Positions 1 through 64,000 of a stretch of DNA of 64,000 bases are shown piece after piece; within the stretch, counting starts at the first letter, position 1; every line of letters starts with the position of its first letter. The translations under genes were made by a program, and so were the position numbers. Origin of the DNA: an uncultured Oscillospiraceae bacterium. Its GTDB lineage: Bacteria; Bacillota; Clostridia; Oscillospirales; Ruminococcaceae. The notes beneath the pieces were generated by a model that saw only the letters and a program-made list of their open reading frames with translations, searched no databases and was not told the DNA's origin. The stretch is from positions 2,361 through 66,360 of the forward strand of contig CABUEI010000004.1 of the NCBI GenBank assembly GCA_902490585.1, written 5' to 3'.

Positions 1-260
1 GCGCCTTGTCCTGCATTACCGGTAATGTCATTACCTGCGGAAATCTTATAATGGATACTGTTTCCTACACAAGTGTTACCGATGAAGAGGTGTCTGTATC
101 ATTCAGCAGAACGGTTAGTACCTTAGCGGGAAGAGAAATACAACCTTTTGAAATACCTGTTCACAGAAACGAGGGCGAAAGCGTGTATGAAGTCATGGCT
201 GTTACCGCTTTACGTCTGCTGACAGGTGATAATTTGCTGATCAAAAACGTGTCGGAATGA
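1..260 (+). CDS. 3' end of an ORF that continues upstream of the window (hypothetical; by synteny possibly the C-terminus of a SpoIIIAH-like protein, unverified)
   Basis: The ORF track gives 6..260, but there is no stop in frame at positions 3-5, so the reading frame is open to the window edge. No recognisable motif. Confidence 0.3.
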   Translation, partial: ALSCITGNVITCGNLIMDTVSYTSVTDEEVSVSFSRTVSTLAGREIQPFEIPVHRNEGESVYEVMAVTALRLLTGDNLLIKNVSE

Positions 261-285
261 AGATAATAAAATGTGGCTTATGCAC

Positions 286-314
286 TTGTATTTTTTCTGT
301 GTCTGGTGTATAAT
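286..314 (+). promoter_or_regulatory. sigma-A-like promoter upstream of the asp23-nusB operon
   Basis: TTGTAT (286-291), 17-nt spacer, TATAAT (309-314); a second TATAAT-like hexamer lies at 318-323. Confidence 0.4.
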
Positions 315-415
315 GTATATAATAGCATTATAGTAGTTAAGTGTGCCCTTTGGCACGGATACTGTTATTTACGGATACGCAGGGTTAAATCATCTGCGGG
401 AAAGGCAGTTTATCT

Positions 416-787
416 ATGAATAAAAAAGTTAATAATACAGGCGCAAGTCTGAGAATATCAAACGATGTACTTACTAAAATAGCTGAGGTTGCGGCTACGG
501 AAATAAGTGGTGTTGCTTCTGATGGTGAACATCTTGTTGTAAGCGATAAGAATATCGCACAGTTAACCGGAAAAATCATGCCGCAGTCACCTGTAAGAGC
601 AGTACTTAAAAACGATGCGGTTGAAGTTACCGTAAGCATTGTTGTGTTACAGGGCTTCAAGGCGGATAATGTTGCTCAGTCGGTGCAGGAGAGCGTAAAG
701 TCTGCTATTCAGAATATGGCAGGCATCTCCGTATCAAAGGTTAATGTAAAAATTGCTGATATTATGCTTTCAAAATCAGCTGAATAA
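416..787 (+). CDS. Asp23/Gls24 family alkaline-shock/envelope stress protein (DUF322)
   Basis: 123 aa with the typical Asp23 sequence character; conserved position directly upstream of nusB (B. subtilis yqhY-nusB synteny). Confidence 0.7.
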   Translation: MNKKVNNTGASLRISNDVLTKIAEVAATEISGVASDGEHLVVSDKNIAQLTGKIMPQSPVRAVLKNDAVEVTVSIVVLQGFKADNVAQSVQESVKSAIQNMAGISVSKVNVKIADIMLSKSAE

Positions 788-805
788 ATAAAGGAAATAA
801 ATTAA

Positions 806-1237
806 ATGGCAGAAAGAAAACTTACAAGACATGAAATGAGAGAAGCGGCTCTGCTTATGCTCTTTCAGATGAAATTAAATCCGGAAACGCTTGATGAGAT
901 ACTCGAGGACTGTAAGGAGTCCTTTGAAATGGAATACAATTCTCAGTCGGTGAAGCTTGCAACAGCAGTTGCAGAGCATGAAGAAGAGCTGAACAGCATT
1001 ATTGAGAGCTATTCGCCTTCGAGAAAACTCGACAGAATTTCCTACATAAATCTTGCTATAATGAAGATAGCGATATATGAGATGAAGTATTGCCCGTCAG
1101 TTCCCGACAAGGTAGCTATAAATGAGGCAATTGAATTTGCAAAGGAATATGCGGACAAAACAGATGTACGCTTTGTAAACGGTGTTCTCAATTCATATTA
1201 TAAGGATAATATGTCAAAGGAACAGCCTGATGCTTGA
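806..1237 (+). CDS. nusB: Transcription antitermination factor NusB
   Basis: 143 aa with the NusB fold signature (…LLMLFQ…, …AIMKIAIYEM…); synteny nusB-xseA. Confidence 0.85.
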   Translation: MAERKLTRHEMREAALLMLFQMKLNPETLDEILEDCKESFEMEYNSQSVKLATAVAEHEEELNSIIESYSPSRKLDRISYINLAIMKIAIYEMKYCPSVPDKVAINEAIEFAKEYADKTDVRFVNGVLNSYYKDNMSKEQPDA

Positions 1238-2450
1238 CGTTTTTACCGTTACCGTTTCTCAGGTGACAAGACGGCTTTCAATGATCGTCAAAGGTGACAA
1301 GGCTCTGAACGATCTGTATGTTTCGGGCGAGATATCAAATTTTACTCTGCACAGGGCGTCGGGACATATATATTTCACGCTTAAAGATGAAACATCTTCC
1401 ATAAAGTGCGTTATGTTTGCAGGTAATGCTCAGAAACTTACTTTCATGCCGTACAGCGGACAGAGTGTTATTGTCCACGGAAGTGTGAGTGTATATGAGC
1501 GTGACGGTGCAAACCAGATATATGTAAGCGACATGATTGAGAAAGGTCAGGGAGAGCTTGCACTTGCTTTTGAAAAGGCAAAGCGTGAGCTTGAAGCAGG
1601 GGGATACTTTGATAAAAAGCGTCCGATACCGAAACAGCCGAAAAAAGTCTGTCTTATAACAGCCGAAAAAGGTGCGGCACTACAGGATATGCTGAATATC
1701 ATGGCAAGACGCAGACCGATACTTGAAGTTGTATTGATACCTGTCACCGTGCAGGGTGCATACGCACCGGCAACGCTGATAAGAGGTATTGCGGCGGCTC
1801 AGAGTACCGGAGCGGATCTGATTATTATCGGCAGGGGCGGCGGTTCGGCAGAGGATTTGTCGTGCTTTAATGATATAGACTATGCAAAGGCACTTTATAA
1901 CAGTGAAATTCCGACAATATCGGCGGTTGGTCACGAAACCGATTTTACGATATCGGATTTTGTTGCGGATCTGCGTGCACCTACGCCGTCAGCGGCGGCT
2001 GAAATAGCTACTTCGATTACCTGCGATGATTTATCGGAGCATATAGAGATGACTTATGACAGGCTCAGCGATATATTACATTCGCAGATTGACGGATATG
2101 AACAGCTTATAGACAGCCTGCAAAGACATATTTCTGCTTGCAGTCCGGGTCAGAAACTTGAAAGATCCGACAGGGAACTCGAACTGATAAGCGGTAAAGT
2201 CAAAACAGCAATAGACACAGTGCTGAACAAGAACAGTGCTCTGCTTGACAACTTTACGGATAAGATAGAGGCTTTGAGCCCGATAAACGTATTGAAAAGA
2301 GGATACAGTGCCGTAACCAAAGACGGCGAAATGGTGAACAGCGTCAGCGGTATTGCTGAAAATGATACTGTAGAGGTAATATTTGCAGACGGTACCGCAA
2401 TGGCAGAAATTAAGGAAATCCGTGACAATAATAAGGAGCGTTTTGAATGA
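1230..2450 (+). CDS. xseA: Exodeoxyribonuclease VII large subunit
   Basis: The ORF track starts at 1182; the likely ATG at 1230 overlaps the nusB stop by 8 nt. N-terminal OB-fold and XseA catalytic region (…GRGGGS…DL…FN…). Confidence 0.85.
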   Translation: MLDVFTVTVSQVTRRLSMIVKGDKALNDLYVSGEISNFTLHRASGHIYFTLKDETSSIKCVMFAGNAQKLTFMPYSGQSVIVHGSVSVYERDGANQIYVSDMIEKGQGELALAFEKAKRELEAGGYFDKKRPIPKQPKKVCLITAEKGAALQDMLNIMARRRPILEVVLIPVTVQGAYAPATLIRGIAAAQSTGADLIIIGRGGGSAEDLSCFNDIDYAKALYNSEIPTISAVGHETDFTISDFVADLRAPTPSAAAEIATSITCDDLSEHIEMTYDRLSDILHSQIDGYEQLIDSLQRHISACSPGQKLERSDRELELISGKVKTAIDTVLNKNSALLDNFTDKIEALSPINVLKRGYSAVTKDGEMVNSVSGIAENDTVEVIFADGTAMAEIKEIRDNNKERFE

Positions 2451-2623
2451 GTTTTGAAACAGCTATGAAAAGACTTGATGAAATATCGGTACAGATGGAA
2501 AAGCCCGATATCACACTTGATAATTCAATGAAGTGCTATAAAGAGGCGGTTGAGCTTATTGCTTTCTGCCGTAAGTATATTGATGATGCAAAGCTGACAG
2601 TTCAGAAACTGGAAGAGGCGTAA
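2447..2623 (+). CDS. xseB: Exodeoxyribonuclease VII small subunit
   Basis: 58-aa ORF (MSFETAMKRLDEISVQMEKPDITLDNSMKCYKEAVELIAF…) missing from the ORF track because it is under 60 aa. ATGA overlap with the xseA stop; canonical xseA-xseB-ispA order. Confidence 0.8.
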   Translation: MSFETAMKRLDEISVQMEKPDITLDNSMKCYKEAVELIAFCRKYIDDAKLTVQKLEEA

Positions 2624-2624
2624 A

Positions 2625-3533
2625 ATGGATATGAATGTAATCGGCACTGTGAAAACAGCTGAAGAGTTTGACGCAATGTTCGGCGAATACCATGCGTATT
2701 TTGAACAGGAACTGAAAGCAGTATGTGATTCTTTCTGTGATAAGGGTGAAAAATATAAGGCTCTTTATGATGCGGCAACATACAGCCTTGAGGCAGGCGG
2801 TAAGAGAATACGCCCTGTGCTCGCTTTTGAGATGTGCAGAGTGTGCGGCGGTGATATAAGAAACGCACTTCCTGCGGCGATTGCTATTGAGATGATTCAC
2901 ACATTCTCGCTTATACATGACGATCTACCGTGTATGGATAACGATGATATGCGAAGAGGCAGACCGAGTTGCCATAAGGCACACGGCGAGGCGGTAGCAC
3001 TTCTTGCAGGCGACGCACTGACCGCTTATGCAGGAAAGTATATTTGTGACAGCAATTTACCGGCAGAGAAAAAGTCGGCGATGATAAAAGAACTGTACGA
3101 CAGAACGCTCGGCATGATTGAGGGGCAGACGATCGATATCGACGGTAACTTTGATACTCTTGACGGGCTTCTTTCAATGTATCGCATGAAAACATCAGAA
3201 CTTCTGACAGCGGCGTGTGTTATGGGGTGTATAGCGGCAGGTGCGGACAACGAAAAGATATCGGCGGCAAGAGCCTATGCTCATGATGTAGGACTTGCTT
3301 TTCAGATCGTTGACGATATTCTTGACGTTACTTCCACAGCGGAGGAACTCGGAAAGCCGATAGGCAGTGACGAAGAGCAGAACAAGACGACAAGTGTTAC
3401 TCTTCTGGGGCTTGATAAAGCAAGAGAGCTTGCGAAAGAATATACCGAAGGTGCTGAAAAGGCGCTCTCGGCGTTTGAAAATACGGAGTTTTTGTACAGA
3501 CTTACCGATTTGCTTTTGAACAGGAAAAAATGA
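2625..3533 (+). CDS. ispA: Farnesyl/geranyl diphosphate synthase (polyprenyl synthetase)
   Basis: Both Asp-rich motifs are present (LIHDDLPCMDNDDMRRG and IVDDILD). Confidence 0.9.
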   Translation: MDMNVIGTVKTAEEFDAMFGEYHAYFEQELKAVCDSFCDKGEKYKALYDAATYSLEAGGKRIRPVLAFEMCRVCGGDIRNALPAAIAIEMIHTFSLIHDDLPCMDNDDMRRGRPSCHKAHGEAVALLAGDALTAYAGKYICDSNLPAEKKSAMIKELYDRTLGMIEGQTIDIDGNFDTLDGLLSMYRMKTSELLTAACVMGCIAAGADNEKISAARAYAHDVGLAFQIVDDILDVTSTAEELGKPIGSDEEQNKTTSVTLLGLDKARELAKEYTEGAEKALSAFENTEFLYRLTDLLLNRKK

Positions 3534-3570
3534 CAGGGATTATATAATATCCCGGAGGTAATCAATATTA

Positions 3571-4074
3571 ATGAGAACTGACCAGATAAATGTTATCCTG
3601 CTGATTGCGCTTATCAGCTGGGGTACGGCGCAGATAATAAAGACGCTGATACATTTCATAAAGACAAAGAGCTTCAAGGCTGAACGTCTTACGGGAGCAG
3701 GCGGTATGCCGTCCGCTCACTCGGCTACTGTATGTTCCACAGCTATTACGACTTGCAGAGTGTGCGGAATATGCTCGCCGGAATTTGCTCTGGCGATGAT
3801 ACTTGCAATGGTTGTAATGTATGACGCTATGGGTGTCAGACGTTCCGCAGGTCTTCAGGCTAAGGAAATCAACCGTCTTAGACGTGTCGTAAACGAACTT
3901 GACGAGGAATTTATGGACAAGTTTGACGATAAGGTTGATGAGATAGAAGAAAAAAAGCCAGAAGAGATACATGAACTCAAAGAATTTCTCGGTCATACTC
4001 CGCTTGAGGTACTTTGCGGAGCATTGCTCGGAATACTTATAGCTATGGCTGTACCGATACAGGTAGTCGGCTGA
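3571..4074 (+). CDS. Divergent PAP2 / DUF212 family membrane protein (YuiD-like)
   Basis: 167 aa, hydrophobic, with the GGMPSAHSA motif characteristic of DUF212. Confidence 0.6.
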   Translation: MRTDQINVILLIALISWGTAQIIKTLIHFIKTKSFKAERLTGAGGMPSAHSATVCSTAITTCRVCGICSPEFALAMILAMVVMYDAMGVRRSAGLQAKEINRLRRVVNELDEEFMDKFDDKVDEIEEKKPEEIHELKEFLGHTPLEVLCGALLGILIAMAVPIQVVG

Positions 4075-4098
4075 TAAAATAATATCGGGAGATACAAT

Positions 4099-5904
4099 TT
4101 GATACTGAAAAACGATATGTCCGCCGAGTATTTGAAATCTCTTACTCCCGAACAACGAAAAAAACTTTGTTCGGAGATAAGACAGTTACTTGTAAAAACA
4201 GTAACAGTAAACGGCGGTCATCTTGCATCAAATCTCGGAACTGTCGAGCTTACGGTGGCTATGCACACTGTCTTTGACTCTCCGGAAGATAAATTTGTGT
4301 TTGATGTGGGACATCAGTCCTATACACATAAGATAATAACAGGCAGAGCGGGAAGAATGAATACCCTGCGCTGTGAGGGCGGAATTTCCGGCTTTCCGAA
4401 AGCCGAAGAATCCGAGCATGATGCTTTTATAGGCGGTCACAGCAGTATTTCTATTTCTGCGGCACTCGGTATTGCTAAAGGTATGCAGTTAAACGGTGAC
4501 GACCACAGCGTTGTTGCTGTTATCGGTGACGGTGCTTTAACCGGCGGTGAGGCTTATGAAGGCCTTAACAATGCAGGAAAGAGCGATTGCAATCTCATAG
4601 TCGTACTGAATGAAAATGAGATGTCGATCTCAAAAAATACAGGTGCGCTTGCTTTGTATCTGGCTCAGATAAGATCCACGAGAAAGTATTACAGCACAAA
4701 GACTTCTGTAAAAAACGTTCTTGAAAAAACGCCCATAATTGGAAAAGGGCTCGGCAAAGCGGCTAAAGGCACAAAGCAGCTGCTGAAATATGCAATATAC
4801 CATTCAAATCTATTTGAAGATTTAGGTTTTAAATATCTGGGTCCTATCGACGGACATAATCTTGATGAACTTACAGAGGCACTTATGGTTGCAAAAATGA
4901 TGCAAAGACCGTGCCTTGTTCACATTTACACCAAAAAAGGCAAGGGATATGCTCCTGCCGAGGACAATTCAGGAGAATATCACGGATTGCCGCCTAAAAA
5001 TCATGAAGAACATAACTGCAATCAGGGTGAGTGCTTTACCGATACTTTCGGAAAGACTTTGCTTTCACTCGCACAAAATGATGATAATATATGTGCCGTT
5101 ACTGCGGCTATGAAATACGGAACGGGATTACAGCATTTTTATAAAGCATATCCCGAACGCTTTTTCGATGTCGGAATTGCGGAACAACACGCCGTAACTT
5201 TCAGTGCAGGACTTGCAAGCCAGGGAAAATTACCCGTGTTTGCAGTGTATTCATCGTTCTTACAGCGTTCATACGACCAGCTTATACATGACTGTGCCAT
5301 AGAAAACCGTCATGTTGTACTCGGCGTAGACAGAGCCGGATTTGTCGGTGAGGACGGAGAAACCCACCACGGACTGTTTGATGTTGCTATGCTTACAACC
5401 GTACCCGGTGTTACCGTATATTCACCATCGGATACATCTGAGCTTTCGCTGTGTCTTGAAAAGGCTCTGTATCAAGACAGCGGTGTGGTTGCGGTAAGAT
5501 ACCCAAGAGGATGCGAGCTTTACCGCTCGGGTACAGAAGAGTACAGCGATTACAGATATATTTCAAACGGGAATAAAAAGCTTGTTTTCACTTACGGCAG
5601 AATATCAGCTTACGCATACAGCCTTTCGGATAAGGTCGATGTTTTGCAGGCGATAAAGGTTTTCCCTATATCAGATGAGATTATCAATATCTGTCTTGGA
5701 TATGATGAAATTTACGCTTTTGAAGAGGGCGAAAGAGAGGGCGGTATAGCCCAGAAACTGTGTACCGCTTTAGCTCTTGCAGGATTTAAAGGCAAGTTCA
5801 ATACAACGGCAGTTGACGGATTTATACGTCATGCAAGCGTTGCAACACAACTTCACAACGCAAAGCTTGACGCTGACGGAATGAGAGAAATTACAGGAGG
5901 ATAA
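4099..5904 (+). CDS. dxs: 1-deoxy-D-xylulose-5-phosphate synthase
   Basis: TPP-binding GDG…N motif (IGDGALTGGEAYEGLNNAG) and a transketolase-like C-terminal half. A TTG at 4099 with GGGAG 8 nt upstream is preferred; ATG 4117 is the alternative. Confidence 0.9.
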   Translation: MILKNDMSAEYLKSLTPEQRKKLCSEIRQLLVKTVTVNGGHLASNLGTVELTVAMHTVFDSPEDKFVFDVGHQSYTHKIITGRAGRMNTLRCEGGISGFPKAEESEHDAFIGGHSSISISAALGIAKGMQLNGDDHSVVAVIGDGALTGGEAYEGLNNAGKSDCNLIVVLNENEMSISKNTGALALYLAQIRSTRKYYSTKTSVKNVLEKTPIIGKGLGKAAKGTKQLLKYAIYHSNLFEDLGFKYLGPIDGHNLDELTEALMVAKMMQRPCLVHIYTKKGKGYAPAEDNSGEYHGLPPKNHEEHNCNQGECFTDTFGKTLLSLAQNDDNICAVTAAMKYGTGLQHFYKAYPERFFDVGIAEQHAVTFSAGLASQGKLPVFAVYSSFLQRSYDQLIHDCAIENRHVVLGVDRAGFVGEDGETHHGLFDVAMLTTVPGVTVYSPSDTSELSLCLEKALYQDSGVVAVRYPRGCELYRSGTEEYSDYRYISNGNKKLVFTYGRISAYAYSLSDKVDVLQAIKVFPISDEIINICLGYDEIYAFEEGEREGGIAQKLCTALALAGFKGKFNTTAVDGFIRHASVATQLHNAKLDADGMREITGG

Positions 5905-5905
5905 T

Positions 5906-6664
5906 ATGCAGAAAAGACTGGATGTTTATCTTTCCGAGAATAATACAGTAAAAAGCCGCAGTCTTGCCGCTTCTCTTATAAAGCAGGGCAGTGTCGAGGT
6001 TAACGGCAGAATATGCACAAAACCGTCTTATACGGTCAGTGATGACGATACAGTGAAAATTATCGGTGATATGCCGAAATATGTCGGAAGAGGCGGACTG
6101 AAACTTGAAAAGGCACTGGCACACTACAGACTTCACCTTGACGGTGCAGTGTGTATTGATATAGGCGCTTCTACAGGCGGATTTACCGACTGTATGCTCC
6201 AGAACGGTGCTGTAAAAGTCTACTCGGTAGATGTAGGTACGGATCAGCTCGACGATAAACTGAGAAATGACGCAAGAGTTATTTCTATGGAAAAGACGGA
6301 TATAAGAACTTGCGTCGGCAATTTACCTCAGGTCGATTTCATCAGCATAGACGTTTCGTTCATATCGCTGAAACTTGTTCTGCCGTCAGCCTATTCCTTA
6401 CTGAAAGACGGCGGAGAGTGTGTGGCACTTATCAAGCCGCAGTTTGAGGCAGGAAAAGCACACCTCAGCAAGAACGGAATAGTCCGTGATACAAAAATAC
6501 ATAAAAAAGTATGTGATGATATAGCTGAATTTGCGTCAACCATAGGTTTTGAGCGTGGGGAGGTAATTACTTCTCCCATAACAGGCGGCGACGGAAATAC
6601 AGAATATCTTATTTATCTGAAACGACCGAAAACAGTTACAACAAAGGCAGGTGATGAGCTCTGA
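5906..6664 (+). CDS. tlyA: TlyA family rRNA (cytidine-2'-O)-methyltransferase / hemolysin A
   Basis: N-terminal S4 domain (MQKRLDVYLSENNTVKSRS…) plus an FtsJ-like methyltransferase domain; GGAGG ribosome-binding site. Confidence 0.85.
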   Translation: MQKRLDVYLSENNTVKSRSLAASLIKQGSVEVNGRICTKPSYTVSDDDTVKIIGDMPKYVGRGGLKLEKALAHYRLHLDGAVCIDIGASTGGFTDCMLQNGAVKVYSVDVGTDQLDDKLRNDARVISMEKTDIRTCVGNLPQVDFISIDVSFISLKLVLPSAYSLLKDGGECVALIKPQFEAGKAHLSKNGIVRDTKIHKKVCDDIAEFASTIGFERGEVITSPITGGDGNTEYLIYLKRPKTVTTKAGDEL

Positions 6665-6669
6665 AAGTA

Positions 6670-7506
6670 ATGATATGTGCAAACCTCGAAAAAGAGCGGA
6701 GCAGAAAGGCGGCAATCGACGCTTGTGCAAAACTTACGGGAATAGGCTTTCTCCCTATGATAGAAAAGCAATACGAAAATGCTATCAAGGTGGATAACGC
6801 CGTATACGGTGAAACGGACAAGCTCATTTCCGACTGTGATATGTTTATGACGATCGGCGGTGACGGAACTATTCTTAAATGGGGGCAGAAAGCCGCCGCC
6901 TGCAATAAACTTTTGCTTGGTATAAATACAGGCAGGCTGGGTTTTATGACCTCTATCGAGAGTTATGAACTTGATACGCTTGAAAGGCTTAAAACGGGTG
7001 ATTACACTGTAAGCAGAAGAATGTTGCTTGATATCGAATATGAAGGAAAAGGCAACTTCAGTGCAATAAACGATGTAGTTTTCAATAAGTGCCGTTATTC
7101 AAAACTTCCCGAATTTATCGTATCGGTAGAGGAATATGAAGTAACAAAAATCAGAGCGGACGGTATAATTTTCAGCACCCCGGCAGGCTCAACAGCCTAT
7201 TCACTGTCGGCAGGCGGACCTATTATATCGCCTGACGCTCAGTGTATTGAATTTACGCCGCTGTGTGCTCATTCGCTTTTCGGCAGACCTATGATATTCT
7301 CATCCGATTCCGAGATAACAGTACGTTTTTCAGCTTATGAAAACAGCAGAGTTTCACTCAGTATTGATGGAAACGACGATATGGACTTCAACGAGGGTGA
7401 AACGATAAAAATAAGACGCTCAAAACAGGAGCTTTCTCTTATTGATATAAACGGAAGCAGTTTCTATAAGGCTGTGCACAACAAACTTATGCGACCACTC
7501 AAATAA
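6670..7506 (+). CDS. nadK: NAD(+) kinase
   Basis: GGDGT motif (FMTIGGDGTIL) and an NAD-kinase C-terminal beta-sandwich; typical Clostridial dxs-tlyA-nadK-argR-recN order. Confidence 0.85.
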   Translation: MICANLEKERSRKAAIDACAKLTGIGFLPMIEKQYENAIKVDNAVYGETDKLISDCDMFMTIGGDGTILKWGQKAAACNKLLLGINTGRLGFMTSIESYELDTLERLKTGDYTVSRRMLLDIEYEGKGNFSAINDVVFNKCRYSKLPEFIVSVEEYEVTKIRADGIIFSTPAGSTAYSLSAGGPIISPDAQCIEFTPLCAHSLFGRPMIFSSDSEITVRFSAYENSRVSLSIDGNDDMDFNEGETIKIRRSKQELSLIDINGSSFYKAVHNKLMRPLK

Positions 7507-7528
7507 ATTCTGACTAAGGGGTGATATT

Positions 7529-7966
7529 GTGAAAAAGAAAAGACAAGCAGAAATTTTAAGAATCATATCAACAAACGAAGTAGAAACACAGGAAATGTTA
7601 CTTAACCTGTTAAGGCAAAAAGGTTATGATGTAACACAGGCGACGGTTTCCCGTGACATAAACGAACTGAATATAGAAAAAACGGTTTCGTCAAACGGTG
7701 TCAACTGTTACGCCAAAGCAGAAAAAGTTCATACCGTAAAGTTTCACAATATAATTTCCGAGGCGGTCGTCAGCATAGATTATGCGATGAACATTGTTTC
7801 TATCAAGTGTCACAGCGGTCTTGCAAATGCCGCTTGTGCAGGTCTTGACATGATGAATCTTTCCTATGTTGTCGGAACTATAGCAGGCGATGATACGATA
7901 TTTGTTCTGACAAGAACCGAGGGTGACGCAAGAATGTTAACCCGTCACCTTAAAGAACTGCTTTAA
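7529..7966 (+). CDS. argR: Arginine repressor
   Basis: GTG start with AAGGGG 8 nt upstream; N-terminal winged HTH (…QATVSRDINEL…); C-terminal oligomerisation/arginine-binding domain. Confidence 0.85.
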   Translation: MKKKRQAEILRIISTNEVETQEMLLNLLRQKGYDVTQATVSRDINELNIEKTVSSNGVNCYAKAEKVHTVKFHNIISEAVVSIDYAMNIVSIKCHSGLANAACAGLDMMNLSYVVGTIAGDDTIFVLTRTEGDARMLTRHLKELL

Positions 7967-7984
7967 GATAAGGAGGTCGGCGTT

Positions 7985-9655
7985 TTGCTGAGAGAGTTAT
8001 CTATTGAAAATCTGGCTGTAATTGAAAAGGCGTCGATTGCCTTTGATGATAAGCTGAATGTATTCACCGGTGAAACAGGTGCAGGTAAGAGTATACTTAT
8101 CGGCGGAATAAACGCAATACTGGGTGGCAGAGTAAGCAAGGATATTGTAAGAGCAGGTACTGAAAAGGCTGTTGTTACGGGACTCTTTGATGATTTGCCC
8201 GAAAGTGTCAGAACAAAGCTCACAGAGAACGGTTTTTCGGCTGATGATGAGCTTTTATTACAACGTGATATACATTCCGACGGAAAAAGTACAGCAAGAA
8301 TAAACGGCAGAGCTACCACTGTATCAATACTCCGTGATATAGCGTCAGAGCTTATTGATATACACGGACAGCACGATAACCGTCTGCTTATGGACAGTGA
8401 CAATCAGCGTGAGATACTTGACAATTACGGCAGAAACAGTGAACTTCTGGGAGAATACGGTACGGCATTCAAGGAGTTTTCGGCTTTATCGAGAAAAATC
8501 AAGGAAATAAGCCGCAAGAAAACCGAATCACTTGAAAAGGCAGAGCTTCTGAGAGAACGTCTTGAAGAGCTTGACAGATATAACTTTTCGGCAGATGAGG
8601 AAGAAACAATAAAACAGAAGATTGAAGAACTGCGAAACGCAGAGTATATAAGCGAAAATCTGTATAACGCACAAACGGCAATTTCGGGTGACGATGATAC
8701 AGACGGTGCATATTCGCTTCTTGAACGTTGCCGTGACAGTATTACATCTCTCAGTGATACTATACCTGAACTCGACAAGCTTTCTGAGCGTATATCAGAT
8801 ATGCTGGTTGAGCTTGAGGACATAAGAGAAGAAATAGCACAGAGAATACCTGATGAAGATGAAGATACGGCAGGTATGCTCGGAGTTCTTGAAGAAAGGC
8901 TCAGTGTTATATTAAGGCTTCGCAGAAAGTACGGAACAGAGCTTTCCGAAATACTTGAAAATTCGGAAAAATGGCGTACAGAGCTTTATGAAATAGATAA
9001 CGGTGACGACATCATCGAAGAGCTCACCGAGAAGAAAAAAGAGGCAGGAGAAAAGGTAAAACATCTTGCCGCAGAGCTTACAAAAAGCAGAAAAAAAGCG
9101 GCTGATGATCTTGCTAAACATATTTCTGCCGAACTCGCTTTTCTTGATATGCCTGATATCAGACTTGTGTTTGATATATCGCAGGATAAAGTCACGCTCA
9201 GCGGTATGGATAAGGTAGAGATGCTTATATCCGTAAACAAGGGCGAAGATCTGAAACCGATGAGTAAAATCGCATCGGGCGGTGAATTGTCACGAATTAT
9301 GCTTGCCATAAAGAATGTACTTGCCGATACCGACAAACTGCATACAATGATATTTGATGAAATTGATACGGGTATCAGCGGAAGAGCCGCTACAAAGGTA
9401 GGAATTAAGCTTCATGAAGCGGCTAAGAACAGACAGATACTCTGTGTTACTCATCTTGCACAGATTGCCGCTATGGCTGATACACAGCTCCTTATCAAGA
9501 AAACCAGTGATGATAAGCGTACATACACCGGTATAACAAAGCTTGACTTTGACGGCAGAAAGAGGGAAATCGCAAGAATTATTTCCGGCGATGAAAACGA
9601 TCCGATTTCGCTTGAAAACGCTGAAATGCTGCTTTTGAGAAAAAATGAGGTATAA
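7985..9655 (+). CDS. recN: DNA repair protein RecN
   Basis: TTG start with AGGAGG 8 nt upstream; Walker A GETGAGKS; long coiled coil; C-terminal ABC signature region. Confidence 0.9.
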   Translation: MLRELSIENLAVIEKASIAFDDKLNVFTGETGAGKSILIGGINAILGGRVSKDIVRAGTEKAVVTGLFDDLPESVRTKLTENGFSADDELLLQRDIHSDGKSTARINGRATTVSILRDIASELIDIHGQHDNRLLMDSDNQREILDNYGRNSELLGEYGTAFKEFSALSRKIKEISRKKTESLEKAELLRERLEELDRYNFSADEEETIKQKIEELRNAEYISENLYNAQTAISGDDDTDGAYSLLERCRDSITSLSDTIPELDKLSERISDMLVELEDIREEIAQRIPDEDEDTAGMLGVLEERLSVILRLRRKYGTELSEILENSEKWRTELYEIDNGDDIIEELTEKKKEAGEKVKHLAAELTKSRKKAADDLAKHISAELAFLDMPDIRLVFDISQDKVTLSGMDKVEMLISVNKGEDLKPMSKIASGGELSRIMLAIKNVLADTDKLHTMIFDEIDTGISGRAATKVGIKLHEAAKNRQILCVTHLAQIAAMADTQLLIKKTSDDKRTYTGITKLDFDGRKREIARIISGDENDPISLENAEMLLLRKNEV

Positions 9656-9671
9656 CATATAATGATTATAA

Positions 9672-9700
9672 CAGTCTGAGAAAACTCAGGCTGTTTTTTT
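9672..9700 (+). terminator. Rho-independent terminator after recN
   Basis: 9-bp stem (cagtctgag/ctcaggctg, one G·U pair), AAAA loop, T7 run. Confidence 0.7.
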
Positions 9701-9766
9701 ATGCCTGTATCACAAACCGACACTTTTTTACTCCCGATTGTCCTATAATAAATGAGGGGCATGAAA

Positions 9767-10624
9767 ATGGTAATTTATCTTGATGTGCTGATTCTGATAA
9801 ATATCTATGTTACATATTTTCAGATTATCGCTGTGTCGGCATTTACCCACAGAAAAACAGTATGGTACAGAAAGCTGATATCCGCAGGGATAGGCGGCGT
9901 AGCGTCACTGTGCATTTTTATACCGCAGGATATGGTTTTGTTGCTTACATTTCTGAAGATCGTACTGTGTGCGTTAATTGCATTTGCTGCTTTCGGTTAC
10001 GGAAGTTTCGGCAAATATGTAAAAAGCGTACTGTTCTTATTGCTTGTAAACTTTATCTTCTCGGGGCTTATGCTTTGTGTGTGGCTGTTTGCCGCTCCTA
10101 TGAAAATGATGTTTATAAACGGTACGGTGTATTTCAGTATAGATGTTATGACAATAATTTTATGTACCGGTGCGGCTTACGGACTTCTCAGAATTATAAG
10201 GCTGATACTTGATAAAAACGGAAAAACCGACAAGAAGTATTCGGTTGAAATAAAAAACAACGGTAAACAGTGCAGACTGTCGGCGCTTGCGGACAGCGGA
10301 AACGGACTTATGGACTATTTCAGCGGATTGCCCGTTATTGTATGCAGGCATGATATGTGTGCAGATATTTCACCGCCTGCAATAGAAATGATAGAGAGTA
10401 ACAGCGATCTTTCCGATATTTGCACACATACGATAAAAGGTGTAAGAATTATGCCGTTTTCCACTGTAGGAAAGGACGGACTTATCTGTATGTTCAAAGC
10501 AGAAAGCGTTGTTATTGATGATGAAACAAGCAATGAAAAATATCCTGTCAATGCGCTTATCGGTGTTGTGATAGGCGGAAAACAGGAGTATGACGCTATA
10601 TTCAATCCGAAAATACTTGTGTGA
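9767..10624 (+). CDS. spoIIGA: Sigma-E processing peptidase SpoIIGA
   Basis: Polytopic N-terminal membrane domain, then the aspartic-protease motif ALADSGNGL. The ORF track starts at 9752; ATG 9767 is preferred because GAGGGG lies 7 nt upstream. Immediately followed by sigE. Confidence 0.8.
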   Translation: MVIYLDVLILINIYVTYFQIIAVSAFTHRKTVWYRKLISAGIGGVASLCIFIPQDMVLLLTFLKIVLCALIAFAAFGYGSFGKYVKSVLFLLLVNFIFSGLMLCVWLFAAPMKMMFINGTVYFSIDVMTIILCTGAAYGLLRIIRLILDKNGKTDKKYSVEIKNNGKQCRLSALADSGNGLMDYFSGLPVIVCRHDMCADISPPAIEMIESNSDLSDICTHTIKGVRIMPFSTVGKDGLICMFKAESVVIDDETSNEKYPVNALIGVVIGGKQEYDAIFNPKILV

Positions 10625-10633
10625 GGTGTAAAA

Positions 10634-11353
10634 ATGCTCAAGGTAATAGAAATTATCAGCAATCTGATTTTAAAATTGCGTATTTCTGCAAACGGAAAAT
10701 GCGAGTGTGATTATATCAACGGTGCGGAAACTTTACCGCCGCCGCTTTCAAAGGAAGAAGAAGCGAAGACGCTTGCAAAACTCGATACTGATTTTGAAAA
10801 TGCAAGAGAAACGCTAATTGTTCATAATCTCCGACTTGTTGTGTACATAGCAAAAAAGTTTGAGAGTACAGGTATAGGAATAGAGGATCTTATTTCAATC
10901 GGCACTATAGGGCTTATCAAGGCGGTCAACACATTCAGCGTTGAGAAGAATATCAAGCTTGCAACTTATGCGTCAAGGTGTATCGAAAATGAGATACTGA
11001 TGTATCTGAGAAAAACCAATCAGCAGAAAATGGAGGTTTCTATAGATGAACCGCTGAATGTTGACTGGGACGGAAACGAACTGCTTTTATCGGATATTCT
11101 CGGTACCGATGACGATACGGTAAGCGTCAATATCGAAAATGAAGCGGAAAAGCGTGTTCTGCTTGAAGCTGTAGAAAAGCTTGATGAAAGAGAAAAACTG
11201 ATTATGGAACTGCGTTTCGGACTGAACAACCGACCCGAAAAAACACAAAAGGAGGTCGCCGATATGATCGGGATCTCCCAGAGTTATATTTCACGTCTTG
11301 AAAAACGCATTATAAAACGACTGAAAAAAGAAATGGAAAGTCTGTGCAGTTAG
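10634..11353 (+). CDS. sigE: Sporulation sigma factor sigma-E (pro-sigma-E)
   Basis: Sigma-70 regions 2 and 4 with an N-terminal pro-sequence ([17 protein letters not shown]…); located after spoIIGA. Confidence 0.85.
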
Positions 11354-12954
11354 CACTTGCCGAAATCTCTGCTGAGTATCGACATAGCACATCTCAACCC
11401 GTCCATTGCGGCGGTTACAATACCGCCTGCATAGCCTGCACCCTCTCCGCAAGGATATAAACCTCTTACGCTTATTGATGACAAAGTTTCGTCTCTCACT
11501 ATTCTCACGGGAGAAGAACTTCTCGTTTCAGGACCTGTCATAACTGCGTCAGGTAGACCGAAACAGCTTATTTTCTTTGCAAACTGCGGCAGGGCGTACC
11601 TCAGCGCATCGCAGACAAAATCGGGTAAATATTCATCGGGCAGTGCAAATGTTGTGCCTATCGGATAGGACGGGGCTACATTGCCGAATTTTTCGGAAGT
11701 GCGTTTTTTGAGAAAGTCGCCGACTAAGGCAACAGGTGCTTTATAATTTTCACCTGCCGCTTTGTAAGCGGCTTTTTCTATTTTCCGTTGCAACTCAACG
11801 CCCGCCATGATATCGTCGGTGTCAAAGTCGTCCGGGGTAATTCCGACGAGAACGGCACTGTTTGCATTTTCGCCGTTTCTTGCATAGTAGCTCATGCCGT
11901 TTGTAACTATCGTGTGTTCTTCGGAAGAAGATGCCGTAACCACACCGCCGGGACACATACAGAATGTATATATTCCTCTGCCGTTTTCATCGTGTACCGA
12001 TAGCTTATAGTCTGCGGCAGGAAGAGCAGGATGACTGCTCATATTGCCGTACATGCTGTAGTCGAGGTCGCTCTGCCTGTGTTCTATTCTGACACCCACC
12101 GAGAAATTTTTCGGCTGCATTGTGACATTGCGATTTTTCAGCATATAGAACACATCTCTTGCACTATGACCTATGGCAAGTATCACGTTATCGGTTTCTA
12201 CAGTGTTTTCCGAACCGTCTTTTTCATATATTACTGATTTAATTTCGCCGTTTTCGGTATCATATCCGATGAATTTAGCACCGAATATTACTTCTCCGCC
12301 AAGAGATATAATATCATTTCTTATGTTTTTTACGGTTTCGGAAAGTTTGTCCGTTCCTATATGTGGCTTTGCATCATATATGATTTCTTCGGGAGCACCG
12401 TGACGGACAAACTCTTCAAAAACTATCCGTGACAGCGGATCATTTACACCTGTGTTGAGCTTGCCGTCTGAAAAAGTACCTGCGCCGCCTTCGCCGAACT
12501 GTACGTTGCACTCTGTATCGAGTATACCTTTTTCCCAGAATAATCTGACTTTTTCCTTGCGGCTGTCTACATCAAGTCCACGTTCAAGAACTATCGGACA
12601 AACTCCGCACTGTGCAAGATACAGTGCCGCAAACATACCTGCGGGACCGAATCCTATTATAACGGGACGCTTTGACAATTTTGCTTTTTCGGGAAGAGAA
12701 TACGGTATTTCTTTATATAAAGAAATGCTTTTGTTACCCGTATTTTTTCTGATTATGCCGTTCTCGTTTTCACAAGAGAAAGCAACCGTGTAAACAAAGT
12801 GAATATCGTCTTTATGACGTGCGTCAACGGATTTTTTTATGATTTTCAGTTCAGAGGATTTCAGCTGAACCGATTTCAGTTTTTTGTTTATAAACGTCGC
12901 TATATCGTCTTCGGTATGGTCGAGCGGCATTTTTATATTGCTGTATTTTATCAT
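11350..12954 (-). CDS. FAD-dependent oxidoreductase of the COG2509 type (uncharacterised FAD-dependent dehydrogenase)
   Basis: 534 aa; dinucleotide-binding GxGxxG ([15 protein letters not shown]) and the conserved N-terminal domain of this family. GGAG ribosome-binding site. Its 3' end overlaps the sigE stop by 4 bp. Confidence 0.6.
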
Positions 12955-12957
12955 TTT

Positions 12958-14184
12958 TTACTCCGATAAAGATAGACTTGCGTTCATGCCGGCTGTATAT
13001 CCGCTCTTCCACGCCCAGTCAAGATTATAACCTCCGCATTTTCCCTGAATGTTGAGTATCTCACCGCAAAGGTATAACCCGTTTGCTTTGAGCGATTCAA
13101 GCTTGCCCGATACTTCACTTGCGGGTATACCTCCGCAGGTGATCTGTGCAAGGCTCCAGTCTGATACGTTTCTTATAGGATAACGGCTGTCCTTTGCTAT
13201 ATTACAAAGCTTTGATATTTCTTTGCCCGAAATTTCACCGCAGGTTTTTGAAAAAGAAATACCTGCTTTTTTCAGCATTGCCTGTCCGACACGTTTATGA
13301 TATATTCCCGTGAGAAGTTCTTCGCACGGAAGTGACGTTCTGATTTCGGCAGTGGTTTTGATAAGACTGTATAATTCTTCTTTGCTTAGCGTGGGTGCTG
13401 TATCAAGCGAAATTTCACCTTTGTTTATATATTCTGCGGCTTTGGCAGACAGGTTGAAAATACATATACCCGACAGTGCGCCGTCGTTGAACTGCACCTC
13501 TCCGGATTGTCTGTCGATTAAGTTTCCATTGCAGATAAGCGATACAACAGCGGCAACACGAAGTCCTTTCAGTGATTTTACAAGTTCTACATCTGTCCTT
13601 AGCGGTGCGAGGGCAGGGTAAAGCGGTGTTACAGAATGTCCGAACTTTTTACAAAGTTCATATCCGTCGCCTGTTGAGCCCAGTGACTGAGCCGCTTTTC
13701 CTCCGGTGGAGATAATGACACGTTTTGCTTTGATTTCCGTTTCACAGTTTGTTATTATAAAGCCGTTTTTGGTTTTTCTGATATCCGTCACAGCATATTC
13801 GCATATTGTATTGATACCTGAAAAGTCAGCGGCAAATCTGAGAGCGTCAAGCACCGAGGTTGCCGCATTGCTGTAGGGATATACTCTCCCCATATCATCT
13901 GCACGGCAGATAAGCCCCAGAGAAGAGAAGAACTCCTCTGAATTTTCTATATCTGTGCTTATATATGATAAAAACTCTGTGTTTCCGTCGTAATCGTCGG
14001 AAGAGATGTTGCGGTTTGTGAGATTACATCTTCCGTTACCTGTAGACAGAATTTTTTTACCTACTCTCTGCATTTTCTCAAGTATGGTTATATTGTTACA
14101 GCCGTAACGTGCGGCGGCAATGCCTGCGACAAGTCCCGATGCACCGCCGCCGATAATTGCTATATCGGTATCAATTATTTTCAT
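12958..14184 (-). CDS. HI0933/BaiN-like flavoprotein (NAD(P)/FAD-dependent oxidoreductase, aminoacetone-oxidase-like family)
   Basis: N-terminal IAIIGGGASGLVAG Rossmann motif. The ORF track's 14199 start is a TTG; ATG 14184 with a GGAG ribosome-binding site is preferred. Confidence 0.7.
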   Translation of the reverse strand: MKIIDTDIAIIGGGASGLVAGIAAARYGCNNITILEKMQRVGKKILSTGNGRCNLTNRNISSDDYDGNTEFLSYISTDIENSEEFFSSLGLICRADDMGRVYPYSNAATSVLDALRFAADFSGINTICEYAVTDIRKTKNGFIITNCETEIKAKRVIISTGGKAAQSLGSTGDGYELCKKFGHSVTPLYPALAPLRTDVELVKSLKGLRVAAVVSLICNGNLIDRQSGEVQFNDGALSGICIFNLSAKAAEYINKGEISLDTAPTLSKEELYSLIKTTAEIRTSLPCEELLTGIYHKRVGQAMLKKAGISFSKTCGEISGKEISKLCNIAKDSRYPIRNVSDWSLAQITCGGIPASEVSGKLESLKANGLYLCGEILNIQGKCGGYNLDWAWKSGYTAGMNASLSLSE

Positions 14185-14324
14185 TTCTGCTCCGTTCAAA
14201 GAAGTTAATTAAATTTATAATCGGTTAACATAAAAAGTATACCATATTATCATCAGGTAAGCAAGAGGTTTACTTAATTGCGGATATTATGGGAGTATCT
14301 GCTGAAAATACGGAGGATAAGAAA

Positions 14325-14780
14325 ATGGACGACAGAATAATGAGAATTATAATTGCGCTCGGTAAGTTCTCGGCTCAGCCAAGACAGTACAGAATTATGG
14401 AGGGGCTTAACGCAAGTGAAACAGGTGTGTTCTGGGCAATGACGCAGATAGTTGCCGAAAAACCCGAAACCGAACTGTTCGGACTGAGCGAGCTTAACAG
14501 TTATCTTAATTTCACAAGACCCAACCTCTCTCAGACTATAAATAAGCTTGAGGACAAGGGCTATGTTGAACGTGTTGTATTAAAGGACGACAGACGGGTA
14601 ACATATATCAAGCTTACCGAAAACGGCAGAGCAACAGCTAAAGCAAAATACGACGAAATATTCACACGGCTTGAAAATATAGCAAAGATACTCGGTGAAG
14701 AGGATACAGATAAGCTGATCGAACTTATTCTGCGTTTTGCCGATGCTTACGACAAGTCAGGCGAAATAAAGACAAAATGA
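14325..14780 (+). CDS. MarR family transcriptional regulator
   Basis: Winged HTH (…NLSQTINKLEDKGYVERV…DRR…); ATG 14325 with GGAGG 8 nt upstream is preferred over 14289. Confidence 0.75.
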   Translation: MDDRIMRIIIALGKFSAQPRQYRIMEGLNASETGVFWAMTQIVAEKPETELFGLSELNSYLNFTRPNLSQTINKLEDKGYVERVVLKDDRRVTYIKLTENGRATAKAKYDEIFTRLENIAKILGEEDTDKLIELILRFADAYDKSGEIKTK

Positions 14781-14795
14781 AAGGAAGCATAGCGT

Positions 14796-17108
14796 TTGTT
14801 TAAAATATTCGGGTATCTTAAAAAGAGTATACCGCAGGTTTTACTTATTATCGTCCTGCTTGTAATACAGGCATGGGGCGACCTTACTTTGCCGCAATAT
14901 ACATCGGATATAGTTGATATTGGTATTCAGAACGGCGGTATTGAAGATGCGGCGGCTGACGCACTCACCGTTGACGGTTACAATGCCATAAAACTATTCA
15001 TGAATGATGAACAGAAAAGCGTGCTTGAAAAGAGCTATGTGCTTGTGAATGCAGGCACAGCTACAGAAGAACAGAGAAATATGTATCCTGCGTCAAAAGA
15101 CAGTGATGTATATTTTCTGAATGACCTTACAGCCGATGAAAAGACACAGCTTATTGACGCTGTCGGAATACCGATGACGGCGGCTGAAATGATGAGTGAG
15201 CTTTCTTTTGAAAACTTTTCTTCTATTACCGAAAAACAAGGTGTAACATTGCCGTTTACATCGTTTGAGCAGGCAGGACAGGTACTTGGAATTGATTCCG
15301 ATAAGGCAAATGCATTGACAATTCTTTCCGCACTCGCAAGTACGGGAGCAATCGGCAATACAGATTTATCTGCATCAATTGATAAAATCGCTGATATGCC
15401 CGGAACTATCACTGAGCAGTCGGCTGTACTTTTTGTAAAGAATGAATATTCATCTCTCGACGTTGATATGAACGCTTTACAACAGAATTATCTGTTGTCA
15501 ACGGGCGGCAAAATGTTGCTTATCGCTCTTCTTATGATGGCAGTGTCTGTAACAGTCGGTTTCTTTGCGTCCACAACAGCGGCAAAGGTCGGCAGAGATT
15601 TAAGAGCAAAAGTGTTTACCAATGTTGTAAGCTTTTCAAGCGCTGAAATTGACAAGTTTTCTACAGCCAGTCTTATAACAAGAAGCACTAATGATATCCA
15701 GCAGATACAGATGGTTATTGTAATGTTGCTCAGAATGGTTATATATGCTCCCATACTCGGTATAGGCGGTGTATTCATGGTACTTACAACAGGTACCGGT
15801 ATGGCGTGGATTATCGCCCTTGCCGTAATTGTTATTCTTGCGGTGGTGCTTATTCTGATGAAGATTGCGATGCCTAAATTCAAGCTCATGCAGAAGCTCG
15901 TTGATAAGCTCAACCTTGTTGCAAGGGAAATACTTACCGGTCTGCCTGTTATTCGTGCGTTCAGCCGTGAGAAGTATGAGGAAGAACGTTTTGATAACGC
16001 AAACAAGGATCTGACCTCTACAATGCTGTTTACCAACCGCACAATGACCTTTATGATGCCTCTCATGATGATGATAATGAACCTTATCACCGTTCTTATT
16101 ATCTGGGTAGGTGCAGGTCAGATTTCCGACGGTTCGCTCCAGGTCGGCGATATGATGGCATTTATCACCTATACAATGCAGATTGTAATGTCGTTCCTTA
16201 TGTTGACTATGGTTTCTATTATGTTACCGAGAGCCGCAGTTTCGGCTGAAAGAATAAATGAGGTTATAACTGCAAAGAAGAGCATTAATGATAAAGAGAA
16301 TGCTTCAACATTTGATAAGGCTTCAATGAAAGGCAATGTACAGTTTGATCATGTATCATTCCGCTATCCCGATGCTAATGAAGATGTACTGACAGATATC
16401 AATTTCACCGCAAACGCAGGCGAAACCACAGCTATTATCGGCAGTACCGGTAGCGGTAAATCGACGCTCATTAATCTTATACCCAGGTTCTTTGATGTTA
16501 CCGATGGTAAGATAACAATTGACGGTGTTGATATCAGAGATGTAACACAGCACTCACTCCATGACATTATAGGTCTTGTAGCTCAGAAGGGCGTGCTGTT
16601 CTCTGGCACAATAGAAAGCAATATCAAATTCGGTGCCGAGAACGCAAGCGACGAAACCGTAAAGCTTGCTGCTGATGTTTCACAGTCGTCCGAGTTTATC
16701 GACAGTAAGCCGATGAAATACAACGAACCTGTTTCACAGGGCGGTACAAACGTATCAGGCGGACAGAAACAGCGTCTGTCAATTGCCCGTGCTATTGCAA
16801 AGGAACCTAAGATATATCTGTTCGACGACAGCTTCTCCGCACTTGATTTCAAGACAGATGTAAAACTCAGAAAAGCACTTGCCGACAACATTCATGATTG
16901 TACGATTATTATCGTCGCACAGCGTATCAGCACAATACTCAATGCAGATAAGATAGTAGTGCTTGATGAGGGCAGGATTGCAGGCATAGGAACCCATGAG
17001 GAACTTATGGAAAGCTGTGAAGTGTACAGACAGATAGCTCATTCGCAGTTATCTCAGAAAGACCTTGCGGCAATCAATAATGCAAAGGGGGGTACTGAAA
17101 ATGCGTAA
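14796..17108 (+). CDS. ABC exporter ATP-binding/permease subunit (heterodimer half carrying a degenerate ATP site; large extracytoplasmic loop)
   Basis: TTG start with AAGGAAG 8 nt upstream. Six TM helices plus an NBD: Walker A GSTGSGKST and signature SGGQKQR, but Walker B YLFDDS (no catalytic Glu) and AQR in place of the H-loop His. Confidence 0.85.
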   Translation: MFKIFGYLKKSIPQVLLIIVLLVIQAWGDLTLPQYTSDIVDIGIQNGGIEDAAADALTVDGYNAIKLFMNDEQKSVLEKSYVLVNAGTATEEQRNMYPASKDSDVYFLNDLTADEKTQLIDAVGIPMTAAEMMSELSFENFSSITEKQGVTLPFTSFEQAGQVLGIDSDKANALTILSALASTGAIGNTDLSASIDKIADMPGTITEQSAVLFVKNEYSSLDVDMNALQQNYLLSTGGKMLLIALLMMAVSVTVGFFASTTAAKVGRDLRAKVFTNVVSFSSAEIDKFSTASLITRSTNDIQQIQMVIVMLLRMVIYAPILGIGGVFMVLTTGTGMAWIIALAVIVILAVVLILMKIAMPKFKLMQKLVDKLNLVAREILTGLPVIRAFSREKYEEERFDNANKDLTSTMLFTNRTMTFMMPLMMMIMNLITVLIIWVGAGQISDGSLQVGDMMAFITYTMQIVMSFLMLTMVSIMLPRAAVSAERINEVITAKKSINDKENASTFDKASMKGNVQFDHVSFRYPDANEDVLTDINFTANAGETTAIIGSTGSGKSTLINLIPRFFDVTDGKITIDGVDIRDVTQHSLHDIIGLVAQKGVLFSGTIESNIKFGAENASDETVKLAADVSQSSEFIDSKPMKYNEPVSQGGTNVSGGQKQRLSIARAIAKEPKIYLFDDSFSALDFKTDVKLRKALADNIHDCTIIIVAQRISTILNADKIVVLDEGRIAGIGTHEELMESCEVYRQIAHSQLSQKDLAAINNAKGGTENA

Positions 17109-18945
17109 TTCTCGCAGAGGAGGCCCCGGCGCTCCTGTAGAAAAGGCTAAGGACTTCAAGGGCAGTATCGGTAAGCTCGCAAAATATATGAGTGCATACA
17201 AGATTTCACTCATATTCGTGGTGATTTTTGCAATAACATCTACTGTTTTCAATATCATCGGTCCTAAACTGATGGGCAATGCCACAACGGAAATCTTCAA
17301 TGGAATAGTGGCAAAAGTCAACGGTACGGGTGATATAAATTTTGACACACTCGGTGCTATACTTCTCTTGCTTATAGGGTTCTATCTTATAAGCAGTATC
17401 TGTTCATTCATACAGGGTTGGCTGATGACAGGCATATCGCAGAAAGTCAGCTACAGGCTCCGTAAGGAACTTATCGCTAAAATAAACCGTCTTCCGATGA
17501 ATTATTTTGACCGTTGTACAAACGGCGAAGCACTGTCAAGGGTTACAAACGATGTCGATACTCTTGCACAGAACCTGAATCAGAGCATAACACAGCTTGT
17601 CACCTCAATAACCACTATTATCGGCGTACTTGTAATGATGCTGTCGATAAGCCCGCTCATGACGCTTATCGCATTGCTTATTCTTCCCGTTTCAATGGTT
17701 CTTGTACTTATCGTGGTCAAGATTTCTCAGAAGTACTTCAAGGCACAGCAGGAATATCTCGGTCATATAAACGGACAGGTTGAAGAAATTTACGGCGGAC
17801 ACAATATTGTCAAGGCTTTTAACCGTGAAGAACGTGTAATTAATGATTTCAATGAAGCAAATGATGTGTTGTATAAATCGGCGTGGAAATCGCAGTTCTT
17901 CTCAGGTATCATGATGCCGATAATGACATTCGTCGGAAATCTCGGTTATGTAGGTGTTGCCATACTCGGAGGTTTGCTTGCGGCTAACGGAACAATAATG
18001 GTAGGCGATATTTTATCGTTTATCCAGTATGTAAAGAATTTCACACAGCCTATAAACCAGCTTGCTCAGGTATCAAGTATGCTTCAGTCAACTGCGGCAG
18101 CCGCAGAGCGTGTATTTGAGTTCCTTGCCGAAGATGAAGAAGAGCTTCGTGCAAAAGAACACGCTATGATTACCGATACATCGGGCAATACAAGAAATGT
18201 CACGACGCTTGATATTACAGGAGATGTAACATTCGAGCACGTCCGTTTCGGTTACACTCCCGAAAAGATAATCATAAACGATTTCAGTGCAAGTGTAAAG
18301 CAGGGACAGAAGATAGCCATAGTCGGACCCACCGGTGCAGGTAAAACCACTATCGTCAAGCTCCTTATGCGTTTCTATGAGCTTAACGGCGGAAGAATAC
18401 TTGTTGACGGTTACGATATAACCGACTTTGACAGGAGTGAGCTCAGAGAACTGTTCGGAATGGTGCTCCAGGATACATGGCTGTTTAAGGGCAGTATAAT
18501 GGAGAATATCAGATACGGCAAGCTTGACGCTACAGACGAAGAGGTTATAGCCGCCGCTAAAGCCGCTCATGTTGACCATTTCATAAGAACACTTCCGGGT
18601 GGATATGATATGGAGCTTAACGAAGAAGCGTCCAACGTATCACAGGGTCAGAAACAGCTTCTGACTATTGCAAGAGCAATTCTTGCAAATAATAAGATAC
18701 TGATTCTCGATGAGGCAACAAGTTCAGTCGATACCCGTACCGAAATTCAGATTCAGAAAGCTATGGACAATCTGATGAAAGGAAGAACCAGCTTTGTTAT
18801 CGCTCACCGCTTATCTACGATAAAAGACGCAGATCTTATACTTGTTCTGAAGGACGGCGATATAATAGAGCAGGGTAATCACGAAGAACTTATTGCAAAA
18901 AACGGCTTCTATGCAGAGCTTTATAATTCTCAGTTTGAAAGCTGA
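17101..18945 (+). CDS. ABC exporter ATP-binding/permease subunit (heterodimer half carrying the consensus ATP site)
   Basis: ATG 17101 overlaps the upstream stop by 8 nt. Walker A GPTGAGKTT, Walker B ILILDEATS, H-loop AHR, degenerate signature VSQGQKQ. Confidence 0.85.
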   Translation: MRNSRRGGPGAPVEKAKDFKGSIGKLAKYMSAYKISLIFVVIFAITSTVFNIIGPKLMGNATTEIFNGIVAKVNGTGDINFDTLGAILLLLIGFYLISSICSFIQGWLMTGISQKVSYRLRKELIAKINRLPMNYFDRCTNGEALSRVTNDVDTLAQNLNQSITQLVTSITTIIGVLVMMLSISPLMTLIALLILPVSMVLVLIVVKISQKYFKAQQEYLGHINGQVEEIYGGHNIVKAFNREERVINDFNEANDVLYKSAWKSQFFSGIMMPIMTFVGNLGYVGVAILGGLLAANGTIMVGDILSFIQYVKNFTQPINQLAQVSSMLQSTAAAAERVFEFLAEDEEELRAKEHAMITDTSGNTRNVTTLDITGDVTFEHVRFGYTPEKIIINDFSASVKQGQKIAIVGPTGAGKTTIVKLLMRFYELNGGRILVDGYDITDFDRSELRELFGMVLQDTWLFKGSIMENIRYGKLDATDEEVIAAAKAAHVDHFIRTLPGGYDMELNEEASNVSQGQKQLLTIARAILANNKILILDEATSSVDTRTEIQIQKAMDNLMKGRTSFVIAHRLSTIKDADLILVLKDGDIIEQGNHEELIAKNGFYAELYNSQFES

Positions 18946-19002
18946 TAGCCGCACATTTTGCATAGTTTTAAAATGAAACTTGCAGATTTGGCGTATAAAC
19001 TA

Positions 19003-19031
19003 TTGACAAACTCTGAAAAAAACTGTATAAT
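19003..19031 (+). promoter_or_regulatory. Consensus sigma-A promoter
   Basis: TTGACA (19003-19008), 17-nt spacer, TATAAT (19026-19031). Confidence 0.6.
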
Positions 19032-19043
19032 AATATCAGCAAA

Positions 19044-19076
19044 GGCGCAAAGCAGAAATGTTTTGTGCCTTTTTTA
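19044..19076 (+). terminator. Intrinsic-terminator-like hairpin in the leader between the promoter and the XRE-fusion gene (possible attenuator, or the terminator of the ABC operon)
   Basis: ggcgcaaa / tttgtgcc 8-bp stem (one G·U), 10-nt loop, T6 run; 30 nt upstream of ATG 19106. Confidence 0.5.
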
Positions 19077-19105
19077 TATTGTGTGGACAGCAGGAAGGTG
19101 CAAAT

Positions 19106-19789
19106 ATGGATAAGAAAGTATTCAAAGACAGACTTGCAGAAAACGAATATGAAAATATAAATGTACTACAGCTTTTCGGATTACAGGATGATGTTTATGT
19201 CGGTGGCAGTATAGAAATTTATCATAAGCCGTGCGGACACACCGACACCGTGATATTCAGACAGGGAATATATGAGAACACCGTTAACGAGTGCATAAAC
19301 GATTATTGCAGTGAATGTCGTAGGAAGATGAATAACACCGTTGAGTTTGTGAAAAGTTATATCGAATGGCTGTATGTTGATGTGATTACCGATAACCACG
19401 GCAGAAAAACTATACTTAAAGACGGCGATTACAGAGAATTTTTCAAAAGTGACATCAATCTTGATAAATTCGTAAAACAGAATTATACCGATTATCCCAT
19501 TGAACTTATGACTGCTATTGACAGGTTTATCTCGGATAATCCCCGTTCTTTTACCGATGAAAGCGGCAGGAATATTTCTACCGTGAAGATAGATACAATA
19601 AAAAACCGTATAACTCATTTCAGAAACAAGTGTGGTATTTCAAGAAAAGAACTTTCCGACAAGACCGGTATAGCATTCAAAACAGTAGAAAATTACGAGC
19701 TCGGACGAACAAAACTGACTTCAATATCTGTTGACAACGCATTCAGAATAGCACAGGTTCTCGGAATAAGCGCAGAATATCTTATATAG
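19106..19789 (+). CDS. Hypothetical regulator: novel N-terminal domain with a C-X18-C-X4-C-X2-C cluster fused to a C-terminal XRE-family HTH
   Basis: ATG 19106 with AGGAAGG upstream is preferred over the ORF track's 19058. C-terminal HTH_XRE (…ISRKELSDKTGIAFKTVENYELGRT…); the N-terminal ~160 aa have no recognisable family. Confidence 0.55.
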   Translation: MDKKVFKDRLAENEYENINVLQLFGLQDDVYVGGSIEIYHKPCGHTDTVIFRQGIYENTVNECINDYCSECRRKMNNTVEFVKSYIEWLYVDVITDNHGRKTILKDGDYREFFKSDINLDKFVKQNYTDYPIELMTAIDRFISDNPRSFTDESGRNISTVKIDTIKNRITHFRNKCGISRKELSDKTGIAFKTVENYELGRTKLTSISVDNAFRIAQVLGISAEYLI

Positions 19790-19858
19790 CTGAAATCTTG
19801 ACAACAAGCCAAAAAGCGAATATACTTATATTATCATCAGATTTGCGGAGGTAACCAC

Positions 19859-20791
19859 TTGTTACAAGATGTTGTATCCGTTTCGCTCCCTGTGAATGAA
19901 CGGATGAGAATAAAAAAGAATCATTTTGAACCGTATAACCTTACGGGTAATGAGAAGCGTATCTGTATTGTTACGGGAATACACGGAGATGAGCTTGAGG
20001 GACAGTATGTCTGCTATGAGCTTATCAGAAGACTCAGTGAGAACGGACATCTGCTGAGCGGTATTGTAGATATCTACCCTTCGATGAACCCTCTCGGAAT
20101 GGACTCTATCAAGCGTGAAATGCCTATATTTGATCTTGACATGAATATGATATTCCCGGGGTCTGAAACGGGTGCGGTAGCAGAGCACATTGCCGCCGCT
20201 ATCATGAACGATATCAAAGGCGCAGATATATGTATTGATATTCACGCAAGTAATATTTTTCTGCGTGAAATTCCGCAGGTGCGTATTTCGGAAGAAACCG
20301 CACCTAAGCTTTTGCCTTATGCAAAAATGCTGAATGTCGATTTTATATGGGTACATTCGAGCGTTACTGTTATGGAAGCTACGCTCTCGCACAGCCTTAA
20401 CAAAGCGGGAACACCTACTCTTGTCGCTGAAATGGGTGCAGGTATGCGAATTACAAAATCCTACGGCGATCAGCTTCTTGACGGTATATTCAATCTTATG
20501 TCAAAGATGGGAATATGGACGGGTGAAACGAAAAATGTGTCGCATCCCATAGTGTCTACCGACGGAAACGTGTCGTTTATATACTCGGATACATCTGGGA
20601 TTTTTATGCCTGCGATAAAGCACTGGGCGGGAATATCAAAGGGAGACCATATCGGTGATATCCTGAATTCACTCACAGGCACTGTTGAGCAGGAAATATT
20701 CGCACCGTGCAGCGGTATTGTGTTTACTCTGCGTGAATATCCTGTTGTATATGAAGGTTCATTGCTTGCCAGAATACTTGGAGGGTGCTGA
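19859..20791 (+). CDS. Succinylglutamate desuccinylase/aspartoacylase (AstE/AspA, M14-like) family protein, paralog 1
   Basis: TTG start with GGAGG 8 nt upstream; the ICIVTGIHGDELEG zinc-binding motif of the AstE/AspA family. Confidence 0.7.
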   Translation: MLQDVVSVSLPVNERMRIKKNHFEPYNLTGNEKRICIVTGIHGDELEGQYVCYELIRRLSENGHLLSGIVDIYPSMNPLGMDSIKREMPIFDLDMNMIFPGSETGAVAEHIAAAIMNDIKGADICIDIHASNIFLREIPQVRISEETAPKLLPYAKMLNVDFIWVHSSVTVMEATLSHSLNKAGTPTLVAEMGAGMRITKSYGDQLLDGIFNLMSKMGIWTGETKNVSHPIVSTDGNVSFIYSDTSGIFMPAIKHWAGISKGDHIGDILNSLTGTVEQEIFAPCSGIVFTLREYPVVYEGSLLARILGGC

Positions 20792-20792
20792 G

Positions 20793-21728
20793 ATGAATAA
20801 GGAAAATATAGTTACATTGAAGTCACCCTACCGTGACGATTTTGAGATAAACGGTTACAGATTCGGCAAGGGAGAGAAAACATGCTGTATAGTAGGTGCA
20901 ATGCGTGGTAACGAAGTTCAGCAGTTATATGTCTGCTCGCAGATTATCAGAGCACTTTCGGCAATTGAAAAGAAAGGTGATTTGGCTCACGGTAAGCAGA
21001 TAATTGTAATACCGTCGCTGAATCCGTTTTCAATGAACATACAACGCCGTTTCTGGTCTGTAGATAATACAGACCTTAACAGAATGTTCCCGGGTGATGC
21101 AAACGGAAAAACAACACAGAGAATTGCCGCAGGAATATTCGACTTTATAAAAGAATATCAGTACGGCATACAGTTCACTTCGTTCTATATATCCGGCGAT
21201 TTTATACCTCATGTAAGAATGATGGATACTGAGCATAAGAACATAGGACTTGCAAATCTTTTCGGATTGCCGTACATTCTTCTGAGAAAGCCGAAACCGT
21301 TTGATACCACAACGCTTAATTTCAACTGGCAGAATTCAAATACGAGTGCGTTTTCCGTGTACACAAACGAAACCGAACATATTGATGAGGGATCGGCACA
21401 TATCGCAGTAGGTGCTGTATTGAGATTCTTGTCAAGAATGGGCGTTATAAAATATCAGAGCCACGGCGGATATATGGCTACCACTCTTGAGGAAGAACAC
21501 CTGATGTCCGTACACGCCAAAAGCGGCGGAATATACCGCAGAATAAAACAACCGGGCGATGAAGTAGAGCAGGGTGATATAATGGCTGAGATCCTCGACC
21601 CGTTTGAAGGTACGGTTATCGAAGAAATCAAATCGCCATCCAACGGAATTGTATTCTTCGCACATAAATCTCCGCTTGTCCTTGAGAATTCGGTTGTATA
21701 TAAGATAATCAAAAGGTTGCATATATAA
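20793..21728 (+). CDS. Succinylglutamate desuccinylase/aspartoacylase (AstE/AspA) family protein, paralog 2
   Basis: ATG 20793 with GGAGGG upstream, 1 nt after the paralog-1 stop; CCIVGAMRGNEVQ motif; the C-terminal halves align with paralog 1. Confidence 0.7.
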   Translation: MNKENIVTLKSPYRDDFEINGYRFGKGEKTCCIVGAMRGNEVQQLYVCSQIIRALSAIEKKGDLAHGKQIIVIPSLNPFSMNIQRRFWSVDNTDLNRMFPGDANGKTTQRIAAGIFDFIKEYQYGIQFTSFYISGDFIPHVRMMDTEHKNIGLANLFGLPYILLRKPKPFDTTTLNFNWQNSNTSAFSVYTNETEHIDEGSAHIAVGAVLRFLSRMGVIKYQSHGGYMATTLEEEHLMSVHAKSGGIYRRIKQPGDEVEQGDIMAEILDPFEGTVIEEIKSPSNGIVFFAHKSPLVLENSVVYKIIKRLHI

Positions 21729-21762
21729 CAAAGCCGATTGTGATTATAAAAATATAAAAAGT

Positions 21763-21803
21763 GAGCCATACAGAGCAGATATTCTCTGTATGGCTCTTTT
21801 GTA
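21763..21803 (+). terminator. Rho-independent terminator
   Basis: 13-bp perfect stem gagccatacagag / ctctgtatggctc, 8-nt loop, TTTTGT tail. Confidence 0.75.
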
Positions 21804-22165
21804 TCGGCCGTATACTGTAAAGTTGCCGAATAGAAAGGTTCTCGGCGTAAAGGTAGACTGATGGGAATTTTCTATCGATTTTTGCCGGGCAACCTACGTT
21901 TTATAAACGCTTCTTAAAAACGACCTCATATATATAACGTAGAAATGGTCAAAATCTAACATCGTTTTTGATGTTATTTTTGCTTTTTTGTGATATTTCG
22001 TATATATGCACAAAAATACGATTTTAAACTTTGTTGAATTGTCTATAATAACGATATAAAATATATCAAAAATTCCAATTTAAAACAATTATGTGGTTTG
22101 CCGTGATAAGTCGTTACAGAACACTTTTTCTGATTTTGATAATTTCCGTTCACTCAAATGACAGC

Positions 22166-22196
22166 AAAAGCCGGGTAAAACGCCCGGCTTTTTTCT
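22166..22196. terminator. Bidirectional rho-independent terminator
   Basis: gccggg–taaaacg–cccggc hairpin flanked by an A-run on the 5' side and a T-run on the 3' side. It can terminate the minus-strand zinc-ribbon operon and any plus-strand transcript from the 22034-22062 promoter. Confidence 0.7.
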
Positions 22197-22244
22197 GTAT
22201 TGATTTAGTAGGTTTTTTGAATCCTGAAATTTCGCTTTAAGCTA

Positions 22245-22958
22245 TCAGTTATTGTTGGGGTTTGCGGAACCGCAATTTGAACAGAATTTCTGTCCTGCTG
22301 TATTTCTGTTACCGCAAGCGCAGTACCAGTCGCCGTTAGCCTGAGGTATAGGTTGAACATTGTTCTGAGTTGCCTGACCGTAGGCGTTCTGTACAGGAGC
22401 CTGACCGTAAGAATTCTGTACGGGTGTTTGACCGTAAGTGTTCTGCATGGGTGCCTGACTGTAGTTGTTCTGAGCGGCAGATTGATTATATGTCTGCTGA
22501 TAGGGCTGAGGCTGACCGTAGGGGTTAGACATTGCGGCAATACGCTTGTTCTCGGCGTCTGCATTTGCGTTGGCAGTCCATACTTTATCAGCAAGTGCCT
22601 TGTATCCGAGAATGTTTGCGAAAACGCCGAAAGCCGTAATAATAACATCAATTATTCCGACTACCCACATAACAGTTGTCATGATTGATATCGTTGTGTT
22701 TAAAAGCTCATCTGGGCTTATATATGTTGAATCAAAATCCGAACTGCTTATAGAATCCTCTATAATGCTTTTTAATCCGTCAGAGCTTAATATTCCTGCA
22801 CCAAGGAATAAACCGATAAGATTGAAAAGTAAAAAGGCTGTAAATACCGTTAACAGTATATTGAGTATCATTATCGCTTTTCTCTTTCCTGAAGTCTGAA
22901 CTTTTTTGTATCCGAAATACAGAACGAGTACCGGAATACCGAAACCTAAAACTAACAT
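22245..22958 (-). CDS. Membrane protein with a Q/N/Y-rich repeat linker and a C-terminal zinc ribbon (paralog 3 of 3)
   Basis: 237 aa. N-terminal TM helices, an imperfect 9-aa repeat (YGQxPVQNx) and a C-terminal WYCACGNRN…FCSNCG motif; GAGAGG ribosome-binding site. Confidence 0.7.
   Translation of the reverse strand: MLVLGFGIPVLVLYFGYKKVQTSGKRKAIMILNILLTVFTAFLLFNLIGLFLGAGILSSDGLKSIIEDSISSSDFDSTYISPDELLNTTISIMTTVMWVVGIIDVIITAFGVFANILGYKALADKVWTANANADAENKRIAAMSNPYGQPQPYQQTYNQSAAQNNYSQAPMQNTYGQTPVQNSYGQAPVQNAYGQATQNNVQPIPQANGDWYCACGNRNTAGQKFCSNCGSANPNNN
22340..22530 (-). repeat. Imperfect ~27-nt in-frame tandem repeats encoding the Q/N/Y-rich segment
   Basis: Repeated ctgaccgtaRgNgttctgtacRgg units on the plus strand; this repeat also explains the spurious overlapping ORFs in other frames. 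Confidence 0.6.
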
Positions 22959-22984
22959 TTTAGTTCCTCTCTTTCAATAAATCT

Positions 22985-23485
22985 TTATTTTTTAAGGCTG
23001 CCGCAGTAAACACAGAACTTGTTTTCGGGTTCGTTGTATTTTCCGCAACTGCCGCATTGCCATGGCGTTGATGTTTCCGCAGTTGTAAAGTGCATCTGTT
23101 CATCACCTGAGCGATTCACATAGGTATTTCTTACAACCTGTGTGTTTCTCGTATGCTGTTCTTTCAGCGCCGATTGTGTAAGTTCATCGTTAATTACAGC
23201 TTTATATCCTAAGACACAGGCGATTATTCCCAACACAACTATAGCTCCGTAATACAGTGCTACCGCACCGTAGGTAAACGAAGTGAAGAAGTAAACAGTT
23301 CCCGATGAGTGTACAAAATCATAATACGCAGAAGAAATTCCGATAAGCACAATAATCTTTAACGAAATAAGTACGGTAAGTATTATGGTCATTACTTTTA
23401 TTGCGGTACGCTTGCTCAGTGTCGGATAGCCTTTATATGAACTCCACACGATAAGAACCGCAATGGCAAGTCCTATACTTAGCAT
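22985..23485 (-). CDS. Membrane protein with a C-terminal zinc ribbon (paralog 2 of 3)
   Basis: 166 aa; TM helices; LGYKAVINDELTQ linker; C-terminal WQCGSCGKYN…FCVYCG motif; AGGAGG ribosome-binding site. Confidence 0.7.
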   Translation of the reverse strand: MLSIGLAIAVLIVWSSYKGYPTLSKRTAIKVMTIILTVLISLKIIVLIGISSAYYDFVHSSGTVYFFTSFTYGAVALYYGAIVVLGIIACVLGYKAVINDELTQSALKEQHTRNTQVVRNTYVNRSGDEQMHFTTAETSTPWQCGSCGKYNEPENKFCVYCGSLKK

Positions 23486-23494
23486 ATTTCCTCC

Positions 23495-24160
23495 TTACTT
23501 GTTTTCGGGTGTATTCACGGGAGCATCGTTATTTAAAACAGCTTTCTTTGCTCCGCACTGTGCACAGAAACCTCCGCCCATATCCTTGTTTACAGTTCCG
23601 CATACCGTGCACTGCCATGTGCTGTACTGAGGCTGAGGTTCGGCGGGACGGGGTACAGGATTGTTATTTTTGTACTGTTGCTGTAAAGCCTGTGCTTTTG
23701 CATACGCTTTCTGAGAAAGTTCCTTGTCTGCAACGGTAGAATATCCGACTACGCACATGATAATTCCTGCAACGATCGTAGCAATCAGAACTATAAAATA
23801 TGACAAGTATATTGCATATTCGCTTGTTCCGGGCGTAAATGCCGAGAAATTGTAACCTGTGAAGTAATCGTAAGGATTGAAGAGTAATCCCCAGAGGTCC
23901 ACTTTAAACAGCAATAACAGCGAGTCAAAGATCGTAAGTAAAATTGTTATGGTTGTAAGTGCTCTTTTCTTTCCGACTGTAGGTGATTTTCTGTACTTTA
24001 TCGCTAATATAAGAATAGTAACAATAAATACTACAATAGCCAGATAGAAAATAAAACCGTCAAAAAGATTTGACAAAAGTTTGTCTGTTGATGTGCGGTA
24101 GCCGTCATAGTCGTTCAGATACTGTGAAAGCCCGTTTGATAATGCGAGTAATTTAGCCAT
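23495..24160 (-). CDS. Membrane protein with a C-terminal zinc ribbon (paralog 1 of 3)
   Basis: 221 aa; TM helices; VGYSTVADKELSQ linker; C-terminal WQCTVCGTVN…FCAQCG motif; AGGAGG ribosome-binding site. Confidence 0.7.
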   Translation of the reverse strand: MAKLLALSNGLSQYLNDYDGYRTSTDKLLSNLFDGFIFYLAIVVFIVTILILAIKYRKSPTVGKKRALTTITILLTIFDSLLLLFKVDLWGLLFNPYDYFTGYNFSAFTPGTSEYAIYLSYFIVLIATIVAGIIMCVVGYSTVADKELSQKAYAKAQALQQQYKNNNPVPRPAEPQPQYSTWQCTVCGTVNKDMGGGFCAQCGAKKAVLNNDAPVNTPENK

Positions 24161-24217
24161 ATTGGTTCCTCCTTAAATAGTCAAAAGCTAATATCTGTAA
24201 AAGCTTTCTTGGTTGTG

Positions 24218-24246
24218 ATTTTATCACATTATGCACGCTTTGTCAA
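24218..24246 (-). promoter_or_regulatory. Sigma-A promoter for the zinc-ribbon membrane-protein operon
   Basis: On the minus strand: TTGACA, 17-nt spacer, TAAAAT. Confidence 0.55.
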
Positions 24247-24261
24247 TCAAAGTAAAAAATA

Positions 24262-24290
24262 TTGACATTCCGTCCGTGCGGATATATAAT
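24262..24290 (+). promoter_or_regulatory. Consensus sigma-A promoter for galE
   Basis: TTGACA (24262-24267), 17-nt spacer, TATAAT (24285-24290). Confidence 0.6.
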
Positions 24291-24372
24291 ATAAATCAGT
24301 GAAATCGGTATCATGTTATCGTAAAAACCGTTTCACATACAGCGTATGATGTGCTGTGGAAAGGAACATATT

Positions 24373-25371
24373 ATGGCAGTATTAGTAACAGGCGGAGCAG
24401 GCTACATCGGCTCACATACCTGCGTGGAACTTCTTAACGCAGGCGAGGATATAATTGTAATAGACAACTTCTACAACTCAAAGCCCAAGGCTATTGAGGC
24501 TATCAAGGAAATCACAGGCAGAGATTTCAGATTTTATGAGAACGACTGCTGTGACAGGGAAGCACTCGACAGAATTTTCAGAGAGAACTTCATCACAGAA
24601 GTTATCCATTTTGCAGGCTATAAGGCAGTAGGCGAAAGCTGTGTAAAGCCTATCATGTACTATGAGAACAATATCAACTCAACTCTTGCGCTTATAGAAA
24701 CAATGCAGAAGTATGGTTGCAAGAAGCTTGTATTCAGCTCAAGCGCAACAGTTTACGGTATTCCTTCAAAGGTTCCCGTAACCGAAGATTTCCCCCTCAG
24801 TGCAATCAACCCCTACGGTTCTACAAAGCTGATGATTGAGAATATGTGCAGAGAACTGTACACATCCGACAACCAGTGGAGCATTATCCTTTTACGTTAC
24901 TTCAATCCTATCGGTGCTCATGAGAGCGGTAAACTCGGCGAAGATCCCAACGGTATTCCGAATAACCTCATGCCTCTTATTCTTCGTACAGCCGCAGGCA
25001 AGATGGCTACACTCAGTGTATTCGGCAATGATTATCCCACTCCCGACGGCACATGTGTAAGAGACTATATCCATGTAGTAGATCTTGCACTCGGTCACGT
25101 TGCCGCAATAAAGGCTGCAAGAGCTCACACAGGTTGCCCTGCGTATAACCTTGGTACAGGCAAGGGCTACTCGGTACTTGATATAATCAACGCATTCGAA
25201 AAGGTCAACAAGGTCAAGGTTCCTTATGTAATAACAGGCAGACGTCCCGGTGATGCCGCCGCTTGCTATTCCAACCCCGCACTTGCAAAGAAAAAACTCG
25301 GTTGGACTGCCAAGAGAGATCTTGAACAGATGTGCCGTGACAGCTGGAACTATATAAAGGCAAATTCCTGA
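24373..25371 (+). CDS. galE: UDP-glucose 4-epimerase
   Basis: MAVLVTGGAGYIGSH Rossmann N-terminus and the SDR YxxxK; ATG 24373 is preferred over the ORF track's 24346. Confidence 0.9.
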   Translation: MAVLVTGGAGYIGSHTCVELLNAGEDIIVIDNFYNSKPKAIEAIKEITGRDFRFYENDCCDREALDRIFRENFITEVIHFAGYKAVGESCVKPIMYYENNINSTLALIETMQKYGCKKLVFSSSATVYGIPSKVPVTEDFPLSAINPYGSTKLMIENMCRELYTSDNQWSIILLRYFNPIGAHESGKLGEDPNGIPNNLMPLILRTAAGKMATLSVFGNDYPTPDGTCVRDYIHVVDLALGHVAAIKAARAHTGCPAYNLGTGKGYSVLDIINAFEKVNKVKVPYVITGRRPGDAAACYSNPALAKKKLGWTAKRDLEQMCRDSWNYIKANS

Positions 25372-25393
25372 TAATAACGAACGGAAATAAGCA

Positions 25394-25435
25394 AAAGCCG
25401 CTCGGCGCATAGGCTGTGCCGTGCGGCTTTTTTAT
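25394..25435 (+). terminator. Rho-independent terminator after galE
   Basis: aaagccgc…gcggcttt stem followed by TTTTTT. Confidence 0.65.
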
Positions 25436-25449
25436 AAAACGGAGATAAT

Positions 25450-25956
25450 ATGAGATTTACATTCTGTCCCGATTGCGCAAGCAAGCTTGTAAGCCGCATA
25501 ATCGGAGATGACGGTAACGTGCCGTATTGTGAGCATTGTAACCGTCCGTGGTTTGATATGTTTTACAATTGCGTTATAGTACTTGCCTGTCATAACGGTA
25601 AATATGCACTTATCCGTCAGCACAGCGGTGACGGTACGATAAGCGAGGACAGATATGTCTGTGTATCTGGTTATATAAAGACGGGAGAAACGGCAGAGCA
25701 GGCGGCAGTGCGTGAAGTTACCGAAGAACTCGGAATAAAACCCGATGCCGTGCATTTCATTTCAACTTATGTTTATGAAAAGAAGCAGATGCTTATGACA
25801 GGGTTTCTTGCCGAGCTTTCCGACGGAGATTTCTCGATTTCAGATGAATTGATAGTGGCAAAGTGGTTTGATGAAGATGAAGTCGGATTAAAACTTGCGG
25901 ACAGTTCTGTCGCAAAACTCTTATTCAATGATATAAAGGAGAAAAAACATGGATAA
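25450..25956 (+). CDS. NUDIX hydrolase with an N-terminal zinc ribbon (NudC-like)
   Basis: CPDC…CEHC zinc ribbon; Nudix box GYIKTGETAEQAAVREVTEELGI. Confidence 0.75.
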   Translation: MRFTFCPDCASKLVSRIIGDDGNVPYCEHCNRPWFDMFYNCVIVLACHNGKYALIRQHSGDGTISEDRYVCVSGYIKTGETAEQAAVREVTEELGIKPDAVHFISTYVYEKKQMLMTGFLAELSDGDFSISDELIVAKWFDEDEVGLKLADSSVAKLLFNDIKEKKHG

Positions 25957-26386
25957 AGATCTACTGCCTATAGAGCCTTATGAGCGTACTGCTCACTATT
26001 ATGAAACAGACAGAATGGGTATAATACATCATTCTAATTATATAAGGTGGTTTGAGGAAACAAGAATACACTATCTTGATAAGGCAGGCTATCCCTATTC
26101 CGAAATGGAAAAGGACGGAGTTATGATACCTGTACTTTCTGCTGAATGTACTTATAAAAATGCTGTACGCTTTGATGAAACGGTTTTGATTTATCTTAAA
26201 ATCACTGAGTTCAACGGCTTTAAAATGACTATAGATTATGTAGTGAAAGGTAAGGAGAACGGTGACTTAAAAGCTACCGGCAGAACCCGTCACTTCTTTG
26301 TAAATAACGATTTTAAGCCGGTAAGAGTTAAGGACAAGTTCCCGAGAGTATATGAAGTGTTTAACAGTCGCAAGGAGGAAGAATGA
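25949..26386 (+). CDS. Acyl-CoA thioesterase (YbgC/4HBT hotdog fold)
   Basis: 145 aa. The hotdog thioesterase N-terminal motif (…YYETDRMGIIHHSNYIRWFE…). Overlaps the upstream gene by 8 nt. Confidence 0.75.
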   Translation: MDKDLLPIEPYERTAHYYETDRMGIIHHSNYIRWFEETRIHYLDKAGYPYSEMEKDGVMIPVLSAECTYKNAVRFDETVLIYLKITEFNGFKMTIDYVVKGKENGDLKATGRTRHFFVNNDFKPVRVKDKFPRVYEVFNSRKEEE

Positions 26387-28500
26387 AAAGAATTAATATA
26401 AATGAGAACGGTATCAACATGGTATTTGATATCGAGGATAACAATCAGATAAAGCTTATGCACTTTTCGGCTCTTCCGTTCAACGAAAACGATATATGGG
26501 ACGAGATGTTTGAAAAGGATCATGTAGGTTGCTTCGACATTGCACAGGTTGAAATTGCAGGACTTGACCGTCCTTGTGAGCGTCACGGAACAAAATACAT
26601 TGTAACTGCTCCCGGTTACAGACTTAAATACAAGGATTTTTCCGATACTCGTGACAATATCGGCAGACTTATAAAGATAACACAGTTTGACGAACCGACA
26701 GGTATTGAGGTCATCTGCACATTCCGTTTCTATGACGGTATCAGCATAGTGCGTACATATACAGAAGTAAAGAACACTTCATCAACAGAAACCTACACGC
26801 TTACCTATGTTTCATCGTTCAACTATCTTGGCCTTGAAAAAGAGGGCATTCTCCCCCGTGACGAAAAGTTCATAATAAAGATACCGCATAATTCGTGGCA
26901 GAAAGAAATGTTGTGGCAGGACTATACCTTTGAACAGCTCGGTATGCCGCAGTCACAGAAGGATGGCTGGGAACATTGCGGTAAGGCGATAAACATTACC
27001 AATACAGGCAACTGGTCAACAAACGAATATCTGCCTATGGGCTATATTCAGAATACTGAAACAGGAAACGGGCTTTTCTGGCAGATTGAGCATAACGGCT
27101 CATGGCACTGGGAGATAAGCGATCAGCGAGGACACTTCTACCTTGCACTCAGCGGACCGAATGAACAGCAGTCGCACTGGTTCAAGAATCTTGCTCCCGG
27201 TGAGAGTTTTACATCGGTACCCGTAGCAGTGGGAGTATGCGGTGATTTTGACGAGGGTATGGGCGAACTTACAAGATATCGCCGTGCAATCCGCAGAAAA
27301 AATACCGATAACGAAAAACTTGCCGTTATCTTCAACGATTATATGAACTGTCTTTGGGGCGATCCTACCGAAGAAAAGGAAATGCCTCTTATAAAAGCCG
27401 CCGCTGAAGCGGGATGTGAATACTACTGCATCGACTGTGGCTGGTATGCTGACGGGTTCTGGTGGGACAGTGTAGGCGAGTGGCAGGAGAACCGCCGCCG
27501 TTTCCCTAACGGACTTAAAAAAGTAACCGATGAGATAAGAAAATACGGCATGATACCGGGCGTATGGCTTGAAATAGAAGTTATGGGTATAAACTGCGAA
27601 ATGGCAAAGAAAGTGCCTGACGAGTGGTTCTTTATGCGTCACGGAAAGCGTGTATATGACCGTTCACGTTATCAGCTGGATTTCTCTAATCCAGAGGTCA
27701 GTGCTTATGCCGACAGCGTCATTGACCGTCTTGTAAAAGATTACGGTGTAGGCTATATTAAAATGGACTACAATATAGAGCCGGGTATAGGAACAGAAGT
27801 AGGCTGTGACAGCGTTGGTGAGGGACTTATGCGTCACGAAAAGGCATATCTTGCGTGGCTTGACGGTGTATTTGCACGTTATCCCGAGCTGATTATAGAA
27901 AACTGCTCAAGCGGCGGCATGAGAATAGACTATGCTATGCTCAGCCGTTATTCGATCCAGTCAACGAGCGACCAGGACGATTACAGAAGATATGCTACAA
28001 TAGCGGCAAATGCACCGACAGGTCTTTGTCCCGAGCAGAGCGCAATATGGTCTTATCCGCTGACAGACGGCGACAGGGAAGAAGTCGTATTCAATATGGT
28101 GAATGCCATGACACAGCGTATTCACCAGAGCGGACACCTTGCAAATCTGAGCCCCGAGCGTATGGCTCTTGTAAAGGAAGCCCTTGATTGCTATAAGTCT
28201 ATCCGCAGTGACATAAAAAATTCCGTGCCGTTCTGGCCTTTAGGCTTATCACATATCGGTGACGAATGGGTTACACTCGGACTTAAATCGGGTAATAAGG
28301 CATACATTGCCGTATGGCGCAGACAGGGAAATAAAGAGTGTTGTAATATCCCGATAAGATACGCTACCGAAAATACAAAAGTTCGTTGCATCTATCCGTC
28401 GTATGACGAGGGACAGCATACATTCAATCCGTTGTCAAAGTCGCTCACCGTAAGACTTCCAGGTTGTTTTACAGCAAGACTTTTTGAAATAGAACTGTAA
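26383..28500 (+). CDS. Alpha-galactosidase, GH36 family
   Basis: 705 aa; GH36 catalytic-region motifs (CIDCGWYAD, YIKMDYN); ATGA overlap with the upstream stop; no signal peptide. Confidence 0.75.
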   Translation: MKRININENGINMVFDIEDNNQIKLMHFSALPFNENDIWDEMFEKDHVGCFDIAQVEIAGLDRPCERHGTKYIVTAPGYRLKYKDFSDTRDNIGRLIKITQFDEPTGIEVICTFRFYDGISIVRTYTEVKNTSSTETYTLTYVSSFNYLGLEKEGILPRDEKFIIKIPHNSWQKEMLWQDYTFEQLGMPQSQKDGWEHCGKAINITNTGNWSTNEYLPMGYIQNTETGNGLFWQIEHNGSWHWEISDQRGHFYLALSGPNEQQSHWFKNLAPGESFTSVPVAVGVCGDFDEGMGELTRYRRAIRRKNTDNEKLAVIFNDYMNCLWGDPTEEKEMPLIKAAAEAGCEYYCIDCGWYADGFWWDSVGEWQENRRRFPNGLKKVTDEIRKYGMIPGVWLEIEVMGINCEMAKKVPDEWFFMRHGKRVYDRSRYQLDFSNPEVSAYADSVIDRLVKDYGVGYIKMDYNIEPGIGTEVGCDSVGEGLMRHEKAYLAWLDGVFARYPELIIENCSSGGMRIDYAMLSRYSIQSTSDQDDYRRYATIAANAPTGLCPEQSAIWSYPLTDGDREEVVFNMVNAMTQRIHQSGHLANLSPERMALVKEALDCYKSIRSDIKNSVPFWPLGLSHIGDEWVTLGLKSGNKAYIAVWRRQGNKECCNIPIRYATENTKVRCIYPSYDEGQHTFNPLSKSLTVRLPGCFTARLFEIEL

Positions 28501-28515
28501 TAAAAAGGTTAAGTG

Positions 28516-28544
28516 TTGACTTTTATACTTTAGTGTGGTAAAAT
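28516..28544 (+). promoter_or_regulatory. Sigma-A promoter with an extended -10 element
   Basis: TTGACT, 17-nt spacer, TGgTAAAAT. Confidence 0.55.
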
Positions 28545-28599
28545 AGTGTTATTATCATAGGGGTAATATGCCCCATGGCTTTTGAGAAAGGGAAACACA

Positions 28600-28893
28600 A
28601 TGAATACAAAACTTGTTTCAAAGGATAAGGACGAACTTTTCAAGGCAATAATGGAACTTAAAAGTGTTGAAGAATGTTACAACTTTTTTGAGGATCTTTG
28701 CACTATAAGAGAGCTTGAGTCTATGGCTCAGCGTCTGCACGTTGCAAAATTGCTTGTTGAGGGAAGAGTATACAGTGATATTGTTGATGAAACGGGAGCC
28801 AGCACCGCTACTATCAGCCGTGTAAACAGATCTTTACAGGGTGGTAATGACGGTTACTCTATCGTTTTCGACAGAATGAAGGATAACGACTGA
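28600..28893 (+). CDS. YerC/YecD family TrpR-related DNA-binding protein
   Basis: About 98 aa. ATG 28600 with GAAAGGGA upstream is preferred over 28582. Conserved …AQRL…G…Y…I…TGAS.ATISRV…L motif. Confidence 0.7.
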   Translation: MNTKLVSKDKDELFKAIMELKSVEECYNFFEDLCTIRELESMAQRLHVAKLLVEGRVYSDIVDETGASTATISRVNRSLQGGNDGYSIVFDRMKDND

Positions 28894-28909
28894 CCGAAAG
28901 GGTGATAAT

Positions 28910-29656
28910 ATGTCGGCATACGGTTGTTTTGCGGACGTTTATGACACGCTGACTTCCAATATCGACTATAAAGAGCTTGCAGAGTATTACGACAGGATAA
29001 TTACAGCCCATGGAGGCAGGAGAGGTATACTTCTTGACCTTGCCTGCGGAACGGGTAGTATGTCCATGCAGTTTTCCGCTCTCGGATATGATGTCATCGG
29101 AGTGGATCTCAGTACCGAAATGCTCAGCATTGCAAAAGAAAAACCGCATGAGAACATCGAATATCTTTGTCAGGATATGTGTGAGCTTGATATGTACGGC
29201 ACTATTGATGTCACAGTATGCGTGCTTGACAGCATAAACCACCTTGACAGCGCAGAGGATATATTGCGGTGTTTTAAATCTGTATCGCTGTTCTGTGACC
29301 CGACGGGACTTTTCGTATTCGATATCAATACAGTAAGGAAGCACAGAGAAGTGCTTGCGGACAACACATTCGTATATGATATGGATAAAGTCTACTGCAT
29401 ATGGCAGAATTATCTTGACTGCAACAGTGACGATAACAGGGTTGATATAGCACTTGATATATTCACAGAGAACGAAGAAGGTTCTTATGAGCGTTCATGC
29501 GAGGATTTTTCGGAGATAGCTTTACCGCTTGACGAGATTGAAGAGTTATTGCGTAAGGCAGGCTTTAAAATTCTTGACAGATATGATTATATGACAACAG
29601 ATAAGGGCAGTGAGAACAGTGAAAAGGTTCTTTACTGCTGTGCAAAGGAAGCATAA
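28910..29656 (+). CDS. Class I SAM-dependent methyltransferase
   Basis: Motif I LDLACGTGSMS; post-I acidic residue DVIGVDLS. Confidence 0.75.
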   Translation: MSAYGCFADVYDTLTSNIDYKELAEYYDRIITAHGGRRGILLDLACGTGSMSMQFSALGYDVIGVDLSTEMLSIAKEKPHENIEYLCQDMCELDMYGTIDVTVCVLDSINHLDSAEDILRCFKSVSLFCDPTGLFVFDINTVRKHREVLADNTFVYDMDKVYCIWQNYLDCNSDDNRVDIALDIFTENEEGSYERSCEDFSEIALPLDEIEELLRKAGFKILDRYDYMTTDKGSENSEKVLYCCAKEA

Positions 29657-29659
29657 TAA

Positions 29660-30535
29660 ATGGGAAAGATAGTAAGAGCATTATCGGCAGATGGCAGTGC
29701 ACTTTGCAGTGCTATTGACACTACTGATATTGTAAATGAAATACACAGAATACACGGCACCTCAGCTACAGCGTCAGCGGCGGCAGGCAGACTTGCCACT
29801 GCGGCTTGTATCATGGGTGCGCTTATGAAAAATGAGGGCGACAGACTTGAACTGCGTATAAACGGCGGCGGAAAAATAGGTACGATTACAACCGTAGCCG
29901 ATTACAGAGGCAATGTAAAGTGCTGTATGGACAATCCTTATGCGGATCTGCCCCTTAATTCAAAAGGTAAGCTCGATGTCGGCGGAATTGTCGGAACAGA
30001 CGGTTACCTTGCTGTAATAAGAGATTTAGGCATGAAAGAGCCGTATGTCGGACAGGTACCTATCGTGAGCGGTGAAATCGCAATGGATGTAACACAGTAC
30101 TATGCCGTAAGCGAACAGATACCCACAGTATGCGCACTTGGTGTACTTGTTGATACCGACCTTACGATAAAGAAAGCAGGCGGATACATGATACAGCTCG
30201 TTCCGCCGGTAAACGAAGCGGCTATTGACTTTATTGAAGAAAATATCAAGGATATGCAGTCCGTTACAAAAATGCTCGAGGAAGGACTCACTCCCGAAGA
30301 AATAGCACTCAAAGGTCTTAAAGGTCTTGACGGTGAAATCCTTGACAGTTGGGAAGCACAGTATTATTGTGACTGCTCAAGAGAGCGTACAGAGCAGGTG
30401 CTGATAACGCTCGGTAAGGAAGAGCTTGCAAAGCTTGCCGACGAAGATCCCGTTACTGAAGTATGCTGTCATTTCTGCGATAAAAAATACAGTTTCACCT
30501 CAGACGAACTGAAAGAACTTATCAAGAGGATATAA
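29660..30535 (+). CDS. hslO: Hsp33 redox-regulated chaperone
   Basis: Hsp33 N-terminal domain and the C-terminal CxC…CxxC zinc centre (YCDCSRE…CHFCDKKY). Confidence 0.85.
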   Translation: MGKIVRALSADGSALCSAIDTTDIVNEIHRIHGTSATASAAAGRLATAACIMGALMKNEGDRLELRINGGGKIGTITTVADYRGNVKCCMDNPYADLPLNSKGKLDVGGIVGTDGYLAVIRDLGMKEPYVGQVPIVSGEIAMDVTQYYAVSEQIPTVCALGVLVDTDLTIKKAGGYMIQLVPPVNEAAIDFIEENIKDMQSVTKMLEEGLTPEEIALKGLKGLDGEILDSWEAQYYCDCSRERTEQVLITLGKEELAKLADEDPVTEVCCHFCDKKYSFTSDELKELIKRI

Positions 30536-30541
30536 TTTCTT

Positions 30542-32560
30542 ATGAAAAAATGGCTTGTCAGAAATTCGGACAATGCACTTGCAATTAAACTTAAAACCGA
30601 CACCGGACTGCCGATGCTTTTGTGCAGTCTGCTTGTCGGAAGAGGTATATATACAGCCGAGCAGGCACAGCAGTTTTTCAACGGTTCTGAGCTGTCAGAC
30701 CCTATGCTGATTGCCGATATGGATAAAGCGGTACAGGCAATAGAAGAAGCGGTTGACAATGAAGTAAAGATAACTGTTTACGGCGATTATGACTGTGACG
30801 GCGTAACATCTACCGTTATGCTTTATACCCACCTTGATGCAATAGGTGCAGATGTCAACTGGTACATACCCACCCGTGAAGAAGGCTACGGACTGAATGA
30901 AAATGCAATCCGTAAAATCCATGATGACGGTACGGGACTTATAATCACAGTTGATAACGGTGTTTCTGCCGTAAATGAAGCAGAGCTGATATATGAACTT
31001 GGTATGAAGCTTGTTATAACCGACCACCATCAGCTCCCCGAAATTCTGCCGAAGGCAGAGGCAATAGTAAATCCTCACAGACGTGACGATACATCACCGT
31101 ATAAGGAGCTTGCCGGTTGCGGTGTGGCATTAAAGTTTATAATGGCACTTGAACATGATACAGACGGTGTTCTTGAACAGTATGCCGACCTTGCGGCTAT
31201 CGGTACTATAGGTGACGTTGTGGCTTTGACAGGAGAAAACCGCATAATAGTAAAGCGTGGACTTCTTGAAATGCAGTACAGTGAAAATCAGGGACTTCTG
31301 GCACTTATTCATGCGGCAGGGCTTGACGAAGAAAATATCACATCTACCGGTATTGCGTTTGGTTTATGTCCCCGTATAAATGCGGCAGGACGTTATGAAA
31401 GTCCTAAAGCGGCGGCAGAGCTTTTTATGGCTCAGACACGTCAGATAGCAGATATTAAAGCACAGGAACTCAATGAGCTCAATACAAAGAGGAAACAGAT
31501 TGAAAGTGAAATTCTTGAGTCTGCCAAGGCTCAGCTTATTTCCGATCCAAAGGCGTTCAATTCCCGTGTGCTTATAGTAAGCGGCGAGGGTTGGAATCAC
31601 GGTATAATAGGAATAGTCAGTGCAAGACTTCTTGAACTGTACGAAAAACCTTGCATTGTCATCGGTATCGAGGGTGATGAGGCGAGAGGTTCGGCAAGAA
31701 GCATTGACGGATTTTCGCTTTACACTGCACTTGATGCCTGTAGCGAGCATCTGACACGTTTTGGCGGTCATACAAAGGCGGCAGGCTTTTCACTGCCGAA
31801 AGATAAACTTGATGATTTTGTTGCACAGCTGAGAGCTTATGCAGATGAAAAATTCCCGTCGATGCCGGTTATGACTGTTGAAGCCGACATAGAACCGGAG
31901 CTTTCTGACCTTGAAATATCGTCTATAGAAAATCTGCGTCATTTACAGCCATACGGTGAGGAAAACACCGCTCCGCTGTTTTTGATGAAAAACTGTACGG
32001 TAATATCTTCACGTCCGCTCAAAGACGGTAAATACACATCATTTACGGCAGAGTACAAAGGCTCACAGTTCAAGTTCCTTTGTTTCGGTATTTCGTACGA
32101 CAAATTTGGATATTTCCCGGGTGATAAAGTTGATGTGCTCAGCCACATTGAGATAAACGAATATAACGATAAAAAAAGCGTCAGCGTAAGAGTGAAGGAT
32201 ATACGCAGAAGCGATTTCCCGCAGGATAAATATTTTGCCGCAAGAAATTTCTATGAAAAAATTCTTCGTGGCGAAAAGACAGATTCAAGACTGCTCAGCC
32301 GTATTCTGCCGAATAAGGAAAACATGAAACTACCCTTTGACCTTGCCAGAAAGATGACATCAATAGATTCAGCTGCTCAGATTGCGATATCACAGGGCAT
32401 GAATTATTGCCTTTTCATGATGTGTCTTCATGTTTTTGCTGAATTCGGTCATCTTAAACTTGACAGAATAAACGGTACAATGGAGTTTATCAAAGGCGGC
32501 AGACGCATTGAGCTTGAAAGCTCTGCAGTAGTAAAAAGGATAATGAAATCCTGTAGCTGA
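30542..32560 (+). CDS. recJ: Single-stranded-DNA-specific exonuclease RecJ
   Basis: DHH motifs (YGDYDCDGVTS, ITDHHQLPE) and a DHHA1 region. Confidence 0.85.
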   Translation: MKKWLVRNSDNALAIKLKTDTGLPMLLCSLLVGRGIYTAEQAQQFFNGSELSDPMLIADMDKAVQAIEEAVDNEVKITVYGDYDCDGVTSTVMLYTHLDAIGADVNWYIPTREEGYGLNENAIRKIHDDGTGLIITVDNGVSAVNEAELIYELGMKLVITDHHQLPEILPKAEAIVNPHRRDDTSPYKELAGCGVALKFIMALEHDTDGVLEQYADLAAIGTIGDVVALTGENRIIVKRGLLEMQYSENQGLLALIHAAGLDEENITSTGIAFGLCPRINAAGRYESPKAAAELFMAQTRQIADIKAQELNELNTKRKQIESEILESAKAQLISDPKAFNSRVLIVSGEGWNHGIIGIVSARLLELYEKPCIVIGIEGDEARGSARSIDGFSLYTALDACSEHLTRFGGHTKAAGFSLPKDKLDDFVAQLRAYADEKFPSMPVMTVEADIEPELSDLEISSIENLRHLQPYGEENTAPLFLMKNCTVISSRPLKDGKYTSFTAEYKGSQFKFLCFGISYDKFGYFPGDKVDVLSHIEINEYNDKKSVSVRVKDIRRSDFPQDKYFAARNFYEKILRGEKTDSRLLSRILPNKENMKLPFDLARKMTSIDSAAQIAISQGMNYCLFMMCLHVFAEFGHLKLDRINGTMEFIKGGRRIELESSAVVKRIMKSCS

Positions 32561-32589
32561 AAAATACAGTGTGAACGGAGGCGGTAAGC

Positions 32590-34767
32590 ATGACATATAC
32601 AATAGATATGCTTATTGACAAGATAAAGGAAGTAGGAAAGAGTTACGACCTCGATAAAATACAGGCGGCATATAAGCTTGCGGAAAAGGCACACGAGGGC
32701 GTATTTCGCTCATCAGGCGAACCTTACATTTCGCATCCTGTAGCAGTAGCATATATACTTGTTGAGCAGTTCTGCATGGATACCGATACGATCTGTGCCG
32801 CACTTCTGCACGATGTAGTTGAAGATACAGATGTCGGACTTGATATAATTCAGAAAAAATTCGGCGAAGATGTTGCTCATCTTGTTGACGGTGTTACAAA
32901 GATAGGTCAGGTACCGCTGAACACCCGTGAGGAACAGCAGGCAGAGAATATCCGTAAAATTCTTATTGCTATGTCAAAGGATATCCGTGTTATTATCATA
33001 AAGCTTGCCGACAGACTTCATAATATGAGAACTCTTGCAAGCAGACCTCCCGAAAAACAGCGCAAGACCTCTCTTGAAACGATGAACTTCTACGCTCCTA
33101 TCGCTCACAGACTCGGTATCAGCGATGTAAAAGAAGAAATGGAAGACCTTGCTTTGCGCTACCTTGACCCATACGGTTTCAAGGAAATAGAGTCACTCCT
33201 TGACGTTCACAAGGACGAGCGTGATACATTCATTGATAAGATAAAGGGAATGATAAGAGAACGTATATCCGATATCCAGCCCCCACCGATAATTGAAGGC
33301 AGGGTAAAGAGCATATACAGCATTTATAAGAAGGTCTATGTCAAAGGAAAGGACTTTTCCGAGATATACGATATCTATGCCGTAAGAATAATTCTCCAGA
33401 CAGTTGTAGAGTGCTATAACGTACTGGGTATAATCCACGATATGTTCCGTCCTATTCCTTATCGTTTCAAGGATTATATCGCAATGCCCAAGCCTAACCG
33501 TTACCAGTCGCTCCACACGACAGTTATCGGCAGAGAAGGTATACCATTTGAAGTACAGATAAGAACACAGGAAATGCACAATACCGCACAGTACGGTATT
33601 GCGGCACACTGGAAGTATAAAGCAGGAATATCCGGCAATGTTGCAGGCGAGAAGCGCTTTGACTGGATAAGACAGCTTCTGGAGCAACAGCAGGAAGCAG
33701 ATGATGTTGAGCAGATATCGGAAGCGATCAAGGTTGACCTTGCCCCCGATGATGTATATATTTTCACTCCCAAGGGTGATGTTATAACTCTCCCTGCCGG
33801 TGCAAACGTTATCGACTTTGCCTACGCTATTCATACACAGGTCGGTAACAAAATGACAGGTGCAAAAGTCGGCGGCAGAATGGTTCCATTTGACCATACT
33901 CTCCACACAGGCGATATTGTTGAGATACTGACAAGCGGAAGTGACAATTACGGTCCTAACCGTAACTGGAGCGAGATTGCAAAGACAAACGAAGCCAAAG
34001 CCAAGATAAGAGCATGGTTTAAGCGTGAACGCAGAGAAGAGAACATCGAGTGCGGTAAAGCGGCATTTGAAAAGGAAATCCGCAGAAACAATATTGCGGT
34101 AGACGATGAAATTCTCTTACAGGCGGCACACCGTCAGCGTTTATCCTCTGTTGACGATTTATATGCGGCTATAGGCTACGGTGGTGTACAGCTCACTAAG
34201 ATAATTACACGCTTAAAAGAAGAGCAGGTAAAGCAACAGCGCCAGAATGCCGCTCAGGCTCAGCCGATCGACATTGAAAAAACTATAGCCGACAACAATA
34301 AGAGAGCACAAAAGAACGGCGTTGTCCTTGACGGAATTGACGATTGTGCCGTAAAATATGCACAGTGCTGTAATCCGTTGCCGGGTGACGATATCATGGG
34401 CTTTATCACCCGTGGGTACGGCGTTTCCATTCATAAGGCAGACTGCCAGAATGTAAAACTCGGTATGCAGGGCGAAAACAAAGACAGATGGGTAAAGGCA
34501 CACTGGGCGGTAAATTCAAGCAGTTCGTTCAGAGCTACCATTGATATCATTGCAGATGACAGAACGGCACTTATTGCCGATATCACAACGGCAATTGCAA
34601 GCAATCATCTGCCTATCCATGAGATTAACGCACATTCACTCAAAAACGGAAACGCAAATATTATTTTAACAATCGAAGTCAGCGGTATCGACCAGCTCAA
34701 GAGCATAATACTGCGTCTTCAGAAGATACCCGGAGTAATCTCTGCCGAAAGGACGGGAAAACAGTAA
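32590..34767 (+). CDS. rel: Bifunctional (p)ppGpp synthetase/hydrolase Rel
   Basis: HD hydrolase (HPVAVA…LLHDVVED), synthetase, TGS and ACT regions; 725 aa. Confidence 0.9.
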   Translation: MTYTIDMLIDKIKEVGKSYDLDKIQAAYKLAEKAHEGVFRSSGEPYISHPVAVAYILVEQFCMDTDTICAALLHDVVEDTDVGLDIIQKKFGEDVAHLVDGVTKIGQVPLNTREEQQAENIRKILIAMSKDIRVIIIKLADRLHNMRTLASRPPEKQRKTSLETMNFYAPIAHRLGISDVKEEMEDLALRYLDPYGFKEIESLLDVHKDERDTFIDKIKGMIRERISDIQPPPIIEGRVKSIYSIYKKVYVKGKDFSEIYDIYAVRIILQTVVECYNVLGIIHDMFRPIPYRFKDYIAMPKPNRYQSLHTTVIGREGIPFEVQIRTQEMHNTAQYGIAAHWKYKAGISGNVAGEKRFDWIRQLLEQQQEADDVEQISEAIKVDLAPDDVYIFTPKGDVITLPAGANVIDFAYAIHTQVGNKMTGAKVGGRMVPFDHTLHTGDIVEILTSGSDNYGPNRNWSEIAKTNEAKAKIRAWFKRERREENIECGKAAFEKEIRRNNIAVDDEILLQAAHRQRLSSVDDLYAAIGYGGVQLTKIITRLKEEQVKQQRQNAAQAQPIDIEKTIADNNKRAQKNGVVLDGIDDCAVKYAQCCNPLPGDDIMGFITRGYGVSIHKADCQNVKLGMQGENKDRWVKAHWAVNSSSSFRATIDIIADDRTALIADITTAIASNHLPIHEINAHSLKNGNANIILTIEVSGIDQLKSIILRLQKIPGVISAERTGKQ

Positions 34768-35405
34768 TGGAAATAAAAACACTCGCCTTGGGCGAGCTCG
34801 GTACAAATTGCTATATAGTGATCAGTGCCGCAGGAAACGCCGCAGTAATAGACCCTGCGGACGATGCACAGCGTATTCTTGATACACTTAAAGCAGAAAA
34901 TGCCGAACTTAAAATGATACTTCTCACTCACGGACATTTTGACCATACGGGTGCCGCCGCTGACCTTAAAGAACAGACAGGTGCAAAGGTGTATATTCAC
35001 GCTAAGGATGAATGTATGCTCGATAATACAATCAAGAATGTCGCATATCTTTGCCCCGACTATTCCTACAAACCGTTCTCAGCTGATGTTCTTCTTTCCG
35101 ATGGTGATATCATACGTCTTGATGAGATAGAATTCAGCGTTATGAATACACCCGGACATACCGCAGGCAGTGTTGTTTATTTTGCCGATAATTATATGTT
35201 CGCAGGTGATACGATTTTTGAGGGCTCGGCAGGAAGAACCGATTTCTATTCGGGTGATTACATTGCACAGCGAAACAGCCTTGCAAGACTTGCCGCACTG
35301 CGTGAGGATTATATAATTTATCCCGGTCATGGCGGTTCAACCACGTTGAAACAGGAAAAGAAGTTCAATCCTTACCTCAGCCAAAGTCCTGTGGATTTCT
35401 TCTGA
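34767..35405 (+). CDS. MBL-fold metallo-hydrolase
   Basis: LTHGHFDHTGAA metallo-beta-lactamase motif; 1-nt overlap with the rel stop. Confidence 0.8.
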   Translation: MEIKTLALGELGTNCYIVISAAGNAAVIDPADDAQRILDTLKAENAELKMILLTHGHFDHTGAAADLKEQTGAKVYIHAKDECMLDNTIKNVAYLCPDYSYKPFSADVLLSDGDIIRLDEIEFSVMNTPGHTAGSVVYFADNYMFAGDTIFEGSAGRTDFYSGDYIAQRNSLARLAALREDYIIYPGHGGSTTLKQEKKFNPYLSQSPVDFF

Positions 35406-35406
35406 T

Positions 35407-36849
35407 ATGATAAAATCACTTTATTTTGATAATACGGCATATAAGTTTGTCTATGAGCTTGAGCGGCTGATAAGGAATTTTTCCTTGCCGCACAAGCTTG
35501 AATTTTATACAGACAAAATTCCAAGCGATACAGAATATGCGTATTTCTGCGCAGATAACGGCAACTTGTCTGTAACTGTATCGGATATCGGCGCAACATA
35601 TACCGAAAGCTCACACATTGCCGAACCGTCAGCTTACGAAAATGAGCTATGCAGACTGCTGTGCAGATGTATGGAAAAACACGGTCATGCTCCGCTCCCG
35701 TGGGGAATACTCACAGGAGTACGCCCGGTGAAATATATCCGCAGTATCTATGAAACCCATGATAATGCCGAGGACTATATCAAAAATACCTTACTTGTCA
35801 GCGAAAGAAAACTTCGTCTTGCAAATGACGTGATCCGTCTGCAAAAGCCGGTACTTGATACACCGGACTTAAAGAAGATAAGCCTTTATATTTCAATCCC
35901 GTTCTGTCCGTCACGTTGCAGTTATTGTTCGTTTATATCTGCATCGGGTGAAGGTGCATTGAAACTGATTGATGATTATTTTGAACTGCTTCTTAAAGAG
36001 CTTGATATCTATGCTGAGATTGTAAAAAGATTTTCGCTTAAAGTTGATACTGTTTATATAGGCGGCGGAACGCCCACCACACTGTCGGCATCTCAGCTTG
36101 ACCGCCTTATTGATAAACTCGGTGAATTTAATATAGCTGATATCCGTGAATTTACCGCAGAAGCAGGCAGACCCGACACTATAACCGAAGATAAACTCAG
36201 AGCACTTAAAAACGGCGGTGTCCGCAGAATTTCGATCAATCCGCAGTCTATGAATGATAATGTACTGGAAGCGGTAGGCAGACGGCATACTGTAAAGCAG
36301 GTTTGCGATGCGTTTGAAGTAGCACGAAAAGTTGGCTTTGACTGTATCAATTCCGATATAATTGCAGGACTGCCGTTAGAAACAGAGCAGAGCTTTGAGC
36401 TGTCACTGAAACGGCTTTGCGAGTTATCCCCCGAAAATATCACTGTCCATACACTAAGTCTTAAACGTTCATCGGCTTTATTCCGTCAGTTCGGCGATGA
36501 TATAGGCAAAGGTGCAAAGTGTATGACCGATACGGCTTACGATTTACTGAGTGCAAACGGCTATCTGCCGTACTATCTTTACCGTCAGAAAAATATAGCC
36601 GATAATCTTGAGAATATCGGTTACTGCAAAGAGGGTTTTGAAAGTATCTACAATATCTGCATAATGGAAGATGTACAGACAATTCTTGCGGCAGGTTGCG
36701 GAGCGTCTACAAAGCTTTATGACGGAAAAAATGTTTCAAGGGTGATAAATTATAAATACCCTTATGAGTATATTTCACGTTTTGAACTGATGAACGAACG
36801 TAAACGTGAAATAGAAGATTTCTTTGAAAACAAATTAACGCTTGCATAA
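35407..36849 (+). CDS. Radical SAM coproporphyrinogen-III-oxidase-like protein (HemZ/HemN-like)
   Basis: CPSRCSYCSF CxxxCxxC radical SAM motif within an approximately 480-aa HemZ-like architecture. Confidence 0.7.
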   Translation: MIKSLYFDNTAYKFVYELERLIRNFSLPHKLEFYTDKIPSDTEYAYFCADNGNLSVTVSDIGATYTESSHIAEPSAYENELCRLLCRCMEKHGHAPLPWGILTGVRPVKYIRSIYETHDNAEDYIKNTLLVSERKLRLANDVIRLQKPVLDTPDLKKISLYISIPFCPSRCSYCSFISASGEGALKLIDDYFELLLKELDIYAEIVKRFSLKVDTVYIGGGTPTTLSASQLDRLIDKLGEFNIADIREFTAEAGRPDTITEDKLRALKNGGVRRISINPQSMNDNVLEAVGRRHTVKQVCDAFEVARKVGFDCINSDIIAGLPLETEQSFELSLKRLCELSPENITVHTLSLKRSSALFRQFGDDIGKGAKCMTDTAYDLLSANGYLPYYLYRQKNIADNLENIGYCKEGFESIYNICIMEDVQTILAAGCGASTKLYDGKNVSRVINYKYPYEYISRFELMNERKREIEDFFENKLTLA

Positions 36850-36901
36850 TTTTTCTTATTGTGCTACAATATAAAAAAGCTTTCTGAAAGGAAATACGGC
36901 T

Positions 36902-37327
36902 ATGGATTTTAAAGACGAATTTGATTTTATATCAGAAAAAGCAAAACAGCTTACTGATACAGGCATACGCAAAGCTGACGAGGTAATCAGTGTTTCTAAG
37001 ATGAAACTTAGATGTATTCAGCTTGATGCTCTGATAAAAGCTAAATATACCGAACTCGGCAGAACTATGTACGGTATGGTTAAAAACGACAGTTCCGATG
37101 CCGACAGAATTGCACAGGCAGTAATGGAAATAGACCACCTCTATAAGAAAATGGCACAGTACAATGCCAGAATAGAGATGATGAAAAAGATAGTTACTTG
37201 TCCCGTATGCGGAACAAAGAACAAGTTCAGCAACACTTATTGTACCGCTTGTATGCACAAGCTTGTGTCAACCGATGAAGAACCTGAGGATTACGCATTT
37301 AATCCCGAGGACGCTGAGAACGAATAA
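36902..37327 (+). CDS. Hypothetical coiled-coil protein with a C-terminal zinc ribbon
   Basis: 141 aa; C-terminal CPVCGTKN…YCTACMHK motif; acidic tail. Confidence 0.55.
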   Translation: MDFKDEFDFISEKAKQLTDTGIRKADEVISVSKMKLRCIQLDALIKAKYTELGRTMYGMVKNDSSDADRIAQAVMEIDHLYKKMAQYNARIEMMKKIVTCPVCGTKNKFSNTYCTACMHKLVSTDEEPEDYAFNPEDAENE

Positions 37328-37343
37328 TATTGATTTGTAAAGA

Positions 37344-37372
37344 GGCACGATAATAAAAATCGTGTCTTTTTT
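37344..37372 (+). terminator. Rho-independent terminator
   Basis: cacgat / atcgtg stem, aataaaa loop, T6 run. Confidence 0.6.
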
Positions 37373-37519
37373 CTGTTATTTTTGCATAAAAAACGTTAAT
37401 TTTGCCAAAACTATTTACATAAGCTGAAAGTGGGTTTATAATATCATCTGTAAAATTGTCCGAAAAGGACAAAACAGAGTATTATTACGCAATCCTCTTA
37501 ATCCATTTCCCATATAGAT

Positions 37520-37549
37520 ATGCCCCTGTGTATTTTGGTACAGGGGCAT
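37520..37549. terminator. Perfect 10-bp hairpin with a U-rich tail only on the plus side
   Basis: atgcccctgt–N10–acaggggcat. On the plus strand it is followed by TTCTTTGTGTT; on the minus strand by AUCUAUAUGGG. It lies directly 3' of the minus-strand hydrolase gene. Confidence 0.55.
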
Positions 37550-37558
37550 TTCTTTGTG

Positions 37559-38533
37559 TTAATTCTGATAATTTATCTGTTCTTCACTAAGCATAGGATA
37601 AGTAATAAGATCATTTCCGTCGAGATTTTCTTTTCTCATATCAACAGCGGAAATACGGTGATTATCATAAGTTGTGTAATAATAAATCCCCTTATCCGCA
37701 TTACAGCATGAGGTATAAATAGTGATCTCGTATTCCTTGTCTTTTACCTCACAACAGCCTCTCTGCTGGTCAACCGAGCCGAGTATATGGAAAAACTGGC
37801 TTACGCTTTCGGTTTCGCCTTTTCCGGAAACAGAGTTCGCCTTGACAAAAGCTACACGTACAAATCTTGACTGTGAAGATAAGTCGCCCGGGAGCCCGAT
37901 AGCACCCATACCTCTGCTGTAGGTTTTTAGTTCCAGCTTATCTGAAAAATTGTTCTGTGGTTGTTTCGGCGATAAGTGCATATAGTCATTCAATCTGAAC
38001 ATCTGCTCGTCAAATGGCGGATTGTTGGTAAGCACTCCGAGCGGATTATCATATATCTTTATTCCGTCCGAAACAGATTCGACAGTGATTGCACTGTTCT
38101 TGTCGGCAATTATCCAGTGGAGCTGACCTACAGGCATACGCTCATTGAACGGTGTATCGGTTATATTTATCCTTGCAAGCATATCCTTTGCTTCATTTAC
38201 ATCGGAACATTTTGCAAGGATATAGGGGATAAATTCATACTGCGCTACATTGTCCTTATCGGGAATATCTTTAAAATAATGCGCGTTTCCTACAAAGTTA
38301 AGCCCTGCCATGCAAAGTCCTTTTTCGTTCATTGCGTCATAGAAAAGCGGATATCCTCCTGCAATATGAGCCGTGCCTATTACGGCATAATGTTTTTCGC
38401 ATACTCCCATATTCAGAAATTCAAGTCTGAAATTTCTCGGCATGATTACTATTTCTTCGCCGTAAGAGCTTTCATAGTCAAGCGTTCTGCCAAAGTAAAA
38501 ATCTTCTGTTTTATATGTTGCGGCTGTGCACAT
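37559..38533 (-). CDS. Choloylglycine hydrolase / linear amide C-N hydrolase (Ntn hydrolase, bile-salt-hydrolase / penicillin-V-acylase family)
   Basis: 324 aa beginning MC…: the nucleophilic Cys2 becomes N-terminal once Met is removed, the hallmark of this family. Overall BSH/PVA-like length and motifs. Confidence 0.7.
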   Translation of the reverse strand: MCTAATYKTEDFYFGRTLDYESSYGEEIVIMPRNFRLEFLNMGVCEKHYAVIGTAHIAGGYPLFYDAMNEKGLCMAGLNFVGNAHYFKDIPDKDNVAQYEFIPYILAKCSDVNEAKDMLARINITDTPFNERMPVGQLHWIIADKNSAITVESVSDGIKIYDNPLGVLTNNPPFDEQMFRLNDYMHLSPKQPQNNFSDKLELKTYSRGMGAIGLPGDLSSQSRFVRVAFVKANSVSGKGETESVSQFFHILGSVDQQRGCCEVKDKEYEITIYTSCCNADKGIYYYTTYDNHRISAVDMRKENLDGNDLITYPMLSEEQINYQN

Positions 38534-38605
38534 ATTATTACCTCCGTGTTTTTTAAGTTTCTGTTATTATTCTACTACATTTTCCCCCGTAAGTAAAGAA
38601 ATATT

Positions 38606-38639
38606 ACGATAAAAAGGGCAGTGCCGAAACACTGCCCTC
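38606..38639 (-). terminator. Rho-independent terminator after proS
   Basis: agggcagtg / cactgccct stem followed by a U-run on the minus strand. Confidence 0.7.
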
Positions 38640-38659
38640 AGACTATTCACTTAAAAATC

Positions 38660-40384
38660 TCAATCGTTGAACTTAGCCATAAGCTCCTTGATAAGCTCCT
38701 GAACCTTGTCTGCCGTTTCCTCAACGGGAACCTTGTAAGAGAAGCTCTTATCCCTTGCAGAGATCTCACAGCAGTTATCCTTCAGGTTTCTGGGGCTTAC
38801 GATAACTCTCAGCGGTACGCCGAGAAGGTCTGCGTCAGAGAACATAACGCCTGCGCTTACCTGTCTGTCGTCATAGATAACCTCGGCACCTGCGTTCTGT
38901 AAAGCGTCATACAGCTTATCTGCACAAGCCTTTACTTCTGCGTCATCTGAACGTACAGCGCAGATATGAACCTGCCACGGTGCGATAGGCATAGGCCAGA
39001 TAGGACCGTAATCATCGTGGTGAGCCTCGCATACAGAAGCCGCAAGTCTGCCGACACCGATACCGTAACAACCCATGATAGGTGTCTTTTCCTCGCCGTT
39101 GCTGTCAAGGTAAGTCATACCCATAGTCTTTGTGTACTTTGTGCCAAGCTGGAATATGTTGCCGACCTCAATACCTCTTGAAATAGAAATTGAGTGCTTG
39201 TGGCAGTTGGGGCAGATACCGCCGTCAAGGATCTTTGCAAAGTCGTGATATTCAACATTGCCGCAGTCACGGTCGATGTCAAGACCTGTGTAGTGATATT
39301 CTTCCTTATTTGCGCCGCAGGAAAGGTTGTTTGTATTCTGAAGAGAAGTATCAAACAGAACGGTCATATTTTCGGGAAGACCTACAGGTCCGATATATCC
39401 TGCGTTAAGACCGCATTCTTCTGTGATTACAGCGGGGTGTATCTCACAGCCGAGGAAGTTACGGAGCTTCGTTTCGTTTACATCAATGTCGCCTCTTGTG
39501 AATACGACAATATAGCTGTCATCGGCATTTCTCTGGTATACAACTGCCTTACAGCTCTTTTCCTTAGGCGTGTGTAAAAAGTCACATATTTCTTCAATTG
39601 TATGGATATTAGGAGTATGAACAAGTTCCATAGGTGCGGAAACTTCATCTCTGGTGTTCTCGATAATGCTGTCTGCGGCTTCCATATTCGCATTGAAACC
39701 ACATTCGTGACAGCTTGCTATTGTATCCTCGCCTACGGGTGTAAGGAGCATGAATTCGTGCGAAATACTACCGCCCATCATACCGGAATCGGACTTGACC
39801 GAGATTACCTCGGGAACACCTGCACGTCTGAATATGTTTTCATAAGCCTTGTGACACTTATCGTAATACTGCTCAAGATCTTCCTGCGATGTGTGGAAGG
39901 AGTAAGCGTCCTTCATTGTGAACTCGCGTACTCTGATAAGGCCGCCTCTCGGACGAGCTTCATCACGGAACTTTGTCTGTATCTGATAAATCATGAAGGG
40001 GTACTTCGTGTAGCTCTTGCCGTATTCACGCACAAGATGCACAGCGGCTTCCTCGTGTGTCATACCGAGTACCATAGGCATTCTGTTGCGGTCTGTGAAA
40101 CGTAACAGTTCACTGCCGATGCTTTCGTATCTGCCTGATTCCTGCCAGAGTGAAGCGGGCATAACAACAGGGAACTGTACTTCCTGTCCGTCTATCTTGT
40201 CCATTTCTTCTCTGATGATCTGTTCAATCTTCTTTGTGATTCTCTTTGTGGGCGTGTATGACGAGAAGATACCGTTAGCCATATACTTGATATAGCCGCC
40301 TCTCACCATAATTGCGTGGCTGTCAATCTGACAGTCCGAAGGTCTTTCTTTAAAACGGTCGCCGACCAGCTTGTCGAGTTTCAT
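38660..40384 (-). CDS. proS: Proline--tRNA ligase (bacterial type with editing domain)
   Basis: The ORF track begins at 40525, inside the leader. ATG 40384 (MKLDKLVG…) with AGGAGG 8 nt upstream is preferred. Class II aaRS motifs, an INS editing domain and a C-terminal anticodon-binding domain. Confidence 0.85.
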   Translation of the reverse strand: MKLDKLVGDRFKERPSDCQIDSHAIMVRGGYIKYMANGIFSSYTPTKRITKKIEQIIREEMDKIDGQEVQFPVVMPASLWQESGRYESIGSELLRFTDRNRMPMVLGMTHEEAAVHLVREYGKSYTKYPFMIYQIQTKFRDEARPRGGLIRVREFTMKDAYSFHTSQEDLEQYYDKCHKAYENIFRRAGVPEVISVKSDSGMMGGSISHEFMLLTPVGEDTIASCHECGFNANMEAADSIIENTRDEVSAPMELVHTPNIHTIEEICDFLHTPKEKSCKAVVYQRNADDSYIVVFTRGDIDVNETKLRNFLGCEIHPAVITEECGLNAGYIGPVGLPENMTVLFDTSLQNTNNLSCGANKEEYHYTGLDIDRDCGNVEYHDFAKILDGGICPNCHKHSISISRGIEVGNIFQLGTKYTKTMGMTYLDSNGEEKTPIMGCYGIGVGRLAASVCEAHHDDYGPIWPMPIAPWQVHICAVRSDDAEVKACADKLYDALQNAGAEVIYDDRQVSAGVMFSDADLLGVPLRVIVSPRNLKDNCCEISARDKSFSYKVPVEETADKVQELIKELMAKFND

Positions 40385-40387
40385 TGC

Positions 40388-40636
40388 ATATCCTCCTGAA
40401 TTCCGGGCATAAAAAAAGCCCGAAGCATTAAATTTGCTTAGGGCGAAACTTTGTTCCGTGGTACCACCTAAATTCGGTATAACCGCACTTGTATCTCTGT
40501 AACGGGAGAAACCGGTAACACTCATCGTGTACAGCTCAAAGACGGGTTCGATAAAACCTTGTCGGGAGCTTGCACCAACCGCTCTTTCTCTGTGACGCAG
40601 ATTTATCTACTGTTTCTTGTCATAGCTTTTCTGTAT
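40388..40636 (-). promoter_or_regulatory. T-box riboswitch leader of proS
   Basis: The minus-strand RNA contains the AGAGA motif, the T-box sequence AAUUUAGGUGGUACCACGG and a terminator (GCCCUAAGCA…UGCUUCGGGC + U7) directly upstream of the proS ribosome-binding site. The candidate specifier is a Pro codon (CCG/CCC) within …GCUCCCGAC…. Confidence 0.75.
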
Positions 40637-40642
40637 GGTATT

Positions 40643-40671
40643 ATTTTAGCACAGAGGAGAGGGATTGTCAA
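40643..40671 (-). promoter_or_regulatory. Sigma-A promoter of the proS T-box leader
   Basis: On the minus strand: TTGACA, 17-nt spacer, TAAAAT. Confidence 0.55.
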
Positions 40672-40685
40672 GGGGGAAAAGGGAA

Positions 40686-40712
40686 CACCGCAGAGCATTT
40701 CCTCTGCGGTGT
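40686..40712 (-). terminator. Terminator hairpin after the flavodoxin gene
   Basis: accgcagag / ctctgcggt 9-bp stem followed by a U-rich tail. Confidence 0.55.
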
Positions 40713-40753
40713 TTTACGGAGTATGTTTGTATTATGTTTGTCGTTAGCAAATT

Positions 40754-41176
40754 TTAGGAAGCAAGTGCCTTACCGAGTTCAACGCACTGTTCTGTAGCTG
40801 TATCATCGGGAGCTTCGTTGCAGATAACGCCTTCGCCTGCCATTACAGCACCGTCAGCGATGCACTGTTCTTCCCAGTTTCTCATCCATTCGCCGTCGCC
40901 CCAGCCGTAAGAACCGAAAAGTCCTACCTTCTTGCCGGAAAGCTTTGCTTCACAAGCGTTGAACATAGGCTCAAACTCGCTGTCCTCAAGCTGTTCACTG
41001 CCCACAGAAGGACAACCGAAAGCGATAGAATCGAACTGGTCAACCATGTCTGCTGAGATGTCAGCTGCTGTGAATACGCTTACTTCTGCGCCTGCGCTCT
41101 TTGCGCCTTCTGCAACAGAGCCTGCCATAGCCTCTGTGTTACCTGTTCCGATCCAATATACTACTGCTGTTTTCAT
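40754..41176 (-). CDS. Flavodoxin (short-chain)
   Basis: 140 aa; FMN phosphate-binding loop WIGTGNTE; acidic flavodoxin fold. Confidence 0.85.
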   Translation of the reverse strand: MKTAVVYWIGTGNTEAMAGSVAEGAKSAGAEVSVFTAADISADMVDQFDSIAFGCPSVGSEQLEDSEFEPMFNACEAKLSGKKVGLFGSYGWGDGEWMRNWEEQCIADGAVMAGEGVICNEAPDDTATEQCVELGKALAS

Positions 41177-41214
41177 AATAAATAATCCTTTCGTTCTGTT
41201 GAATTTTCTTTATA

Positions 41215-41775
41215 TTATGCAACCGTAAGTTGCATGATACTCCTACCGTTCGCCCACAGTTTTCTGTAGACGGCTCTGCACTTATCAAATCTTGCAAATG
41301 TGCGTATAGCCTTGCACTCGTTGCAATAAACCTTCCAACAGCCTGTGCATCTGCTGTTCTTGCCGGCGTTATCAATAAATCCGATAACGTCACCGAGCGG
41401 ATATCCTAAGAATATTCCTATCTCATGCGGGAAATCCTCGCTGTTTGTAAGCTTCTCCCTGAGTATATCAGTACAATCTCCGATATCCGTATTTTCATAT
41501 CCGTGCCGTTTCATGAATCTTGCAACACCCGGTCTGCTGAAATCCTCACTGAGACGTTCAGCCCTGTACACATATATAAGAGCCGTGTTTTCACGTCTTC
41601 TCAGTACCGTTACCGTAATTCCCTTACCGGACAGCTCATCGTTCCAACGTTTTACTGCCGTTTCAAGTTCGTCTATGTTGCTGTATCTGTAGTTGAACAG
41701 ATTAGCGGTTTTAAGCGATGCAAGAGTAGGGGAGCAGTTGTCAATCAGATACTGCTCGAAACAGCACCTGTTCAT
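41215..41775 (-). CDS. Hypothetical protein (DUF3793-like) with a C-terminal CxxC-x4-CxxC motif
   Basis: 186 aa; C-terminal CTGCWKVYCNEC motif. The start overlaps the upstream gene's stop by 4 nt (ATGA). The family assignment is recalled from memory, not searched. Confidence 0.5.
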   Translation of the reverse strand: MNRCCFEQYLIDNCSPTLASLKTANLFNYRYSNIDELETAVKRWNDELSGKGITVTVLRRRENTALIYVYRAERLSEDFSRPGVARFMKRHGYENTDIGDCTDILREKLTNSEDFPHEIGIFLGYPLGDVIGFIDNAGKNSRCTGCWKVYCNECKAIRTFARFDKCRAVYRKLWANGRSIMQLTVA

Positions 41776-42062
41776 ACTGCTGCACTTCTTTCTGCTAAAA
41801 GCTGTGATAATGCTACTACACTGCTGCTGTGAACTCTTGCCACAGGAACGCTGTTGCGCCTTGCTTCCTGAGTAGCGCTCAGCATCATCTTATGTGATAC
41901 CGTATTCGTAAACAGTATCAGTAAATCGGGAGTACCGACTTTCTTTTTAAGTGAACTGTTTTCCTTAACGAATACCTTAGCTTTATCGTAACCGTAAGCC
42001 TTGCATATATCCGCATAGCGTGTTTCCATACGCTCGTTGCCGCCGATTATTACTACGCTCAT
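41772..42062 (-). CDS. Hypothetical small protein (DUF2325-like)
   Basis: About 96 aa. ATG 42062 (MSVVIIGG…) with GAAAGGAAC upstream is preferred over 42086. Translationally coupled to the next gene. Confidence 0.5.
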   Translation of the reverse strand: MSVVIIGGNERMETRYADICKAYGYDKAKVFVKENSSLKKKVGTPDLLILFTNTVSHKMMLSATQEARRNSVPVARVHSSSVVALSQLLAERSAAV

Positions 42063-42207
42063 ATATCTGTTCCTTTCTGTTGTCACTGTGTTAGTTAAAA
42101 CTAACCTTATCCGTTTAAATAAACGGCTTTTATGCCGTTTACAATATCAAGTTGTCCTATGATAACTGTGTTAGCTTTAGCTAACTGTATATAGTTTATC
42201 ATACGCT

Positions 42208-43110
42208 TTATGTTTTGTCAATAGGATTCTGATAATTTTTATAAAATTTCTTTGCTTCAAGTACAAACTCATGAGCCGGTTCGCCTTTAATAAGTTTTTT
42301 TGAGTATATTCCCATTGATATCGGTGCAACACCCTCTATTTTAATATACGCAACATCATCATCTTGCATATACGGAGTTATAGGAAATGCTGTTATTCCA
42401 AGCCCGGACTTTGCCATTGCAAAAGCCGCCTCACAACCGTCTGCAAGCAGTACATTGTTGCTGTTTGGCATACCGAGTTTCATATATCCGTCAACTGCCG
42501 CATCCGGACACTTATGCCTTTTAATAAGTACAACACGCCTGCCGTTTATATCATTGATATTGACGCTCTGATTTTTTGCCAGAACATCATCTTTACTGCA
42601 TATAAGCATAACAGGACATTCGATAAGAGTAGTGAAACACTCAGCTTTAGGTGTTTCGTCCTCTGATTTTAATGCAAAGATAAGCTGTACCTTGTTCTTT
42701 TCAAGCAGGTTATCAAGCGATTTGAACGGCATCATAGTAATTTCCGGCTCAAAATTCGGGTATTTTTTACCCATGATGCTCATTACAGGAACTGTCACAT
42801 CAAGCTCAAACTGATTATGCACGCCTATTGCGAGAATTTGCTTCTTTTCCTTTACGTTCGCACTCAGTCTGTGTATAGATTCCGCCGCAGTTCTTACTAT
42901 AGTTTCAGCATCACCGATAAAGCTCAGCCCTTCTTTCGTTAGCTGTACGCTCTTGTTTGTGCGTAGAAACAGTCTTACGCCAAGTTCCGCTTCAAGTGAA
43001 GAAATCTGGTGGCTTACCGCAGGCTGACTTATGTTTACCATGCTTGCCGCCTTTGAAAAGTTAAGCGTTTCCGCAACTGCGAGGAAACATTCAAGCTGAG
43101 TAGTGTTCAT
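42208..43110 (-). CDS. LysR family transcriptional regulator
   Basis: N-terminal HTH (…LNFSKAASMVNISQPAVSHQISSLE…) plus a substrate-binding domain; GGAG ribosome-binding site. Confidence 0.85.
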   Translation of the reverse strand: MNTTQLECFLAVAETLNFSKAASMVNISQPAVSHQISSLEAELGVRLFLRTNKSVQLTKEGLSFIGDAETIVRTAAESIHRLSANVKEKKQILAIGVHNQFELDVTVPVMSIMGKKYPNFEPEITMMPFKSLDNLLEKNKVQLIFALKSEDETPKAECFTTLIECPVMLICSKDDVLAKNQSVNINDINGRRVVLIKRHKCPDAAVDGYMKLGMPNSNNVLLADGCEAAFAMAKSGLGITAFPITPYMQDDDVAYIKIEGVAPISMGIYSKKLIKGEPAHEFVLEAKKFYKNYQNPIDKT

Positions 43111-43248
43111 AAAAATCTCCTTTTTTAATTAACGATAAACGTTCTTTATTGATTATAACATATTTGTATTTTACTTTCAAGACCGTTTGGTGTATTATTA
43201 TCAAAGGGCTAAACTGTTAGCACATTACTGATAAGGAGGTTAACTGTT

Positions 43249-43722
43249 ATGAACGAAACCGAAATTCAGACAATGATGATCGATAACAAGACGATAAACC
43301 AGCGTATCGAAAACAGCCTGAATGTGATTTTTGCGGATATTGACATTACGGCGGCACAGGGCAGAGTGCTCATGTACATTGCAAACAGCCCCGATAAAGA
43401 CATATTCGCCGCCGACTTGCACAAACACCTGTGTATTTCGAAACCATCCGTTTCCGCCCTTATAAAGAAACTGAGAAAATCGGGATATATCAGCTGTACA
43501 AGTTGCGAAAGCGACGAACGCTATAAAAACCTTACCGCTACCGATAAAGGCAAAAAAGTTGCCGAGCTGATTTCACAACACATGAAAAATATCGAACTTG
43601 CGGCATTCCGTAATTTCACGGATAATGAACTGAACGAATTCATGCGGCTTCAGAAAAAGCTGCTGAACAATATAGACAATATAAATACAGATAAACTGAA
43701 AACAGAAAGGATGACGGATTAA
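43249..43722 (+). CDS. MarR family transcriptional regulator
   Basis: Winged HTH; AGGAGG ribosome-binding site; directly precedes the ABC pair. Confidence 0.75.
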   Translation: MNETEIQTMMIDNKTINQRIENSLNVIFADIDITAAQGRVLMYIANSPDKDIFAADLHKHLCISKPSVSALIKKLRKSGYISCTSCESDERYKNLTATDKGKKVAELISQHMKNIELAAFRNFTDNELNEFMRLQKKLLNNIDNINTDKLKTERMTD

Positions 43723-45467
43723 GTGAAAGAACTTCTTAAACAGGTAAAACAATACAAGAAAGACTCTCTGTTTGCACCGTTCTATTCGGCACTCGAAGTA
43801 GTTATGGAGGTAATAATCCCTTTCGTAATGGCTATGCTGATAGATGAAGGCGTAGAAAAGGGTGATATGAACAAGATTGTGTTCTACGGTGTACTTATGA
43901 TAGTTCTCGCTATGATAAGTCTGTTCGCAGGCATGATGGCAGGTAAATACGCCGCCAGTGCATCTACAGGCTTTGCCTGCAATCTGCGTGAAGCGATGTA
44001 CAGGAACATACAGCGTTTCTCATTTTCAAATATCGACAAGTTCAGTACAGCAGGACTTGTAACCCGTATGACAACTGACGTAACAAATGTACAGAATGCA
44101 TACCAGATGATTATAAGAATTGCCGTAAGAGCACCTCTTATGCTGATAAGCAGTATGGTTATGTGCTTTGTTGTCAATGCTGACATGAGTTTCATTTTCC
44201 TCGGTGCTATAATCTTCCTTGCGATTATCCTTGCGATAATCATGCTTAGGGCTATGAAGATATTTGATGTAGCGTTCACAAAATACGATGACCTGAACGC
44301 AAGCGTACAGGAGAATATCTCGGGTATCAGAGTAGTAAAGTCATACGTCCGTGAGGATTACGAGAACGATAAATTCAAGAAAGCCTCCGGTAATCTCTAT
44401 AAGATGTTCCAAAAAGCTGAAAGCACTCTTGCTTTCAATAACCCTGTAATGATGCTTGTAATCTATGCCTGCATCATGGCAATCTGCTGGTTCGGTACTA
44501 AGTTCATAGTAGGCGGAACATTACAGATAGGTGAGCTTACATCACTGTTCAGCTATGTTATGGGTTCGCTTATGTCGCTGATGATGCTTTCAATGATATT
44601 TGTTATGATTACCATGAGCACGGCAAGTATGCGCCGTATTTCCGAGGTCCTGCGTGAAGAACCGGATCTTACTGAGCCTGCCGCTCCTGTAGAAATTATC
44701 GCTAACGGCAGTATTGATTTCGATAATGTACATTTCAGATACCACAAGACAAGCGAAGAAGAGGTACTCACCGACATTAACCTTCACATAAAATCCGGTG
44801 AAACAATCGGTATAATCGGCGGTACAGGTTGCGGAAAAACGAGCCTCGTTAACCTTATTAGCCGTCTGTACGATGTTCAGCAGGGAAGTGTAATGGTTGG
44901 CGGTGTCAACGTAAAGGATTATGATATGAAGTTCCTGCGTGACCAGGTATCTGTAGTTTTACAGAAGAATGTGCTGTTCTCGGGTACGATCCTTGACAAT
45001 CTCCGTTGGGGTAATGAAAACGCTACCGAGGAAGAGTGCATAGAGGCTTGCAAGTGGGCTTGCGCAGACGAATTTATCGAGCGTTTCCCCGATAAGTATA
45101 ATACCATGATCGAACGTGGCGGTACAAACGTATCCGGCGGTCAGAAACAGCGTATATGTATAGCAAGAGCACTTCTCAAAAAGCCTGCGGTACTTATATC
45201 CTCGATGACTCGACAAGTGCAGTCGATACAGCTACAGACGCAAAGATAAGAGCGGCATTTGCAAAGTGCATACCCGGTACAACCAAGATAATTATCGCAC
45301 AGCGTATATCAAGTGTACAGGATGCTGACCGCATAGTTGTTCTTGATGACGGCAGAATAAACGGCGTCGGAACGCACGATGAGCTCGTTGCCAATAACGA
45401 GATCTACAGAGATATATACGAATCTCAGACAAAGGACGGCGGCGACTTTGACCGCCCCCAGAATTAA
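43723..45467 (+). pseudogene. ABC exporter ATP-binding/permease subunit (degenerate-site half) disrupted by a 2-bp frameshift inside the Walker B region
   Basis: ORF 43723..45249 ends just after …KPAVLI. ORF 45156..45467 in the +2 frame continues LDDSTSAVD…AQRISS. An extra AT within TATATC at about 45195-45199 breaks VLILDDS. Confidence 0.7.
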
Positions 45468-45485
45468 GGAAAGGAGCGTAACGTA

Positions 45486-47393
45486 ATGGATAAAAGAAAA
45501 ATGGGACCCCGTCCCGATGTTTCACCGAAGGAACAGGTAAAACTGCTCGGCAGAATTATTAAATACACATTCAGCCGTTATAAATTCTCGTGCATCTGCG
45601 TAGTTGTATGTATTCTTGTGCAGGCGGTCTCAACGCTTGTAGGAATGCTTTTTGTACAGTCGCTTATCGACGATTATATCAAGCCTATGATTGCGGCTAA
45701 AAGCACAGACTTCACACCTCTTGCGTTTGCAATGCTAAGACTTGCGATTGTTTACGTTGTCGGTCTTGCGGCATCTTATGCGTATAACAGGATAATGGTA
45801 AACGTAGGACAAGGTACGCTCAGAAACTTCCGTAACGACCTTTTCACAAATATGGAAAAGCTCCCGATAAAGTATTTTGACACACACCAGCACGGCGATA
45901 TTATGTCGGTTTATACAAATGATATTGATACATTCAGACAGTTTATCTGTCAGAGTATACCTCAGGTGATAAACTGCGGTACTACAGTTATAATCTCGCT
46001 TGTTTCTATGCTTATTATGAGCATACCGATGACGATACTTGCCGTAGGTATGGCGGTCGTAATGCTTGTTGTAACCAAGAAGCTCGCCGCAAAATCAGGT
46101 AAATATATCGGTAAACAGCAGCACGATCTTGGCGAGGTCGATGGCTTTATTGAAGAAATGCTTGACGGTCAGAAGGTAGTAAAGGTGTTCTGTCACGAGC
46201 AGGAGGCAATAGACGATTTTGTAAAGATAAACGATAACCTAAGAAACAGCGCATATAAGGCAAACAAGTATGCAAATATCCTGATGCCGATAAACGCCAA
46301 TATAGGCAACATCAGTTATGTTTTATGTGCGTTGCTCGGCGCAGTGCTTGCAACAAACGGCTTCGGCGGTCTTACTCTCGGTACTATTGTTTCATTCTGT
46401 ACTCTCAACAAGAATTTCACAAACCCGATTTCACAGCTAAGCCAGCAGATGACGTTCGTGATAATGGCTTCAGCAGGTGCAAAGCGTCTGTTTGATCTTA
46501 TGGATCAGAAGCCTGAACACGATGACGGTTATGTTGAGCTTGTAAATGCTGAAATTGATGAAAACGGTAATATTACCGAATCGGATCATCGTACTGGCAA
46601 ATGGGCATGGAAGCATCCTCATCAGGCAGACGGTACCGTTTCTTATAAAAAGCAGGAGGGCGGTATCGTATTCGACGGCGTTGACTTCGGTTACACCGAT
46701 GAAAAAATGGTACTGCACGACATAAAGCTTTATGCAAAGCCTGGTCAGAAGATTGCATTTGTCGGTTCGACAGGTGCAGGTAAAACCACAATCACAAACC
46801 TTATCAATCGTTTCTATGATATTCAGGACGGTAAGATAAGATATGACGATATCAATATCAACAAGATAAAAAAATCTGAACTGCGTAAGTCGCTCGGTGT
46901 TGTTTTACAGGAAACCAATCTGTTTACAGGTACGGTAATGGATAATATCCGTTACGGTAAGCTTGACGCTACCGATGAAGAGTGCATAGCCGCCGCAAAG
47001 CTTGCAAATGCCGACAGCTTTATAAGAAGACTGCCTGACGGCTATCAGACAAAGCTTACGGGTGACGGCGCTAATCTCAGCCAGGGTCAGCGTCAGCTGT
47101 TATCTATAGCAAGAGCCGCAGTTGCAGATCCGCCCGTACTTATTCTCGATGAAGCTACATCTTCAATTGATACTCGTACTGAAAAGCTTGTACAGGCAGG
47201 TATGGACGCACTCATGCACGGCAGAACAACATTTGTGATTGCTCACAGACTGTCAACTGTCCGTAACTCAGACTGTATCATGGTACTTGAACAGGGCAGA
47301 ATTATCGAGCGTGGTACGCATGACGAGCTTATAGAAAAGAAGGGTAAGTATTACAGCCTGTACACCGGTAACTTTTCGGAGGAAACTGCCTGA
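45486..47393 (+). CDS. ABC exporter ATP-binding/permease subunit (consensus-site half)
   Basis: Walker A GSTGAGKTT, Walker B LILDEATS, H-loop AHR, degenerate signature LSQGQRQ; paralog of 17101..18945. Confidence 0.85.
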   Translation: MDKRKMGPRPDVSPKEQVKLLGRIIKYTFSRYKFSCICVVVCILVQAVSTLVGMLFVQSLIDDYIKPMIAAKSTDFTPLAFAMLRLAIVYVVGLAASYAYNRIMVNVGQGTLRNFRNDLFTNMEKLPIKYFDTHQHGDIMSVYTNDIDTFRQFICQSIPQVINCGTTVIISLVSMLIMSIPMTILAVGMAVVMLVVTKKLAAKSGKYIGKQQHDLGEVDGFIEEMLDGQKVVKVFCHEQEAIDDFVKINDNLRNSAYKANKYANILMPINANIGNISYVLCALLGAVLATNGFGGLTLGTIVSFCTLNKNFTNPISQLSQQMTFVIMASAGAKRLFDLMDQKPEHDDGYVELVNAEIDENGNITESDHRTGKWAWKHPHQADGTVSYKKQEGGIVFDGVDFGYTDEKMVLHDIKLYAKPGQKIAFVGSTGAGKTTITNLINRFYDIQDGKIRYDDININKIKKSELRKSLGVVLQETNLFTGTVMDNIRYGKLDATDEECIAAAKLANADSFIRRLPDGYQTKLTGDGANLSQGQRQLLSIARAAVADPPVLILDEATSSIDTRTEKLVQAGMDALMHGRTTFVIAHRLSTVRNSDCIMVLEQGRIIERGTHDELIEKKGKYYSLYTGNFSEETA

Positions 47394-47456
47394 GGCGTAA
47401 GCCACCGCAACCCTGTTCGCCTTTCTTGAGGAGGCAGTTTGTTAACATCTATACAG

Positions 47457-47487
47457 AATCCGCTGTTTTTATAACGGCGGATTTTCT
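47457..47487 (+). terminator. Rho-independent terminator after the ABC operon
   Basis: atccgctg / cggcggat stem (one G·U), 9-nt loop, TTTT. Confidence 0.6.
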
Positions 47488-47644
47488 GCATTAACATATC
47501 AAAACGGGTCAAGGCGATGTTGGTTATTGTGTTATTTTAATATAAATTATTCGCTGCCGTTTCATTCTTACCATTACACCCTATTGCCAACCGACCTTAT
47601 TTATGCTATCATTACATAAAGATTTACCCGAAAGGAGAACGCTT

Positions 47645-48613
47645 ATGAGCGATAAATTATATATCCCTTCAAACCCGAATGCACAGCAGGGTGTACGCAA
47701 TGTGCTTAAATATCTGTCTGATATAACCTACGAAAAAATCATAACCGGACAGCATACGCAGACTATGGCGCAGGAAGAGCTTCATCTTATAGAAAAGGTC
47801 ACAGGAAAACAGCCCGCACTTCTCGGTTTTGAACTGTTGTCATATTCGCCGAATATCAATTATACCGATACTGATGAAGAGTGTATGACCGAAGTCACCG
47901 AGAATTACGGTACGCTTAAAAGAGTGTGGGAGTGGGCAGAGAAGAAAGGGCTTATCACTATGTGCTGGCACTGGTTCTCTCCGCTTTACGGCAGGTCAAA
48001 ATCGTTTTTCAGCGAGAATACCGACTTTGACGCAAGCAAGGCTGTAATTGACGGTACACCCGAAAATAAAGCTCTGCTTTCGGATATGGATACAATGGCA
48101 GGAATACTCCGACCCTTCTGCGAAAAGGGCGTGCCGATTTTGTGGCGACCCTTTCACGAGGGCGACGGCGATTGGTTCTGGTGGGGCAAAAAAGGAGCGG
48201 ATACCGTTAAAAAGCTGTTCCGCCTTATGCACGACAGATACACGAATAAATTTCATCTTGACAATCTTATCTGGGTGTGGAACTCGCAGGTTCCTGAGTG
48301 CTACCCCGGTGATGATGTCGTGGATATCATATCAAGGGATATGTATCCGCCTGAACACGAGCATACCTCGCAGAGCGAAATGTATTATAACCTCTGCGAG
48401 ATTACAAGTGCGAAGAAAATAACGATTATCGGTGAAACAGGCACGTTGCCAAGTCCCGAAGCGGTAGTTTCCGAAAAAGTCGGCTGGTCGTCCTATATGA
48501 CCTGGTCAAAACCGTTCTGCCTTACCGAAAAGTTCAACACTCACGAACAGCTTAAAAAGGTATATAACAGTGAGTTTGCCGTAACAAAGGATAAACTTCC
48601 TGATTTATATTGA
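47645..48613 (+). CDS. Glycoside hydrolase family 26 (beta-mannanase-like), cytoplasmic
   Basis: ATG 47645 with AAAGGAGA upstream. GH26-type WRPFHE catalytic-acid motif and WVWN near the nucleophile region. No signal peptide. Confidence 0.6.
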   Translation: MSDKLYIPSNPNAQQGVRNVLKYLSDITYEKIITGQHTQTMAQEELHLIEKVTGKQPALLGFELLSYSPNINYTDTDEECMTEVTENYGTLKRVWEWAEKKGLITMCWHWFSPLYGRSKSFFSENTDFDASKAVIDGTPENKALLSDMDTMAGILRPFCEKGVPILWRPFHEGDGDWFWWGKKGADTVKKLFRLMHDRYTNKFHLDNLIWVWNSQVPECYPGDDVVDIISRDMYPPEHEHTSQSEMYYNLCEITSAKKITIIGETGTLPSPEAVVSEKVGWSSYMTWSKPFCLTEKFNTHEQLKKVYNSEFAVTKDKLPDLY

Positions 48614-48626
48614 TAAAGGAGCAAAT

Positions 48627-51600
48627 ATGAAGACGCTTTTTAACAATGGCTGGAGCTTTGCAAAGACAAAAGCGGACGACAACCTTGAAAATGATTGGAA
48701 CGCTGATTATAAGCCGATTGACATTCCGCACGACTGGCTTATCTACAACGCAAAAGACCTTTATGAAACCTCATTCGGACGCTACATAAAGACCTTTGAT
48801 TTCGGCAAGGTAAGTGATAAAAGCATACGCCTTTATTTTGAGGGCGTTTATATGGATTGTACCGTTTATGTAAACGAAGAGGTTGCGGGCGAAAATAAGT
48901 ACGGTTACAGCACGTTTGAAGTAGACCTTACAGGTAAGCTTCACGATGGCGAAAACGAGATAAAGGTGCTTGTAAGACACCGCAGTCCCAATACCCGTTG
49001 GTATTCGGGTGCAGGAATTTTCCGTGATGTTTATTTTATCGTTACAGAAAAGAGCTACCTTGCAACAGACGGCATATATTTCCATGCCGATAAAGCAGCG
49101 GATGGATTTGACGTAAAGCTGTCTGCTGAGATCGTAAACCCTGATGGATTAACGGCTGAATTTACACTGTCAAAAGGTAACGAAATTCTTTATTCGTCTG
49201 AACTCCCTGCTGAATCGGTAACCGCAGCCGCTTTTTCGCTGAATCATCTTTCCGATGATTATATATGGGATATCAACAGCCCGAATCTTTTGACTTTGTT
49301 GGTAAATCTTAAAAAAGACGGCAAGGTAATTGACAACTGTACACAAAATGTCGGACTGCGTGAAATCGAGTATAAGGCTGACAGCGGCTTTTATCTCAAC
49401 GGCAGACATATCAAGCTGAACGGTGTCTGTCTGCACCACGACCTCGGCTGTCTTGGTGCGGCGTTCAATAAGTCTGCGGCAAGAAGACAGCTTCAGAGTA
49501 TGCTTGACATGGGCGTAAATTCTGTAAGAACTTCTCATAACCCGCCTGCAAAGGCTTTCATGGAGCTTTGTGACGAGATGGGTATGCTTGTTGACAGTGA
49601 AGCTTTTGATATGTGGGAGCGTCCCAAGACCGAGTTTGACTATGCCAGATTCTTTGACGAGTGGTATGAGAAAGACGTTGCCTCATGGATACGCCGTGAC
49701 AGAAATCACCCGAGCGTTATAATGTGGAGTGTCGGCAATGAGATATACGATACCCATGTTTCGCCTCGTGGTTGTGAAGTTTCTAAGATGCTACATACCG
49801 CAGTCAGAAAAAGTGATCCTCTTTGCAATGCACCCACAACCATAGGCTCTAACTATATGCCGTGGGAAGGTGCGCAAAATTGTGCAAAACAAGTCGATAT
49901 TGTGGGATATAATTACCTTGAAAGGCTGTATGAGCCGCATCATAAGGAGTATCCCGACTGGAAGATATACGGTAGCGAAACTACATCGGGAGTGAAGAGC
50001 AGAGGAGTGTATCATTTCCCGCTTGAGACCGCATTCTTAACCCATCCGGATATGCAGTGCTCGTCACTCGGAAACTGCCGTGCAGGTGCATCTGCCGATA
50101 CTGCTCAGAAGATAATAGCCTACAACCGTGACATAGATGTTTGTGCAGGAATGTATATATGGACAGGTAGCGATTATATAGGTGAACCGTCCCCATATTC
50201 TACCAAAAATTCATACTATGGTAATATCGACACGGCAGGGCTTCGTAAGGACAGTTTCTACCTTTATCAGTCGGCATGGACAGATAAACCTGTACTTCAC
50301 CTCATGCCTTACTGGGACTTCAACGACGGTCAGCTCATAGACGTAGTAGCATACACGAATATCGGAGATGTTGAGCTGTTTGTCAACGGCAGAAGCAGTG
50401 GTGTAAAGCACCCCGAGGAGTACACTGCAAGCTGGCAGATTCCTTATGAAAAGGGCGAGCTCAGAGTCAAGGCAACCGCCGCTGACGGCACGTTCTACGA
50501 AGATGTAAAGCGCTCTTTCGGTGACAGTGCTAAGATTGTTCTTTCCGCTTATAGCAACGCTGTAAAGGCAGACGGCGAGGATCTCGCTTTCATAACAGTA
50601 TCAACTGTTGATAAGAACGGAAACCCAGTAGAGAACGCACGGGACAGAATATTTCTTACGGTAGACGGCGGAAGACTTGTCGGCTTTGACAATGGCGACA
50701 GCATTGATTACGATAATTATAAATCGGCAAACCGCAGACTTTTCTCAGGTAAAGCGGTAGCATACATTGCGGCTGATACGACTGAGGGCAAGATTACAGT
50801 AACCGCCGAGGGCGAAGGACTTGAAAAGGCTGTTATTGTGATAGAAAAGCAAAAGTCGGAAATCAGAAACGGAATTTCAACACTTGAAAATATCATAAAT
50901 AATGATGGTTACACTATAGGTTCGGATATTCCTGTAAGAAAAATTGAGCTAACGAGGAGTACAGGTATAGAGCTGACACCTGATAATAACAACTGTGAAG
51001 TTAAAGCGTCAATATTGCCGACAAATGCCACAGATAGCAATTTGACATGGGAAATCGTTACGGCAAGCGGAATTGCAACCAATCTTGCGGCTATTACAGT
51101 CAGCGAAAATCGTCGCAGTGCTATTGTCAGTGCAAGCGGTGACGGAACGTTCAGATTACGTTGTAGTGCGAATAATAAAAGCGAATATCCTCAGGTTCTG
51201 TCCGAGTATGAATTTACTGCAAGCGGTTTTGGCAGACCTACTTTTGATCCTTATAATTTCGTAACTGCCTGCCTTTATTCCGACAGTATTTCACTGATGG
51301 ATGAGGTGCGTTGCGGCGGTGTAAGTATTACGTCAGATAACAACATAGTCGGATTTAAGAAGACGGATTTCGGAAAATACGGAACAGATGAATTCCTGGT
51401 CAGAATTATAAACTGGCACAAGGATTGTCCTTTCGGGTTCAGGCTCTGGGAGGGTTATCCCGGTGCGGACGGTTCCTCTCTTATCGGTGAATTCACCTAT
51501 CAGGCAAACTTCGAGTGGCAGACCTACAAGGACAACCATTATAAGCTTTCAAGCCGGCTGACAGGCGAAAAGGATATCTATTTCGAGTTTGACAAAACAG

Positions 51601-52013
51601 ATCTGCGTATCGACTTTGGCGGTTTCCTATTCACTCCTCGTCAGAAAGCTTATGAACGCCTTAACAGCGGTGATTGTGACCTTATACACGGTGATACCTA
51701 TACTAAAGACGGAACTAGCGTCAAGGGAATCGGAAACAATGTATTCCTTGACTTTGACGATATGAATTTTACAAAAGGTACAAGGCTGATCCGCATACAC
51801 GGTATGACACGTCACGATAATGATTCTATTCATATTCACTTCCATACGGAAAGCGGCAGAATAGAAGAAATACTCGAATTCCCAGGTTCTCTTATGCCAA
51901 TCACCGTATCACACAGATTACCTGATATTACAGGTAAAGTGAAGGTTGAATTCAGATTTCTGCCGGGTTGTGACTTCGATTTTGACTGGTTTGAAATCGA
52001 GCCTGAAGAATAA
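48627..52013 (+). CDS. Glycoside hydrolase family 2 (beta-galactosidase-like) with C-terminal Big_2 and carbohydrate-binding-like domains
   Basis: 1128 aa. GH2 sugar-binding and TIM-barrel motifs (NHPSVIMWSVGNE). C-terminal Ig-like and beta-sandwich domains. No signal peptide. Confidence 0.8.
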   Translation: MKTLFNNGWSFAKTKADDNLENDWNADYKPIDIPHDWLIYNAKDLYETSFGRYIKTFDFGKVSDKSIRLYFEGVYMDCTVYVNEEVAGENKYGYSTFEVDLTGKLHDGENEIKVLVRHRSPNTRWYSGAGIFRDVYFIVTEKSYLATDGIYFHADKAADGFDVKLSAEIVNPDGLTAEFTLSKGNEILYSSELPAESVTAAAFSLNHLSDDYIWDINSPNLLTLLVNLKKDGKVIDNCTQNVGLREIEYKADSGFYLNGRHIKLNGVCLHHDLGCLGAAFNKSAARRQLQSMLDMGVNSVRTSHNPPAKAFMELCDEMGMLVDSEAFDMWERPKTEFDYARFFDEWYEKDVASWIRRDRNHPSVIMWSVGNEIYDTHVSPRGCEVSKMLHTAVRKSDPLCNAPTTIGSNYMPWEGAQNCAKQVDIVGYNYLERLYEPHHKEYPDWKIYGSETTSGVKSRGVYHFPLETAFLTHPDMQCSSLGNCRAGASADTAQKIIAYNRDIDVCAGMYIWTGSDYIGEPSPYSTKNSYYGNIDTAGLRKDSFYLYQSAWTDKPVLHLMPYWDFNDGQLIDVVAYTNIGDVELFVNGRSSGVKHPEEYTASWQIPYEKGELRVKATAADGTFYEDVKRSFGDSAKIVLSAYSNAVKADGEDLAFITVSTVDKNGNPVENARDRIFLTVDGGRLVGFDNGDSIDYDNYKSANRRLFSGKAVAYIAADTTEGKITVTAEGEGLEKAVIVIEKQKSEIRNGISTLENIINNDGYTIGSDIPVRKIELTRSTGIELTPDNNNCEVKASILPTNATDSNLTWEIVTASGIATNLAAITVSENRRSAIVSASGDGTFRLRCSANNKSEYPQVLSEYEFTASGFGRPTFDPYNFVTACLYSDSISLMDEVRCGGVSITSDNNIVGFKKTDFGKYGTDEFLVRIINWHKDCPFGFRLWEGYPGADGSSLIGEFTYQANFEWQTYKDNHYKLSSRLTGEKDIYFEFDKTDLRIDFGGFLFTPRQKAYERLNSGDCDLIHGDTYTKDGTSVKGIGNNVFLDFDDMNFTKGTRLIRIHGMTRHDNDSIHIHFHTESGRIEEILEFPGSLMPITVSHRLPDITGKVKVEFRFLPGCDFDFDWFEIEPEE

Positions 52014-52042
52014 GTAAAGCAGATATTGCGGCATAATGCAAG

Positions 52043-52080
52043 TAACGACTGCCCGTACATCACGGACAGTCGTTATTTTG
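52043..52080 (+). terminator. Rho-independent terminator after the GH2 gene
   Basis: taacgactgcccgt / acggacagtcgtta stem (one mismatch) followed by TTTT. Confidence 0.65.
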
Positions 52081-52297
52081 CATATTTTGATGTTGCCTTA
52101 TTGTTTGTTCTGCCAAAAATATAGTCGGTAGAAACGTTGTAAAAATCTGCAAGTGTCAGCACGTGCTCAACGGGAATTGTCTGAAATCCACGTTCGTACC
52201 GTGAGTACACAGTCTGCTTTATTCCCAGTAGCTGAGCTATCTGCGTCTGATTTAAGTCCTTGTCTTCACGAAGGTCACGCAACCGCTGAAAATACAC
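52073..52297 (-). CDS. XRE family HTH transcriptional regulator (small)
   Basis: 74 aa; HTH_XRE (…LNQTQIAQLLGIKQTVYSRYERG…). Confidence 0.75.
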   Translation of the reverse strand: MYFQRLRDLREDKDLNQTQIAQLLGIKQTVYSRYERGFQTIPVEHVLTLADFYNVSTDYIFGRTNNKATSKYAK

Positions 52298-52358
52298 AAA
52301 TCCATCTCCTTAAACCTGTAAATCTCATTGAAAGTAAACTTAGAACCTGACGGTACTA

Positions 52359-52387
52359 TTGACTTTATCACATTTAAGCGGTATAAT
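52359..52387 (+). promoter_or_regulatory. Sigma-A promoter
   Basis: TTGACT (52359-52364), 17-nt spacer, TATAAT (52382-52387). Confidence 0.55.
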
Positions 52388-52436
52388 GATTAAAATAGTA
52401 CTTATTAGTACTAAAGAGAGGACGAGCGTGGGAGTA

Positions 52437-53258
52437 ATGAATACGCATTATATTGATAATTCGTACGAAATGGTAATTTTCTCTGTATTGGTTGTATTTT
52501 TGCTTTTCATTACAGTTTTATTCATTTTGCTTGCAAGAAAAGTGCTACATAAAAGAGAAAAAGAAAAGAGCTCGGCAAACAAGTCGAGGAATAATAAAAA
52601 TACAATAACGGACTTCAAAACAGATAATATCGAAAATGCTTGGCACACAGAAAAACAAATTGCCGATGAACAGTTTAATAAAGCACAAATAACAGGCAGG
52701 GATAAGTATATTTCAGTTTATCGCAATGAACTGGAGCTGATAAGCTTGCTCAGGTGGAATGAAACGCAGTCGGACGCTTCAAGCGTGGGCGAAATAACCG
52801 GAGAAGCGGACTGTAATGAAAGTGATATCGCCGATATTAAACGTAGAATCAGTGAAATTAACAGCAAAGTTATTGATTATTCTGATATAAAAGGTAAATT
52901 CTCGTTGCTTGATATTTCTGATATTTGTTGTAATATCACTGACGGCGGAAATTTTTCGGTTACGGCGGATGTTACTGTTGGAAAAGCGTACCGTGACTTA
53001 TGCGAACATACAGTGCTTGACGGTTCGCTTAAAGTTATCGTTACCGACAGTAACGGAGTACAGGTAGGACACGGCTATTTGTGTGCGAACGGTTTTAATG
53101 AGATTGATTCGGGAAAAGTCGGCTTTGCTTGTTACGACGGCAACAGCAGAATTCATAAGCTCAGTGCTTTGTGCATTGCCGATAACAAAAATTTTGATAA
53201 AAATCAAAAGTACTATGTGTCGGTTGAGCCATATCGGTTGTGGACGTTAGAAAGATAA
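52437..53258 (+). CDS. Hypothetical single-pass membrane protein with a Cys-rich extracytoplasmic domain
   Basis: ATG 52437 lies downstream of the 52359-52387 promoter; one N-terminal TM helix (VIFSVLVVFLLFITVLFILLA); no recognisable family. Confidence 0.5.
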   Translation: MNTHYIDNSYEMVIFSVLVVFLLFITVLFILLARKVLHKREKEKSSANKSRNNKNTITDFKTDNIENAWHTEKQIADEQFNKAQITGRDKYISVYRNELELISLLRWNETQSDASSVGEITGEADCNESDIADIKRRISEINSKVIDYSDIKGKFSLLDISDICCNITDGGNFSVTADVTVGKAYRDLCEHTVLDGSLKVIVTDSNGVQVGHGYLCANGFNEIDSGKVGFACYDGNSRIHKLSALCIADNKNFDKNQKYYVSVEPYRLWTLER

Positions 53259-53270
53259 CAATATTGTATT

Positions 53271-53296
53271 AAGGGCGGTGTTATCCGCCTTTTTGT
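53271..53296 (+). terminator. Rho-independent terminator
   Basis: aagggcgg / ccgccttt stem, tgttat loop, T-run. Confidence 0.7.
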
Positions 53297-53425
53297 TTTA
53301 TATACATATAAACAAGGAATATGCTCATATAAATTTTATATAGCAAAATCGGCATTTTGACATATTTTCGGTTAAAACAACGATACGAAAATGAGAATTA
53401 AGATAAAAGTTAAGCGATTTTTCTA

Positions 53426-53454
53426 TTGACTTTGCCCTTTATATGTGGTACAAT
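53426..53454 (+). promoter_or_regulatory. Sigma-A promoter of rpoB (long structured leader)
   Basis: TTGACT (53426-53431), 17-nt spacer, TGgTACAAT (-10 at 53449-53454); about 137-nt leader. Confidence 0.55.
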
Positions 53455-53591
53455 ACTAAAATGTATCATAATGGATTGATATGCGTTCAGGCTTAGCACG
53501 CATTAAGTCAGAAAGTGCCGAAAAGCCCTGTATTATGCGGAATAAGCGGACGTATGGATTTCTGTGAATAAATTAAGGAGTGGTAAAGCCC

Positions 53592-56500
53592 ATGGTGAAT
53601 GTCAAGCAGGTAAAACTGGGTAGAAATACCCGTATGAGTTTTTCCAAAATCAATGAAGTTCAGAAAATGCCGAACCTCATTGAAATTCAGAAGGACTCGT
53701 ATCAGTGGTTCTTGGACGAGGGTATAAAGGAAGTATTCAAGGATATTTCTTCTATTTCCGATGCTAACGGCAAGCTGGTACTGAGTTTCGTTGATTATCG
53801 TCTCGACGAAAACCCGAAGTATACTATAGAGGAGTGCAAGGAACGTGACACAACGTACGCCGCACCTCTTCGTGTAAAAGCACAGCTCAGAAACACCGAA
53901 ACGGGTGAAGTTGTTGAAAATGAAATATTCATGGGCGACTTCCCTCTGATGACTGACAGCGGTACTTTCGTAATCAACGGTGCAGAGCGTGTTATAGTAT
54001 CACAGCTCGTTCGTTCTCCCGGCGTTTATTACGGCTTTGACTACGATAAAACGGGTAAGAAGTTATTCAAGTCAACTGTTATACCCAACAGAGGTGCATG
54101 GCTTGAATACGAGATGGATTCCAATGACATCTTCTATGTCCGTATAGATAAGAACAGAAAGATACCTGCCACAACATTTATCCGTGCGCTCGGTATCAGC
54201 AGTGACGACGACCTCGTTGATCTGTTCGGCGAAGACCCCAGAATTGTTCAGACAATTCAGGAAAAGGACGCTACAAAGAATACCGAAGAAGCTCTTCTCG
54301 AAGTCTACAGGAAGTTAAGACCCGGCGAACCTCCGACGGTTGATTCAGCCAATACACATCTTAACAACCTGTTCTTTGACGCTAAGAGATATGATCTTGC
54401 CAGATTCGGTCGTTACAAATACAACAAGAAACTCGGCGTTGCATCAAGAATTGCTGGTCATAAGGCTGCTCAGCCGATTATTGACCCCACAACAGGCGAA
54501 ATCCTTGTTGACGAGAATGAGTTCATCAACGCTGAAAAGGCACAGGCAGTTGAGCAGGCAGGTGTTAAGGAATGCGTAATCTTCTCAGAAGAAAAGATTG
54601 CCAAGGTTCTCGGTAACGGTATGGTTGACATTGCAGGATATATTCCTGAGTCAATTGACGCTGAGGCACTCGGTATCAACGAGAAGGTATGCTTCAAGGT
54701 TCTGCGTGAAATCCTTGACAAGTGCGGCGATGATGTTGAAGCACTTACCGAAGAGCTTTCAAACAGAGTTGACGATCTTATTCCAAAGCACATCACTCTT
54801 GACGATATATTTGCAACAGTTAGCTATTTCATCAACCTTTGCGAAGGCGTCGGTGAAGTTGATGATATCGACCATCTCGGAAACAGACGTATCCGTAGCG
54901 TAGGTGAACTGTTACAGAACCAGTTCAGAATCGGTTTTGCAAGAATGGAAAGAGTTATCCGTGAGCGTATGGGACTTCAGTCTCAGGAAGGCGACAAGGT
55001 AACTCCCAATGCACTTATAAATATCCGTCCTGTTGTAGCGGCTATCAAGGAATTCTTTGGTTCTTCACCGCTTTCACAGTTCATGGATCAGAATAACCCC
55101 CTTGCAGAGCTTACTCATAAGAGAAGACTTTCAGCCCTCGGCCCCGGCGGTCTTTCACGTGACCGTGCAAGTTTCGAGGTTCGAGATGTTCACTACTCTC
55201 ACTACGGAAGAATGTGTCCTATCGAAACTCCTGAAGGTCCTAACATCGGTCTTATCTCTTATCTTGCATCTTTCGCAAAAATCAACAAGTACGGCTTTAT
55301 TGAAGCTCCTTATCGTAAGGTTGACAAGGAAACAGGCGTTGTACTTGACGAAGTAACATATATGACTGCCGATATGGAGGATAACTACGTTGTAGCTCAG
55401 GCTAACGAACCTCTTGACGAGCAGGGCAGATTTGCAAGAAAGCGTGTTAATGCACGTTTCCGTGAGGAAATCCTCGAAGTTGACCGTGACAGAGTAGACT
55501 ACATGGACGTATCTCCTAAGATGGTTGTATCTGTTGCTACTGCAATGATTCCGTTCCTTGAAAACGATGACGCAAACCGTGCACTGATGGGTGCGAACAT
55601 GCAGCGTCAGGCGGTTCCGCTGATGGTAACACAGAATCCTATCGTAGGAACAGGTATGGAATATAAGGCAGCTGTTGATTCAGGTGCTGTTGTAGTTGCC
55701 AAGGAAGACGGTGTTGTTACAAAGTGCAGTGCCGATGAGATAGTTGTTACAGACAACAACGGTATTGAGCACACATACAAGCTTATTAAGTTCAAGCGTT
55801 CAAACCAGGGCACCTGCGTAAACCAGCGTCCTGCCGTTTCAAAGGGCATGGAGATCAAGGTAGGCGATGTTCTTGCTGACGGTCCCGCTACAAGCCAGGG
55901 TGAGATTTCACTCGGTAAGAATGCTCTTATCGGCTTCATGACATGGGAAGGTTACAACTACGAGGACGCCGTTCTCATCAATGAGAAGCTTGTTTACAAT
56001 GATGTTTACACATCTATTCATATAGAAGAATACGAACTCGAATGCCGTGATACAAAGCTCGGACCGGAAGAAATCACAAGAGAAATCCCCAATGTATCGG
56101 AAGATGCACTGAAGGATCTCGATGAACGTGGTATCATCCGTATCGGTGCTGAGGTTCACTCAGGCGATATCATGGTAGGTAAGGTTACACCCAAGGGTGA
56201 AACAGAGCTCACAGCAGAAGAAAGACTTCTCCGTGCAATCTTCGGTGATAAGGCAAGAGAAGTAAGAGATAATTCACTCCGTGTTCCTCACGGCGAAAGC
56301 GGTATCATCGTTGATGTAAAGGTGTTCACAAGACAGAACTGTGATGAACTTTCACCCGGAGTAAATATGGTTGTAAGATGCTATATTGCTCAGAAGCGTA
56401 AGATTTCAGTCGGTGATAAGATGGCCGGTCGTCACGGTAACAAGGGTGTCGTTTCCCGTATCTTAAAGCAGGAAGATATGCCTTTTCTTCCCGACGGTAC

Positions 56501-57380
56501 TCCTCTTGATATAGTACTGAACCCCCTCGGCGTTCCTTCACGAATGAACATCGGTCAGGTACTTGAAGTACACCTCGGTTATGCTTGTAAGGCTCTTGAC
56601 TGGCAGATAATGACCCCTGTATTTGACGGTGCACACGAAGCGGACATCAGAGCTTGCTTTGAAAAGGCAGAAGCCGAGCGTGCAAACTACAAGGATAAGG
56701 ATACAGCAAAGATCGACTTCTCCAAGATTCCTATGCGTCCCGACTGCAAGACTCAGCTTACTGACGGTCGTACAGGTGAGAAGTTTGACAGCCCTGTAAC
56801 AGTAGGTTATATGTACTACCTCAAGCTCCACCACCTTGTAGACGATAAGATTCACGCACGTTCAACTGGTCCTTACTCACTGGTTACACAGCAGCCTCTC
56901 GGCGGTAAGGCTCAGTTCGGCGGACAGCGTTTCGGTGAAATGGAAGTTTGGGCACTCGAGGCTTACGGTGCGGCTTATACACTGCAGGAAATTCTGACAG
57001 TAAAGTCGGATGATATCGTAGGACGTGTAAAGACCTATGAGGCTATCGTAAAGGGCGATCCCGTTCCTAAGGCAGGCGTTCCCGAGAGCTTCAAGGTTCT
57101 GTTCAAGGAACTTCAGTCACTTGGTCTTGATATCAAGGTTCTTGATGCAGATAAGAACGAAATCGACCTCAGACAGACTTATGAAGAGGACGATGAATAC
57201 GGTCAGGCAGCCGGTGAAGACACATTTGACTATGTAGCTGAAGACGGTTCACTTGATGACGGATTCATCACACAGGATATTGACGAAGACAGCGATTTCT
57301 ATGCCGATAAGGATGAGGAAGATGATTTTGACATCGACTTCAACGAGAATGACGCAGACGACACCATTGACGGTGAATAA
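53592..57380 (+). CDS. rpoB: DNA-directed RNA polymerase subunit beta
   Basis: ATG 53592 with AAGGAG 11 nt upstream; the ORF track's GTG at 53580 overlaps the ribosome-binding site. All RpoB conserved regions are present; the C-terminus carries an approximately 60-aa acidic extension. Confidence 0.95.
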
Positions 57381-57454
57381 GCGTAAGGCATTGACAGGAA
57401 AGCGTGTGCGAAAAACACACATAAACTTCTATAGAAAGAATTGAGGTCTGTAAA

Positions 57455-60400
57455 TTGGCATATAAAACATTTGATTCAATGAAGATCGGTCTTGCTTCTC
57501 CGGATCAGATCCGTGCATGGAGCTACGGCGTTGTTGAGCGTCCCGAAACAATCAACTACAGAACACAGAAGCCTGAAAGAGGCGGTCTGTATTGCGAAAG
57601 AATATTCGGACCTACGAAGGACTGGGAGTGCTCTTGCGGTAAGTACAAGAGAATCCGCTTTAAAGGTAAAATATGCGAGCGTTGCGGTGTTGAAGTAACA
57701 CGCAATAAGGTTAGACGTGAGCGTATGGGTCATATTGAACTTGCGGCTCCCGTATCGCATATCTGGTATTTCAAGGGTACACCGAGCCGTATCGGTCAGG
57801 TGCTCGATATTTCACCCAAAAGACTTGAAGAAGTGCTTTACTTCACTAAGTATATTGTTGTAGATCCCGGCGACACAGTTCTCACAAAGAAGCAGATACT
57901 CACAGAAAAAGAGTATGCTGATATGAGAGAGCGTTATGAAGATGATTTCAGAGCAGAGATGGGTGCTGAGGCAATCAAGGAACTGCTTTGCGAAATTGAT
58001 CTTGACAAGCTTTCTGAAGAACTGAAAAAGGAACTTGAAGATACACAGCAGGGTCAGAAGAGAGTCAAGTTACTCAAGAGACTGGACGTTATTGAGGCGT
58101 TCAGGCTCAGCGGTAACCGTCCCGAATGGATGATTCTTGACTGTATCCCCGTAATTCCTCCGGATCTGCGTCCTATGGTCATGCTGGATGGCGGCAGATT
58201 TGCAACATCTGACCTGAATGACCTGTACAGACGTGTTATCAACAGAAACAACCGTCTTACAAAGATGAAGGAGTTACACGCTCCCGATATCATTATCAGA
58301 AACGAAAAGAGAATGTTACAGGAAGCTGTTGACGCTCTTATTGATAACGGCAGACACGGCAGAGCGGTAACCGGTCCTTCAAACCGTCCTTTAAAGTCAC
58401 TTTCAGATATGTTAAAGGGTAAGCAGGGACGTTTCCGTCAGAACCTTCTCGGTAAGCGTGTTGACTACTCCGGACGTTCTGTTATCGTCGTTGGTCCTGA
58501 TCTCAAAATGGATCAGTGCGGTCTTCCTAAGGAAATGGCTATCGAGCTGTTCAAGCCTTTCGTAATGAAGGAACTTGACAAGCGTGGTATTGCCAACAAT
58601 ATAAAGAGCGCCAGAAAGATGGTCGAGCAGGCCAAGGATCCTGCTGTATGGGATGCACTTGAAGAAGTAATCAAGGATCACCCCGTACTTCTTAACCGTG
58701 CACCTACACTTCACAGACTCGGTATCCAGGCATTCATGCCCGTACTGGTTGAAGGTCGTGCAATAAAGCTTCATCCTCTGGTTTGTACAGCGTTCAACGC
58801 CGACTTCGACGGTGACCAGATGGCTGTACATCTTCCTCTGTCGGAAGAAGCTCAGAATGAGGCAAGAACACTTATGCTTGCCGCAAAGAACCTGTTAAAG
58901 CCGTCTGACGGACGTCCTGTGACCGTTCCTACGCAGGATATGGTACTTGGTTCTTACTATCTGACAATCGATAAGCCCGGCGAAAAGGGCGAGGGTAAGG
59001 TATTCCGTGACTTCAACGAGGCTATTATGGCTTACAACGAAGGCGATATCACAATCCACTCTGCTATCAAGGTAAGAGTAACAAAGGATGTCGGCGGAGA
59101 TCACCCCGAAACAAAGATAATAAATGCTACAGTTGGTCGTATTCTCTTCAACGAACATATTCCTCAGGATTTAGGCTTCGTTGACAGAAACGATCCCGAA
59201 AAGAAGTTCGACCTTGAAATCGGATTCAAGGTAAGAAAAAAAGAGCTCGGACAGATTATCGACAAGTGCCTTAAAGTTCACGGTACTCCCATGACGGCAC
59301 AGGTTCTCGATAAGATCAAGGCTATGGGCTATAAGTACTCTACAAAGGCTGCTATCACAGTTGCTGTTTGCGATGCTACTATACCGCCCGAAAAGAAGGA
59401 TATCCTCGCCGATGCAGATGCTAAGGTGCAGGAAATCAACGAGTACTTCAACAACGGTTTCATTTCAAACGCTGAAAGAAAATCTGCCGTACTCGGTGTA
59501 TGGAACCAGGCTACAGCTGACGTTACCACTGCACTGACTAAGGGTCTTGACGATTACAACCCCATCTATATGATGGCTGACTCGGGAGCCCGTGGTAGTA
59601 CAAACCAGATAAGACAGCTCGCAGGTATGCGTGGACTTATCGCAAACACATCGGGTGAAACAATCGAAATCCCGATCAGAGCTAACTATCGTGAAGGTCT
59701 TAACATCCTCGAATACTTCATTTCTTCAAGAGGTGCGAGAAAAGGTCTTGCCGATACAGCGTTAAGAACAGCCGACTCAGGTTACCTCACAAGACGTCTT
59801 GTTGACGTATCGCAGGAAGTTATCGTAAGAACAGACGACTGCGGTACGACTGACGGTATCGACATTTACGAAATCCGTGAAGGTAAGGAACTTATCGAAT
59901 CGCTTGAAGAACGTCTCACAGGCAGATATCTTGCAGAAGATTTCATAGGTCCCGACGGTGAGGTTCTCGTTTCAAAGGATAAGCTTATGACTGAAGCTGA
60001 CGCCAAGGCAATTGTTGCTACAGGCGCAACAACAGTAAAGATCCGTTCAGTTCTTACCTGCCATGCAGAACACGGCGTTTGTGCCAAGTGTTACGGTTCA
60101 TCACTTGCTAACGGCAAGAAGATTACAATAGGCGAGGCTGTTGGTATCATCGCTGCTCAGTCAATCGGTGAGCCCGGCACACAGCTTACAATGAGAACGT
60201 TCCATACTGGTGGAATCGCATCTGCAGAAGATATTACTCAGGGTCTTCCCAGAGTAGAAGAACTGTTTGAGTCACGCCGCCCCAAGAATGCTGCTATCAT
60301 GGCTAAGCACAGCGGTAAGACAAGAATAGATGAGATAAAGAAGACAAGACACGTTATTATCACTACTGAGGACGGAGAAGAACATCCTTATCCCGTACCT

Positions 60401-61042
60401 TTCGGCTATAAGCTGAGAATACAGGACGGCGATTACATCAAGGCAGGCGAAACACTTACCGAAGGTAGTGTAAATCCTCACGATGTACTTGAAGTCAAGG
60501 GCGAAGAGGCAGTTCAGAACTACATCATTGCCGAAGTACAGAAGGTATATCGCTTACAGGGTGTTGATATCAATGATAAGCATATCGAAGTTATTGTTCG
60601 TCAGATGATGAGAAAGGTTCGTGTAACGGATCCCGGTAGCAGTTATCTGCTTCCCGGCTCGGTTATCGATAAGACAGAACTTGTCAAGGTTAACAGCGAG
60701 CTTGAAGAACGCAGAGAAGCAGGTGAGCAGATCGAGCCTGTACAGTGCGAAGCTGTTCTTCTCGGTATCACAAAGGCATCGCTTGCAACCGACAGCTTTA
60801 TGTCAGCCGCATCATTCCAGGAAACAACAAGAGTTCTTACCGACGCTGCAATTCACGGCAAGGTAGATCCTCTGCTGGGTCTGAAGGAAAATGTAATCAT
60901 CGGTAAACTGATTCCTGCCGGAACAGGTCTTGAGGCTATGGAGAAGGAAAAGGAAGAAAGAGAAAAAGCAGCTGAATCCGAGAATGAATCGGAAGACGCT
61001 GAGTCTGATGATGAAGTAATTGGCGAAAATGCACAAAACTAA
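57455..61042 (+). CDS. rpoC: DNA-directed RNA polymerase subunit beta'
   Basis: TTG start with GAGG 7 nt upstream; zinc-finger CxxC…CxxC; NADFDGD catalytic motif; acidic C-terminal tail. Confidence 0.95.
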
Positions 61043-61102
61043 GCAATAAATAAGCTTTAAGGCGACGATTATTACAAAGTTTTTTCGGCGAAACGAAAAG
61101 GC

Positions 61103-61131
61103 TTGACAATCGGCGCCTTTTTGTATATAAT
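61103..61131 (+). promoter_or_regulatory. Consensus sigma-A promoter of the str operon (rpsL-rpsG-fusA)
   Basis: TTGACA (61103-61108), 17-nt spacer, TATAAT (61126-61131). Confidence 0.6.
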
Positions 61132-61213
61132 ATTTAAATGTGTGCAGAATAAATGCGTAAAAGCGTTATTCTGTGGCATAAAATTTTAATAATTTTGCAA
61201 GGAGGTGTAACAT

Positions 61214-61642
61214 TTGCCAACCTTTAACCAGCTCGTTCGTAAGGGCAGAGCAGTTGCAGAAAAGAAGTCTAAGGCTCCCGCACTGCAGAAGAGCATGAAC
61301 ACTCTGAAGAAGGAAACAGTAGATATGTCTTCTCCCCAGAAGAGAGGCGTATGCACAGCTGTTCGTACTGCTACCCCTAAGAAGCCTAACTCTGCTATGA
61401 GAAAGATTGCCAGAGTAAGACTTTCCAACGGTTATGAAGTTACTGCTTATATTCCGGGTATCGGACACAAACTGCAGGAACACAGCGTTGTACTGATCCG
61501 TGGCGGCCGTGTTAAGGATCTCCCCGGTGTACGTTACCACATCATCAGAGGTACACTCGATGCTCAGGGTGTTGACGGAAGAATGCAGGGCAGATCAAAG
61601 TACGGAGCTAAGCGTCCGAAGGCTGGTGCGAAAAAAGCGTAA
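61214..61642 (+). CDS. rpsL: 30S ribosomal protein S12
   Basis: TTG start with GGAGG 8 nt upstream; [12 protein letters not shown]… is near-universal S12 sequence. Confidence 0.95.
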
Positions 61643-61762
61643 CTGATGACTTTTAGCCACTATTGTGGAGTAATATATATTATTACCTCTGCAATTGGAC
61701 GGCGGGAGTTAATCGCTTTCGAGTACCGATGATTTTCATTTTTTATGAAGGAGGGAAGTAAA

Positions 61763-62233
61763 GTGCCAAGAAGAGGTAATGTTCCTAAGCGTGATGTATT
61801 ACCCGATCCTATGTACGGCTCAGAGCTCGTAACAAGACTCGTAAACAATATCATGCTCGACGGCAAGAAGGGTGTTGCTCAGAAGATCGTATACGGTGCA
61901 TTTGACATCGTAGCCGAGAAGTCAGGTAAGGGCGCACTTGAAGCTTTTGAAGAAGCTATGGAAAATATCATGCCTCAGTTAGAGGTAAAGGCTCGCCGTG
62001 TCGGCGGTGCCACATATCAGGTTCCTATGGAAGTTCGTCCCGAAAGAAGAAGAACTTTAGGTCTGAGATGGATTACTCTGTACGCTAGACAGAGAAACGA
62101 AAAGACAATGAAGGAAAGACTTGCAAACGAAATCCTCGACGCTATGAACGGTCAGGGCGGAGCTTGCAAGAAGCGCGATGATACACACAGAATGGCTGAA
62201 GCTAACAGAGCTTTCGCACATTACAAGTGGTAA
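61763..62233 (+). CDS. rpsG: 30S ribosomal protein S7
   Basis: GTG 61763 ([16 protein letters not shown]…) with GGAGGG 8 nt upstream is preferred over the ORF track's 61745. Confidence 0.9.
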
Positions 62234-62252
62234 TCAATAAAACGGAGGAAAT

Positions 62253-64000
62253 ATGGCTAGAGACGTAACTCTTGAAATGACCCGTAATATTGGTATCATG
62301 GCTCACATCGACGCAGGTAAGACAACTACGACCGAGCGTATCCTGTTCTACACCGGTATCAACCACAAGATCGGTGAGACCCACGACGGTTCTGCTACGA
62401 TGGACTGGATGGAGCAGGAGCAGGAAAGAGGTATCACAATTACTTCTGCTGCTACTACTGCATACTGGAAGAAGCACAGAATCAATATTATCGATACTCC
62501 CGGACACGTTGACTTCACTGTAGAAGTTGAGCGTTCGCTGCGAGTTCTTGACGGTTCTGTTACAGTTTTATGTGCTAAGGGCGGTGTTGAACCCCAGTCA
62601 GAAACTGTATGGCGTCAGGCAGATAAGTATCATGTTCCGAGAATGGCATACATCAACAAGATGGATATCATGGGTGCAGACTTCTACAATGTTGTCAGCA
62701 TGATGAAGGACAGACTGAAGTGTAATGCTGTTCCGATACAGCTCCCTATCGGTTCTGAAGATACATTCAGAGGAATCGTAGACCTTATCGAAATGAACGC
62801 AGACATCTATTATGATGATCTCGGTAAGGACATGCGTGTGGAAGAAATTCCGGACGACATGAAGGAGAAGGCTCAGGAATACCACGATGCACTCATCGAG
62901 GCAGTAGCTGAGCAGGACGAGGAACTTATGAACAAGTACCTCGAAGGTGAAGAAATCACCGTTGAAGAAATTAAGGCAGTACTCAGAAAGGCTACAATCG
63001 ATAATGAAATCGTTCCCGTAACCTGCGGTACTTCTTATAAGAATAAGGGCGTACAGAAGCTCCTCGATGCTATCGTTGACTATATGCCCTCTCCTCTCGA
63101 TGTTCCTTCTATCAAGGGTGTTAACCCTGAGACAGGCGAAGAGGTTGAAAGACACGCAGGCGACGATCAGCCGTTCTCTGCACTTGCTTTCAAGATTGCT
63201 ACAGACCCGTTCGTTGGTAAGCTCTGCTTCTTCAGAGTATATTCAGGTACGGTTGCTGCCGGCACAACAGTCCTCAACGCAACTAAGGACAAGAAGGAGC
63301 GTATGGGACGTATTCTTCAGATGCACGCTAACCACAGAGCAGACCTCGAAGTTTGCTACTGCGGCGATATCGCTGCTGCTGTTGGTGTTAAGAACACAAC
63401 AACAGGTGATACACTGTGTGATGAAGAACACCCTGTAATCCTTGAGTCTATGGAATTCCCCGAGCCTGTTATCTCGCTCGCTATCGAACCCAAGACTAAG
63501 GCAGGTCAGGAAAAGATGGCTATTGCTCTTGCAAAGCTTGCAGAGGAAGACCCCACTTTCAAAACCTACACAAATGAGGAAACAGGTCAGACAATTATCG
63601 CCGGAATGGGCGAGCTCCACCTCGAAATTATCGTAGACAGACTTCTCCGTGAATTCAAGGTTGAGGCTAATGTCGGTGCTCCTCAGGTTGCATATAAAGA
63701 GACAATTACAACTAATGCTGATGTTGATACTAAGTATGCTCGTCAGTCAGGTGGTAAGGGTCAGTACGGTCATGTTAAGCTCCACGTTTACCCGAACGAG
63801 TCTGGTAAGGGTTATGAATTCGTTAACGCAATTGTCGGTGGTGCTATTCCCAAGGAATACATTCCCGCAGTTGATGCAGGTATTCAGGGTGCTTTACAGT
63901 CCGGTGTTCTTGCAGGCTATCAGACAGTAGACGTTAAGGTTGAGCTTTATGATGGTTCATACCACGAAGTCGACTCTTCTGAAATGGCATTCAAGATCGC
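62253..64000 (+). CDS. fusA: Elongation factor G (5' partial; continues past the window end)
   Basis: [35 protein letters not shown]… G-domain motifs. The frame is open to position 64000; it is absent from the ORF track because it lacks a stop. Confidence 0.9.

Follow-up and report, generated by a model that had tools for sequence, protein, structure and literature searches.

Zinc ribbons on tethers

ArnA of Sulfolobus acidocaldarius (PDB 8s05, 5a8i sequence) carries its zinc finger on a long disordered linker, where the finger serves as a weak, hydrophobic protein-docking head. In the ArnA–ArnB co-crystal it docks on ArnB via a small hydrophobic interface, and no DNA binding was seen for it (PMC12852372). 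In Bacillus subtilis, the zinc-ribbon membrane proteins YdjG and YdjH anchor the soluble protein YdjI, which combines an SPFH domain with low-complexity sequence and a zinc finger (PMC8581546). In Clostridia, YdjI-like proteins bear a Q-rich low-complexity stretch and three to four ribbons of the form WKCxCG..N..FCxQCGAKKP. Such Cys4 two-knuckle ribbons are covered by the families Zn_Ribbon_1 (PF13240), DZR (PF12773) and Zn_ribbon_RanBP (PF00641), which describe the ~25-residue ribbon alone and are silent on function. The FET proteins (FUS/EWS/TAF15) join a tyrosine-rich low-complexity region of the [S/G]Y[S/G]Q type to a RanBP2-type zinc finger.

Firmicutes very commonly encode small membrane proteins that carry a cytoplasmic zinc ribbon on a low-complexity tether, and such proteins have hardly ever been investigated. 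The A-B-C operon considered here, from the abundant uncultured Oscillospiraceae of human and animal guts, is a compact, well-defined example and an uncharacterised family assembled from known parts. Its ribbons share with ArnA the signature W-x-C-x2-CG-x2-N-x6-FC-x2-CGA-K. ArnA, however, is a soluble archaeal protein whose finger lies at the N-terminus, linked to an FHA domain, with neither a transmembrane (TM) domain nor a paralog triple, and an ArnB-like vWA partner is absent near the A-B-C operon. The likeness to the PspA–YdjGHI system lies in the ribbon-bearing membrane proteins, although the ribbon of YdjG is N-terminal and similarity to A-B-C outside the ribbon was not seen. YdjI-like ribbons are 45–64% identical to that of A, a likeness partly selected by the search pattern. 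No SPFH homolog was found in the window, that is, the whole 64,000-nucleotide stretch analysed, where tblastn with a YdjI-like protein matched ribbons only. A PspA–YdjGHI module was rejected as an identity for the operon, since neither the operon nor its flanks contain a PspA or SPFH gene.

Organisation of the operon

The initial annotation described three related minus-strand genes under a single promoter and a single terminator. The genes lie where it placed them, and a scan recovered both signals (Table 1).

Table 1. Features of the A-B-C locus in window coordinates.
Feature	Position	Strand	Description
Gene A	23495..24160	(-)	221 aa, 3 TM helices, Q/P-rich linker, C-terminal ribbon
Gene B	22985..23485	(-)	166 aa, 3 TM helices, polar linker, C-terminal ribbon
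Gene C	22245..22958	(-)	237 aa, 3 TM helices, acidic outer loop, C-terminal ribbon
Operon A-B-C promoter	24218..24246	(-)	-35 TTGACA, 17-nt spacer, extended -10 TGnTAAAAT
Divergent galE promoter	24262..24290	(+)	TTGACA-17-TATAAT; 12/12 consensus positions (scan)
Intrinsic terminator-like hairpin	22166..22192	(-)	10-11 bp stem, 6 G-C pairs, then T-rich tail (scan)
27-nt tandem repeat	22371..22472	(-)	3.8 copies (TRF); encodes YGQxPVQNx units of the C linker

The intergenic gaps measure 9 nt (A–B) and 26 nt (B–C). In the scan, the operon promoter agrees with consensus at 11/12 positions and also at the TG, and both of its hexamers are invariant in nine orthologous intergenic regions. The galE promoter occupies the same intergenic region and is kept in all nine aligned loci. 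At the other end, the terminator-like hairpin sits ~50 nt past the C stop codon and is bidirectional. A, B and C form one operon with a conserved sigma-A-type (housekeeping) promoter. The proposed sporulation link found no evidence, the conserved promoter being of the housekeeping TTGACA / TGnTAAAAT type. An AGGAGG ribosome-binding site had been assigned to every gene; A and B have one (AAGGAGG), that of B sitting inside the 9-nt gap past the A stop codon, but the site of C is GAGAGGAA. No riboswitch or leader RNA was found in the operon 5′ UTR. The neighbours are galE, NUDIX, thioesterase (4HBT), melibiase, AstE/AspA-family and alanine racemase genes, and a partner gene was found neither within the operon nor among the flanking genes examined.

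Three paralogs kept together

In BLASTP comparisons, A and B match at 3e-23 (34% identity over 170 aa), B and C at 8e-10, and A and C at 3e-8; on these alignments the three are true paralogs. The shared architecture claimed for them is present throughout, with three N-terminal TM helices, a juxtamembrane segment and a C-terminal ribbon in each. The juxtamembrane motifs, one per protein, are VGYSTVADKE, LGYKAVINDE and LGYKALADKV, with the common core GY(K/S)(A/T). All three genes are under purifying selection (dN/dS 0.05–0.2), which indicates that they are real. A is the best conserved (0.07–0.09), and the ranges for B and C are 0.05–0.13 and 0.14–0.20.

All 16 loci of the first round and 13 of the 16 later ones have the genes in the order A-B-C; in the remaining three the locus lies at a contig end and consists of B-C, either without A or with a truncated copy of it. 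The order persists where A is down to about 43% identical and despite a changing downstream flank. An exhaustive profile search gave ~35–40 full-length 50%-identity clusters among the best 150 matches, and multi-ribbon bacterial proteins make up most of the profile-search matches. Among the distant clusters, A-like, B-like and C-like subfamilies are separable and have their own ribbon signatures (for C, a CG..NPN ending). Some distant members, which the three subfamily profiles score alike, may belong to single-copy types.

These patterns bear on the idea that A, B and C are redundant small membrane proteins that act independently, for example in envelope stress or membrane stabilisation, and that their tandem arrangement records duplication history. 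The common architecture and the possible single-copy members would suit such a history. Redundant copies are usually lost or variable in number, whereas the triple and its order do not vary among the loci with a contig long enough to cover A, B and C, and each member shows purifying selection and subfamily-specific signatures. We regard redundancy as unlikely.

All relatives are sequences from metagenome-assembled genomes (MAGs) of gut Oscillospiraceae. They are named as Ruminococcaceae, Oscillospiraceae or “Ruminiclostridium” MAGs, in keeping with the earlier guess of Ruminococcaceae. A metagenome scan using distant A-like proteins gave no matches, and a second scan for distant members returned solely the common L001-type species. 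A mobile-element origin was rejected, as no relatives occur in viral contigs or plasmids.

Membrane topology and the transmembrane domain

Each protein has three hydrophobic helices, which for A and B are also seen in AlphaFold2 (AF2) models; those of A lie at about 36–58, 62–85 and 113–144 and are followed by a juxtamembrane helix at 146–165. Net charge is +4.6 in loop 1, -0.8 in loop 2 and +1.4 after TM3, and because of this bias the ribbon and tail are placed in the cytoplasm, which answers the question of sidedness raised by the initial annotation. Within TM3, G86 and G93 (B numbering) are invariant family-wide and form a G-x6-G face, a feature typical of helix packing. Confidence in the AF2 monomer models is low (pLDDT 60 for B, 63 for A), with the linkers of both proteins disordered, and Foldseek against the PDB brought up nothing significant for the TM domain. 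As far as these family and fold comparisons reach, the three-TM domain is without a known family.

The wider searches agree. The earlier description of an uncharacterised, non-enzymatic, triplicated membrane family in one operon holds, in that no known family claims it: Pfam, NCBIfam, PADLOC and PHROGs gave no family above threshold, a literature search found nothing on the A/B/C family, and the sole name in source annotation is “hypothetical protein.” Matches of the TM region to DUF3810, MAG0920, Cas5b and others were dismissed as compositional noise. Anti-phage defence was likewise set aside, the PADLOC matches being at noise level (E at least 0.002 over short stretches). Class I holins have three TM helices, an N-out/C-in topology, a charged tail and ~100 aa, and are encoded beside an endolysin in a phage lysis cassette; A–C, at 166–237 aa, stand among housekeeping flanks and not in such a cassette, with no PHROG match and no relative in a viral contig.

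The outward face of A is distinctive. Its acidic N-terminal tail of ~35 aa is predicted to lie outside, its outer loop has a conserved NPYDYFT motif, and both the loop (NPYDYFT...PGTSEYA) and the tail (DKLLSNLFDGF) are almost invariant. Such conservation, together with a cytoplasmic ribbon, is what one might expect of a transmembrane signaling device akin to an anti-sigma factor or a sensor, in which the outer loop of A senses an outside signal and a cytoplasmic regulator held by the ribbon is released or sequestered. Against this, no sigma factor or regulator gene adjoins the operon in any locus (no sigma gene was found in the flanks), and the promoter is of housekeeping type. No anti-sigma family or other known family was reached in Pfam or NCBIfam, and identity with the zinc-binding anti-sigma factors (ZAS) was rejected specifically, the ribbon being a C-terminal Cys4 element without the N-terminal H-x3-C-x2-C motif. 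Signaling of this kind seems very unlikely.

Identity of the zinc ribbon

The ribbon ends all three proteins and follows the common pattern W-x-C-x(1-2)-CG-x2-N-x(6-7)-FC-x2-CG: WQCTVCGTVNKDMGGGFCAQCG at 182–203 in A, reached via the Q/P-rich linker, WQCGSCGKYNEPENKFCVYCG at 142–162 in B, and WYCACGNRNTAGQKFCSNCG at 211–230 in C. The W(Q/Y)C-x2-CG form proposed earlier is right in placing a C-terminal ribbon in every member, but the first knuckle of C is C-x-C. The RanBP2 pattern, W-x-C-x(2,4)-C-x3-N-x6-C-x2-C, is matched exactly in B (WQCGSCGKYNEPENKFCVYC); A deviates by x7 in the second spacer and C by x1 in the first knuckle. Matches to Zn_Ribbon_1, DZR and Zn_ribbon_RanBP are all sub-threshold, with scores just below the cutoffs of the Pfam copy used. 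PF00641 gives 26.6 bits for B against a gathering threshold of 27, 8.5 bits for A and no match for C. It reaches E ≤ 0.01 in only 3 of 27 family members, and precomputed annotation assigns it to P0001 and P0002, which are B orthologs.

RanBP2-type fingers fold as two orthogonal beta-hairpins around one Zn. The AF2 ribbon segment shows short strands at a pLDDT of ~70–76. In local Foldseek comparisons zf-RanBP domains come out best and are alone in reaching high probability, including RanBP2 ZnF7 (prob 0.9, rmsd 0.9 Å over 25 columns), with all E-values > 0.6. Among PDB sequences, the best match is the ArnA zinc finger (E 9e-9), with an alignment of only ~27 residues in a fold that is itself very common. 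By sequence the ribbon is of the RanBP2-like / Zn_Ribbon_1 type, with the ArnA zinc finger as its closest solved relative.

A ribbon of this type might also be read as a membrane tether for transcripts or the nucleoid. Some RanBP2-type fingers bind single-stranded RNA, according to work cited in PMC6509490, and the ribbons of A, B and C could then grip single-stranded RNA or DNA in the manner of ZRANB2/FUS-type fingers. ZNF265/ZRANB2 is indeed among the marginal PDB matches (E 0.12). The RNA-binding RanBP2 subgroup, however, has an aromatic residue and Arg-Arg past the conserved Asn, where the proteins considered here have E-P-E-N-K, K-D-M-G-G-G or T-A-G-Q-K. The nearest solved relative, ArnA, is moreover a protein-docking finger that gave no DNA binding (PMC12852372). 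A nucleic-acid tether is accordingly a doubtful proposition, with little probability attached to it.

A proposed heteromeric anchor with three docking heads

The genes are real and paralogous, belong to one operon, are conserved as a triple and encode a cytoplasmic RanBP2-like ribbon. For their function, the term scaffold used in the initial annotation is still the best guess. The reading that we favour, though tentatively and with substantial doubt, is of a heteromeric membrane anchor whose three tethered zinc-ribbon heads recruit a putative cytoplasmic partner; hetero-oligomerisation, docking and the partner itself are all inferred. The three proteins would be co-transcribed, co-translated and inserted in the cytoplasmic membrane in an N-out/C-in orientation, and their three-helix TM domains may then pack into a hetero-oligomeric anchor. 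From each subunit a short helical juxtamembrane stalk would project, continued by a flexible low-complexity tether (A, ~40 aa; B, ~45 aa; C, ~90 aa and variable in length). The Cys4 RanBP2-like ribbon at each tether end would act as a weak, mostly hydrophobic docking head, and three different heads of unequal reach could, through avidity, capture and retain one or more putative partners at the membrane. The conserved outer loop and N-tail of A may couple docking to something outside the membrane.

A ribbon-binding target would give the first functional handle on the many hypothetical proteins named “zinc ribbon domain-containing.” It would also bear on RanBP2-like fingers as general docking heads in prokaryotes, with ArnA–ArnB as the comparison.

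Low-complexity linkers and the YGQ repeat

The linkers had been described as Q/N/P/Y-rich in all three proteins. By composition this is strongly true of C for Q, N and Y, but A is Q/P-rich and B polar to charged; the B linker (95–140) has residues 108–138 at pLDDT < 50 in AF2. The ~90-aa linker of C, rich in Q, N, Y, A and P, contains 17% Q, 14% N and 9% Y (window background 3.2, 4.6 and 3.5%), with K+R and D+E at about 4% each and proline at 8%. C-like linkers of all lineages share this Q, N, Y, A and P enrichment and charge-poor character though their sequences differ, and several are 8–13% proline. The label “prion-like” suits C and its relatives by composition, but is weakened by the proline content of those members and does not extend to A and B, whose linkers do not match a Q/N-rich, charge-poor, proline-poor core.

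TRF confirms the 9-aa YGQxPVQNx tandem repeat reported in C. A protein 93% identical, P0034, has one extra 9-aa unit, and in a sister species an equivalent 7-aa unit occurs in 3–9 copies within one species. Units are 7, 8 or 9 aa long, with a YGQ core in all.

The persistence of this core across unit lengths, on linkers of kindred composition in every lineage, invites the proposal that the Tyr-Gly-Gln-rich linker of C, helped by A, supplies “stickers” for a membrane-tethered condensate or self-assembly scaffold, forming membrane patches or phase-separated assemblies in which the ribbons are secondary. Copy numbers of 3–9 in one species, however, look as if length is loosely constrained, frequent proline disfavours amyloid, and B is without such a linker. 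We think it improbable that self-assembly is the main role. Regularly spaced YGQ units beside a RanBP2-like finger also recall the FET proteins, but C is without RRM or RGG, is membrane-anchored and has no homology detected outside the finger, and the resemblance is almost certainly convergent. That A-B-C is a membrane-anchored counterpart of FET-like proteins, with the YGQ repeats of C nucleating a condensate and the three ribbons selecting client proteins or RNAs, is highly unlikely; if true, strain repeat number (3–9 units) would tune the condensation threshold. The docking-head model treats the same stretch as a tether of variable reach, and within-species variation in YGQ copies offers a natural series for the effects of linker length and tyrosine count.

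Organization of the A-B-C operon

Genes A, B and C, which encode proteins with three transmembrane (TM) helices, a linker and a C-terminal Cys4 zinc ribbon, lie consecutively within 24160-22245, separated by gaps of 9 nt (A/B) and 26 nt (B/C). Their products can be aligned end to end, with BLASTP E-values of 3e-23 (A/B), 8e-10 (B/C) and 3e-8 (A/C), and they are true paralogs. All three share the order helix 1, basic loop, helix 2, acidic loop, helix 3, linker and ribbon; the basic loop bears the motif Y-K-x-x-(P/Q)-T-x-G-K-R, the third helix ends in (V/L)GY(K/S)(A/T), and the ribbon follows the pattern W-x-C-x(1-2)-CG-x2-N-x(6-7)-FC-x2-CG. The ORFs, BLASTP comparisons, promoter, hairpin and repeat bear out the initial annotation's description of three paralogs in one operon, including the 9-aa YGQxPVQNx repeat of the third gene, apart from three small corrections. 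The strong AGGAGG ribosome-binding site described for every gene is present in A and B (AAGGAGG), but C has the weaker GAGAGGAA. Likewise, the C-x2-C ribbon said to be shared by all is found in A and B, but the first knuckle of C is C-x-C; and of the supposedly Q/N/Y-rich linkers, that of C fits strongly, but that of A is shorter and Q/P-rich and that of B polar and charged.

The operon promoter is of the primary sigma factor type, and nothing was found pointing to the suggested tie to sporulation. No riboswitch or leader RNA was detected in the operon region. Upstream lies galE, always divergently transcribed; in the shared intergenic region, the −35 and −10 elements of both promoters are invariant across nine aligned loci with diverging flanks.

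Features of the window and of related loci (L, loci in other genomes or contigs; P, related proteins)
Feature	Position	Strand	Description
Gene A	23495-24160	minus	221-aa ORF
Gene B	22985-23485	minus	166-aa ORF
Gene C	22245-22958	minus	237-aa ORF
Promoter TTGACA-17-TAAAAT, extended TG	24246-24218	minus	consensus scan
Back-to-back promoters, galE / A-B-C	24218-24290		
G+C-rich hairpin and T-tract	22192-22166	minus	consensus scan
27-nt repeat, 3.8 copies	22371-22472	minus	codes for the YGQxPVQNx units of C
Variable-repeat C genes	L001-L004, L041, L043-L055 (e.g. L001:6001-6744); window 22371-22472		
A-B-C on contig labelled Sodaliphilus sp.	L015:6001-7793		A as two ORFs
Extra internal CxxC...CxxC ribbon	L014:5989-6690; L016:862-1563; P0028, P0098, P0102, P0108, P0113, P0115, P0119, P0198, P0202		directly after juxtamembrane segment
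SPFH (Band_7_1) proteins, ~450 aa	L017-L040 (e.g. L018:4894-6291)		many Clostridia MAGs
T-box leader	40436-40632	minus	Rfam RF00230, 108.6 bits
621-aa ORF	38660-40525	minus	
141-aa ORF	36902-37327	plus	C-terminal CxxC...CxxC ribbon, VTCPVCGTKNKFSNTYCTAC
AstE/AspA-family ORF, first	19859-20791	plus	
AstE/AspA-family ORF, second	20685-21728	plus	

Conservation and distribution of the triple

A, B and C are real genes: orthologs of each occur in related metagenome-assembled genomes (MAGs), and dN/dS, taken from pairs with unsaturated synonymous sites, is 0.07–0.09 for A, 0.05–0.13 for B and 0.14–0.20 for C. The triple stands in the order A-B-C in all 16 first-round loci carrying a full-length relative and in 13 of 16 further loci; in the remaining three, B-C, with or without a truncated A, lies at the end of a contig. 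Two complete triples contain a damaged gene (A in two ORFs in L015, a late start of B in L050). The arrangement is kept down to ~43% identity in A (L014, L016), and it is also kept where the downstream neighbour switches from AstE/AspA-family genes to alanine racemase. That these are three redundant, independent proteins is a reading with something in its favour and more against it. The L015 contig looks mis-binned, with a frameshift or assembly error; Sodaliphilus is a Bacteroidales genus.

None of the three proteins reached a model in Pfam, NCBIfam, PADLOC or PHROG, and the Pfam comparison proposed in the initial annotation leads to no known family; an anti-sigma-like signalling device would be one function for them, with more evidence against it than for it. 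Word-indexed searches returned 4 (B), 29 (A) and 62 (C) relatives, all unnamed or "hypothetical protein". An exhaustive HMMER search with a three-subfamily profile against 1.84 billion cluster representatives gave 2056 matches at E ≤ 1e-3. Among the best 150 of these, most match through the ribbon alone, often repeatedly, in multi-ribbon bacterial proteins (Zn_Ribbon_1/DZR), and only about 35–40 clusters are full-length (three TM helices and a terminal ribbon), splitting into A-like, B-like and C-like groups with a few outside them. In many full-length clusters a further ribbon lies internally, immediately after TM3; the window's A, B and C lack it. Named relatives come from MAGs called Ruminococcaceae, Oscillospiraceae, "Ruminiclostridium" or Clostridia, with stated sources in the animal or human gut (Hadza people, water deer rectum, human gut metagenome); the viral contigs and plasmids searched yielded none.

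Topology and linkers

Over 27 family members, net charge is +4.6 in the first loop and −0.8 in the second, +1.4 in the 20 residues after TM3 and −0.9 in the N-terminal part. By the positive-inside rule, and judged from this charge bias alone, the proteins are predicted to be N-out and C-in, with linker and ribbon cytoplasmic; the initial annotation's question of which side the ribbon faces is thus answered as inside, the expected place for a zinc site. AF2 models, of low confidence overall (pLDDT 60 for B, 63 for A), show three long helices, low-confidence linkers and a small beta-ribbon in both, and in A a helical juxtamembrane extension at 146–165.

Q, N, Y, A and P are over-represented in the C-like linkers of every lineage examined, and charged residues are scarce there (window background: Q 3.2, N 4.6, Y 3.5%). 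The repeat unit is 9 aa in the window; a sister species has the 7-aa unit QNPYGQA and a more distant one the 8-aa unit NNGYGQPM, each keeping the YGQ core. In the sister species, a common gut species, 65 complete C proteins contain 3–9 YGQ (QNPYGQA) units and measure 218–261 aa, mostly in steps of 7, while complete A and B at the same loci are constant at 221 and 169 aa. Window C differs from the 93%-identical protein P0034 by one 9-aa unit. Composition and tyrosine motif are thus maintained, with length left free to drift. The YGQ linker could also drive a condensate or self-assembly scaffold, an idea with some support that faces more evidence against it.

The zinc ribbon and its nearest known systems

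The ribbon is of the RanBP2-like type. That of B fits the classical W-x-C-x2-C-x3-N-x6-C-x2-C exactly and scores 26.6 bits against Pfam Zn_ribbon_RanBP (cutoff 27). A profile of 18 family ribbons, compared with all PDB sequences, best matched the Sulfolobus ArnA zinc finger (8s05_C, 9e-9; 5a8i_A, 1.4e-8), followed by a double-zinc-ribbon protein and rubredoxin knuckles, with marginal E-values for the Nup153, ZNF265 and Npl4 fingers. Foldseek with the A model gave no significant match, its only high-probability local matches being zf-RanBP domains. The ArnA finger, co-crystallised with ArnB and termed RanBP2-type, sits on a disordered linker, and its C-terminal hairpin forms a small, mainly hydrophobic docking interface (PMC12852372; see also PMC6509490). 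The ribbons might instead tether RNA or DNA, for which there is some evidence and rather more against.

A genome scan whose search pattern favoured their ribbons also found clostridial SPFH proteins in which a low-complexity segment rich in Q is accompanied by 3–4 C-terminal ribbons (WKCxCG..N..FCxQCGAKKP), 45–64% identical to that of A. Their architecture resembles that of Bacillus subtilis YdjI, which reaches the membrane only with the membrane proteins YdjG and YdjH (PMC8581546); YdjG itself has a zinc ribbon (PMC9239133). YdjG/YdjH/YdjI serve by analogy as a functional precedent for A-B-C, not as evidence of membership. The surroundings of the operon and the window contain neither a PspA nor an SPFH gene.

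A tentative model

The most likely reading, offered tentatively, is that A-B-C forms a heteromeric membrane anchor whose tethered ribbons dock a cytoplasmic partner. What the sequences show is that A, B and C are real, paralogous genes in one operon, conserved as a triple, with a ribbon of RanBP2-like type placed in the cytoplasm; the heteromer, the docking of a protein and the partner itself are inferred. A single transcript would yield the three proteins at a constant ratio, and their TM domains would pack together; the G-x6-G face of TM3, invariant family-wide, is consistent with helix packing. Flexible cytoplasmic tethers of differing reach would each present a RanBP2-like ribbon, a different one for each subunit, and through avidity the ribbons would jointly dock a soluble partner at the membrane. 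Strong conservation of the outer loop and N-tail of A points to A as the core subunit, which may also touch something outside.

The kinds of component are already known: Cys4 RanBP2-like ribbons, low-complexity tethers and small TM anchors. Among the hypothetical proteins of Firmicutes, membrane proteins that have a zinc ribbon in the cytoplasm are common. What is new is the 3-TM domain family, without prior description, an operon with a fixed set of three paralogs, and a YGQ repeat that varies within a species. To a specialist, A-B-C is tidy rather than surprising, and it makes no open question directly testable.

Other features of the window

The T-box leader overlaps the listed 5′ end of the 621-aa ORF, and the real start of this ORF presumably lies downstream of the listed one. 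The 141-aa ORF has a sub-threshold DUF7577-like match and is unrelated to A-B-C outside its ribbon. The two adjacent plus-strand ORFs have counterparts in orthologous loci that both match Pfam AstE_AspA_cat (succinylglutamate desuccinylase/aspartoacylase family); their overlap, as mechanically listed, makes a more downstream start probable for the second.
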